The notes below the pieces were generated by a model, which saw only the letters and a list, made by a program, of their open reading frames with translations, was not told the origin of the DNA and did no database searches. Below, in pieces: positions 1 to 64,000 of a stretch of 64,000 nt of DNA. Position 1 is the first letter of the stretch. Every line of letters starts with the position of its first letter. Made by a program: the position numbers and the translations under genes. The stretch is taken from positions 1 to 64,000 of the forward strand of contig KZ538276.1 of NCBI GenBank assembly GCA_000934665.2. The letters are read 5' to 3'. The DNA comes from Catajapyx aquilonaris (lineage: Eukaryota).

Positions 1-572
1 ATGGACACCTGAATAGAAGGTTTTTTGGGGGGGATAGGAGAGGGGGGGAAGAGAGGGTTTTTTTTGAAAGTGGTCCCCTGCTTTTGTGGCGGTGACCTTT
101 ATTTTCCGGTAAAGTGGTGTCCTATCGCGCGGTTCGATTGATGGGGTAAACTGGAGGGGTACCCCATTGTTTTCGGTGCCGCCTGGAGTGGGTTATTTTT
201 CGGTAGGTAGAGAGATGGGAAAGGAGCAAAAAAAATTGGGAGTACGAGGGATGGACGTTTGAAATATTAGTACTGGAAAAATTAGCGATTTAATATTTTG
301 TGAGTTAATATTTTCATTGGGAGAAGGGTGTCAGTGCGTGGCTGTATCGCTTGGATTGTTATCAAATTCAATATTTTCTTTTATTATTTTTACCAAGCGA
401 TTTATTATTTATTCATTATTTAATTTATTTATTTTGTTGTTATTATTTTGTTACTTTATTTATTTATTTTGTTATTATTTGTTATTTTATAATTTATTCA
501 TTATTTAATTTATTTATTTCGTTATTATTATCATTTGTTATTATTATTCATTATTTTATTTATTTTGCATTA

Positions 573-672
573 CAGTAGAACCTCGATTATCCGTCGCCCA
601 CGGGACTGGGGCATTGTTGGATAACAGAAAAGGTAGGATAAACCGAGGAGTCGGATAAACGGGGTTCTACTG
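573..672. mobile_element. pogo/Tigger-like (Tc1/mariner) MITE, 100 bp
   Basis: TA|CAGTAGAACCTCGATTATCCG ... CGGATAAACGGGGTTCTACTG|TA: terminal inverted repeats with a TA target duplication. Confidence 0.85.
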
Positions 673-2419
673 TATTTATTATTCTTATTTATTATGTATT
701 TGTTGGTAATTTATTGGACTACTAATTAGTAATTACTTTGTAATTGTAATTTTATTGTTATTGATTGATTGATTGATTCATTAATTCATTTCGTTAGTCA
801 GTCAGCCAGTCAGCCAGCCAGCCAGCCAGTCAGTCAGTCACTGTTACCTTGCTTCCCTTACAATATTGTGGGAGTGGAGGAAAATTTAATATTATCACCA
901 GTATTTTTCAGGTAACTTGAAATTATTAGTGTCTGATCCAACTGGTCACAACATACTGCCAACAATAGGTCAGAGAGCCCATATACTGGACCCGTATAAA
1001 GGGACACTAATTTCTGGTGTTTTTTCCCAAGCATGAACCTTCTCAATTGACAAGATTTGAACCGGAATGGGGCTTCAACTATAGTCATTTAAACAAAATA
1101 TGTGGACCGTTTAAAAATTTATTCCCCGTGTTTGAACAATGCAGACTAAAAGCACCTCCAATTTTTTTTTTGCATATGCAGTTATCTCACCTGGTTTTGC
1201 AAGACCAGGATGCGGGGGTACAGTGCACATACACATGTGCCCATTTATTTTACAAAGCGCATTGTTCCAGTGCTGTCAGCATGGGGCGACACGATATATA
1301 AAGCCTGCAGTATATTGTGGATATAATTGATTTGATAATGCGTCCAATGTGACAATGTGTTGACACTCAATGTGAAGTATAATGTGTGCGGCTATTGGAA
1401 TAATAAATGCTCCAAATTATATTAAGAGCCAGCATTTTCAAAACGGATTCCCCCCCCCCCCAGTAGGTGCTACAAAAACACTGAATATTTTTTCGCTTCC
1501 CACCCTTCACATACTCATATAAGTGACCCATAAGTCAGGACAACTGTCATATATTTCTGACCAAACGTGACTCATTGGGGACTACTTGAAAACCCATATG
1601 TTCACAATAAATTAACTGCGTTGAGGACGCTAATGAGATTTCGGATTCCAAATTAGGCTAATCCGCCGGCTTCATATGCGGTAATTACCAGAATAACCTT
1701 ACTGAGGAAATATTGACCGCACCAGTGGTACCTCCCTCCCCCCTCACCATCCCCCTCAGATTTTTATGGTTTGCCTTCCTAATTGCTGGAGAACCTTTAC
1801 CGCGCCGGAATATTACAGCACTCGTAATGACGCAGCTTCCTTTATTTGCAGAGCGAAATAATACAAGGGAAGGGTTCCGCATCTGGAAGTGGCTATGGCC
1901 TAGAGAAACATTTAACTTGAAGAAAAAAAAACTAGCCTCATCTAGCACAAAAAGTTTCCAGTTTTCTGTAAAATAAAGGCAAGGAGCAAGAAGTGAATGT
2001 AAAGAACAATCAGGTCAAATTACATGAAAAGTGAAAACTGCTGATGACTATTACCTACAAAATGTTGCTGAGTTGGTTTGCAAACAATTGTAATATAAAA
2101 TGTCTGGGTGTACTATCAGGGTCAAAAAGATTGTCGTACTGTTATGGAGATGTCCGCCAGTTTTTCTCCCGCCATCAGTGTATACATGTCCACGCCCCAA
2201 TTTTTTGAATTAGCAATAAGTAGCCACAAGTGGACGTAGTATCACATTTCTGACATAGATGACGCTATCTGCACACTGCCACTCTCAGGGTCGTGTGAAT
2301 GGTATGCACATAGGTGCTGGGACAAACTCAGGTAGGACTTTTGTAATTGGGTACCGGAATATGGCAGGGGGACGCTCTACCAACATATCGTATGACCTAG
2401 CCTTCCTTCCAGGCAGATA

Positions 2420-2860
2420 CACGCCTAGCCTTCAGCGGATACACCCCTATGATTCAGAGGATCCTATCCTTCAGATGTTACAAACCTATCCTTCGGCACA
2501 TTCACGCCTAGCCTTCAGCGGATACACCCCTATGATTCAGAGGATCCTATCCTTCAGATGTTACAAACCTATCCTTCGGCACATTCACGCCTATCCTTCA
2601 GCGGATACACCCCTATGATTCAGAGGATCCTATCCTTCAGATGTTACAAACCTATCCTTCGGCACGTTCACGCCTATCCTTCAGCGGATACACCCCTATG
2701 ATTCAGAGGATCCTATCCTTCAGATGATACAAACCTATCCTTCAGCACGCTCACGCCTATCCTTCAGCGGATACACAACTATGATTCAGAGGATCCTATC
2801 CTTCAGATGTTACAAACCTATCCTTCAGCACATTCACGCGTATCATTCAGCAGATTCACG
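2420..2860 (+). repeat. 83-bp tandem minisatellite, ~5.3 copies
   Basis: Units start at 2420, 2503, 2586, 2669, 2752 and 2835; each holds three cctatccttc(a/g)g-like subrepeats. Confidence 0.95.
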
Positions 2861-4161
2861 CTTAGGAGAATAGGTCTCGCGATACGAAAGCTTAGCCCAA
2901 ACTCAAACCAATCCTATATTATTATTCTAGTGATAGAACCTCACCTGAAAAAGACATCATTAAGAGGTGCGGGCTTTTTTGAGCGGTCCCAGTGCCCCCT
3001 ACCGCCTTTTAATAACACAAAAGGCAGCTTTAATTACGGTAGTGAGAGCCTGGAAATGCAGTGCTGAGCGAACCTTTATCCGAGGCTTTTGGTATATAGT
3101 GGGGTGGTGGTGGAAGGAGGAGAGGAGGGGGTAGGCTGCGTGCTCGCATTTGATTGGCTCGTAAATCATCTCCGTGGTAGACTGGTCTAAGGAATTTAAT
3201 ATGTGTATCGATATGAAAATAGCTGGCGGCCCAAGGGTACTTGCAAGGTGCCCTGTAAAGTATCCCAGCTTCCGTTTAATCCCGACTGCGAGATGTTTTA
3301 TTACCTTACCCGCCCATGTTTATTACGCTCTCCGCCCAGATACCAATTTTGAAGCAGGCGTTCTGATATTAGCATTTTTTGGGGGGAGGGAGGACCAGAA
3401 GAGGGAGAGATCAAACGGGGAGGAAAGAGGGGAAGGAATGGACTTGGGGAGTATGATTATTGCTTGGTATTATTTTTACCTGCTTTTGTTACGCTCAGCT
3501 TGTAATAATGTAATCTCCTGGGAGATGTGGTGGAACGTCATTTCAGATGAAGGGTGGAAACAAGGTAGTGGTCATTTGGACCAAAGATGGCGGCTCCCAT
3601 GGGGAGTATCCACACTCCATCGTATTTCAATCGGAAATATTAGTCTCAAGAGTTCCTCTGTTGGATGGAAGTTCACATTCAATACAGTATAATAGAGCAC
3701 AATATTTCATAGAACGTCAGTAGACTACATGAGCTTCATTGTTGTACACGATTTTGGAAATAGTACCCTAATGTTAAGAAATCCAATATTCATAATATAT
3801 TAGCTTAAATATTTCAAACTATTAGCTTAAATAGTAATAACAATTTTAAATGGTATTTAAATTGTGTTTATAGGTACATAACTATATTATTTTAGTTACA
3901 GTATTATATCATTAGCAATGATTTATTATGCGATATGATATCATTAGCAATGATTTTTATGCGATATATCATTAGCAATATATTATCTATTACATTATTA
4001 TATTATTATATTAAGTTATTATCTATCACATTCTTATAGTATATTAGTCGGCCTATAATGTAATATTGATACAAAATTATTTTTGTTAATAATACGGTAA
4101 TTATCAATAGTAACATTTGATTTCTTATTATTTTAATTCCACATCATTTGTTATTTTACGG

Positions 4162-4162
<1 letters not shown>

Positions 4163-4239
<77 letters not shown>

Positions 4240-4512
4240 TCATACCCCGTTATCAGCCGGCGGCTCTTTAGGGGGGGACATTTTTTTTGACTGGAACTCT
4301 TCGTTTCGTTTTTACTGCGCTTTTTGGGATAGGAAAGGAAAGGAAGGAGGCTGCTGTGGCCTATTAGTTTAGGAAACAATTCCGGAATTCTTCTGGAGGA
4401 ACCGTGGGAAACCACAGAAAACCACGGTTAGAGTTGCCGGCACCGGGATTCGAACCCAGGACCTCCCGATTAGCAGTCGGATACCATATCCCCTCCGCCA
4501 CCACTGCTTCGG
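4163..4512 (-). mobile_element. tRNA-derived SINE (family A1) with (ATT)n tail
   Basis: Minus strand has an A-box-like TGGTGGCGGAGGGG, a B box GGTTCGAATCC, a body nearly identical to 8465-8737, and an (AAT)n tail at 4163-4239. Confidence 0.9.
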
Positions 4513-5878
4513 GTTTACAGTAGTTATAGTACGCATGATGTATTTTAATTTACACATTATATTATTAGTCTCGATATTAGTTATATTATATTATTTTCTA
4601 TAAGCTTCAAATGTGCTTCTAGATCTGCCACGTTTAAGAAATCAATATTTGAATATATGCACACCAAATTAGCTTTCAAGTCAAACAATTCCACTTTCTG
4701 CAATTACCACATTCCTGCACAAACAGGCTTGAAATAATGTATGAAACCCTCACCACAGGATTGGTTAAATGAACAGATATTAGACTCGACATGGCTGGGC
4801 TTACAAAATAGACGTACGGTTCAGCAAACTTCACAGTATATATAATAACGAGGTAGATAATAACCCATACAAATTTATAACACCGGTTCGTTTGAAGCAT
4901 TTGACGCCAATAAGCCCCAGACACTTTAATCCTTGGGACTCGAAACTTTCACGGTTTCGTAAGTACTTATAAGGGGAGCAGGAAATAGTGCTGTTTAATT
5001 AGGCCGGGATCATCAGTCATTCATTAATGTGGTTTGGTGCCAAGCAAAGCTAATATGGCAATGCCATTGTTGCTTTAATATGGCAAACGGTTCTGCAGCT
5101 TCCCCCAGCACGTCTTTGATTTAACAGAAGGCCTCCCACCGAATTCATCCCTCCCTCCACCCCCCTCTATTCCTCCCATCCCCATCCCCCACAGCCTCAC
5201 AAGCTCTAATTGGTGGCGGAGAATTCCATACAAGGAATTTGCCCCGTTTCAGCAGCATTCCCCTCCCTCTCCAGCTTTCTTCTATGGCTCTCTCTCTCTC
5301 TCTCTCTCTCGCTCTCTCTCTCTCCAGACATGATGTTCCAGCACTATGTCACCCAGGGGGGGTGCCATCACTACATCACCAGTGTTAAGTGCCAGCTATT
5401 TTAATAGGTCCGTGTGCGGCTGATCGCAAGTCAATGGACTATTAAGTAATAGGCACTCAAGTTGATGGTCGCCCCATTACTTCTGCATACTGTAGATCCT
5501 TCCGCTCTTTTGCTGCTGAGAATGGCAACCCTGCTACTCCAGAAAACATGAGAAGCAGGGTTGACAAGTTCAACTGCAAGTAACACCAATCAGCATATTG
5601 GACCTATTTTTAAAAAAAGTGACTCAAATTTATAAAAAACCAACTTTGTATTCTCTTTTTGGTGGGAATGAAAAATTTACATAATAAAGTAATACATTTT
5701 AAGAGAAGAAAATCGATTTTCCGCAATGAAGAATAGGAGCTGGTGTAGTGACGTTTTCCACCTGAGCCGCCATAGTTCACCAACCGTGCAGAAACCCACG
5801 ACCCTGCCCAACTGCTTAACCGCCCAAACCGCCGTCGTGCCCTCCCGTTAAATATACAGTAGTCAGAAGATCATAACC

Positions 5879-6111
5879 TTGCGGTGTTTCGGTGGGTAGC
5901 GTTATCAGTGGGCCAACGAACTAGCGGAAGGGGAAAATCTGTAACCAGTTAATTTTCTCCCTTTCCAAGCAGATACAAACCGCTCCCTCCGGCAACAAAC
6001 GTCGGATGTTGTAGGGTACCCCCAGGGTGTATCTGCTCGGAAAATTAACTGGTTACGGATTCCGTTCTCTCTTGACCGACTGGGTAACTCTTGAAACCCA
6101 AAATACCGCAA
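5879..6111. mobile_element. Degenerate fold-back element / MITE
   Basis: gtaaccagttaatttt (5941) pairs with aaaattaactggttac (6041-6056); gcagatac/gtatctgc pair inside; ttgcggt/accgcaa pair at the ends. Confidence 0.55.
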
Positions 6112-6229
6112 CGCTTGTTATTATCTTTTGGATACAAGACGTTTCAATCTGGCTCATGTGAATGTACCATTTACTTCAAACATCCAGTACCATATAAAGC
6201 CCATATCCGAGGATTAAGAGAATATAAAA

Positions 6230-6710
6230 GATCTTGCACTTCCTGACGTCGTAGAGGGTCGGACGATGAGCCATCTTCCGGCCCTCTACGACGTCAGGAA
6301 GTGTGAGATCTTTTGGAAAAAATTGCAAATTTTCCAGCCGTTTTCGAGCTATGGCCAAATTAAGATTTCGCACATTCTCATCTTGGCCCGCTCTACGTCT
6401 ACCAGACCAGTGCCATCATCGCCTCAGCCACGCACTCGCTCCCACCCAACTCCCGTCCGCCACCTCTCCACCAATCCGCTTCGGGCGGCGCCACTCTCGG
6501 CCACCCCGCCAACTGGGGTTGAGACAAAGGAACAAAGAAATAAGCCATTGGAGATGGTTCTGGAAGTGCGAGCCGCCAAGCGCCGAAGGCGCGCCAATGG
6601 GGCGAAGCCCCGCCGCCGAGCGCAGCGATTCAAGTATATATAAAGCTTCTCTCCGAGGATATAGGAGGAGGCTGGAAAAGATTTCGCACTTCCCGAGGTC
6701 GTAGAGCGCT
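6230..6710. mobile_element. TIR-bounded non-autonomous element (~6285-6710) with an inverted duplication of its left end (hairpin 6230-6310)
   Basis: ctctacgacgtcaggaagtgtgagatctttt pairs both with aaaagatttcgcacttcccgaggtcgtagag (~6677-6706) and with gatcttgcacttcctgacgtcgtagag (6230-6256). Confidence 0.6.
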
Positions 6711-8074
6711 GGTCGAAGTTCCGTTGGATTCCTTGCCTCAGGTTTACCAATGCCAAAAATCCTCATAATCGCCAATTTCCCAGCCAAAAGTCGAATTTTG
6801 CACGTGCTCACTTGCCCATCTGCTCGTCATTAAGCCGCCGGAGAACAACAGCACACTCTCTCCGGAGCTCCCTCCCCCCGCCGCTGACATCTGGATTCAC
6901 TCTAATCCCACCACATACGTCAGCTAGGGCGCATTCTCATACTCCACACATTTAGCGATGACGTCACGAGTTTTGTAAACGGATGCCACCCCTCTCCGAC
7001 CAAATTTGGCGTAAAAAGACTTGCTCTGTTCGCACTGGAGAGTGGGGTAAGTGTGGGGCGGCCGGGTGCACCTGCACCGGGTCTCGGAGAGTTACAGAGA
7101 CCGAGGATGACCTGCGCGGGACCAGACCAATTCGCGCAGAATGCGCGCAAGTGGGGCCTCGCAACGCGAGTCATATGTATAATCGGGTTTGTCTCTCTTT
7201 CCAGTTTGTCCGAGCTGAGAGTGGCAGAGTAGGATGCGACATCTATGAGAGGATGTGGCAAGCAACGGTCAGAAGATGACAGTAGTCAATTGAATTTACC
7301 TCCCCATTGTTGTATGACATCTCGGTTTCCAATTTGTGTCATATAAATAATGTAAACTCTCCTTTCGATCACTTACACTTTTGATATTCTAGCAGGCTTT
7401 ACCTACGTCCTAACCTGTCTCCTTGAATATTCACAGAAAAAAAAACCCAGCTCCCAGAAAACCCTGTCGCAAAACTGCGATTGTTCTCCCGTAAAAGTGG
7501 CTTGCCCTTAAATATTTCATTTACCAGGCAACAGCCTGGAGAGGTTTGTGCTTTACGCCAGCTCCACTTGGATTTTCTTCTCCTTTTGTCCTCTAGAGCC
7601 GAGTGTTGACAGTGCGCCTTTCCACCCACCCATCTCCCCCCCCCCCAAAAAAAGAGAGAGAAGGTCCTACTGGAAAAGGTGGATCGAAGAAAAGGGAAGT
7701 TCCCCCCCCCCCNGGAGGACACAGGACTGTCACCACGGTTTGCATTCCCAATTACTCATTCCAGGAGAAAGATTCTCCGGATTCCTCCCCCCCCCTTCCT
7801 AGCTTCCAATTTACTACATCCGGGACACTGCCGGCGGAATGTGCAAAAACCGGACCGACTAATTGACCAAGTGCAATGCGCTAGACTGTCTCCGGGTCCT
7901 ATTTTTTTCCTCATGGTCCAAAACCTGGACCAGAGGCTCTTAAGGGTTCGATTTTGTGCCAAGGTCTGATCGTTCTAAAAGCAGAGGGGGTACATGGTAG
8001 AATGTTTCAGAGAGAAATGGGCGGGGATTCTAATTATGGATGTATGAGGACCAATAAGGGCCACCTTTGGGGGT

Positions 8075-8212
8075 ATCCTGATACTTAAGGGTAACCCTCA
8101 TGCCTCTCTTGTGATGCAGGACGCCTACAATCCAGGATGAAAAGTTCAGCCTGGATTGTAGGCTTCCCGCATCACAGGAGAGGCATGAGGGGTTGTCCTG
8201 AAGTGTCAGGAT
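8075..8212. repeat. ~138-bp near-perfect palindrome (fold-back, MITE-like)
   Basis: atcctgatact...cctcatgcctctcttgtgatgc...cctacaatccagg-atgaaaagttcag-cctggattgtagg...gcatcacaggagaggcatgagg...agtgtcaggat. Confidence 0.85.
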
Positions 8213-8464
8213 GAATCTGAAGATAATTATGAAATTTTGAATGAATTAGTTCTAGTAATTAAGCAAGAAAATGAGTTCTAATTAGTATTAGATTCGTTGA
8301 AATTAGTTTCCTCCCTCCGTACATGAATGTACGGGGAAGTGAGGCGAAACAAAGTAAATATAAAAATATAAAAAAATTGAAATTAGTTCTAATAATTATG
8401 ATTATGATTATTAAGAATTTTGATTAAGATCAAGATAATTAATTCTAATAATTATGAAGATGAC

Positions 8465-8737
8465 CGAAGCAGTGGTGGCGGAGGGGATATGGTATCCGAC
8501 TGTTAATCGGGAGGTCCTGGGTTCGAATCCCGGTGCCGGCAACTCTAACCGTGGTTTGCTGTGGTTTCCCACGGTTCCTCCAGGAGAATTCCGGAGTTGT
8601 TTTTTAAACTAATAGGCCACAGCCGCCTCCTTTCTTTCCTTTCTTATCCCAAAAAGCGCATTAAAAAAACGAAACGAAGAGATCCAGTCAAAAATATAAT
8701 AACGGGGTATGAATTATTATTTAATTATTATTTTTAT
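8465..8737 (+). mobile_element. tRNA-derived SINE (family A1)
   Basis: Pol III A/B boxes (GGTTCGAATCC at ~8520), ATT-rich tail, 14-bp TSD attatgaagatgac (8451-8464 and 8738-8751). Confidence 0.92.
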
Positions 8738-8766
8738 ATTATGAAGATGACTATGAAGAATTATGA

Positions 8767-9036
8767 CCGAAGCAGATTGGTGTAGGGCGTAGGGGATAAA
8801 GAGCCTGCCTGCTAAGGTCCTGGGTTCGAATCCCGGGGCAGGCGACCCTGGCCATGGTTTTCTGTGGTTTTCCATGGTCCCCTCCAGGACAATTCCGGGG
8901 TCGTTTCCGTAAAAATAGGCCACAGCCGCTTCCTCCCTTCCCTATCCCTGGTCCCATCCAATGGTGGTAATCCACCCCCCTAAGGGAGCCAAAGGCTCCA
9001 GCACGGGGTATGATAAATAAAAAAGAAATAAATATT
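8767..9036 (+). mobile_element. tRNA-derived SINE (family A2: same central body, different head and 3' region)
   Basis: B box GGTTCGAATCC at ~8823, A-rich tail, 11-bp TSD aagaattatga (8756-8766 and 9037-9047). Confidence 0.9.
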
Positions 9037-10379
9037 AAGAATTATGATTAAGATCACAATAATTAATTATAATAATTATGAAAACAATAAAAATGTAGTT
9101 CTAATTCGGGAGTTCTTAACCTTTTCGGGCCTCCGCACCCCTGTGATTTAAGTTCATAGTTAAACTAACAGTCAGTTGCGCTCATAAAAATTCATCCATA
9201 ACTATGAATAGCAATTGAAGTGATCGAGATGATCGCACTGGGATCACAGTAATCAATTTGATGATCATCATGCGATATTTTGAAGACCATAATTCGACAT
9301 TTCCATCTGCCAAAGTTTGACTTTTGCAACACACCCACACAACACACAATATTCATACACCATATTACTCTTGCTCGTGTATCACCCACGCGACGCTTGT
9401 TTTGCAACTCCGAACCATAATAGCGATGGCATCATTTATTACTTATAAACATTGCCTCCGTTGCGACCGCATTGTTTGCACTATTGCCCACCCCCACAAA
9501 ATGACTCCCCCCCATCCAATAACACGCACCGAGATGATCAAGGAATTTGTGGAGCTTTTTATTCGCGCATTTGCAAAACCGTGGGATATTCAGACCCGCC
9601 CACATACGTTCGAGTAGTGGATCCATAAATTTTAGATCACCCACCGACCTCCCCCCACTAGTATAAACCCAGTTGTTAGAATCACTATGCGGTGCTTCAC
9701 TGTCACATTTCTCTTAATTGAACATGTAACCCAGGAGTAATACAACCCCAGTTAGAATCACCCCCATCCATTTTTTTTCAACAATTAAACAGCCGTTTCA
9801 AACCGAGATTTTAATACCAGAGCACATTTTAATTTTGAGCTTGTTTCAAGTAGCGTCTTACTCTCTACGAAAATTACCATCAACAACGTGCGATCAATCA
9901 CTTTGCGATAACACTTAGCGCTAATGCCTCATATTGTAATTAGCTTACCAGAGGGGTCTCTCTTGAGACTTTGCCATCAACAGGATGATAATTATAATGC
10001 CTGTGGTATATGCTAGCAAGGGTTTTAAAAGAGATAACTCTATCTCCTATAAACTGGCCGATATCTGCCGAATTAATCAGGAAGAGTGAGCCTTGAGTGC
10101 TATCGGATCTGACGGCAAAGTAACTTGTGCCTCAGGTAGATGTGATTGAATATATCTTGCCGTGAGAGGAGCCTTCAACTACGTACGTGAGGAGGTGGTT
10201 TATAGCATGTTTGTGTGCATAAAATCACCACAAAGTACATGTAGGGAGTTGTTCGTCATAGCAAATCAGTTGATAGGGAAGCAACAGGTGTGAAGTCACA
10301 GTAACCTGAATTGGTTGATGGGGTAACCACTTTTACCCTTACAAAAGCCGTACATACTGTATATAATCGGATTTATCGC

Positions 10380-10945
10380 TAGTTAGGTTCGGTTAGGGTA
10401 TAGGGTAAAGATTAGGTAACGTAAGGTAAGTTTAGGTAGGGTTAGGTCGGATTGTGTTAGGTGAAATAGGATTAGGTACCGTAAGGTAAGGTGAAGGTAA
10501 GGTACCTTAGGTGATAATATATTAGGAAGGGTTAGGATAGGATAGGATAGAATAGGTTAGGTAACGTAAGGTTAGGTAAGGTAGGGCTATGTCGGCCTAG
10601 GTTAAGTTAGGTTAGGTGAGAGTAGATTAAGTTAGGCTAGGCTAGGGTAGGTGAAATTATATTAGGTAACGTAAGGTAAAGTAAGGTTGGGTTAGGTTGG
10701 GTTAGGTTGGGTTAGGTTGGGTTAGGTTAGGTTAGGATAGGTTAGTAGGGTTAGCTTAGGTTAGGATAGGTTCAGTGAGAGCAGATTAAGGTAGGTAAGG
10801 TTACGACTTACGTGACAGTAGATTAAGGCAAGTTAGGTTAGGTTAGGTTAGGTTAGGTTAGGTTAGGTAGGTAAGGTTATGTGACAGTAGATTAAGGAAG
10901 GTAAGGTTAGGCAAGTTGGTAACGTAAGGTTAGGTTAGGTTAGCT
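10380..10945 (+). repeat. Degenerate interstitial (TTAGG)n array
   Basis: Runs of ggtta/ggttg/ggtaa/ggata pentamers. TTAGG is the common arthropod telomeric repeat. Confidence 0.85.
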
Positions 10946-11271
10946 AAACTCCCCTAGAATTCTGTCCATCTGCAGTCATCATGGTTTCCTGAATGGTAGA
11001 AATTTCCCTGCCAAAGCCAGCCTGCGGGCGTCGAGTTTAAGTCGAATCTCTGCCATCCGGAATGGGCCTGGGTCTCCGTAAGGAATCAAAGGAGGGGGAG
11101 CAAAATGGACAACAAATCCCTCTAATTGGACCAACGGCGGATGGCGGTGTCTGAATGGCCAATTAATTTGTCTTTTGCGTCGACTTCCATCCCTCTCCTG
11201 CTCTCTTTGCAGCGCCACAGGTTCGCTGCACCAACTTCGACTCCGAGAACAGAATGCGTAATTCCTGCGTG

Positions 11272-11281
11272 AGTCTCTCTC

Positions 11282-11317
<36 letters not shown>
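11272..11317 (+). repeat. (CT)n microsatellite
   Basis: Direct reading. Confidence 0.95.
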
Positions 11318-11319
<2 letters not shown>

Positions 11320-11994
11320 AGCTTAAGCGGGGGTGGGGGTGGGTGGATCGGTTTCGGTCCAACGACGCCTTTGGTCTGCATTGCTTCAGACCAGAGTCAC
11401 AACTGAAATAATGGCGGCTCCGGTACTGCGCCACAATCAACCCGGGCCTCAGAGAGTAAGCTGATTATGGGAGCGTGCTTAGTTAGTGAGATAAGGGGGT
11501 GGGCGGGAAGGATGCGCGCGCAGGATGGGTGGGCTGGGTTGGTTGCGCGCGCAGGTGGCTGAATGCGGGTTTGCTGAGTGTATGCTACTATTAGCAGCGG
11601 AGCCCGTTCTTCGCCCAGCCTGTTACCATTATAATGTAATCAACAACAATCAATCGTTGTGTTTTAATGCCATGGAAACCTCTATGTTACGGACATACAA
11701 ACAAACTTTCCCTCATAAATAAGACAAGGTGAGGAGAGCACCATCTGTGGTGTGCATAACAATTGCTGCAAATGAAAAGCCAAACATCATAAAAACAAAA
11801 GAACCCAAAATTTGTGGTATTTACTATTTAGATTTAAAGTGAAATTTTCTGACTTTTCCCTGAATCAGCGACACGTAATCCATCAGTGTGTCCAATTTCA
11901 GCACTCTCAGTAGTGCAGAAGTGGGTTAGGTAACCCTGAGAAACATACATACATACCAACAAATTTTGTCGTTTATACTGTGAGAGAAGCTCAT

Positions 11995-12690
11995 GCGCCT
12001 GTCGCCTGGCAGGGATTGGTGGAAAGATGTAGTATAGCTCGAAACGTATGGTTGAGTTCGTGGGTGCGCAGGTGGCTGATGGCGACGGGATTGGCTAGAG
12101 CTCCTAATATGCTAGCCAATAGGCCTGGCAGGGATTTGTGGAAAGTTGTAGTAGTAGGGCACGTTTAACGTATGGTTGATGGCTATACCCTTTCACTTCG
12201 GGAGACGTCGCAATTTTAGCAACTTTCCTAGGCTTGTATCCCAGCTGGTATCCGCTGAAGATAAGCCTGTATCCGCTGAAGGATAGGTATGTACCCGCCC
12301 GGAAGGAAAGTTTCGCCTTAAGGTAGGTTGGTATGAGCGTATACTCATACCTCTCCAAATTCGGTCAGCCGATATGAAAGTCCTTCCAGGTTAAGTTGGT
12401 GCGTGCGCATGCGGACAGGGGGGATCTGTTGGAACGAGCAGGTGGCTGAGCGCTGATTGGCTGAGAGCTCCTGATACTAAGCCAACAGACACTGCAGCGA
12501 TTGGTGGAAGGTAGTAGGGTGCGTTTAACGTATAGTCAGGTATAGTTGAGTTGGTCCGCGCGTAGGCGGATAGAACAGTGCGCGCGCAGGTGGCTCAGCG
12601 GGGATTGGTTAGAGCGCCAATATGCTAATAATCCAACAGGCTCTGCAGCGATTGGGTTGAATGTTATAGTAGTACGCGTATAACCCTTAC
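11995..12690. repeat. Degenerate ~120-bp repeat block with an insert related to the 83-bp satellite
   Basis: Recurring gcgcaggtggct(g/c)a...gattgg(c/t)t..gagc..(c)taatatgcta..caa..ggc...gcag.gatt.gtggaa; 12249-12335 is the reverse complement of cctatccttcagcggatac-type sequence. Confidence 0.6.
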
Positions 12691-13721
12691 GGTACTCAAA
12701 TGTCTCATAGAGTAACTGCTCAATCATGCCAACTAGGATTAATCCCTGTCATTGTTAGCTCTATTCCTACCAACAACTCCAAATCCTAGGTCTACCTCCA
12801 AGCGGTGCTGCATTTGGGCTAAACTAACTCGAACAATTAGTCTGAACACCCTCTGTACGTGCGATCAAGACCCCGCACGCATTCCTCGAATGTAACGATC
12901 CAGCTGCATTAGAGAGGACTAGAGTAATTACTCTTAGGAGGGGAGGTTGGATAGAGGGAGGTTCTATACAGAGCCCGCATTTTCTATGAGCCTCTGATCA
13001 CATTCCCAAACTACAGAGCACTTGATGCCATTGGAGCATCTTGACTCTCCACCACTTGCCTACTACATCCTAATAGATACAAGGATCTGGTTAGTAGTTG
13101 GGGAGGAAACTTGGAAGCGATACACTCTCTGAAAGGCTGTTCATTGCATATGCATTGGATACCCTAGCTCTCTATGCAACAATGGCCATGAGTGGGCCTT
13201 CCAACCTGATTGGTAGAAAAAGGTACTTTCTAGTAGTCTGCAAAATGATGAGCGTAATTAGCAAGGATTCGATATCAGCTGGTGGTGTATGTGCTCTGAC
13301 CGCAATTTTAAGGCCTTTTAATTAAAACGGTGGGAGAGAAATGTTTAAGTGGATGTGTCCAAAAGTCAGTCAAGGGTTGGAGGGATGTGTGGGAGGCAGC
13401 TCTTCAGACACTGTTCCGGCTCAACTGTCCAATTTAGTTATCAAAGTGTAGAGCGCCAACCTCCAGATGTTTTTCAGGTGCAAAGAATGTGAACCAGTAG
13501 CTATTTATTTTTATAATATTAAAATACGTTGTTCGTGTGAGCCTTCCTAGCCCGCCGTTTACGGCTTTATTCTGCGACTGCGCAATCGGAGGAGTCAGCG
13601 CCTCTGGTGGGCGGGAAGAGGAACTATTCTGTGGCGAGCCGCAGACACTTTCGACATCAGTAATGTGTTCTAATATAGTCAATAATGTGTAGATATGCAT
13701 TCATGTTTTTGTTTTTTGTAT

Positions 13722-13892
13722 GGTGACGCTGGGTGTGGACTTGGGGAGGGCTCTTTTGTACCGGAAGTCGGGAGACGACCTGGCTTCGGGCCGGTCTAAT
13801 AAATGGGTAGCTCCAAACCTGTTGTATTATTGGACCCCGACCCTAAGTGATCTTGCGGGATCAGGAGGGATGACCTGAGATCAACCCTCACA
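13722..13892 (+). mobile_element. Possible short solo LTR
   Basis: gtat|GGTGACG...AATAAA (13798)...CCTCACA|gtat: 4-bp TSD and an ACA end, but the 5' end reads GG rather than canonical TG. Confidence 0.3.
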
Positions 13893-14363
13893 GTATAATT
13901 TAAAAATGCAACGTTTGTTTGTCCAAGTTTGGACCATGGCAATCGGTTAGCATGACCATGACGATCTGCTACCATGGCAACCTGATTATCCGTTTTGCCT
14001 CATTTTAGCTTCACCACTTCATTTTGATTGTCCCACATTGAGATGACAGTACTTATGCCAATTTCTGAATCCATATCGTACGTTTTGGCTCTGATGGTGA
14101 CACGGGACAATTTTTTTAGTGAACCCATAAAAAAACCTCCGATGGATGATGCAATTACGGCAGCATCGCATGCCTGTTATCCCAACCGCCACTGGTCCCA
14201 CAGCCGCATCAAAATTACTGGCAGGTGCATCGGACGCTGAAGTACACTTCACACACTGCTCGTAGCGCACTGGGGGACATCACAACACCTTTGCACTTAT
14301 CCCTATTGGAACCAACCCCTTTAAGGGCTGTTCGTATGGTAAGTACAGGGGTGATCTTCCATA

Positions 14364-14625
14364 AGTTTAGGTTTATTAGGAAGAAGCCAAAGCAACTATG
14401 GCTATCTGGCTATAGAAGACGCAAAGGAAGGGGATGGAGAGAGAAACGAAGAGGAAAACGAAGAGAGGAAAGACTGGCATCTCTCTCAGTCTGTCTCCTA
14501 TCCGACCTGTCCGGCTTGGGTGGCCCTACCAGTAGACGAAAGTACCGCAGGCATAGCTCTTGGGGTCATTGGAGAAACTGCGGCTCCCCACTACGACAAG
14601 GTGTAAACACCGTCGTCGTGGGGCT
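14364..14625 (-). mobile_element. Short retroposon/SINE derived from an RTE-clade LINE 5' end
   Basis: Minus strand CACCTTGTCGTAGTGGGG...CAATGACCCCAAGAGCTATGCCTGCGG...GGTAGGGCCACCCAAGCCGGACAGGTC resembles RTE/BovB/Expander 5' UTRs as recalled. Tail taataaacctaaac; possible TSD ttccata; second copy at 53990-54477. Confidence 0.7.
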
Positions 14626-15445
14626 TTCCATAGGTGTTTCCATAGACCTGAAGAGAACCACACCTGATCGATACCTTCCAAGAATGCGTCGGTTCTCCCC
14701 CTTCTTGTCCTGTGATTAGGAAATAATAATAACAATGGGGGCGGCAGGAGAAGAGTGGTCCTGTGGTGTGAGAGGAACGACCCCTTTCGTGAGGCTAATT
14801 GACGGGGAGCTTTTAACGCGCGCATTGTCCGCCTGACAGGGAATTGCCAATTGGTGTCAGCGCCCCTTATGGCATATTCTACCCCCTCTCTCTCCCCTTC
14901 CACCCCCCCAACCCCTTTTCCAACAACCCACGACCCTTTGATCTCAGTTTGGCCTCATGACGGATTAATGAGCCCTCCCGACACTCGTCAACGCCATTGG
15001 CAACTGCCGGCAAAAATGGAGGAATTTATTGCCTCCGCAGGTTCCAGAGAGAGTGAAAAAAATGGTGGGCCACTAATTGTGGAGACCGCCTCTTTTCCAC
15101 ACCTAATTGTTGTGGAAGGTGTTTGGATCCACCCCCAAAACTCTCGGGATGGATAGTGTGGACGACGTAGTGCCAATTCCCAGGGGCCCCATTTTCTTAA
15201 AAGAAAATGTGGCTCATAGAGCCCATAAGAAAAGGGCCCCATATGACTCCATAAGAAAATCGGGCAATAAAAGGGGGCCAATATTACCTCATATAAATTT
15301 GATTCATATGGGTCTCATTCTTATGTGCTCTGTAGGCCTCTTTTCCTTGTAGCCTCACTTATGGGCTCACTCCTTATGGCCTCTATGAACATTTCCTTAT
15401 GGATCATATGGGCCCATTTCCTTGTGAACTACACAGGGAGTTCCA

Positions 15446-15513
15446 AGTTCGGGGGTCACTTCTTGATAACTAATATTGCCTGATAGCAGTTATCAAGTAG
15501 TGACCCCCGAACT
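15446..15513. repeat. Hairpin, 26-bp arms
   Basis: agttcgggggtcacttcttgataact / agttatcaagtagtgacccccgaact. Confidence 0.85.
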
Positions 15514-15517
15514 AGTA

Positions 15518-15718
15518 GATATAGTAGACCAGAGTCCCACGCCAGATGATCCCTGACGTTATTTTAACGGTCTTTACGTCAATTTCACTTCAATCTATCG
15601 TATCAATGGTGCAATAGCCGTTACATTTCTTCACGTAAAATTGACGCTAAAAGTCGTTAAATTGACGTAGCCTAAAAGTCGTTAAAATATCTGGCGTGGG
15701 ACTCTGGTCTACTATATC
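15518..15718. mobile_element. MITE with 30-bp perfect TIRs
   Basis: gatatagtagaccagagtcccacgccagat ... atctggcgtgggactctggtctactatatc, with subterminal aattgacg repeats. Superfamily not assigned. Confidence 0.8.
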
Positions 15719-15828
15719 CGAAGTGTGCACATAAAAAGGAAAACCATGCTACTGCCCTCTTTGTAGGGCCATACAGGCCCCTTTTGATATATGAAAAGGA
15801 GCCCATATGGCCAATATGACTCCCTTAT

Positions 15829-15947
15829 AATATGGTCCCCACTTTAAGGGAGTCATATAGTGCCCACTTTTAAGGGAGTCATATGGAGCCCACTTTAAGG
15901 GAATCATATGCAGCCCACTTTAAAGAAGTCATATGGAGCCCACTTTC
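15829..15947 (+). repeat. 25-bp tandem repeat (atatggagcccactttaagggagtc), ~4.7 copies
   Basis: Direct reading; related inverted motifs occur at 15200-15430 and 15800-15830. Confidence 0.85.
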
Positions 15948-16991
15948 CTTAAGCCCAACCCTGCATTTGACGTCAGATGTTGACGTCACTCCCTGCTATT
16001 AGTAACTTATGTATCGGCAACGCTCGCTATTAGCATCGATTTCCAGCATCCAGCTAAATCATATCCTGGCAGCCCCCCAAAATTTATGCTTAGGCATAAT
16101 TGGATAGACCCCCTATTGGTTGTCACTAACACATTTTTAAGCTGTTGTCCTCCCCCCCTCTCCCCCTTGCCACCACTTCATTGTGGTCTCGATAATTCGA
16201 TCGCCTCAATATCTAATTGGCCCTGTTATTATTACTCCACATGTTTGATGAACCATTAAAAGCAAGATTGATTGTTACAACGTTTGACACCCGTTTAATG
16301 AATCAGTGAATCTTCATCGGTCACTGTTCTCTACTCGTAGAGGTTAAAGAAACAGGGTCAGCCCCACGTAAAGAAAAAAAAGGGTTGTGGAAATTTAAAG
16401 TGGCAGGTCTTATCCAGCATCTCCATCTTTGTCGCCAGCGTCAACAATACAATGTAGTTGGGCCCTTCTAGGCTATGGGGGCCCCTAGAGAGTGGACCTA
16501 GAAGCGTTAGATTTCAGGCCTTTCCTGTGAACTTTGCCAGCCCCTAACGCCTCCACGTAATTAATCTTCCGTCACGAACACTCACTCCCATTTTACTTGT
16601 CTTGAACGAGCCCGCAAAATTTCATCTATTTTAAAAGCGGGGGGCGAAGGGGGGGGGGCGCTTTTAACCGCCCCCCAGCCCCCTCCCTCCCTTACACAAG
16701 ACCACTCATTCAACAACTAACCGGGGCAAACTAAGTAATCTTCTTGTATGATTTTGCGCTCGTTAGGTTCACACGGGTGGAATGCTTTTGTTTTTTCAAT
16801 AATGGAGACCGAATTTTTTTTGAGGGGGGAGAGGGTTGGATTTTTTTTTAAATGGGATGGTAGGGTATTGTTGGAGTGTGGGGGTTAGACAGGTATAAGA
16901 ATGGTTCGGTGTTATGGGCTAATATTTTAAATTGTTGGATTGAATATTAAGTGAAATAACAGGCAAATAATAATTGTTTTTAATTAATATA

Positions 16992-17198
16992 CAGGGTGGT
17001 CCAAGTTCAAGTGTCGTTTTATAACGGCGATTAATAGAAGCGCTTAACGATGACGTAGCAGCGACGTGTAAAATTGCCCACTTCGATGGCGCCGAAGATG
17101 CGCCGAAGTGGGACATTTCACGCGTCGCTGCTACGTCATCGCAAAATCACTGCTATTAATCGCCGTTATAAAACGACACTTGAACTTGGACCACCCTG
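16992..17198. mobile_element. mariner-like palindromic MITE
   Basis: TA|CAGGGTGGTCCAAGTTCAAGTGTCGTTTTATAACGGCGATTAATAG ... CTATTAATCGCCGTTATAAAACGACACTTGAACTTGGACCACCCTG|TA; arms pair almost to the centre. Confidence 0.92.
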
Positions 17199-17453
17199 TA
17201 TTGAAAATAAGCATATAAGTTAATTTTTTATTTCGAATAAACAGCAAATTTAATCATTAATTAGCGGACTTACATTAACTTTAATTAAAAGTGTAATTGT
17301 TGATTACTCGATTGACTAATTTTAACTTAAAATTATGTCCATTAATTAGTCAATAACAAAATTTGCTGTTAATATTGAATTAAAAATTACCTTACTTAAT
17401 TCACTTAATTAGCTAACAGAAATAATAATTCAATAATTCAAAAATTAATACTG

Positions 17454-17683
17454 AAATTTATTTCTTAATTTAATTAAGCAGCAAATTTAATTGCCAATTA
17501 ATTAACGAGCGAAATTTTAAATATTGTATAAAATATTATATCGTATAAAAATTAGACACACATTATAATATAATGTGTGTATAATTAAGAAATTAATTTC
17601 ATATTAATGTTATATTTAAGATTACAAAAATTGGTTGATTAATTTCTTAAATTTGCTGCTTAATTAAATTAAGAACTAAATTT
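17454..17683. repeat. AT-rich fold-back palindrome centred at ~17568
   Basis: Centre acacacattata-a-tataatgtgtgt; outer arms ttcttaatttaattaagcagcaaatttaa / ttaaatttgctgcttaattaaattaagaa are equidistant from it. Confidence 0.7.
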
Positions 17684-19249
17684 ATTATTAATGTTGTATT
17701 TAAGATTACAAAAATTTGTTGATTAATATCTTAAATTTACTGATTCAAGTAAGTTCATAATTAATAGCCAAATTGCTTTTAAGAGATGGATATAAAAGTA
17801 TGTGCAGCAAACAATAATAAATTAAGTAATTTTAATACGTGGATTTAACAAGTAGGCCTATACAATAAATTAAATTATAACTAGTGGATTTAATACTGTA
17901 GTAGAACAGCCAATAATAAAGCAAAAATAATAATTAAATCATTTTAAATAAGTGGTTGCAATTGCTTGACATTTCAATGCAAATATTAAAATGGGCATAT
18001 TTGTTTGTATGAATTATTTACATGTATTTTAATAGGTAGTTGAAAAAAATTTCATGGGCAGTACATTTCAAATTGTCCAAAAAAAATTCCACTTTTAAGC
18101 CGATACTCATATAAACTACATTAGTATTTTTAACGCCGATCTGCTAATAAATTGAATTTTCAGGCAGGACATTGACTATTTTCCGCTTATGCGATCAGTC
18201 ATATTTGAAAAAGGAGTCAAAATTGCGGGCGCATTAAAAATTCAGTTTTTTGAAATATTAGATTAACAAGCTGATTTTAAGGGAACCATTAAAATGTAAT
18301 TATTCTGGTTCACTGACGCCAGTTTTTGCGTCATTAATTTTTGACTGCTATTTCCATCGCTGGGTGTCATTATTTTGTATACTATGTAAAAAATTTCGTC
18401 ACTTTTGATCTGCACATATTGTCCATAATCTAGTTATATGTTTATTTCAAATTTCATATTATTTGACAGTTTTTTTTTAAAAAAATCTGTACTTTGGTTA
18501 AAATTAGCAACGCTTTACTCTGTAAATTATTTTGAGCAATTAATTTAGCAGCAAAAATATCGATATTTTGACACCTTTTGGTGACAACATGTGCTTCCAA
18601 TATTTCCCTCAAATTTTTTCAAAAAAAAAATCTATATTTTATGTCAAACAAACGAGCGTCCCAATAATGATATTCCTTTAATGGTAGGCTGTCCAAAGAG
18701 GATATTTTTGGACAGATTTCAGCATGCACTTGGCAAAAACCAGAACTTCCGATTTCCCCACCCAAAAAAGCTGCAAATTAAAAACCGATACATTAAAATG
18801 TGAGTTTTGTTGGCTTGCTACTACATTCCCCCCCTCAACCCCACTTTATGTGAGACATTTATTCCGCTGCAAAAACCTGGTCAGCCAATTGGACGCTTGT
18901 CAAAAAAGCCATCGAACCAAATAATTCTCCGAGCCTGTAATTAACTTGATCCACCGATAGTTGACATCATCGGTTCCCTAATAAACTATTGCTGGCCAGA
19001 GGTATACTCGCTCTCTCTCTCTCCCCCTACACACCAAATTGGAAGTCGTCAAAAAACTGACCTAAAAGCTGCTTATTTAAATAATCTCTTAATGAGACAC
19101 ACAATACTTCTAATTAGGATTCATTACTAAGCTATTGGCAACACTGTGATGAATTTTTGCGATTAAATTGGTCAGGAATATTCTATGCAAATTTGGTTCA
19201 TTTTGCAATATCTCGTATTCAGGTTGCTTTAGTTTATTTGCGACCATAC

Positions 19250-19849
19250 CAGTGAGCATCTCGTTGTTGCCAAGGCTGGCGGCCATCTTGAAGTGTGTGG
19301 AACGCCAACGAGGTATAAATAGGGTACAGGCAAAAATAGGGTCCTACATCTTTGATTCGCGCGTGTTCTTGCCGTGTAGTTGCCATGGCCGCCCTATTTT
19401 TGCCTGTACCCTATTTATACCTCGTTGGCGCTCCCCACACTTCAAGATGGCCGCCAGCCTTGGCAACAACGAGATAGAATAGGGTAGAGGCTGTAAAGAT
19501 CGGATATCTTTGAAGCAAAATGGCGGCCATCGGGCGTCCATGCCACTTCACGGCAAGAACTTTGAAATTGTAGTATCACTAACCCTGTTCTCCTCTCCTG
19601 CCTCCTGGCGGGACTAGGAAGAAAAGCCTGTCTGGGGACGTTTTTATTTATTCCCACCCCCCGCCAGGAGGCAGGAGTGTAGACAGAGGAGAACAGGGTT
19701 AGAAATACGGGAATTTCAAATGAGCGCATGTCCTTGCCGTGAAGTGTCATGGCCGCCAAAGATCACGTGACCTTGACGGCAAACAGAGAGACGCGAACAT
19801 CAAAGGCGCCGACAGAAGTTTGCGCCTCGTATGTAGTATATGCTCCCTG
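19250..19849. mobile_element. P-like MITE (family P1), rearranged composite copy
   Basis: 7-bp TSD accatac (19243-19249 and 19850-19856); ends CAGTGAGCAT...ATGCTCCCTG; internal palindromes at 19258-19475 and ~19580-19701. Confidence 0.85.
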
Positions 19850-20839
19850 ACCATACTTTTACTGACCTCGTTAATAGTTTTTACTCAATTTAATTTGAAT
19901 TTGTGCATTTTAATTAAATCCTTTGTAATTACAACAATAGTATGGTACTGAGCTTTTAACAATTGGAGTATGCTACCATCAGTTGGACAATCCCAGAAGA
20001 AAGGCATTGCAAAACTATCGACACTATTGCCCGAGCGTGTGTAGGAGTTGGCTAAAATATTAATTAGCTTCGGACATACCTTTCCAGCAACAACAATAAT
20101 AAGAGAGAGAGAGAGAAAAAACATATGGCACGCTCCTTTTTTCACAGCACTTTGCTTACTACATTTCCTAGAAATACGGGTGTCGATTTCGAGATAGATA
20201 TCCCCTGGTCGCATGTCCTGCATGCCACCCCTAATGTGTGCTAATAGTACAGAAGGAAGGATATAAATGCCTTCAAGCTCTATTTTCATAGACGCGGCCA
20301 CTTCAAATCATTTTTTTTGGAGGGGAACTATCCCCAGGAGCCTATCAATTTGTCCTGAACCGAAGTGATTGATCTATGCTTTAATAGCTGTCATTTTCAT
20401 GTGTGTAATGAATTTGACTCCAACAATATGCCTGTCCGTTCCAACAATGTACTGGACTTATTTACAACGCTATGCTTGGGGAAACAAAATGGACGTTTGG
20501 GACGTTGCCAAGTGAGGCATGTTGTTGGTCCCCTGAGGAATAACTCTGGCAACGCTGTGCAGCTGCGCGAGAGTGGGTGCGCACCTAGTTGCGCTAGTGC
20601 ACGGTTTATATTAGCTTCACTACGACGGATGTGTGTCCGCCCGCGTGCAGCGAGTTCGCCATTCCCCCACCATCTAGTGGTAGGTATTCACATTAGGGGT
20701 GAGTTCGCAACCTCAACGCCAGATGGCGGTAGTAGTCACGTGAGTTTGTGAGATCGCCACTTCCACACCATCATCGGGAGGTAGTCACATGAGTGGATGA
20801 GTTCGCAACCTCCATACGCCAGACGGCGCTACCTCATAA

Positions 20840-21008
20840 AGGCCCATTCACACAGGCCGTCGACGGTTTTGGTTTTGGTTTTGGACCAATCAGAGCGGGC
20901 CCTCACGGTAACCATGACGCATTGTTTACGTGAGGGCCCGTTCTGATTGGTCCGCGGCGTCGACGAGACCAAAAACCAAAACCGTCGACGGCCTGTGTGA
21001 ATGGGCCT
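20840..21008. mobile_element. PIF/Harbinger-type MITE
   Basis: TAA|AGGCCCATTCACACAGGCCGTCGACGGTTTTGG ... CCAAAACCGTCGACGGCCTGTGTGAATGGGCCT|TAA; 3-bp TSD. Confidence 0.92.
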
Positions 21009-21159
21009 TAAAGCGTGTCCTTAAAACGGTTTTTCAAGTCTGTGCTTGTTCTCATTGCCGAGGAAATTATAGGACAATTAATGACGTAGAATGTTGTCTC
21101 ATTTCGTTTCCAAAGAATCCAAGGACATTCGGCCATGGGCTATATGACCTTGGTGGATA

Positions 21160-21380
21160 GAGTGAACCCAGAAAACCGGAAGTGGCCGGTCACCGGAAGT
21201 TGGCCATGGAACATATTTATGGTCCACTGAATCAGAATCAGAAAACCGTTTGTAGCTATCGCTTTCGGTTTAGGCCCTGATACCTGTCCACGGACGGACG
21301 GACATGCTTTTTTGTAGAGAAAAAGTTTTAAAAAATCAGATATTTTCAAACTTCACACTTTAAAATCAGTCTAATGTGAC
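21160..21380. mobile_element. Possible Helitron/Helentron-type non-autonomous fragment
   Basis: ccggaagt repeats followed by a (ggac)n microsatellite, as in DINE-1/HINE-like elements. Similar microsatellite-bearing fragments at ~11860-11985 and ~31800-31970. Confidence 0.3.
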
Positions 21381-22199
21381 TGTATCTTCAGATCTATACT
21401 ACTGGCGTCCACTCTAGTCGCTTAACAATTACCTCCCACTCGACGACTATAAAACAAAAAGTGGGTTTTAAAGCACAGTCCCTATAAACAAGTCCCCCCT
21501 TCCACTCAAGCTGAGAGTTCAATCATGTTGAATATAACAGCTAGTGTGAAAACCAGCAATTCGGACAACACAGATGTGTGGACAATCGGTTCGAAATTGA
21601 GTTTGCGTAACACAGTCCCGAAATTTTTTTTTGGCGGGAAAAAAAACTCGGAACGCGCGCTCTTCAAAATCTGTTGACTCAACTAGCAAATGGAGCTTGC
21701 ATGCTAATGCTTTCCTGTTGCAAATTTGACGAGAAACAATGTTTCCACACTCAGTTTATGCTGGTGTGAGCCTCAAAGGGGTAGGGGGTCTATAGGTCGT
21801 GTAATTCGCCTAATCCCTACAAACCCCTCCCCCCCCCCCACCACCCTCTCAGCATGTCATTGTGGTCACAAAATGAGCATGAAACCTTTATAAGAAAGTT
21901 AAGCCTCCAGAGGGGGTTGGGGAGTAGTTTGCAAATTAACAAACGCTTTGTTGTGAGAAGGGATATGCGGATCTCATTGTGTTTGGGCATGAGGTTGGAA
22001 ATGGCGATAGGCCTGTGTAAACGCAGCTGGTTGGTGGAAAGGGTCAGTTATTGTGCCTGTTTGGAGTGGGGAGGGGGGGGGGTTGACGCACTATTTTCAA
22101 GGACAGGGTAAGTTAGGTAGTGTCAGGTTATATCCAGTAGCCAACATTTAGGATCAAAAGCATTTATTTATAGAACAAAATAGCGGTTAGCGGAAAGTA

Positions 22200-23700
22200 G
22201 CAATTCCGTAAAGCAGTTATTGCACATCAACAGTTCTGTAGAGTGGTTACTGTAGAATAGCTGCTATGTTACTGAACAATAACAGTTATGTTACAGCAGA
22301 ATCACAGTTATGCTACTACATAATAGCAGTTCTGTAGTGTTTACTGTAAAATAGCAGTTCTGTAGTGTTTACTGTAAAATAGCAGTTATGCTACTACATA
22401 ATCGCAGTTCTGTAGTGTTTACTATAAAATAGCAGTTATGTTACTGGGTTCAGTGGGGCTTAACGTCGGCTTATTTCTGCCTCTAAGGCTCTAAGGCTCG
22501 ATCCTCATGGAAATTTTGCCACTCAGGGGATCTTTAACGTGCACTCGCGCAATGTCACAAGCACACGGGGCCGACGGCTTTACTTCCCCTCCGAAGGAAG
22601 GCGCACTTTCACTTTTCTACCACCCGGAGAAAAGTCACCGACCTCGGCCGGTTCGAACCCACAACCTTGGGACCAGAGACGATCGCGCTAACCACTAGTC
22701 CACCAAGGCCGGCTAGCAGTTATGTTATTGCATAATAGCAGTTCTTTCAGTTATGTAGACTAGCAGTTTTTAAAGGACTACGACAAATTAGACGTTCATT
22801 AAACCGCTGGAGACTATCAGTTCCTTAAAGGACTATTACAGACTACCAGTTCTTTGAATCAGTTTTACAAACGTAACAGCTTTTTAAAACGGACCCCACT
22901 GCAGATGAGCAGTTCTTTAAAGCACGTACTGTAGACTATATGTTCTCTGAATCATTTCTACAGACAAATAGTTTAGTAAAGGACTACTACTGACTCATCA
23001 GGTCTTTAAAACAGCCCGAAACGGCCACTGCCGAGGAACAGTTCTTTGAAGCACCTACAAGTTAGTGTAGCCTAGCAGTTCATTAAAGGACTACTATAGG
23101 CTAGCAGTTCTTTGCATCACTTCTACAGACTAGCAGTTCTTTAAAACGGCCACTGCAAAGGAGCAACCTTTTAAAGCCGTTAGTGCAGACTAGCAGTTTT
23201 TGAAGGCCTTTATAGCCGACTACCAGTAATGCTCTTCAAAGCACTACAAACTAAGGGTTCATGAAACCACTGGAGACTAGCAGTTTGTTAAAAGACTTAC
23301 TGCAAAATAGTAGTTCTTGAAAGAAATTGCTGCAGACTATCAGTTCTTGTAGAAGAGCATCTATTCAGAGCAGTTACTGCAAAATAGCAGGTCTTGAATG
23401 CACTGCAGACTAGCAGTTCTTTAAAACACATACTATAGAAGAGCAGCTATTTATAATAATTACTACAAAATATCGGTTATGTAAAGCACTGACTACAGAA
23501 TATCAGTTATTTAAGGCACTTACTGCGAACTAGCAGTTCTTTAAAACAGTTACTGCAAACTAGCAGTTCTTTAAACCAGTTACTGCAGACTAGCAGTTCT
23601 TTAAAACAGTTACTGCCGACTAGCAGTTCTTTAAAACAGTTACTGCAAACTAGCAGTTCTTCAAACCAGCTACTGCAGACTAGCAGTTCTTTAAAAGCAA
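22200..23700 (+). repeat. ~30-bp minisatellite (tagcagttctttaaaacagttactgcagac), degenerate at left and homogeneous at 23510-23700
   Basis: Recurring tagcagtt core; regular 30-bp phasing in the last ~6 units. Confidence 0.9.
22444..22713 (-). mobile_element. tRNA-derived SINE with Nin/Deu-like central domain (family B)
   Basis: Minus strand GCCGGCCTTGGTGGACTAGTGGTTAG (A box), GGTTCGAACC (B box), then CCTTCGGAGGGGAAGTAAAGCCGTCGGCCCC...GCACGTTAAAGATCCC. Flanked by tagcagttatgtta on both sides (possible TSD, but inside a satellite). Confidence 0.85.
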
Positions 23701-24487
23701 CAGTAACCAAAGCAACTAGAGAGATGTACGATACAGGCAGTGACTTCCAACAATGCAACGTAACGAACTTACAATAGATGGTGTATAAACATCCGCGTCG
23801 AAACATATTTGTCGAAAATGTCGCAATTGGATTCCATGTTTGCGCATATCCACTCTATTTACCGGCCCCGGCCCCAAATTGCGTCCACGTTAAGTAATAT
23901 AATAAAGGCGATTGTTCGCGTGCAACATTATTCCCTTTGTACTCTTGCCTATCATAATCGTTTGACCTGTCATCGCTCGCAATGGAGCGATCAACAACGC
24001 TCCGAATCAGCCCCACACCCCACAGGTATATACAGGAAAAAATTCTTCAAAAATATCTGTTGGAAAACTGGCATAATTGGACGTGACCGATCTAACACAC
24101 GGACCTGGTGTTGTTGTGTGTGTGTGTGGTAGATGTTTGTAGCAGTCGATACCGATAGGCCCTTCCTGCACGATGGGCCTCCTCCAAAGGTGCGTGGTAG
24201 TAATTGACTTTGGCGTGAAGAGCTGTCAGCTGCTGACAGGCGAGATGAAGTTGTGTGGGACAAAACAAACCCATCGCGTGAAACGGGCCTCTCTCGAAGC
24301 CTGTGAATTCTGTGATCCTCAATGGACGCCATCCTACGACGCCATATTTATATCGGGTTCGCGTTTCAAAAATAATTAAAAAATTATACATAACTATTAA
24401 ATCAAACCTGTTAAATAATATTAAATAGCATGCTAGTAAAAAGTAATACTAAATAGATAACTAAAAAATAATACGGTAGGCTACATA

Positions 24488-24613
24488 TCCTCCTGAGACC
24501 CGGAGTACAGTATACTGTACCTTTGTTTTTGGTTTTTTTAACGCGTTTGAGTTAGTCAGAAGGTGCTGGAAAAACCAAAGGTACAGTATACTGTACCAGG
24601 GGTCTCAGGAGGA
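24488..24613. mobile_element. TA-inserting MITE (family T1), TIR TCCTCCTGAGACCC
   Basis: TA|TCCTCCTGAGACCC...GGGTCTCAGGAGGA|TA with the subterminal palindrome gtacagtatactgtac at both ends; copies at 25961-26358 and 58877-59001. Confidence 0.88.
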
Positions 24614-24716
24614 TAACTATTCAAAAACATAATAGTTATAATATGTTGATAACAGATGATAATAAATATATCCTATGGAACAATACATAACTACGAAACA
24701 AATAGTAAATAATATA

Positions 24717-25039
24717 CATGGTGTTTCAACTTTTTGTCCGAACAGTTATCGGAAAATTGCGCGTAGCTGCTACTTTGTAAGCAGTGACTTGCAAGCGGTG
24801 ATTTTTCGGAGGAACGGGGAATATTCCCTGCGAAGCGTAGGTTGAAGTGACATACATGGTCCCTGCTGAAAATTGAGGGTCGAGCCTGGAAAAAAGAGGG
24901 TCACACATTCCATGGGATGTGTGACCCTCTCTTTCCCTATTCCTCCGACAAATCACCGGTTGCAAATCACTGCTTACAAAGTAGCAGCTACATGCAATTT
25001 TCGGATAACTGATCGGACAAAAAAAGTTGAAATACCATG
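24717..25039. mobile_element. mariner-like MITE with ~105-bp TIRs and an internal hairpin
   Basis: TA|CATGGTGTTTCAACTTTTTGTCCGA ... TCGGACAAAAAAAGTTGAAATACCATG|TA; internal hairpin agagggtcacacattcc/gggatgtgtgaccctct at ~24895-24932. Confidence 0.88.
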
Positions 25040-25960
25040 TATTTGTAACAAATAATAATGCACAATATTTAACAATAAACAAATGTGGCAACTACATAAT
25101 AAATAATATATAAAACGAAAAAAACAATATTAATAAAATAATATAAACAAAACAAATATTTAAAGATAAAACAAAATACATAAAATATTTAAATGGACAG
25201 AAAATAAACATTTTAAATAAAATAAAATAATAACACTCATCATCATCATCATTATCATCTTCACGGCGTTTCCCAAACAGATATGGGGTTGCCAGTAGAT
25301 ATTGAGGAGGTCCTTAATATCAACACTAATAAAATAACAATAACAACAACAACAACAACAACACTGATAAATAAAATATTACAACAAATTGATATTAGCG
25401 ATAAATAGTAATATTATTAATTAATATCTCTCAGCTACAACTGGCTCGAGTTTCAGAAAATGCAAAATTGTAACAGCTGTAATTAATCAATTTATAACAG
25501 ATAATTTCAAAAGGTTCTTTGCCTACCCGCATACCCTTCGCACTGAAGTGTCATGGCGTCCTCCCCACATTCCTATCCTATCGATTGTTGATGGTCCAAA
25601 TTAGTGAAATGCACCAGTCGAAAGTGAGATGGTACATGGCCAGAGAGTGACAGAGATCTGGCAATACTGTCGGCTGTCTGCACCCCCCCTCTCTCTCTCC
25701 CTCTCCCTCCTCCTCCTCCTCCTCCTTTCCCCTTAAAAAAAGGAGCCGGTCCCTTGACACGAGCCACAAATGCCGGCTGCGAAAAGGGGGGGGCCTGTGT
25801 GTAAGTAGCCTGACATGGCCGGTGACACGTAACAGCCCGACTCCTAATCGATCAAGTTGACTTGAGGTTATGATATTTCTTGCCATGGTCAAAATTGCGC
25901 CTAGGTTAAGCAGGAGATCAAACATTTTCAAGGGGGGTTGAAAACGACTCTAGCAACCTT

Positions 25961-26358
25961 TGAGACCCCTGGTACAGTATACTGTACCTTTGGTTTTTCC
26001 AGCGTCCACCACGATCTCACGACTTTGTACGGCGGAGTGGACAAGGCTTGGCTCCCAACCACTATCTCACAGGTTTTTCCAAATTCCAGCGAACTGAACG
26101 CGTATTGTTCCTCGTGCCCGTGAACCAAGTCCGGCCAAGTCATCTCACTTAGCTTATAGCCTCGAAGAAAGGCTTGGCGCCCCACCACGATCTCACGACT
26201 TTGTACGGCGGAGTGGACAAGGCTTGGCTCCCAAACACTATTTCACAGGTTTTTTCGGCGGAAGACTTGGCGCGTTTTATACGAGTGCGTTTTTGAGGGG
26301 ACTCAAACGCGTTTAAAACCAAAAAACAAAGGTACAGTATACTGTACTCCGGGTCTCA
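25961..26358. mobile_element. Longer family T1 copy, opposite orientation, terminal bases missing, with an internal ~73-bp direct repeat
   Basis: tgagacccctggtacagtatactgtac ... gtacagtatactgtactccgggtctca; repeat ccaccacgatctcacgactttgtacggcggagtggacaaggcttggctccc at 26006 and 26182. Confidence 0.85.
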
Positions 26359-26834
26359 TTTTCTATTTGTTCCATCTCAAAAGTCGTGCCACGGAGGAAA
26401 ACACGTCCGTAGCTTAGCTTAAGCATTGAACTAGTGGCGCACCGTAATTAACATTGGCAATCTCAGCTCATTACTGGCTAATCTCACCAGGAGTAGAGAG
26501 CCAGTGTGCTTAGTCTATGCCAATTACGCTAGATGGGTTCGCTGCTTTTCAAGGAGATTACGGACAGAAATGCCGATATTGAACGAAAAGAAGCATCAGG
26601 ATTTTTTTTCTTCTGTCCCACTCCGCCTCTTGCTTTTTCTTCTGTTTCTTCCTATGGGAATTTGCTCAGTTTGGGCTCAATTTATCTGCTGCCTTCCTTT
26701 CCTCCTTTTGGAGAGACTTGCTTAAGGGAGGTCGCCTTAGTGATGGTCACAATCGAGCATCGGCTCAGGGTCTGGACACAATGCGCGGTTTGTGTATAGC
26801 AAGAAGCTGTGGTTCATTGGGAAGAAAGGGGGGA

Positions 26835-27800
26835 GAGATGGTATCGATTTTAAGGCAGGTATTGTCAAATGGAGAGTGTCATTTCATATACTGGGGGGGA
26901 TTATATTGTGGTCGAGGGATGGTATCGATTTTTGGCATCGGACAACGATATACGAGTATAGCATGATAGTATCGATATAACAAATATTAAGAGAACAGTC
27001 GCATTCACTGACATACTGATAATAGTGAGCAGTGTCTAATAGAGGAATGACTATTGGCATCTTTTGGTCCAAAATATCGATGATCGATTGTATCGCGATT
27101 ATTGACGATTGGAATATATGCAACAAGATGATATCGATACATCTGTCATTCATCGACATGCTGATAATAGTGAGATACAGCGAGTAGAGAAATGGCTCGT
27201 AGCATCTCTTGTTTGAAATTCTTTATCGCCCAAATATATCGATTGGCGATTGTATCGATGTTTTATATGTGTAAAATATGGGACGATATTACAAAGGTAA
27301 TGAGAATAATTGATGTAAGTTATATCATCCAAAAACATTCATGAGCGATGGTATCAATGTTTGTACGAGTTACAACAAGGTAATATCGATATTACACACA
27401 TTATGAAAAGAAAGGAATTGATGTTCATAACCCAAAAATATCGATGAGCGATGGTATCAATTTACGACTTTTAGACAATCCCTACTAGCACGAAACGCCC
27501 TGCGACATCCTATGGATATCTACAGATCCTCTGACTCTCCACTTGATATTTCGATATCCATAGGATGTCACTGTGCTACTTGGGATGTAAAACAAGATGG
27601 TATCGATACCACGGAGCTTATGAAAACAATAGTAGGGCCTATTGATTCCTGCTATTCATTAACATACCGGTACTGATAATAAGGAGGAGTACCGGTATCG
27701 AATGGAAGAATGGCTATTGGCAGCTTGTGTATCTAAAATTGTTTATCGCCCAAAATTATTGATGAAGCGATCAATAGCGATCATATCTGTTCTTATAAGA
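26835..27800. repeat. Diverged ATCGAT-rich repeat region
   Basis: Recurring gatggtatcgat / aaaatatcgatga / actgataatagtgag motifs. Confidence 0.55.
27480..27584. mobile_element. EnSpm/CMC-type MITE (CCC-end)
   Basis: AT|CCCTACTAGCAC...gacatcctatggatatc ... gatatccataggatgtc...GTGCTACTTGGG|AT; 2-bp TSD. Confidence 0.7.
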
Positions 27801-28119
27801 ACGACGGTATTGGCTCCGTTCATCCGCAGGAAGATGTGATAATTAGCCAATAATGTTCCGGTCGATTTTAATTGGAATGATAGTATCAGTGTCATCAACT
27901 GAAAGTGCAGATGGATTTTAATGATATTTACTAATATACGGTAATGGTGATATTCATGCGTAAAATTCATGACCATCAGAATATGATTTGCAAGGTGATA
28001 TTAATACTTAAATGCATATATTCACATATTATTAAATGCAATTATTATAATTTCCTTGCTTCATACGGCATGCTTATGGTTTGTTCAACATTATGGTGGT
28101 TATAAGTTGTTTTTAAGGT

Positions 28120-28435
28120 TAAACTGCTTATTTTAAGCAGTTATAGTCATTGGCTGCTATCATTTCGAATTAACTTAAAGGTATTAATTGCAATAAATTT
28201 TCGAATGGAAATTGAGCCATTGTAGGAACATCAATGCAGAAATATTAGCAGCTGGTAATTGATATTAGCTGCTACTGATAATTGATATTAGCTGCTAATA
28301 TTTCTGTCATTGATGTTTCTACAATGGCTCTATTCCCAATCGGTAATTTATTGGCAAATAATACCTTTAAGTTAATTCAAAATAATTTCAGCTAAGAATA
28401 ATCCCTAAAAGTAACTGGTTAAAATAAGCAGCTTA
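28120..28435. repeat. ~310-bp fold-back element
   Basis: Nested pairing arms: ctgcttattttaa/ttaaaataagcag, gaattaacttaaaggtatta/taatacctttaagttaattc, gagccattgtag/ctacaatggctc, cagaaatattagcagct/agctgctaatatttctg. Confidence 0.8.
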
Positions 28436-28825
28436 ATGTTCAAAATCGCTATCCGCTTAAATAATTTCTATACAAGTGTACTGGAACGTACTGTACTATA
28501 GGCCTATATATTTTAAAAAAAACTTTTGCTTGTTATTTTTTTCCGTAACTGATATCGAAAGGAAAATCCAGGTCAAACAGTTATATTTTTCAAAAAAAAA
28601 AAAAAAAAATCTCTTCTGAACTCCGAAAAAATCTTTTCCCCGTGATGTGCACTCCCTGGGCGGTTTCTCTCTCAGTCCCCGACCCCCATTTTCTTTATTT
28701 TTTTCTCGCCGACCAGCCACTTTTCTTAGATTTGGAGACGCCCGTTTCCTCCCCCTACCTTCTATGGAACCCCAAGGAATATATCGGCCAACCAATACGA
28801 CTTGGGAATAAAAGCAAGAAGGGGA

Positions 28826-28878
28826 GGAAGAAGAAGTAGAAGAAGAAGAAGAAGAAGAAGAAGAAGAAGAAGAAGAAG
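28826..28878 (+). repeat. (GAA)n microsatellite
   Basis: Direct reading. Confidence 0.95.
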
Positions 28879-29517
28879 GAGCGTGGAAAAGAAGAAGAAA
28901 AATAAAAGGAGGGGTTGAAAACAAATCGCTTCGCTTCTGTCTGGGAGCCGAATCCAAGAGAAAAACCGTCTCCTTTTATTTCTTCTACTGTTTTCTTTCA
29001 TTGCTTTCATTGTATTTCTTCCCACCTGCGAAACCCTAGGCTTGCGCTTCATTCTGGTTGGAGCAATCTTCTCCATTAGGGATCTGGCAGTAATGGCACC
29101 TAAATAGTTCGCGGGTACCACTGATACTATCGACTTGCAAAATGCGGCGCATCTGGTTTTGCCCCGCCGTCGTGACAATTAGATTTCAAAAGAGTGTATA
29201 GCAACCAGCTCAGTACTATAGTGGGAAATGAATATTTAATGGTGATATTGAACATTAATTCACGTTCATACTATCGTCAGGGAGTAGGTTATTGCAAAGT
29301 ACCACATATTTAACTATTTATTTCTCCATTACGGTCCGTTATTTAATAGACAGTGTATCCCCCCGCATGGAATATGACCAACACTGTACCAACACTGATG
29401 CTAAATAAGTAATTTAATATACATACTAAATAATACTGTCGATATGGTCATTAATTTATTTTGAATTATGTTTACATTCGAAGATTAGAAACAACTATTA
29501 GCAATAATTTTAATTGG

Positions 29518-29840
29518 ATTTAGATCTAGTATAGTGAATTCTGGGCAAGCCTGTAAATTAATGATGTTTAGTTTCATTAAAATAATAAATTGTGACGGTC
29601 ATATAAATAATTATTATATGGAGAGTTACATGTACAATAACATTAAGGGTTAATACTATTGCTAACAAGTAGCTATAGTATTAGCCCATTAGCCCTAAAA
29701 GAGAATATATGATAGGGTGTAACTTGAAAGTATGTGTAACTCTCCATGTATTTATATATACACTGTATTATTTTAATGAAACTAAACATTATTCGTCCAC
29801 TCTCTTGCCCAGAATTCACAATTACTTACTAGATCTAAAT
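29518..29840. repeat. ~320-bp fold-back element / MITE
   Basis: atttagatctagt..gtgaattctgggcaag / cttgcccagaattcac..actagatctaaat; tttagtttcattaaaataata / tattattttaatgaaactaaa; atggagagttaca / tgtaactctccat. Confidence 0.8.
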
Positions 29841-29974
29841 TCTATGAAAACTGGATATTTTTATTTTTATCGATATTATCTACTTGCATTTTATACACAT
29901 TCTCAATAAACACATTCTCAATATGTCAATAAAGAGGCAAAAAATTGATTATACTATCAGTTAGTGTAGTGATG

Positions 29975-30890
29975 TTTTGTCGATATTATCGTATATCAGT
30001 TTATAACATTGACTATCACCAGACGATCCCCAATAGCCAATTCGATACTCTATCCAAGAATAGCTTCATTTTTTGCCACATAAGACCGAGTTTAAAGTCC
30101 ATCTGAAATTATTTTCAAAATACAAAATTTTGATATCAAATCTAAATAACTTTCTCTTTATCGATATTATCAACATGCATGTCTCGCCATTTTTTCATCA
30201 AAATAATAGTCAAAAAACTGTTTCTATTATGAGAAAGTATTTCGATTTTTTTGTCCATACTATCACCTGTCAGCTGTACCATCAGACGATCCCAAGTAGT
30301 CGAATCGATATCATATCCACGAATCGCTTTCCTTTAGCCACTAAAACCCCAGTTTTAGCCCACCCGAAATGATTTCCTAAATGAAAATTATTATATCCAA
30401 CCAATTATTTTTGCTTTATCGATACTATCAACATGCATGTCTCGCCATTTTTTCATCAAAATAATAGAGTCAAAAACTGTTTCTATTATGAGAAAGTATT
30501 GCGATTTTTTTTGTCCACGCTATCACCTGCCAGCTGATACCGTCAACTATCATCCGACGATCCCCAGTAGTCGAATCGATACCACATCCCCGAACAGCTT
30601 CCCTTTAGCCACTAAAACCCCAGTTTTTAGCCCACCCGAAATGATTTCCTAAATGAAAATTATTATATCCAACCTATTATTTTTGCTTTATCGATATTAT
30701 CCACATGCATTTGTCTCGCCATTCTTTATCAGATCTGTTTATACTGTTACATAAGACTAGTACTGTTATGTTCATATTGATACTACCACCCGTCAACTGA
30801 TACTATCGACTATCATCAGACGATCCCCAATAGTCGAATCGATACCACATCAACGAACAGCTTCCCTCAGGCCACTAAAAACCTCCAAAT
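29975..30890 (+). repeat. ~260-270-bp tandem repeat, ~3.5 copies
   Basis: tttatcgata.tatc.acatgcat..gtctcgccatt recurs at ~30156, 30415 and 30687; gacgatccc...tagtcgaatcgata recurs. Confidence 0.85.
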
Positions 30891-31990
30891 TGGAGAGATC
30901 CCGCCCGAAAATGGTCGATTTCAATTTTGGCAAACACACTACAGTGAGATGGTTCCTACCTGTCCTCTGACCCTCCCCAGCCAACAATCTCCTGGCCTGG
31001 AAGTGTCATGAATCAATTAGCCAACCAATCGACACTGCTTTTTGTGGTGTCAGAAATGAGCGGAATGACCCGTGGCCAGGTCAAAAAAGAGAGAGGGGGA
31101 GGAGAGGGGGGGGCGACATCCCCATGCCTAACATTCCCCCCTAGAGCCTAGAGAGAGGAATGGAACGAATGGAAAAGTGGAGAGAAGCGTCACTTGGACG
31201 TCCAATCAGATTTGGCGGCCGTAAAATGAGTCCAATTTCCGTCCTAATAAAGCTGTCGCCTCCTGGTCCAATAAATGGCCTCGTCGTTAACTTGTGGGGA
31301 TGACTTCTTCTTCTTCTTCTTCTTCTTTTTTGGTGGGGGTGGTAGAAGGAAACCAGTAGAGAGAAGGATCATCTCGTCCTGCAGGCTTCATGAAGCTGGC
31401 GTGAAAACTGCAGGAGCGGAATTTCATCACACTTTACTTTTACACGATGTGCAATCTTGGCTCCACCTCGACCTGGCTCGTTTATAAAGCCCTAGGATTT
31501 CATAGGTGTAAGATTTAATTCTGGGGGCGGAAAGGACTTGTTTCAAGTCAGGTCCAATGCCATGGATGGGCCGGCTCCAGACTTATGGGAGAGAGAGACG
31601 AGGGAGCATTCGGGTGGCTGTTCGTGGCGTGGTCTGAACTGGGACGATCCCAATAGTTCATCACTCACAATACGAGATGAAACAGATTCATGGTAAAATT
31701 TTTGCTCAAATGTACAATATCATCCAGTTACAGTAGATAAGGGTTAGGGTTAGGCTCTAGGTTGTATCGTTGTAAAAGTACATGTCTGGGGTGAGTCATC
31801 AGCCAGGTAGTACCACTACTTCTCACATAAGTGTCACATCCTTTCTCAGCACCCTTACTGCCACTTCTAGGGTCGTGCGAGGGTGGTATGAATCTGGCAG
31901 AATTGAGACGATGACTCACCCTGGACAAGCAAACAGACCAACAGACATAGCCGATTAGTAGTATGAACAGCCAAACTTTTCTAAGAAAAC

Positions 31991-32086
31991 ATTATCCCAC
32001 CAAAAACCTTTCTGTAAAAAAAGGCCAAGTTCTCCTGACTGCTTGGCCGTCAAAAGTGGTGAGATCTGAAATACGGCCAAGTTCAA
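31991..32086 (+). repeat. ~96-bp dispersed direct repeat (second copy 33960-34057)
   Basis: attatcccaccaaaaacctttctgtaaaaaaaggccaagttctcctga...aaatacggccaagttcaa is near-identical at both sites. Confidence 0.9.
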
Positions 32087-32141
32087 TAATTTGAATTATT
32101 AGGAATTGATTGCTGTATTGCACGTTGCTCAATATTACTGA

Positions 32142-32630
32142 TATAGTATGACCAGTGACGTAGCCAGGATTCCAGTTCGGGGGAGGGCGCAATCGGGAGG
32201 GGTATAAACCGATAAGTGCGGGAAGGAGGCCCGCCGCATGCGAAATTTTTTGGGGCTCAAGGTCACACGAGCTTAGGTGAATGTGGGAGATTTGATTGCG
32301 TGTGTATTTGATGAAATTGGTAGCACTTTTCCCCTCAAAAATCATAAATTAGTAATTTGAAAACATGATTTTTTTAAAAATAAATCCACAAGAGTTCCCC
32401 CCCCCCCCGGCTACGTCACTGAGTATGACCATTTTCAGAAAGGGACGTGATGTATGATGACGTTTCATAGAAACACCAATCAGAGGCGAAAGAAATGGGC
32501 TACTTGAAGCTCATTGGGTAGCTATAAGTGTCCCATGTCTAAAATTGGTCAAACTATAGTTATATAACTATAGTTTGACCATTTTTAGAAAGGGGACACT
32601 TAGCCACCCAATGAGCTTCAAGTAGCCTAT
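32142..32630. mobile_element. Host MITE (TIR tatagt.tgacca.ttt.aga...gggac; ~32142-32559), interrupted by the hAT MITE and followed by an inverted duplication of its right end
   Basis: Palindrome 32495-32630 centred on actatagttatataactatagt; the left TIR is split by the hAT insertion. Confidence 0.65.
32153..32421. mobile_element. hAT-type MITE
   Basis: 8-bp TSD agtatgac (32145-32152 and 32422-32429); TIR CAGTGACGTAGCC / GGCTACGTCACTG. Confidence 0.92.
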
Positions 32631-33610
32631 AACAGTACTGTCACATATATGGTACAGTCAAATGATGAAAATTTCAAAAAATATCTTCGTAATATCACTC
32701 ATGTCCAGTTGAAATTTATTTAAAAAAATCAAGTATCTGGCACAAAGAGTTCGTTATTTGAGTTAGCCCCACATTGTACTCGATCAAACTCAATCCGAGC
32801 TCCCAGACTATATTTGATCAAATTTTTTTGAGCAAACACTGACATCCAAATCAAATACGCAATCAGTTCTTACGAGCCCCTCAGTCCCACAACCTCTAGA
32901 CCCTAAAGGTCATTAGGGGTCACAAACCTGACCAATTTGAAAATGACCTCATATCTGAGGCCTCCAATGGACGCATTGTGGTTGGACCCACCCAAAAAAA
33001 ACCTAACTTGGCAAAGGACTGAGGGTTTTAAAAAAAGGTGCCCAATTCTAATGGATCTAACTCCCTGTAATAGCGTTGAGGGGATGGGGGCTGGGGGAAG
33101 GCGGGGAAAGAGTGGGGGGGGACTAACTGCTCCCTTTTATTTCCTTCCCATCGCCATTACTTTCCAAACTTTTCTTGCCCAGGGCCAAAAATCCCTAGGG
33201 TCTGATCCAAACGCCCTTGTCTAAGGGTTTCTACCCACATTTTCAAGCCGACGGGTCTCTCAAACACTCCCTGGGTCGGCTTGGGGAAGGATGGTGGGAG
33301 GGAAGGAAGGAGGGAGGAGAAGGGGGGAGAAAAAAAATGGAAGTCTATAAAAGTGAAGCTTCCGGAAAAATTTGAGCTGGAAATGCTGGGGAGAATTTTC
33401 TTGAGAAGAAAAATCTGGTAGTATGGCCTAGTCGATAAAAGTCTATAAAAATGGTGGGGGGTCCTTTTAGAGCTGGCCAAAAAAGTGAAAGTCAAGCTGT
33501 GTCGTACATGATCATTTTTGGCAAATAAATATATGCACGTGGTCATCAAACATGATGTCATAATGCAGTTGGTCAAAATTTTGTCAAGAAAATGTATGCA
33601 TTATATTGTC

Positions 33611-33942
33611 AAGAGGCGCAAACTTCTGTCGGCGCCTTTGATGTTCGCGTCTCTCTGTTTGGGGCCGTTGCCAAGGCTGGCGGCCATTTTGAAGTGTGTG
33701 GAACGCCAACGAGGTATAAATCGGGTACAGGCAGAAACTTTGATGGTTTTGGAGGCCATAGCAACTACATGGCAAGAACACGCGTGAATCAAAGATGGCG
33801 GACCCTATTTTTTGCCTGTACCCTATTTATACCTCGTTGGCGTTCCCCACACTTCAAAATGGCCGCCAGCCTTGGCAACGCCCCCAAACAGAGAGAGGCG
33901 GAAATCGAATGTTTGCGCCTCTTATGTAGTATATGCTCCCTG
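33611..33942. mobile_element. P-like MITE (family P1), left end truncated
   Basis: Same long arms (gttgccaaggctggcggccat...gaggtataaat.gggtacaggca) and right end gtagtatatgctccctg. Confidence 0.85.
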
Positions 33943-35459
33943 GTAAGGTGTTAGTCAATATTATCCCACCAAAAACCTTTCTGTAAAAAAAGGCCAAGTT
34001 CTCCTGAATGCTTGGCCGTCAAAAGTGGTGAGAGATCTGAAATACGGCCAAGTTCAACGTCGCATATTATATTGCCAAAAAATACAATAACATTGTGCAA
34101 TAATTCTTCCAAATAAATACAATAATTGTGCAATAATATTTTTGCCAAATAAATGCAATAAGGCTGCCACATAGATATATGCAGTTGTGGACAATAAAAT
34201 ATGCTACATTGGTCAATAATGTCAGGTAAATATGTGCAACTGGTAAACGTACCTGCAGAGTATGTGAATAAAATTTTTGTCACATGCATGCCGAGTTGGT
34301 AAATAATTCGGGCTAATATGAGGCCATTAAAAAATCACTGGGCTGCAAAATATGAAATGAGGCTTGTGCAATTTTTACGCCATGATTTCAGCATTGTTTC
34401 AGCAGGCTGCAGTAAACAATTTGGATCCATATATAATTCAAGGTTTGGATTGCGCGCGTGTAAGTACACCGTAATAAAAAAAAAGCTGGGCTGGCACTCG
34501 GGAACTTCTAGTCCCCAAAAAAAGCGATGGTGAGAGGCAAGTGCAAATATTTAATGAGCACCGTCAGCAAACAAATAATTTATATACTTTTCGGCCCCAA
34601 AAAATGACGAAGTGCTCAGCAGACCACAGAAGAAGAAGAAAAAAAAAGAGTTGGTGTTACTAAAGCTTAAGATCACTAAGTGCATGAAACATTTAAGAGC
34701 CTGTTGAGTGCAGGGTCTAAAGTGCAACACATACCAGGTCATTCTTGACAAGTGCGCACAAAAAAAAATGTTTTATTATTTAAAATGGCAAATAACTGCG
34801 ATGTACCTGTCTTCAGACTATAGTTTTGTAGTTGAGTGTGGCTAGCCAGTAGTCATAGTTGTAACTGAAACTGCGTGTTGTCAAATTGTTCGTAAAAAAT
34901 TAATTAGTTTTTAGTCAGGAAACTGGCACTGAAAATTACACAGTGCCCAGTTTTGCGGAGTAATTTTCGTGAAGGATAACATTGGAATATACTCGTAACA
35001 TGTAGCAATGCCAAAATTTTGAATAGTAAGTAGCTAAAAGTAGCACGTTTTTTTTAAACTAAATAGTCATCTGGAAATTAACCTTTTTGCCTGACTGATT
35101 ACTTCAAATATTTTGATAGTTTGTCTCTAAAAATTTCCTATAAAATACAAAATTTTAAAACTTGAAATTATTCTCTCTGGTAATGAGTGGTTTCCGTTAA
35201 ATGCGTCTTTTTAAAATGGTTTGGATCAAGCTGAAACAAAAAAATTACTAATATTTTTGAAATAATTAATAGCTCACTATTCCCAATCGTTCTTGTTATA
35301 ATTACTGTTGCTTAGAGAGCAACATAAATTTTGGATATTGCTTCCATAAAAATTTGCAATTAATAAGTAAGTTAAAAAAAATTGTAATTCCAAGTCAAAA
35401 AATGTTGTTTTTTGTAACTCCAAGTAAATGAAAAATATATTATTTGTTGTCATTCCAAG

Positions 35460-35725
35460 TAGGGCTGTGCAATATTTCGATATATCGACTGTCGATACGA
35501 TATTTTCCTAATATCGAAGTTGCGATATCCGACGCTTGGCATGTTCGATGTATCGAATATCGCAATTTTTCGATATCGGTTCGATGTCGGTTTTCGATAT
35601 TTTTCGATATTTTTTTTGATGTCGGTTTTCGATGTAGATTTTTCGATTTTCGATATATCGACTTCGATCCGATATGTTTTAAGTATCGAAAGTCGATATG
35701 TAATTTTGGATATCGCACAGCCCTA
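35460..35725. mobile_element. hAT-type MITE with TCGA-rich interior, inserted in an AT-rich tandem repeat (~35380-35860)
   Basis: 8-bp TSD attccaag (35452-35459 and 35726-35733); TIR TAGGGCTGTGC / GCACAGCCCTA. Confidence 0.92.
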
Positions 35726-36949
35726 ATTCCAAGTAAATGAAAAATTTATAATTTTTTGTAATTACAAATAAATGAAATATTTATAATTTTTTGTAATTCC
35801 AAGTAAATGAAAAATATATTTTTTGTAATGCCAAGTACGTCAAAAATCATATTTTTTGTAATAAACTAAAAAAAAAACTTTCTGGAATACACTCAAATTA
35901 CTTTACCGTACTCATTATGAGATTAATTAATCGCTCACACCAAACAGTATGACACACCGTTCCAAGTATCCCCATTAAATAATTAGCAACGACATGAGTG
36001 TCAGAATCTTCATCAAAATTAATTCCAAATTTTAAAAATGCATTAGTGGCCATCTAGCCTCCTAACAAAATGCAAGTCTCAGAAATTCCTCCGCATTGCG
36101 ATTCATCCCTAATTCATCCTCATGATTAAATAACATGGTGGCAAAGATGCTTACAAGAAAATAATGAGACTCCTACAAATTTGACCTATTCTCTCTTTGG
36201 ATATTTGCCCCTTCCCTTTTTTTTTTTTTTTAGAAAAAAAAGTGTAAGTCGACCCGGGTCAGCAGGCAGGTAGGCGATCTTCTCCGGAGCATAAAATCCG
36301 GTGGGAAGTGCGGTGAGCTTGTTTGAGCGGCCAGGAATTTTCTTCATTGCGGAGCAAACACAACAAGGCTTAGCCTGAGTGCTGGGAGTGGCTAAAAGGG
36401 GATCAGAGTCCTGGTGGGGTCCAAAAAAGGACCCCCCCCCCCCCAAAAAAAAAAAAAGGTGGGGGGTCGATTTGTGTCGTAACGGAGTTCGCAGCTAAGT
36501 AAATAGGGGATGCTGACAGCAAGAAAAAGCGAGCCTTTTTCGCCAACATTCGATGGAGAGAGAAAAAGGTGGACATTGATCTTTCTGAAGAAAAAAAAAA
36601 AAGGTCAGGATTCTTTTGTCAACTGGATTTTTTGGAGGCTCTGAAGAGAAATCGGGTAATCTTTATATTGGGTTATGATGCGGAGGGGAGAAGGTTGTTT
36701 ATCGATACTCAACCCCTGGAGCTTGACCTTGCCGACTTATAGTAGGGGGGGTCGAAAGTGCGAGTTTGGTCGTAAATAAAATGCGACCTCTGGCTGAGTC
36801 ACACTCGAATTATACAACGGCAGTCTGTATAGTCTAGTGTCATTCGGAAACAATCAAAAAAAATTTAGGACCAAATCATAAAAACGACCCATTCAAAAAA
36901 AATATGTTTAAAAATCCACCCTGTACTTTAAAAAAAAAATTAATATTGG

Positions 36950-37800
36950 AAATCACTCATTTTTAACCAGCTCAAATGGACTAATTTGAAGCTATGTTTG
37001 AGAACACCATGTACAGCTATCAGATTTTTAGTCATTGTTAGTTCCTCGTTTTATCATTAAAAATACAGTAAAATTTTTTGACAAACTAATTCAAGCAAAT
37101 CAAGAAAAAAAATCATGAAAATTTTTGAGCCAGTAAATTGCTCAAATTGATTCACTATATTTGACGCTAGGTTTGAGGACACTTATGTACAGTTGTCAAT
37201 TAATTTGCTCATTAATTATTTTTTTTACAAATTAACAAAAAATAATTCAAGGACATCTGTGTTAATAAAAATATATTAACATTGAAAATCGACCATTTTT
37301 TTGAACCAGTAAATAATTGCTCAAATTCACTCACTAATTTGAAGCTAGGCCTACATTTGATGACAACATGTACAGTTTTAGGCTTTTTAGTCATTATTAG
37401 TTCTTAATAAAAATATTTAAACTTTAACAAAATAATAATTCAGGCACATCTGGGTTAAAATGATATTAAAAATCACTCATTTTCTGAACCAGTAAATTGC
37501 GCAAATTGACTCACTATATTTGAAGCTATGTATGGGGACATATGTCACATGTCATATGACACATGCCATATGACACATGCCACACGACACATGCCATATG
37601 ACACATGTCCGATTTTTAGTCATTATGATTGTTTTCAATAATATTGATAATGAAAATTAATAATATCATGTTACGTATATATTATGCATTATAGTGCATA
37701 CATTAATTAATATTAGTAATATCAATTAGTCGAAAATTTAACTTTGCTCATTTTGGAACCAGTAACGTATTGAAATTGACTCACTACATTTGTAGCTTCG
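36950..37800 (+). repeat. Degenerate ~170-180-bp tandem repeat containing a 14-bp array (atatgacacatgcc) at ~37550-37610
   Basis: ga.ccagtaa..tgctcaaattgactcacta.atttgaagct recurs about 5 times. Confidence 0.75.
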
Positions 37801-39080
37801 TGTACCCGACTGTGCATCCCGCTGTAAACAACTTGATCCTACTAATTCGTAGTGACCTGTCTAGCGCATTATCGCCAGCTGTCGACAAATAAAAAGAGCA
37901 GCACACGCAATATGTGCGAGTCCAATCAGCTCCCACCATCTTAACCCCCCTGTGATGTCAGTACGCCAAAATCAATTTGTTTGAAGCTCCCTATTTTACC
38001 CCCCGTCTATTTTTGGGGGGGATAGCGTAGATATGGGGGGGGTCGTATGGCACCAAGGGGGGTGGCCTCCATTTCCATCAATTCTCCACTGCCTATGACA
38101 GCTCCCTCAGCATGGTAAACACAAGACTCTTTTTGTCATCCCAAAAATCTTTGGGGGGGTGACGAACCTGACTGTTTAAAAACTAGGTGTGACGTCACCA
38201 GGGGCAATCAAACGTCGGTGTGTCACACGAGTGTCGAGCCAAAGTGTCGAGCGGTTTTTGCACTCAAAAAGCGCCAGGCACCCTCTGAAATATTGATGCT
38301 TGATTGGCGGACGTGATCAATTGGCAGGGGTTTCCTTTTCAACAATTCTTTGGTCGACAACTAAAATGACTTTTTGAGTGTTGAAGTAATAGTACTCAAC
38401 ACTTTGTCGCGAGCAGGTTTGGAGTTAGTTTAAGAACAATCATCATAGTTGACAAAATATTTCACTTGATTTGACGGAAAAATTGTGGTGAAAATGTTTC
38501 AAAACTGTTGTTTCAAGTAGTCTCTCAAAGTAAACAGTAATGCGTTTTTTTCATGTTTGTAACACTGATGTAACGGATCTGTTTGCTTAAAATACTGCTT
38601 CAGTGTCGTAATCATGTAGCACTAAAATATCCCGCAAATACCCAGCGTTATTTAAGCACACGCAAAGTGTCCGTATCGGTGGCCTGTACCAACGCCATCT
38701 AGCGTCACACCACCCAATTCCAAGCCTGTATTCTGTAGTTGACGACTTATTACTGCATTTTAAAGTAATGATACTATTCAAAGATTTCAATTATATTCAA
38801 ATTGCAAAATATTGCTTAGATATGAAGTCCGGATATAACAGACTTCAAGAAACTGCAGAAAGAGACTATGTTATAGCCAAATCGCCACTTTTGCAATGAA
38901 TATGCAATGTTTTCTGCTTTCCATACGCCTTTAATGCACACTATTACGTACTGATTAATGAAATCCATCAAAAATGCAAAATTAGCTCATCTGAAAATTA
39001 TGCAGGACCAAATAATAATAATTCTTCCTCCTTCTCCATTTTGCAAATTTTTTACCCGAGAAAGCATCTTTTCACTTCAA

Positions 39081-39279
39081 ATCCCGGAGCCGGCGACCCT
39101 GACCATGGTTTTCTGTGGTTTTTCATACCCCCCAGAACAATTCCGGAGTCGTTTCCGTAAAAATAGGCCACAGCCGATTCCTTCCTTTCCTATCCCTGGT
39201 CCCATCCAATGGTGGTAATCCACCTCCCTAATGGAGCCAAAGGCTCTAGCACGGGCTATGATAAATAACTTTAACAAAA
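39081..39279 (+). mobile_element. 5'-truncated SINE (family A2)
   Basis: Colinear with ~8830-9020 from the B box onward; 10-bp TSD ttcacttcaa (39071-39080 and 39280-39289). Confidence 0.88.
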
Positions 39280-39313
39280 TTCACTTCAAGGGGCCAAGAA
39301 GTGGTCTGTTATT

Positions 39314-39478
39314 GGGGCCGTCCAGACGGGCCAAGCTTGGCCGCGACTGGCCGCGGCCCTGGCCAACTTCCAGGAAGTTGGCCCGTGGCCTGGCCGTGGC
39401 GTTGCTAGGGGGCCGCTAGGTGTGAACCGTCGCGGCCGCGGCCAGCCGCGGCCAAGCTTGGCCCGTCTGGACGGCCCC
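39314..39478. mobile_element. GC-rich PIF/Harbinger-type MITE
   Basis: ATT|GGGGCCGTCCAGACGGGCCAAGCTTGGCCGCG ... CGCGGCCAAGCTTGGCCCGTCTGGACGGCCCC|ATT. Confidence 0.9.
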
Positions 39479-40507
39479 ATTCTGTTATATCATGAGTAAA
39501 ATTTATACATATTTCTTTATGGAAGTATGTTATAGCAGAGGCTGTTATATCCTGATTCAACTGTATAAGAAAAATTACAATCAAAAGGAAAGTACACCCG
39601 TGTTCGTATAAGTGCCATGCACCACCGCCATCTAGCGTCGCCTGTCCTCAATAAACCCTAAACATGGCCAAACTCCATTTTTTTTTTTGTCTTCTTCACT
39701 TTCCCCCACATTTCCCACCGCCAAAAACCACCAACTCACTCTCACCAAAAAAATGAAAGTGTAGGCCATATCCCGCAGACTTTGGGTGAAGGATGGCAAA
39801 GAGGAAGGAGCCGTAAAAAGAGGGCGGCCCAGGCCAGAGCAGAGCTTAACGGCGTAATTAGGGCTGCCTTAATGCCTTGTGAGAGAGAGAGTAGGGGGGG
39901 GGGGATAGAGGGGTGCTGAAAATGCCAGAAATGTAGCCGAGAGAGGGGGGGAAACTGAGTTGATGGGCAAAACCCCCCTCACCAACCAGCGAGTGCATCA
40001 AATGGCACTGACCAACCTCCCAAAGAACACAAAGGCCCGCGAGGCAGTTTGAGGCCCTGATTATGACCTTGTGTAGCCCACCAAATCAGTGTCTGGAAAC
40101 GTCTAAAGAGACATTAAATGTTAGCGGGTACCAGGCTTAATGACCTTTGAACAAATAAATGCGTTACCCTCTTTACGACATGTCCACGCAAAAAAAAAGG
40201 AATGGTCAAATGGATGTTCCAACTTTTTAAAGTTATGCGGAGTTACGTGACTTGGGTGTCGCCACACTGAGACATGGTGGAGGTTAACTCGAGCTTGTGG
40301 ACATTACCATTGTTACGGCCTTAGTTTTGATTGTGGTGGGTCATAAAAGGCTTGGGTGTTGCTTGGTACATGCACGATGAGACTGGGGCCTTATTTATGC
40401 GGGCTATTAAAAAGGGTCTGGACTGTTGTAAACTGCAGTGGCCTAACATTACCAGAGGGCAAGGAAACAATCAGAAAAATATGCCATTTGCAACAAAGTC
40501 AGCTCAA

Positions 40508-40738
40508 CATACCTTCAATCCAGTTGGTCACCATACCTTCAGGCCAGTTGGTCACCATACCTTCAGGCAAATTGGTCACCATACCTTCAGACCAGTTGGT
40601 CACCATACCATCAGGCCAGTTGGTCACCATACCTTCAGACCAGTTGGTCACCATACCTTCAGCGCTTCAGGCCAGTTGGTCACCATGCCTTCAGGCCAGT
40701 TGGTCACCATACCTTCAGGCCAGTTGGTCACCATATCC
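40508..40738 (+). repeat. 24-bp tandem repeat (cataccttcaggccagttggtcac), ~9.5 copies
   Basis: Direct reading. Confidence 0.95.
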
Positions 40739-42133
40739 TGCGATAGTGAAGTGACAGAAATCCCTCCTTCCTGACCACCTTCCGATATAGTGAAGCGGTC
40801 TTTCAATCACTCCAATTGTCTTCCGATTATATTGTTGTGACGCACAGTACAATGTTGGACATTAATGGGGGTCATACTGCTTGCGACATCGGCAGAAGTG
40901 CAAATCGAAGTTATAGAGTGGGAGTCGTGTGAGTAAGAAGAGGTAGGCCTTGAGTGACGTCACTGGCTGGGTGGCAATGAAGAAAAGGCTTGTCCTCTGC
41001 CTGTGACGTCACCCAAGAGCTACTATTTCTGACTAGCACTGACCGCACACTCCAACTGACCAGCACATACTGACCCCATTTGCTGCAAGGTTGTGATAAC
41101 AAGGGTCAAACAGGGTACATTTTACGACCCTAACCTTTTGACGCATTTTGAACAATAGGTATTTTACAGCATGATTTACAACAATAATGTCATACACAGT
41201 AGCACAAACAGTAGAAATTGTCACTTGGTAAATTTTCCCAAAAAACAACAACAAAAAATCACATTGTTGTGTGTCCTGATAATCGTGCTCAAAATCACAC
41301 CATCTATTTATACCAGCAAACTTTGGGGCCCGGAACAAAGCAGGGTTAAATGGGAAGCTATCGTGACCCGACTAGTCTTATATATCTAGAAATTTAGAGA
41401 TTATAACCCTCCCACCCCGTACCCTCACCCCTCCGCTCACCCTTCTCTCTTTCCCTCTCTCTTCTAATCTACCATCTACACTTCGAACTCTATTAGCCTT
41501 CATAAGTAGAAGCCTCCACCAAACTCACGGAACCAGATCCAAACGTTAGGTGGTGGAGGGGGGGGGGGGGNGGAAAGGGGAAAGGGGGGGGGGGCTTATT
41601 CAAACATTATCGAACATCACGGAAGTTTGGTGCCCCCTACTCTTCGAGATGTGAATCGTAAAATAATAAGTTATGTGAATAATTTTATGCACACAGACAT
41701 TGCACAATGCAATTAGAATCATAATTATGTGTTCTAAACAACCACTAATTAAAACCAAACGGATAAATTTATCTCAAATCACGAATAAATGAAATTAAAA
41801 TGATATACGTAACAATAGAAGCAAATAAATAAAATACTAAAATAAAATAACAAAATAAATCAACAAATAAAAAATAAAAAATTAAACTTATAAATAAAGT
41901 AATATGAATACAGTAATGCAAATAAAATAATATCCAAATAACTCAGATAACGTAATAGAATAACAGACATGAATAATGAATAATGAATAATGATAAAATG
42001 TAATACTTCAAAAACCTGCTCATTATTTTATTTTATTAATATATTATTAAAATTCTATATTGCATTTCATTTCTATAATTTTTATATCTTCCATGCGATT
42101 TGTTTTATTTTGTAAGGTAAATAATATCTATAA

Positions 42134-42578
42134 CAGGGAGCATATACTACATAAGAGGCGCAAACATTCGATTTTTTTCGTCTCTCTGTTTATCGCGTTG
42201 CCAAGGCTGGCGGCCATCTTGAAGTGTGTGGTATGTCAAAGAGGTATAAATAGGGTACAGGCAGGCAGTCAAGGTCCGCGGGAGTCCGCCATCTTTGATA
42301 GTTTTGGCTGCCATGGAAATACACGGCAATAACAATTTACTTACCCATTTTCCAATATCGAATTCAAATTCGCGCGCGTTCTTGCAGTGTAGTTGCCATG
42401 GCAGCCAAAACCATCAAAGATGGCGGACCTTATTTTTGCCTGTACCCTATTTATACCTCGTTGGTATCCCACACACGTCAAGATGGCCGCCGGCCTTGGC
42501 AACACCCTATAAACAGAGAGACGTGAACAACAATGGCCCGACAGAAGTTTGCGCCTCTTATGTAGTATATGCTCCCTG
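42134..42578. mobile_element. P-like MITE (family P1), both ends intact
   Basis: 7-bp TSD tctataa (42127-42133 and 42579-42585); TIR CAGGGAGCATATACTACATAAGAGGCGCAAAC / GTTTGCGCCTCTTATGTAGTATATGCTCCCTG; long palindromic arms. Confidence 0.9.
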
Positions 42579-44360
42579 TCTATAATATTAAAATCCTTGC
42601 GGGAGTTGGCCGAGCCTTCTGATTGGTCCGCCGCATATTGTTACCGCCACCTCCCCATTGGCCCGCGTTCTAATCACGCGCAATTTGGTGTAAACAACTT
42701 CTGTTGGGTTGCCGGGGAAACTGTCCATTCCCCGGCGATATGGTGCGCCGAATAGGTACCCCAGGCCGTAGGCCTGGAAAAGAGCGAGCGAAGCGAGTGG
42801 TTTGCGAGAGTTTTCCTAGTAGTATTATAAATACGTATAAATACAATAATGAATGATGAATAACGCAATGCTTCAAAAACCGGCTTATTATTTTATTGTC
42901 TTTATTTAATATTTTATTTACGTTCTATATTTTATTTCATTTCATTTTACTCTTACAATTTCTACATTTTCTACGCATTTATTTTATTTTTGTAGGAAAA
43001 TTGTTATATAGTATTATAAATATAAATAAAATAACGAATAAAAAAAACATAATTATAAATTTATCTTTTAATCATTAATAAATGAGTTATTACCTGAATT
43101 CCTGTAGTTTCTAGATCAGAGCTGGCATTATTTGTGTGGTCTATTTATCTAGCTGGGTGTGTCCCAATAGGCAAGGAGCTTAACTAGAAATCCACTCTCC
43201 CAGCTCTGCTTTCTCACCCTGAGTGTCCCCTGGAAATATTTATGGAAACGTATATAGTCCCTCCCGTCTATACATCCTCCCCACTCTCGCTCTCTCTCTC
43301 CCCTCCCCCGCTTCTCCCTCTCCCCCACTCTCCTTCCTTTCCAGTATAAACGTATTTAGAGGTGTGATTAGCATGGGAGGAAAGGGAACTGGCTCGTCAG
43401 CGCTTCCATCTCGTTAGCAGCCTGCAGCATCTTTCTCAGGCTCATCCTCTCTTCCCTCCCTCTCTTCCTCTCCCCATCTCCCCATCTCCCCATCTCCCCT
43501 TCCAACCAACCCCCCCACCATCTGATCAATACCCGATTGTTCCAATTTATCACCTGGCAACCTGTGTCTCTGTCCCTAGGAGGTTCCAGGGATTTTTTAC
43601 CCTCATGCATTCATGTTTTTTTAAAGGAAGGATGTGAAGGTGACGTCGGAATTTTTCAGGGGTGTTATGAGTGTTATTAATTCCATATTGAATTGTGTCA
43701 ACTAGGTGCCAGTTGTTAATTGGACAATTTGTTATTTATTTAATTTGAAAAATTTTGTGGCCATTTGTTAATAGTGACTTCGTTATTTTGTTATTGTTAA
43801 GTGGACAGTTTGCCTTTATTTTTATTTTTCGCTGCTAGTTGGATAATATTGTGAATAATATTTGCTTCATTAATGCTTTAATTAACAAAGCATTAATTGA
43901 TAGTTGGACATTTTTTATTATTAAGTGGAAAATTTAGTTTTTATTTCATTTTTACTAGACTAGCTAGAATAATATTGTGAATGAATTTAGCTTCATCAAT
44001 TGATTGTTATTATTAATAGGGGAACCTGTTCATTATTTTATTCACTTTGATGTTAATTGGGAATTTCGCTACTGATTTTACTTCATTAATTTTTGTAGTG
44101 TGATTTGATTTGCGTGTTATCAATCCCATTTGTTGTGGTGGTAGACTACGTGTCAGGTGTTAGTTGGTCAATTTATTAATAAATTTATTTCACTAAATTT
44201 TCACCACATTATTCTTATTTCTGATATTAAAATACTGTAGTATCAATATTGTTATTCAATATATTATTTTCTGTATGTTGCGTCATTTATTGTTACAGTA
44301 CACAGTATTTCCTCATTGTAGTTTTCACTTCACAGCCCCGTATTCCTTAACACTACTACC

Positions 44361-44436
<76 letters not shown>

Positions 44437-44860
44437 AGTAGCAACAGCAGCAGTAGTAGTAGTATACAAAATATTCTTTGTAAATGTGGGAAACACACTA
44501 ATGTTTGTTTGCTAAAATGCAAATAAGTACTTCAATAATTATATAACTAATTTAACAATAACTAATAATAACTTACTAATAACTAATAATTTTAACTTAC
44601 TAATAACTTTATTTATTTAACTTTAACTTACTAATAACTTTATTTATTTAACTTTAACTTACTAATAACTAATAATAATAAAATAAATAGATATCTAGAT
44701 AGATAATAAATAGATAAATGCGTAGATAATAAATATATAGATAATAAATAGATAGATAATAGATAGATAATAAAGAGAGAATAAATATACAGATAGATAA
44801 TAGATACATAATAGATAGAATAATAGATTGATAATAGATAGATAGCTAAATAAAGAGATA
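44361..44860 (+). repeat. (CTA)n microsatellite followed by AT-rich and (GATA)-like low-complexity repeats
   Basis: Direct reading. Confidence 0.9.
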
Positions 44861-46179
44861 ATTAAATAGCCTAGACTAAATTTCTCATTATTAATTTTGT
44901 GAAATTTTTTACAATTTTTAATGGATCTTAGACGTTAGTTTTTAAAACTATGGCACGTTTGTCTCTTCTAGCATCCTTTCGCAAAACCTTATCAACGTCT
45001 CCATTTCCGCTCCAAACGTCTATTTGTGGTACGGTACGCTAATAAATATGGAGTTGCATCAGTTGGCCTTTTTATTTCGACTCCTCTCCCTTCCCCATGC
45101 CAGGACCTGTACACGCCAGCCCATCCATACGTGAATAATTGCGTGAACCGAGTACAATCCGGTAATTGACACGTACTTTGATCGTCTTTGTCGCTTCAGG
45201 AACGCCTCGAAACACGTTAATAGACACGGACGTCGATTCAACCCCTACAAAAAAGACAGGTCCGCATTGACGACGTATAATCTCATCTGTCGATACCCAT
45301 TTTTTTTTTAAAAAAAAGAGAGAGTGTATGGGTGGGGCATTACCACACACAGAATATACTGGATGAAATTATGCATGGTCTGAAGCAAATAATCCGGGGC
45401 GCGAATTGCGACAACTGTTTGGTCCGAATTCCTGGGGTTCTCGACACGCTTCACGTGTCAATCGCTCGCTGGGAAGGACTCGCCTCGCGTGACCTTAATC
45501 ACCGGGTGCGTGTACATCACGCACATGCTCGCATTTTGATCGGTTTTTGGGTGGGGGTTGGTGGGGGGGGGGGGGGGGGAAGAGAGAAATGCGGCATGGA
45601 GAGGGATTAACCCTTGGGTGGGGATGATCCGGGGTTAGTGGGTTTGTTGCTATTATTGGTTGCAACAATGGTGGGGTTACTAGTAGGCAGGTTTAGGCTG
45701 GATAATGTTAGAGGCTGGGATTCACACTGGTTGTCTTTGGGTCGTTGTGATCCGATGGTATACTGTATGCCATATTGGAAATATGCACCAAATCGCATTA
45801 CAAATATTGGTAATCTGTAGGATGCCAGGTGGGGTGAGATTTATGCCAGCACATTTTTTTGGACAAGAGTGTGCCCTACCGTGAATTTTACTAGTCATTG
45901 CCAACCTTGACCATCTCCCAATATAGTGAAACATGCCTAAATTCGATTGCTGCCAGTAGGGCGCACTGTTATTTAAAAATGCGCTGGCACAATCTCGCCC
46001 CACTGGCACAATCTCGCCCCAAATTGACGGTATATATAAAAAAATTAAATGTACGTGCTATGAGCCCACATTTTTACTCTTTTATTATCATCATTTATTA
46101 TTAACAATTTATTTTTGATTTTAATTTTTTATTGTGCAATTATTTACCATTTCTCTACCTATTTGTTAAATATCCATTT

Positions 46180-46710
46180 ATTTTATTATGATCTATATTT
46201 ATTATGATACATTTATTATTGTGATCTGTTTATTGTTTACTATTGTGATCTATTTGTTTATTATTGTGATTTATTTGTTTACTATTGTGATCTACGCAGT
46301 TATTGTTTATTATTGTGATCTCTTTATATACCACGGTATTGCTAGGGTCTATTCATAATTTATTACTATGATCTATTTATAATAATTTATTACTATGATC
46401 TATTTATAATAATTTATTACTATGACATATAAATAAATTCAGAGTAATAAATTATAAATAAATTCATAGCTAATAAATTATAAATAAATTCGTAGCTAAT
46501 AAATTACTATAAATAAATTCGTAGCTAATAAATTATAAATAAATTCGTAGTAATATATAAATAAATTCATAGTCATATATAAATAAATTCATAGTAATAA
46601 ATTATAAAAATCATAGTAGGCTAATACATAAAAATAAATCAGCGATTATTATGAATTTATAATGTATCAGGCCTACTATGATTTTTATAATTTATTACAA
46701 TGAATTGTTT
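46180..46710. repeat. AT-rich ~28-bp satellite that switches orientation, with a hairpin at ~46585-46706
   Basis: ataatttattactatga units followed by tcatagtaataaattat units; attataaaaatcatagtaggc / gcctactatgatttttataat. Confidence 0.75.
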
Positions 46711-47354
46711 GTTTGTTACAATATACTTTATATTTACTTACTAATGCTACTAGCTCTATACTGTACAGTGTACAGTCATAGTGTACAAACGCACATCTTG
46801 TGATAGGATGTATTACTGTACAGTATAGCATCATAAATCCAGGACGAATCTCGACGTGGTCCAGACCAGGTTGCGTCTAGTTTGAAACCACCGTGTGTGA
46901 ACACCCCCCCTCCTCCCCGTCCCCCATCTACCTGTCAAATTCAACCCCCTCCCCTCCCCTCCCCTCACTCCAGAGTAAAATACCCAACAGCACCAACATG
47001 CTGTCTCCATGGACACCGCGACCGGATCCCCCAAACGGCTTCAGGGTTGTCGCACGTCGCATTACAGTTCCATTTAGAAGCCCCCACGACCGTCCCTTGC
47101 AGCCTGAAATAAATTCCCAGCATGTACTACAAGACTCCTTAGAAAGGATTCCAGACCCCCCGGATCAAAAGACAACAACAGGAAAATCCGGAGAGAGGAA
47201 CTAATAACAGCAAAAGTCCTTATTGTTATCAACAAACATTTTCTTTTGTGTGGATATGGTGGCGTACTTGTGGCGCCATGAGACAATCGCGGGAAAGGAT
47301 TGATTCGACATTTTTCCATCGGTATGGCCACGGTCATACGAATGGTATGGAGGG

Positions 47355-47580
47355 CCTACGTGTATACAGTGTATACGTGTATAATTGTATAACTGTATAC
47401 GTGTATAATGGTATACGTGTATATGTGTATATGTGTATAATTGTATACGTGTATATGTGTATACGTGTATATGTGTATACGTGTATACGTGGATAATTGT
47501 ATACGTGTATACGTGTATAATTGTATACGTGTATACGTGTATAATTGTATACGTGTATACAGTATACAGTATACAGTATC
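47355..47580. repeat. (TGTATACG)n-like microsatellite
   Basis: Direct reading. Confidence 0.95.
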
Positions 47581-49859
47581 ACTACATGTAGGCCATTACT
47601 GAGCGAAACACGACACTTGCACTTACCTGTAGCCTCCAGCCAGGTTTAACTCTACATTTGCACTTAGTAGCCTCCAGATACGTTTCGCTCTAGCTTGCTC
47701 ATTAAAATATATCTGAAATATGACACCATCGGTTTCGTAATTTCCTATAGTGGGTATTGAAAACCCTGGTAGAAGCCAAATGAAGCGTAGGCAGATCGAT
47801 AGTACCTCGCGTCTCTTTTCAAACATTGTGAGGTCGAAAATGTCAAATGCAGCGATTTGAAAAGTGGAAGCCTAAGCGCTATTTTGTTAGATACTGCCAC
47901 CCCCTATACCCAGGTTTGGTGGTATAGGGATGGGGGAAAAAATAGTGAGGGTGGGGCCTGACTGGCAAAGTGGAAGTTACACAACGAAGCTGCTGCTTTT
48001 GGCAATGGTCAATGTTTGTTCTTTCCAAACAGGATGACAAGGATAAATGGGACGTTAAATTGATAAACACGAAGCCGCCCCCGACACGCAATTTACGAGC
48101 TTGTTCTTAAAAGTGGCCAACTCATCACTTGTTCGCCATTTTTTAAATGGAAGCTCCAGCCTGAATGTGATTTTATCATTTTAAAAAATATAAGCCAAAA
48201 TTTTCAAGTCGAAAAAAGCCATATTTCTAGGCATGACCTTGAAGAATCCGGTTTACTCGCGCCTCTTGTGTCCTTGAGGCCGAATCTGGCTGACTCGCGC
48301 CTCTCATGACCTTCAGCAAACTCAGCACACAACAATCGCTCATTTTGTGCAGCAAGATAATAATCGGCTGGCCCAATATTTACCAGCGCATTAGATAATT
48401 ACAACGGTAATGAAAAGTGGTGTAAGCAACTGTTTGTTCCCTGTCAGATTAACAAATGACGTGTCCTGTTATTACCACGGGCCACGTATCACTTTTTAGC
48501 AGAAGCTAATAGAGCACGCTCATTGAAGCAGTGTGTGTGTGTTTACAGTCACCTAAACAAAAAAAATATGGTGGAGGATAACCAACAAAGGGATTTAAGA
48601 AGTGACAAAAATTTGAATATTATTAAAAAACCAGACCAGTATTTTTTTTACTTGTTCATCTATGATACAACCAGGTGATCACAACGCAGAAAAAAATTTG
48701 TTCACTTGTCTCCATTATAGAAAACCAAAAAATTGAAGGCCAGAAAACTTGGCGGCCGGAGTCACTGAGGATAGCAGTTATTCTTTTTTTATATATATTT
48801 ATAAAATTCCATTGATATTGGGGGGGGGGGCTGGAAGGGGGGGGATATACTGCAATATACAAAAAAAACACTCCAGAAAGTTTATGAAAAGGAAATTGGT
48901 TCACAAAAGAAAGTGTGCGCTCATTTTTTTTTAAATATTATACAGTAATATATTATGATATATACTTTTTATGTACATTTAAAAGTTGGCAGGGTTGGCA
49001 GATGAAGCATATTTTTTTTTGAAATATCCATTACATAACAAACAATTTTCGCACGTTGCATAAACTGACAACAGTTTTTTTTATTATAAAATAGTTCACA
49101 GATTGTTGCACCACATTTTGCAACATAAGTTATGCGAACCTTAAACCAAAAAAAAATTATCGAACAATTTCCTCTTTTGTTGTGTGGCCTAGATTTAAAT
49201 GATATGGAAATACAACCATTTTGAGTTATGTTGACTTTGCCCTATTGTTATTCCACGCTGAAAATGCGGAGTGGATAGTGTCCCCCCCCCCCCCTAACCA
49301 CCATCATACGCTCGGTACTTCCAGGTAATGAAAGTGGAATGAATTTTACATTTAATCATTTCCATTGTGAACCATAATCATATTTTTGGACATGGGTAGG
49401 AGAGAGTTTATATGCACACAAGCAACATTCACTTTTTTTTCTTCTTCTTGTAAATCCATTTTTAGTCCCAAAAAATTCTGCACCAATCCTTGTCAAGGTC
49501 CATATAAATAAACATGGAAAAAAACAGTGACACCGCGCACTTCACTTCACCCCGAGTAGCCAATAAACAACAATCGTCATGATGCGTCGACATTTATTTA
49601 CATTGAGTCAAAAAAAAAAAAACTCACGGAACCACAACCGAACTTTTTCCTCCCAAAAAAATTTTGATACAAAAAATGATATGTACCGATATGTTTCACA
49701 TTTCAAAAAAAAAAAAAATCGTCTCAAGTTGTGATCCCGATAGAAAATGCAGACCGAAGTTTGAAAAAACGACGAATTTTCGCCCTCTCAAAAATTTGTG
49801 TTTTTTTTTATTTGTAAAAGAAAAAAAAACTAGTCACGTTGCGTTTTAGAAGGGGGACG

Positions 49860-49997
49860 CTAGACACAGCTTTCCGGGACGTTAGTAGTGGACAAAAGCT
49901 GCTCTTTGATGAGGACGCCGTTGAGCTCCGGGCCTTCTGCACTGTTACTCCGGATAAGGTATCTCACGTCTCTTTCATCTCCCCTGGATTTACTTCC
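49860..49997 (-). CDS. Sidestep-like terminal coding exon (GSKSRGDERDVRYLIRSNSAEGPELNGVLIKEQLLSTTNVPESCV*)
   Basis: Acceptor tttttcgttgcag| in phase 0; stop TAG at 49862-49860. Ends in ESCV, a class I PDZ-binding motif of the kind seen in Side-family tails. Not in the ORF track. Confidence 0.88.
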   Translation of the reverse strand, partial: GSKSRGDERDVRYLIRSNSAEGPELNGVLIKEQLLSTTNVPESCV

Positions 49998-50489
49998 CTG
50001 CAACGAAAAACCGACCCCGGGCAATTTAATGAAGACATTAAACTACATGGGGTTCCAGCAATTAGGGTCATTCACACAAAAGAGCTAGGGATGAAGCACA
50101 ACAATTCCAAAAAGGGGGTCGAGATTGATACACACTGTTTCTACCAAATGTTTTAACGGACCGTTAACAAAACCTTTGAACACTATACTTACGGGGGTTA
50201 GGCCCAAACTCTATTTTCGTAAAGTAAAATTCACAATGCACCCTCTGGTTGCATTTCATTCACATCATTACCGCACGGTTTGTTTATTCATACGGCAGCC
50301 ACCAGGATTTTACATCCGTAATTTATGCTGAATTAGTTATTGCATGCTCGGTCGTGCTCGAATGCAATTTTATATATCTGGGGTATCTTATGCTTGGACC
50401 GTTAGCAGGGGGAATATTTGAACCGATTTTTACCGCTCCCTGTGGCCATAAATCACTCCAGTTCATCATATGCTGATATAGTGAGCGGT

Positions 50490-51280
50490 GTTTCCATATG
50501 CCAGAAATCACTCCGAATCACCACATTCTATGGTGAAGTGGTCTTTCTGTAGGCTAGAAATCACTTCAGATCACCACCTCCTGATAGTGACACTGTCTTT
50601 CCCTGTGCCAGTCTGCAAGACCATAGAATGTGGTGATCTGGAGTGATTTCTGGCATATGGAAAGAATATGCTGAGAAATCACTCCAGATCACCACCTTCT
50701 GATAGTGAAGCGGTATTTTAATAGACCAGAAATCACTCCAGATCACCACCTTCTGATAGTGAAGCGGTATTTTAATAGGTCAGAAATCACTCCAGATCAC
50801 ACAGTCTTGCGCTCAATAAGCTATGGGGACGTTGAAAACTCCCCTTTTCGAAGCTAGTGTAAACTAACCTAACCTGACCTGACCTAACCTAACCTAACCT
50901 AACCTAACCTGACCTAACCTAACCTGACCTAACCTGCCCTACCCTAACTAGCCTAGGCTGAGAAAAATGGACTTTTGTGAAACCCTGCAAATGGAAATTG
51001 TGGGGACATGTCCCCACTATAACGGTAACGTTCTGGTGTGTGAAGATATGGGGACCCAAAAGTCCCCACAAGAGAAATTGTGAGGACAGTAGTCCCCACA
51101 GTTACAGTAAAAACACATACTTCCGGTCACACAGCAGCTTATTGAAGACAAGAACAACATATCTTGAAAGTGAAGCGGTCTTTCCCTGTGCCAGAAATCA
51201 CTTCAGATCACCACATTCTGATAGTCAATCTGTCTTTTTCCCTATGGCAAAAATCACACGGATGACCACGTTCTAAGTAT
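50490..51280. repeat. ~55-bp satellite (aatcactccagatcaccaccttctgatagtgaagcggt...) with one inverted unit and an inserted element
   Basis: Direct repeats; tttccatatgccagaaatcactcc (~50492) pairs with ggagtgatttctggcatatggaaa (50640). Confidence 0.8.
50800..51120. mobile_element. Non-autonomous element with internal (CCTAA)n and tggggac/gtccccac subterminal repeats
   Basis: (aacct)n at 50865-50950; tggggac three times and gtccccac three times in opposing orientation; it interrupts the satellite. Confidence 0.5.
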
Positions 51281-51392
51281 TTTCAAACACCTCTGACCAT
51301 ATTTGATATTTGTGCCTAAAAATTACTGGTAGTGTCTGTCAGAAAATATCTGACCAGGGCGTTTAGCAAATTGCTTCCTTGTCTGAGAAAAG

Positions 51393-51462
51393 CCATGACC
51401 GAGGATCGAACCTGCCACCTCCTGAACGGGGCAGAAGACACTAATTACCACGTCCTGCTCTC
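51393..51462 (-). mobile_element. Degenerate tRNA-like SINE head
   Basis: Minus strand has B box GGTTCGATCC preceded by a weak A-box-like CGTGGTAATTAG. Confidence 0.3.
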
Positions 51463-52199
51463 ACCAGTTGGCGCAACTTCTGCCGCAAAAGAACGAGGTC
51501 AAAGAGGGTCAAAGATCTTAGAAAAAAAAATATCTCTCTCGTAGTTTCTTGCTCTAGCTCTCCGGTTCCATTCCCACCCTCCTATCCTACTTTTTATCAT
51601 CTCTTGCCTTTCCCTTTTGGCTCCTCCTGTGAGCAAGTTTGGCGGGTCGATGTGGATTAGCTGGAGGGCCCAGATAGAATTCCGGCTCGTTTACAGCGGA
51701 GAAACACTCCGGAGATACCCCCACATCTACGCCAGAGTATCTTAAGGCTGCCTGTCGCTACCAATTTTCCCCTAGGGACATTCCAACTTTCCTCACGCAT
51801 CGAAAGAACAAGTGAATTGGGGAGGGGGGTAGGGAGGAGGAAGGAAGGTTTTTAAAAACATAGATCTCCCCCCTCTAGCTAGATGGGGGAAGGAGGAAGA
51901 GGGGGAGAAAAATATAAGTCTTCTTTGGAGTGTTGTCTTACGAAAAATCTAGACATGATAATTCCATTTGGGTCCTAGGAGGATTAAATTGTTTGCTAGG
52001 CTTCAGATTCATTCCAGAGGGTTTTGTAAGGGTCTTTTCCATATGATGGGAATTACAATGGTTGGGCTGGCTCCAATGTGGTCCTTTCCAAGTGACTTCT
52101 GATGGACACAGTCGTGGTAGTTCATTCAGAAGTTGACCACATTCTGGTGTCTTCAAGTGGTCTTTCCGAGGGGTACGACATTCGAAGATTTTTGTACGA

Positions 52200-52720
52200 G
52201 ATCACATTATTCAAATTGGATTTAAATGGCGATTCACTGATTCAGGAGGAGATTCATTGATTCAAACCAATTCATTGATTCATTGATTCGGAATGATTCA
52301 CTGATTCAAGTACTGATTCAGTGGTGCAGAAGGTTTGAACTCTGATTCAGCGATTCAAATGGCGATTCACTGATTCAGAGGAGATTCATTGATTCACTGA
52401 TGCGAGTACTGATTCAGTTATGCAGGAGACGATTCACTGAAGCATATGGTGATCCAGTAATATTCAGAGTGATTCACTGATTCAGTGGTGCAAAAGGTTT
52501 GAATCATTGAATCACCTTGTGATTCACTAATTCATTTGGACTGCATAAGAGATATTTGTACGAGATTCAACGGATCACATGATTCAACACTGATACGGTG
52601 GTACACTGATTCAAGTGATGATTCACTGATTCAAGTACTGATGTAACGGTGCGAAGTTTGAATCACTGGATCACCATATGATACAGTAATTCAGACTTTG
52701 ATTCTATATTTAGACTGCTT
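52200..52720. repeat. gattca(c/t)tgattca-rich degenerate repeat
   Basis: Many gattcactgattca units with short inverted tgaatca units. Confidence 0.8.
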
Positions 52721-53729
52721 AGGAGCTTCAGACGCAGTCGGACCCCTATACGGTCTTTCAGTATCTTATAAATTATTCCTTCGCACATTCTGATTGTTCT
52801 TTCCACACACTTTCAAACACATATTCCTGTGTGCGTACAGTTCCAGTTGAGAGTATTCTATACTGTGGTTAAGTTCATGCCCCAGAAATTGCCTCACATA
52901 TTGTGCTGTGGTCATTCCATGTGCCAGAAATTACTCGGCTTCACCACATATTTTGCATAGTGGTTCAAAATTATTCCATTCTGGTCCACATACTATCATA
53001 TGCCAGAATTTAACCCCCGCCCCCTCCCCCGCCCATACGATGCAGACGTCTGTAAGTAGCAGCCAGCAGTTTCCATAGCCAATACTTCCTAAAACTACAG
53101 GCCTACAGGACACGGCTAATTAACTCATTAATTTCCCTTCCTAAACTTAACATCAACCCAGGCGATTGAACCTGAGATCGACCGGTCCATGTAAAACCTG
53201 TAACAATTTTAAGGCAAGTCTGCAAAAACCCCAGTCGTTGAATACGACAGCCAATAGAAATAAAATCTAATCTTTTACACCACTTTTTTTTGTCTACTAG
53301 AATTCCAATCATGACTAGACAACTTGTGGTGGAGAAAACGAACGCGATAAAAATTTGTCTCCTTTGAAATCTTACAGAGATCGATGACTCGCTCTAAACT
53401 TTTTCTCGCCTCGCTTTTTCCACCCCCCCCCCCCTCCTCTCTCTCTCTCGCGAATGGAGAACAAGCGTTAAAAAGCCATGAAAGCGAGAGAATAAGGCCT
53501 GGCTTTTATTGCCCTCCGCTCGCCCATCACTCCTGTCATTGATTATTATTGAAATCGCTTCCACCACCACCACCACCCTACCTTTTACGAGACTTTATCG
53601 CCGCTCATGAACCAATCGTTATTTTACGCCCCTTTAGCACCTAATTGTCGAGGCACATTTTGCCTTTCTTCTGGGGACCGATTCATGAGTAATGGCTGCT
53701 TTTCTAGTAGTAGAGAAGTTATGGCTCAC

Positions 53730-53920
53730 CCTGTAGGTGTCGTACTCGTTTGGCCGGATGGACAACGAGAGCCTGGTTCTGGAAGAGTCTTCGTCCTGAG
53801 ACGGTTGTAGACCACCGGAGCTGTCTCTGGAGCAGAGAGGGATACACTCGGGACTCACGGGGAATTCCCGTTCTCGAAGGCAGACATCGCCGTTGCGCTG
53901 CAGGCTCGGGCTTGCCTCTT
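53730..53920 (-). CDS. Sidestep-like cytoplasmic exon (EEASPSLQRNGDVCLREREFPVSPECIPLCSRDSSGGLQPSQDEDSSRTRLSLSIRPNEYDTYR)
   Basis: Acceptor gtaccgtttcag| in phase 1, open frame, donor AGG|gtgagc in phase 0. It links the TM exon to the terminal exon in frame. Confidence 0.8.
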
Positions 53921-53989
53921 CTGAAACGGTACATTGCTTCATGAGACTCGAACATTAGAACATGTTTCACTATACTACAATACAATGTG

Positions 53990-54477
53990 TAGCTTGAGTT
54001 TCTCCCATGACCCCAAATCGCTATGCCGGCGGTAGCTTCGTCTACCCAAGCCGTACAGGTCTTTGGGGGTAGGAAACAGACTCTTCGTTTTTGTCCTCAT
54101 CTGTCCCACCTTTGTGTCTTCTTATAGGCTAAACTGTAAACCGAAAAAAATACCACAAAGCATTAAAAGAGCATCAAAAGAGCATCACCCATAGAAAAAC
54201 AATTGATAATGCTCTTGTGATGCTCTTGTAATTTTTTTTGCTAAAGCATTTAAAAAACCATTACAAGAGCATCACAATAGCATTAAAGAGCATTCACTGT
54301 CGATGTTCCATGCGAGACTGAGTATTGATGCTCTTGTAATGTTTTTTGTTGCTGAAAATCCACGAAAACATTGAAAGTAAAAAGAGCATTACAAGAGCAT
54401 TAAAAATTGATACTCTTTCAATGTTTTGCAGTTTGCAGTGTAGATAGCCATTGGTCTTCCTACTAATAAACCTAAAC
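53990..54477 (+). mobile_element. Second, 5'-truncated copy of the RTE-5'-like retroposon, interrupted at 54132-54440
   Basis: gtttctcccatgaccccaaatcgctatgccggcggta...acccaagccgtacaggtc...; the tail gatagccat...taataaacctaaac resumes after the insertion. Confidence 0.7.
54132..54440. mobile_element. CACTG-type (EnSpm/CMC) MITE
   Basis: TA|(A)ACTGTAAAC ... GTTTGCAGTG|TA with aagagcat/atgctctt subterminal repeats; removing it restores the retroposon. Confidence 0.7.
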
Positions 54478-55124
54478 AGTCTACATATCATGGACCTGAA
54501 ACCGAGCAATGTGCTGTAAAATCCTACTTACGCACAAAACAATCTACTTTACATAAGTACTCGCAATTGATTAAAAAAACTGATGTGGATATACCAAGTG
54601 GCATTTATAATCCGACAGTGTGTGTGTATTTATTTCCCCGCTTGAGCGCGAGTTCAAAACGCAAATAATTACACAATTACGCACCATGTACCCTTTTATG
54701 TACAAAAGAATTTGACTATAATAACTTCCTATCAGGCCTGGAATTTACCCAACCACAATATGCAGATTCATAATTGCCCTTGTTTTGCCGTCTCATTTGT
54801 TCCAAAAATTGAGGGCCCCGCTGGTTTAACGCTTGGTCTAACTCCTGGGGCCGGAAATTGCTGCAAGGATTATTTGGCCCGCAATATGTGTGGCCATCAC
54901 TTAACGCCAAGGCCACCCCCCCCCCCTCCCCTACAGCATGCCCTTTGATGTGTTATCTCATCAAAGGGAGAGCTTCAAAATGAATGTCAGATGAATGTAA
55001 ACTGGGGGGCCGGGTTGAAACAGCCCACCTTTTATTCCTTCACACTCACCCTGATTAATCCTCGTAGTGAAAGACATCGTAAACCAATAGTATCTTGCAA
55101 ACTGTATTAAGGTAGGACATTTAA

Positions 55125-55890
55125 CAGGTCATGTGTACAGTGCACGGGAGATCACTTGGCGGATAGCCTGGTAAGGAGAGAGCCGCCCAAACACTGTGTG
55201 ACCCCCCCCCCCCCCCGCGGTCCTATGTAGTTAGTTTCAATAAAATGAGCTGTGTAACTACAACAGGGTTTTTTGAAGCAAGTGGAAAGGGTGTCCGTCT
55301 CTTAAAAGAAATTTCCAGAGGCCCTACTCGAACGGGACCAATTGGGCAGAGCAAATGGGACACTTCCAACCATCTCTTTAGGGTCTTCTCCAAGACGTTT
55401 TCTCCAACATCTCACCCCACCCTTCACCCTTTGCGCCACTTCACCCCCTCACCCCTCTCCCCAAACCTCCATCTCCACCACCTCGCTTTCCCACCTGGCG
55501 ATCGATGCTAGGAAAGACCTTCCTACAACCGAATATTCCAACCGGTTGTAGCTCAGCAACAATTTTAGCAAACATTCCAATGTAGAGTGCACTAGAAGAA
55601 ATGGACATATTGGGATAACCTCGTAAGGAGAGAGCCGCCGTCCGGCGCAGTCGGTCTCAATAAAATGAGCTAACTAAAACAGGTTTTGAACAGGTTTTTT
55701 CTCAGCAACATTTCTTTTTGAAGCACTTCCTGCATGTTACTGTACTCCAGGTCATGTGTATACTGTAGTGTACGGGAAGAAACGGGCATTTAGGCCGATA
55801 ACCTCGTAAGGAGCGACCCGCCAAAATTTGCCTGACCGTCCAGTGTAGTCGGTTTCAATCAAATGAGCTAACTAAAACAGGTTTTTGAAC
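55125..55890 (+). repeat. Three diverged copies of a ~140-bp repeat
   Basis: gata.cct.gtaaggag.ga...cgcc...gt.g.t.tcaat.aaatgagct..aacta.aacagg at ~55160, 55613 and 55796. Confidence 0.75.
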
Positions 55891-56982
55891 CAACCATTCG
55901 ATGTTATCGCTCAGGGGGGAAAAAACGACACTTTGTCTCAAACTCGCAGGGGCAGAACAGGCTCTAAATAGTTTACTAGTGGCTTTTTCTTCCTTCGTAA
56001 ATAAATGATTGCGAGTTTTCTGAGGCTACAGAAAGAGAGAGAACCGGGTCCTGTAATAAAACCCCATCCATCTCGGTTTACTCGGTTCGATCAACTTTAA
56101 CGCTTGTATACAGCAGGATTAAGAATGAATAAAAAAATAGGATGGGGTTACGGGCCACCCTCTAGGGCCAAGAGAGGTTGTAAATTATTCAGGGCGTAAT
56201 CAGAGCTAAAATCCGTTACGAGAGGAGGGGTTTCCAGGAGATGGGCGAATAGGGCTCGTTGCAGTGGTCATTTAGGGGCCAAAAGAGGAGATTGCCCTTT
56301 CCTTGCAAGACCACACAGCGTCCGCAAACAGCAGGGGAAAAAAACCCGGTTTTTGTATTCAGGACAGGAGTGCTTGTCAGGTGTATGAAACCGGTATGAA
56401 TCATAAATAGAGTTTTACATAAGTTAACTGTCTTAGTACATAACAGTCAAAATTGTTTGAAAGACAGCAACAAAATCATGTCGACAATGGGAAGGTTTGC
56501 TAGACACTGCGGCCCCCGTAACGGTCATGTAACTGGGCTCCAATTAGGCCGGACTAACCAGTCCAAATGCAGCATAAACAAAGGGAAATGGCAACACTAT
56601 TGCGCAAAATGTTGGGGAAAATTGCGACAATTCGTTAGCCAATAAGGTTATGCAAACATTTGATATTGCCCCAGCAGGCCGGACAGGCTAGCAGCGTTCG
56701 TCGGAAAGTGAGCTGAAGTTGCTATTTTTTAACAAATCAAACAAGTCGCTGCTTGTGAAATATAACGGATTTAAATATGACGCATCCTCAATGGTACATA
56801 TAAAATTGTATCGATGTATCACACCTTTCTTTTTTACATGTCCTATGGTCGTAAATTAAACACATTTGTCGACTCCGCTGAGGCGTGATTGCCCTCCTCA
56901 GATGGGAATATGGCTCTGCTGCTAGATAGCTATTGATACTTCTAGAGCATGCAGGTCATACATGAAGATAAAATGAGATTAC

Positions 56983-57327
56983 CGTAACGGGCTGGTATGA
57001 CGTCGGGATCTCCTCGGTCCTCCAGCTCCAGAGCTGTTGCGGTTCCGCACGTGGCCGCGCCTCCAGACGCGGATCCATTCCCCTTGACCAAAGGGTAGGA
57101 CAGGACACAGTGTTGCTCGTAGGACACGTCCCTCAAATGAAACTTCTTCTTCTTCTCGTCTCCAGCACCAGCCTGGAAGAAGTCGCAGGCGCCATCTCCG
57201 CTTCGCCTGCGGTCTCGGCTGCGGTTCCGCACGGTCAGGACCACCAAAAGCACCACTGACACCATGGCAACGCCGCAGCCGATCAAAACCGCCAGCAAAG
57301 ATTGGAAGCCCAACCCGGATTCGGATG
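56983..57327 (-). CDS. Sidestep-like exon with transmembrane helix and juxtamembrane tail (ASESGLGFQSLLAVLIGCGVAMVSVVLLVVLTVRNRSRDRRR...EDRGDPDVIPARY)
   Basis: Acceptor ttcctgccattacag|, phase 1 matching the previous exon. Hydrophobic stretch followed by a basic stop-transfer cluster and a DPDVIP motif; donor G|gtaatc. Confidence 0.92.
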
Positions 57328-58704
57328 CTGTAATGGCAGGAAATTGAAACGGTGGGGAGGGGGGAGTTTTTTTTTTGCGGGGGAAGGAGGAGATAGTGTG
57401 GCTTCCGATGGCGGTTAAATTTCACAAAAAAAAATATGCTCCGATTGTTGCTAATGGCAGACGCGCATTAAACAGGGAGCAAATATGTCGAATCATTTGA
57501 CTAAGAGATAATTGCCTTTAACACTCATCGATATTCTACTAAATGCAAAATCGTCCGCCAGGATCGCCACACAATTGAGCAGCGCCGAACGGGTGAGGCT
57601 TACTGGCCACCTCAGATAAGGCTGCGGTAGGATCTTAGATCGATCATAGCTCGAAAACTAATACGTATTTCTTCAAACAAAAAGAACACCAAACGATATT
57701 TTACATGGGTTTTCAGGATAGGACCCTATTTATTACATAAACTCTATCATAAAGCACCAGTTTCTAACGTTATCTCTTCTTTAAATTTTTCCCTCCCTTT
57801 TTCCCTAAAGATTCTCAGCAACTGCAATACGGGTGAGATGAAGATCCGCTAAATCCTAGATAAGAGAAGCCGAGAGGATGTGGCGAGATAGGTCGTCTTG
57901 AGAGAAAACCTAGATGGGGGAAGATGGGTAGGGTAGGGTGTGTGGAGGGGGGGAGGGGGGTAGAGTGTGCCATCATCCATCATCTAGCATAATTTCCATC
58001 CCATGAAAGTCAACTAGAGTCTGAAGTAGGCTGGACTAGACTGTCTCCTCCCTTCGGTATGGATGGCATGAGACCCATTTTCCTCCTCCTTCTCCTTATA
58101 TATTTTTTTTCTGCCTCCATCTTCTTATTCTGGAACCATCTCTTCTCCCTACCTAGACCCCCTTCGTATGAAATTTTTGCCACTCATGACTGACTTTGAC
58201 AGGTAATTTTGTCACTTTTCATGGATTTTTTCTCTCTCTTCAATTCCATATTTTTTTTGGAGAAGGAAAGGACAGGCTTTGCCTCAAGCTCTAAACCTTT
58301 CATTTCACAGTCAAGAGTCGATCTACTCCTTTTATGCAAACACAATATAGCAAATCTTTCTCTATGTGGCTGCCGAAGCACCCGAGGAAGCTTGAATATA
58401 ACCACTAGAAAAACCTGGATCCGAATATAGATGTATGGAATCTCTCTAAAAATATTTTTGGACCGAATATCATCAACATATGTTCCACAGTATTCTCTGG
58501 ATATTCGCTCGTAAGTGTGGATGTTCGGAATAATACTGTGCTCATAGTTTAAAAAACCGTGGTTTTGATTTGAGGTTAGATTTGGTAAGGTAAATGCTTT
58601 CAATTTCACGCATGCTTCGACTTCACCAACCGAGTCGTGATGGCCACCTCAGCATAGCCCATGGTCTTAGAATACTAAGGTCTGGACACTCCCTCTTATC
58701 GCCT

Positions 58705-59076
58705 CTCACCTGAGAGCGCCATGAGACCTTTCACGGTGCTATTATGTGGCGACCCTATCGGACTACGCTGAACTTTATAGGTATACACTACAAAAGGGAA
58801 GCGCTACATTGGGGGACCCAACATGGTCGCCGGTGGCCATGTTGGGCCCGCATGTAGCGTTTCCCTTTTGTACCTATCCTCCTGAGACCCCTAGTACAGC
58901 TTTCAATCACCTTTGTTTTTGTTTTTTTACGCGTTTGAGTTAGTCAGAAAGTGCTGGAAAAAACAAAGGTACAGTATACTGTACCAGGGGTCTCAGGAGG
59001 CTATAAAGTTCAGCGTAGTCCGGTAGGGTCGCCACATAATACAGCAGTGAAAGGTCTCATGGCGCTCTCAGGTGAG
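58705..59076. mobile_element. Fold-back element containing a nested family T1 MITE
   Basis: ctcacctgagagcgccatgagacctttcac...aactttataggta pairs with tacc|TA..TA|taaagtt...gtgaaaggtctcatggcgctctcaggtgag; central hairpin at ~58789-58872. Confidence 0.85.
58877..59001. mobile_element. Family T1 MITE nested at a TA site
   Basis: Colinear with 24488-24613; the empty site can be read from the opposite palindrome arm, confirming a TA duplication. Confidence 0.88.
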
Positions 59077-61229
59077 CACCTCATGGAAAACGCCTCGGCA
59101 GGCGATAAGATAAGATTGTAGGGGAAGTGTCCGGGGGCTGGCCTAGCCTAACCCTATTTTGGGCGCCATTATCACCAACCCTCCTGTTCTCATAATAAAA
59201 ATTGTGGGTATGATTTGAGGTTGGATTGGGTAAGGTAAATCATCTACGGCCTTCAATTCCACGCATGAGTCGACTCCGCTAACCGAGGCGTAATGGCCAC
59301 CTCAGCATAACCTAACCCTATTTTTGGGCGTCATCATCACCAACCCCATTCCATTCACGTATCAATAGTGAAACATGGCTTGAAAACTCTTTTTGGAGAA
59401 AATCCGCTACAAAATTGATTTCTTGGTGAGCTAGACTTGGTGGTGGGAGGAGAAGCGGGGAGGGGAAAAAAAAAGCCGAAGCATGTAATCATCGAAGGAA
59501 AAAATCTTCTTCCGCTTGAAGTAAAGACAGAAGGCGGAATTGTAGGGAGCTTTACATCGGAATATCCGCTTCCTCACAGGAATGATGACCTCAAATTAGC
59601 ATCGATTAAGGGAACCATGTCTTTACCCGTTCACAAAAAAAAATCCAATTTTCCAATACTTATATGAAAAAATCGAAAATTGCATGTGTTTGCACATTAG
59701 AGTGCGAAAAAATGACACCTAATTTATATGGTAATTAATATATTTGCAACAACAGCTAAAAATCAAAGTTAGTCTTTTGTAGTCCCCCGGAATTCATAAT
59801 TAGCTGTTATTACCCCCCCTACAGCCGCTATTATTCCCATGAATAATTTCGATGTGCGCGCTTTATTTTAGCAATACAAATTTTGCGAAAACCCTATCAA
59901 AATTTATTAATCCCCTCTAGCCCGCAGATAAAAAAATATTGTGACCACTGAACACACAATTTTTTTTAAAAAACTGATTTTACAAAAAAAGAAAATTGCT
60001 GGCCCTAAAGGCACATCAAATTACCAGCTTTAGTAGAACTGATCGGAAAAATAGCTTTAAGTGATAGCTCCTCACGTGGATAACGTACGATAATATTTAC
60101 AGAGCGCGATAATACTCAGCAAACATCATTAGCTGCAAGAACTTTAGCTGCAGATGTATCGATTATTAGTTTTTTTTTCTGTGTCCAACCTAGCCAGTAA
60201 GATAGTGAAAAACAGTTATAACCTCATTTTTGGCCAACTTTTTTTTTCTTGTTTTTCGGGGAATTCCCTAAGCGTCTTTGGCATTAATCCAGACCTACAG
60301 AGTGCCCAATTCAGATTAAGACGTCAAACCCACAGCTTCACGTTTAAGTAGATTTCACTTAGAGTCTAAATGGTTTTTATTTTTTCGGTGGACATTAATC
60401 ACCCTGGTTCTAGACTCGAGAGCCCGGTTTTTGAAAGGTATAATCCCTCCAGATAAAAGGTAATGTCGCTTCCAGCTATTGACTTGGTTCTGGCACATTG
60501 TTGTAAAGCTTTAAAATAATTAGATTTCGTATGCAATGTAGAGGCTATAATTACCAAAAAGTGTGATGAGCTCTAATATTATTTTCGACAACTATTAGCC
60601 TATAGCTAATATCCACATAACTGATTATAACTATGAAGTTTATGACACAAAATTTTTTCACACACACAGAAAAAATTCCTGGCGGTGTTCTCCTAAAAAT
60701 TGAGCCATTGTTGGCTCCTAGTGTGTTAGAGAGTTGGGGTTGGGGGGGGGGGNNNNNNNNNNNNNNNNNNNNNNNNNNNNAGAATTTCGGATGGGGGAGT
60801 CCAAAATGAAGTGGCTTGGACCGATGACGCAATAAATTCCCTGGCTCTCTCTCGGAGGGCTATGGAAATGGGAGGAAAAGTGGGCTAGGAGGCTTTTGCA
60901 AATGTCCCCGGGCGGAAGAGACAAATCGACATGGCGGCTTTCCAAACTATTTGGGGCGGAAGTGGAAATGCGGATGGATGGCAGGTATTTTTTTTCCCCT
61001 CTCTCTCTCTTTCTCTCCAGTGAGGGGGAGAAGAGAAAGCAAAAATTCTACAAATTTTGAAAAATAGGGGTGGACAACCCTGAAGCTGAAACTAGTTTAT
61101 ATAAACGACCCCCAGGTCGTATTTGGGTGCGAAGAAATATATCACCAACTTACCAAGCTCAAACTGTATTGGATCGCCAAAAAAAAAAATCAATTCAAAT
61201 CAAAAAGCAAAAAAACTGTTGGTCCTAGC

Positions 61230-62100
61230 TCTTCGTCCAAAAATGCAAAAAACGACTAGTTTGACAAATATTTTTGTACAATTTTTGTGTTATGTGATCA
61301 CTCTTATGATGTTCCTGGTCCTCTAAAAACATTTCGTCCCATGAAATTTTGTCCGAAGAACCAAAAATTTCGTCCAAATATTTCGTTCAAAGAGGCATAA
61401 ATGACCAGCTCGTTTGACAAATATTTTTTGTCAAAAATGTTTGTCACTCTTTTGGGGTACCTTGTTCTCTAAAAACATTTCGCCCCAATGAAATTTCCTT
61501 CCGAAAAAACACTTTTCGTCTGAAAAAATTTCGTCCAAAGATACAGAAACTATCAGTATGTTTGACAATTTTTTTTTGTCAAATTTTGTGTGTGATGTAA
61601 TCACGCTTTTGGGGTTGCTGGTCCACGAAATACGATTTCGCCCCATGAAATTTCGTCCAAAGATGCATAAACGATCATTATGTTTGACAAAAATATTGCT
61701 GTCAAATTTTTGCGCTAGGTAATCACTCATTTGGAGTTCGTAGTGCCGCACTAGGAACTCCAAATGAGTGATTACCTAACGCAAAAATTTGCCACGAAAT
61801 TTTAATGGGGGACATTTTTAGTGCGGCACTAAAAATGTCCCCATTAAAATTTCGTCTGAAGAAATATTATCCACAATTTTTTTTTTGTCCAAAGATGCAT
61901 TAACTACAAGTATGTCCAACAAGTTTTTGTGTTATATAATCACCAGTTTGGGGTTCCTGGTCCACTAAAAAAAATCGTCCAAAAAGATATTTCGGCTAGC
62001 CTTTTCGTCCGAAAATGCAGAAACGACCAGGATGTCTGACAAATTTTTGATCAAATTTTTTTGTGCTATGTAATCACTCTTTTGGGATACCTGGTTCCCC
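61230..62100 (+). repeat. Degenerate satellite (tttcgtcc..aga...tgtttgacaa...gtaatcactcttttgggg)
   Basis: Motif recurs about 6 times with variable spacing. Confidence 0.75.
61703..61855. repeat. Two adjacent palindromes (44-bp and 30-bp arms) sharing the centre TAGTGCNGCACTA
   Basis: 61703-61791 (2 mismatches, loop c) and 61794-61855 (one 1-bp indel, loop g). Confidence 0.92.
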
Positions 62101-62332
62101 CCAGAAAATTTAGGTCACCCCCCCCCCCTCTTTTTTGGGGTGTCACAAAAGCAGGGGGTCTTGAATAATCTAACGGACCTGGGGAGTCGCCAAGTTTGCG
62201 CTTCGTAAGTACCTGGTTGAAGCGCCAGTCAATTACAACATGACTGACATTTTCAATTTTGCATGCGAAATTTTAATGAGGCTCCCGCTTCACAATGTGC
62301 GGCCGGAGCTAATTGTGTCTGAAATAATAATA

Positions 62333-63030
62333 CAGGGTGTTTTCTGATGCCGTCGGGGGGAATATTAGCATCGATACCGCACCAAGTCTTGAAGGGGTGG
62401 GATGGAATTGACGAGCGATTTTTTTTTGCGAAAAAGCATGTGCTGAAATTTGCAAAAATTATGTAGTTTTTTATGCCAAGTCTGACAACTTCGCAGTTTT
62501 CAGTATAGTTTAAAAAGTATTTAAAGAAAATCAAATTTGCTAATATTTTTTTTCAGTTCTGAAATATTTCTGTAAAATTTGCATTTCAAATGGCGCCCAA
62601 TCAGCGCTATCTGGCGGATAAATATTTTTGATCATCTGCCAGGACATTATTGTACTATCTAAATTATTACATTTTTACGCATGACTTTTTCAACACTTTT
62701 CTGTTTTCAAGATCATAGTTTAAGGACCAAAATTTTCAAATATTTTACTGTTTTGATGTAGGGTCAGAATGATTTTTTTTCTTGCAAATTTTTTACATTT
62801 AAATGAAAATGGCGCCCAACCAGCACCATCTGGCAGAGAAATATTGTTGGACATCTAACAGAACATTATTAGACTTTCTCAACAATAAGATTTTTCATCA
62901 AAAATTAGACATGTCACGGAGGAGTATTTTTGAGCATCTTCCTGAACATTATTGGACATTCTCAACAATAATATTTTTAAAACAAAAATTACACTATTTT
63001 CTTCAACGAAAGAACCTAGATACCCGTTAA
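62333..63030. mobile_element. Possible Tc1/mariner-derived fragment, one end only
   Basis: TA|CAGGGTG start; internal direct repeat aaatggcgcccaa.cagc.c.atctggc at ~62588 and ~62807; no matching right TIR found. Confidence 0.3.
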
Positions 63031-63348
63031 TCTAGACAGGCAACACGGAGGCTAAAACCAGACTTTACATTGTTAATCACCCAATTGCAGCACGTCATCA
63101 CCACCGAGGGAGTTAGCACTGCAAACCCGATGAAATTCAAGCCATTTTTTTTTTACCCTGATGCTCCAACAAAGCTGGCCTATCCATGACAGCCCTTTTA
63201 GTCTAATCAAAATTTGACAAACTCTCCTAAAAAAAATTAGAACCTGGAGGCTAATAAATATTGCAATATCTTCCATGGAAACGATGACAACATGACACAA
63301 ATTTCCTGCGATTCTCTCTGTGATTTTAAATAAGTGATGCGCTCTTAC

Positions 63349-63503
63349 CCGTCCTTTTCTCTGCATCTTGAAGGATAACATCCTCCAGGACCACAGGTTC
63401 GCTCCTCCCTTTGGCGTTCCTGGAGAAAAGCAGGATCCGGAGCGGTGTTCCGGGCTCCAACTCGCTCACGGAAAACACAGGGACTGAACTAGACACGTTG
63501 TAC
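63349..63503 (-). CDS. Sidestep-like exon, C-terminal half of FN3 domain (YNVSSSVPVFSVSELEPGTPLRILLFSRNAKGRSEPVVLEDVILQDAEKRT)
   Basis: Follows a 91-nt phase-2 intron (63504-63594) with acceptor ttttttttggcacag|; donor G|gtaaga. Contains the FN3 motifs LEPGT and NAKGRSEP. Not in the ORF track (no ATG). Confidence 0.93.
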
Positions 63504-63594
63504 CTGTGCCAAAAAAAAAGTCAAGTGGAAAATTGTAGAACCTATAGTCTATCATATATAGGCATTATTCGAAGAAAAAAAAATCTAATCTTAC

Positions 63595-63736
63595 CTTAAC
63601 TGTCGGGTACGTGTGTCGTACATTTCCATTTCAAATAGCTGTGGCAAACCGCCGTCATAACCGGGCTCGCATTCGATTTCCATCGCATCTGCAGTCAGAT
63701 TGAGCAGAGTGCAGTTCCTCAGTGGAAGAGGACGTT
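63595..63736 (-). CDS. Sidestep-like exon, N-terminal half of FN3 domain (ERPLPLRNCTLLNLTADAMEIECEPGYDGGLPQLFEMEMYDTRTRQLR)
   Basis: Acceptor tattcag| at 63737-63738 and donor AG|gtaaga at 63594. The C...C.PGYDGGLPQ.F motif is typical of Side/nephrin FN3 domains. Confidence 0.93.
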
Positions 63737-64000
63737 CTGAATAAGATGTAACAATCACAACATTATCTATCAAGTTTACATACCAGCACATTTTTGAGCA
63801 TGCTTGTACTTAATATCATGACCTTTTTTTTTTAAAAAAAAAAAGCCGGATTAAGCATAATTTATGGGGGTCAGTGTTTGCTTTTCCAGGCAAATGGCCG
63901 CTACTCAGCAGCTCTATGAGAAGTATAATCATGAAGATAGATCGCGAGCCATAAAATTCATTCCCCAACTCTAACACTGTAGTTTAAAAAATTAATCTCT

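Follow-up and report, generated by a model that had tools for sequence, protein, structure and literature searches.

A double hairpin in a minisatellite of Catajapyx aquilonaris, probably an excision footprint of a DNA transposon with long inverted arms

The DNA analysed here, in the following called the window, is a stretch of 64,000 nucleotides from Catajapyx aquilonaris (contig KZ538276.1, positions 1 to 64,000). Close to its end, a minisatellite contains a block of 153 bases, 61703..61855, in which two hairpins abut in the order X-X'-Z'-Z. Coordinates and letters of this block were verified; the structure together with its complementary loop bases c and g is as the original prediction had described it, and it is present on both haplotypes. 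The following features are relevant to its interpretation:

61225..62100 (limits approximate), plus strand: host, a single-locus degenerate minisatellite of about six units of 120-150 bp
61703..61740, plus strand: X, left flank, original minisatellite sequence and outer part of the left arm
61741..61753, no strand: left hairpin tip, a 13-nt centre with a 6-bp stem and the 1-nt centre c at 61747
61748..61791, minus strand: left P-arm, a 44-nt reverse complement of the left flank with 2 substitutions
61792..61793, no strand: joint between both opened hairpins, a gap of 2 filled by the extra bases cc
61794..61824, minus strand: right P-arm, a 31-nt reverse complement of the right flank with one extra base in a G run
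61819..61831, no strand: right hairpin tip, the same 6-bp stem as in the left tip with the 1-nt centre g at 61825
61832..61855, plus strand: Z, right flank, original minisatellite sequence
56945..57421, minus strand: open frame with a hydrophobic stretch (our reading; no Pfam match), given as context only

Beyond the window, frames encoding Ig domains are found on the minus strand at 65.6, 69.4, 76.0 and 79.4 kb of the contig (sequences L018 and L057, contig 65.6-80.0 kb). They are four of 71 frames scanned out of 98 listed, and two of them reach the Pfam cut-off. Scattered exons of a gene for an Ig-domain membrane protein probably surround the block. As these frames and the frame at 56945-57421 share the same strand, the double hairpin would reside in an intron, probably that of an Ig-family membrane protein gene. 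More long imperfect hairpins occur elsewhere in the window (6226-6314, 8095-8191, 15446-15513, 20883-20953, 32498-32627 and 58789-58872), most of them nested inside small inverted-repeat elements. Flanking repeats are seen around inverted-repeat elements at 42134-42578 (7-bp TCTATAA), 58878-59000 (4-bp CTAT) and 15518-15718 (a palindromic 4-bp repeat), and interstitial telomere-like degenerate arrays, (GGTTA)n and (TAACC)n, are present at 10530-10943 and 50860-50948.

The flanks of the block had been assigned to a local satellite. The tandem units are indeed there, but a genome-wide satellite is rejected: genome searches with the host repeat, using a DNA search that skips very common words, returned only the locus itself and its second haplotype, and the array is thus a single-locus degenerate minisatellite. 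All five other units carry a 10-nt non-palindromic site at the position of the 13-nt centre. The 13-bp palindrome occurs at ten sites in the genome, four of which are both tips on the two haplotypes; none of the remaining six loci has the 13-mer at a hairpin tip, so that the idea of a palindrome cut repeatedly was rejected. Nor do abutting CACTA ends (TAGTG-3 nt-CACTA) explain the tips, because the unit carries CACTA natively at 61939 and the 3-nt spacers form inverted, not direct, copies.

The outer part of the left inverted copy, X' (61754-61791), matches X in 36 of 38 bases with mismatches at 61715/61779 and 61740/61754, whereas comparison with five neighbouring units gives 28-31 matches of 37-38. 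Z' (61794-61818) agrees with its own Z in 24 of 24 positions, apart from a one-base difference in the C/G run, and with the five neighbouring units in 12-20 of 17-25. Since both arms match their own flanks well above the neighbouring units, the insert is a local copy of these flanks, which bears out the earlier proposal that it consists of their reverse complements. The strand of the block folds into two hairpins with -71.7 kcal/mol (z = -17.6), and none of 200 shuffled sequences was equally stable. Rfam yielded no match at gathering score for window 60000-64000, and Pfam none for frames crossing the double hairpin.

In the genome (285.6 Mb) the block has one other match, a 721-bp contig that represents the second haplotype. 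It differs from the window by six substitution rows, several homopolymer indels and the absence of 146 bp (61321-61466), corresponding to one unit; this unit-deletion allele appears as a branch at 61341 in the sequencing runs. The whole double-hairpin block is identical between both haplotypes, an identity that over 187 bases is not statistically significant (P about 0.09). In four of four runs a single contig covers the sequence from 61467 to at least 62103 without any difference, at depths of 27, 34.6, 31.4 and 16.7 compared with 26.1, 22.8, 28.8 and 20.5 for the left flank, which speaks against an assembly artefact. All four runs derive from a single sample, which may also have supplied the assembly, and are represented by contigs rather than raw reads, from which rare variants are dropped. 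Neither a joint skipping the insert was listed in the four runs, nor was an empty or filled allele found in the genome and the runs of this one sample. The assembly contains a gap of Ns at window 60753-60780, about 920 bases upstream, and a contig from runs X3 and X4 bridges it.

Complementary loop bases had been taken as the sign of a 13-bp palindrome cut as a cruciform, and double fold-back synthesis at a break had been expected to give the same product. Neither idea was supported by simulation. The top-strand letter of a loop is set by the side on which its hairpin opens: if a 13-bp palindrome is cut and both hairpins open on the same side, the loops read c/c or g/g, and cruciform ends lead to c/g only when the hairpins open oppositely, one leaving a 3' tail and the other a 5' tail. 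Double 3' fold-back and reciprocal inversion of a tandem duplicate also produce identical loops, c/c or g/g. The pair c/g is obtained by inverted circle integration and also by flank hairpins left by transposon excision when both are opened to 3' tails, in the latter case with a duplication of 2 bp. A cruciform can therefore not be diagnosed from complementary loops: several routes yield c/g and like-sided cruciform opening does not.

A scan for further double hairpins covered 986,330 bases in 114 sequences, some of them overlapping, or about 0.3% of the genome, and its sensitivity is limited as an ungapped version missed the window and L013 cases. Four abutting pairs were returned: the window block and one each in sequences L013, L102 and L084, the last of which was dropped as a tandem repeat with loops of 4 and 0. 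L077 and L094 were rejected as well, consisting of tandem palindromic or AT repeats. Five block-shuffles of the 986-kb sample contained no such pair. The double hairpin at L013:1407-1511 (G000:C6738, about 4071-4175) has perfect arms of 32 and 21 nt, that at L102:2076-2188 (G000:C2861, about 13740-13852) perfect arms of 29 and 28 nt, and in both the 1-nt tips are a and t. The joints of these two exhibit 3-nt microhomology each, while the window joint has two extra bases. The class comprises three cases; 799,452 unselected bases contained no double hairpin and another 38 kb of the contigs with the L013 and L102 scars no further one. L013 was chosen for its 13-mer and L102 as a paralog in the repeat family of L013, so that the sample is not random.

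One of the six other sites of the 13-bp palindrome thus falls within a double hairpin, that of L013, where it occupies the outer end of Z at the point to which the P-arm extends; the paralogs have a near-palindrome there. At both additional sites the tip centres are not shared and the empty paralogs are non-palindromic at the tips, which contradicts the expectation that shared centres accompany such junctions. At the site of the L013 scar, paralog L099 (minus strand, at about 1617) exceeds five others by a few bases, which may be a small footprint left there. In its left flank, L102 departs from its paralogs in short pieces that correspond to the reverse complement of what lies immediately upstream. 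Near the repeat family that harbours the L013 and L102 scars, frames are found on the minus strand at L103:40-372 and L123:5088-5501, which resemble fatty-acid elongase exons. Fully palindromic small elements of two families are present at unrelated loci (L077:4852-5000 and L123:375-507; L058:4056-4167, L083:3544-3650 and L090:4326-4427), with a 1-nt loop in the copies listed. Distinct hairpins scoring at least 18 number 31, including the six double-hairpin tips and some palindromic MITEs; 12 have a 1-nt loop and seven a 0-nt loop.

Ac/Ds elements leave excision footprints in the form of P-nucleotide palindromes, the centre of which is the complement of the base adjoining the element; most are joined by microhomology, and in yeast their arms measure up to 20 nt (PMC5873905). 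When this rule is applied to the window, it reproduces c/g with a 2-bp duplication; by our arithmetic both loop letters would come out right by chance in about 1 in 16 cases. The same geometry with both ends opened to 3' tails is reproduced for three of three scars. Restoring the tip base by the Ac/Ds rule, the flanks end and begin in ATTT in L013 and in ATGT in L102, that is in exact 4-bp duplications, and the chance of a duplication of at least 4 bp under any of four opening modes amounts to 2.3% for each site. The empty site rebuilt in this way has the length of the paralogs in five of six copies for L013, the sixth being longer, and in two of two for L102, and differs from the paralogs by one and two substitutions, respectively; L102 has also gained 5 nt a few bases upstream relative to its paralogs. 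The duplications implied by the rule are thus 2 bp for the window and 4 bp for each of the others, and differ from the 8 bp typical of hAT elements (5-7 bp in subgroups). For the window itself, an 8-bp hAT duplication does not fit, and a 4-bp duplication of the Sola1 type is rejected because it gives TGCA and loops t/a instead of c/g.

On this basis the block is probably an old and probably intronic excision footprint of a DNA transposon with P-arms of 44 and 30 nt. An element duplicating 2 bp would have entered the minisatellite at a palindromic site, and its excision would, to judge by the geometry, have closed each flank into a hairpin ending in a 1-nt tip, in the way that hAT, Mutator and Transib/RAG-type enzymes do. 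A host nuclease may then have nicked both hairpins on their 3' sides at distances of 44 and 30 nt from the tips, resulting in two long 3' tails that could have been joined end to end and filled in. The product is X-X'-Z'-Z, which is present on both haplotypes and has acquired two substitutions and one indel since. That two hairpin-capped ends were opened about 44 and about 30 nt from their tips and rejoined like long P-nucleotides is the part of the original prediction that our results support. Mre11-type nucleases nick near blocked ends at distances that the opening points of 21-44 nt resemble.

Two versions of this excision can be envisaged. If the nick lay 1 nt inside the flank, the duplication would be CG and the target a 12-bp palindrome, which exceeds the site of the neighbouring units by 2 nt. 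With a tip base contributed by an element beginning with C, the duplication would be GC and the 10-bp empty site would have the length seen in the neighbours. Both point to a 2-bp-duplicating element resembling CACTA/EnSpm (TRC), and CG or GC would fit the 2 bp of the TRC type. CACTA elements of the TRC type have CCC at their start and give rise to 2-bp duplications (PMC4298943), and the CACTA-Mirage-Chapaev-Transib (CMCT) clade is characterized by 2-5 bp duplications and motifs common with RAG1 (PMC12730594). For Sola1 a 4-bp target preference AWWT/AWDT is reported (PMC3845634), and ATTT and ATGT conform to it in two of two other scars, a fit that was noticed after the fact and concerns two sites of one repeat family. 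The duplication lengths at the three scars thus match CACTA/EnSpm TRC and Sola1 elements, with the difference that no element is seen at any scar site.

Candidate sources exist in the genome. PF02992, a CACTA-type transposase domain, has six matches over the cut-off among nine candidates, one of them in an open frame of 1002 aa, and for PF05699 (hAT) 150 of 254 candidates were scored and 134 of them matched, a number that is uninformative on this site. At L008:2208-2455 a 248-bp inverted-repeat element with GAG...CTC ends is flanked by a 4-bp AAAT duplication, read in one copy. It is Sola-like by its duplication, and its end motif is presumably a mark of Sola; the element is abundant, with 40 near-full-length matches and 628 candidates in the genome. 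Non-palindromic 4-bp target duplications around inverted-repeat pairs were found in 4 of 297 cases versus 2.0 expected, a non-significant excess, one further survey of target duplications was confounded by palindromic offsets, and another yielded a single family of unclear status. In mainly open-access literature, at the level of main texts, we found no direct report on flank hairpins or donor-site chemistry of CACTA or Sola elements and none on long two-sided footprints.

The excision reading requires additional assumptions. Because the window implies 2 bp and L013 and L102 imply 4 bp, a second element family is needed. The shared centre would simply follow from a palindromic target, and as a perfect palindrome differs from all five neighbouring units, an earlier change at the spot must be postulated; possibly it arose from the imperfect palindrome of the unit by template-switch correction. 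The absence of a clean microhomology at the joint with its two extra bases also speaks against excision; the cc may be either filler or a 1-2 nt microhomology that was later substituted.

A pre-existing 13-bp palindrome would explain the shared centre directly and would suit a joint devoid of microhomology. Two hairpins would have opened in opposite directions, or a nascent strand would have switched template three times by folding back, jumping and folding back again. Opening in the 3'/5' or 5'/3' manner indeed gives c/g, and template switching and snap-back insertions are documented (PMC7954356, PMC2943611). We nevertheless regard this route as rather unlikely. Same-side opening and double 3' snap-back yield identical loops, and a prior gain of 3 nt relative to the five neighbouring units is required. 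Correspondingly, the empty allele foreseen in the original prediction, with its 13-bp palindrome, would be 3 nt longer than the site in any of these five units and is unseen in the runs. Moreover, the loops of L013 and L102 are complementary even though their empty sites contain no palindrome, and the six other loci of the 13-mer do not present it at a hairpin tip. A 6-bp stem makes a poor cruciform.

Short tandem duplications are common in minisatellites, and the unit number of this array varies between haplotypes. The block could accordingly stem from a tandem duplication of X-centre-Z followed by template-switch inversion between the palindromic centres, or from a 78-bp circle that integrated in reverse via the palindrome. 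Inverted circle integration gives c/g, but reciprocal inversion results in c/c or g/g, two events plus a prior 13-bp palindrome are required and the scheme fails for L013 and L102, the empty paralogs of which have no palindrome at the tips. We therefore judge such a history improbable. Even less credit is given to a break independent of transposons, in which a nuclease leaving a short stagger would be followed by filling, sealing into two hairpins and the same kind of repair. The geometry demands only a short duplication and two hairpins, and none of the three sites shows an element; to our knowledge, however, no host nuclease outside the transposase/RAG group has such chemistry, and the 4-bp duplications of L013 and L102 agree with a target preference reported for a transposon (PMC3845634, AWWT/AWDT). 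That the block is a fold-back artefact of assembly or amplification, or else a small mobile element, can practically be dismissed, even though the four runs share one sample and consist of contigs in place of raw reads. The arms hold three differences with a longest perfect run below 31 nt, both haplotype contigs contain the block, and so do spanning contigs of flank-like depth in every run. No further copy exists in the genome, whereas a MITE, which the original prediction had already discounted, would be dispersed in many copies bearing terminal inverted repeats and flanked by target duplications.

Returning to the excision reading, the two-sided, one-base-centred palindromes and the proposed joining of opened flank hairpins have counterparts in the footprints of Ac/Ds (hAT) (PMC5873905, PMC1978519). 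The differences concern the duplication (8 bp there, 2 bp in the window, 4 bp in L013 and L102), the arms (44/30, 32/21 and 29/28 here, against a longest reported arm of 20 nt for budding yeast and of 3 nt for Candida) and the joint, for which microhomology is usual there and two extra bases are present in the window. Hairpins on flanking DNA are shown for hAT, Transib, RAG and Muta1 (PMC5499845), and those of the Mutator-like Muta1, Transib and RAG are likewise opened by host enzymes. The hairpin of Muta1 differs by holding both full strands (43+43 nt), which would result in a tip lacking an odd base, and most of its excisions are precise and its duplications longer (PMC5499845). Short template switches and snap-back SD-MMEJ share with our scars the perfect local inverted copies, and complex insertions may draw on both sides of a break (PMC7954356, PMC2943611). 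By our reasoning, however, one four-point switch creates one hairpin or inversion and not X-X'-Z'-Z, and double snap-back in SD-MMEJ predicts identical loops and needs primer repeats at the tips. TRP/INV rearrangements involve triplications (10.1101/2025.01.14.632981), whereas every base is present twice here.

A single scar of this type is a neutral, probably intronic mutation that implies no function. It looks like a known kind of repair scar with unusually long arms, and its value lies in the class, which serves as a readable fossil: the tips report duplication length and nick position, the arms the point of hairpin opening. Tentatively, we suggest that short-duplication transposons (Sola1-like with 4 bp, AWDT; CACTA/TRC-like with 2 bp) may excise via flank hairpins with 1-nt tips and that the host may often open these hairpins at a distance of 20-45 nt and not at the tip itself. 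The only groups for which we found flank hairpins of this kind in the literature are hAT, Mutator and Transib/RAG. Should the 4-bp and 2-bp readings apply across the whole genome, a cutting mechanism could be assigned to transposon groups for which we found none reported, and a route to hairpins of the size of microRNA precursors would exist besides template switching. If the suggestion is true, each excision could write two new hairpins of 40-90 nt in one step, which would help to explain the richness of this genome in long palindromes with 0-1-nt loops.
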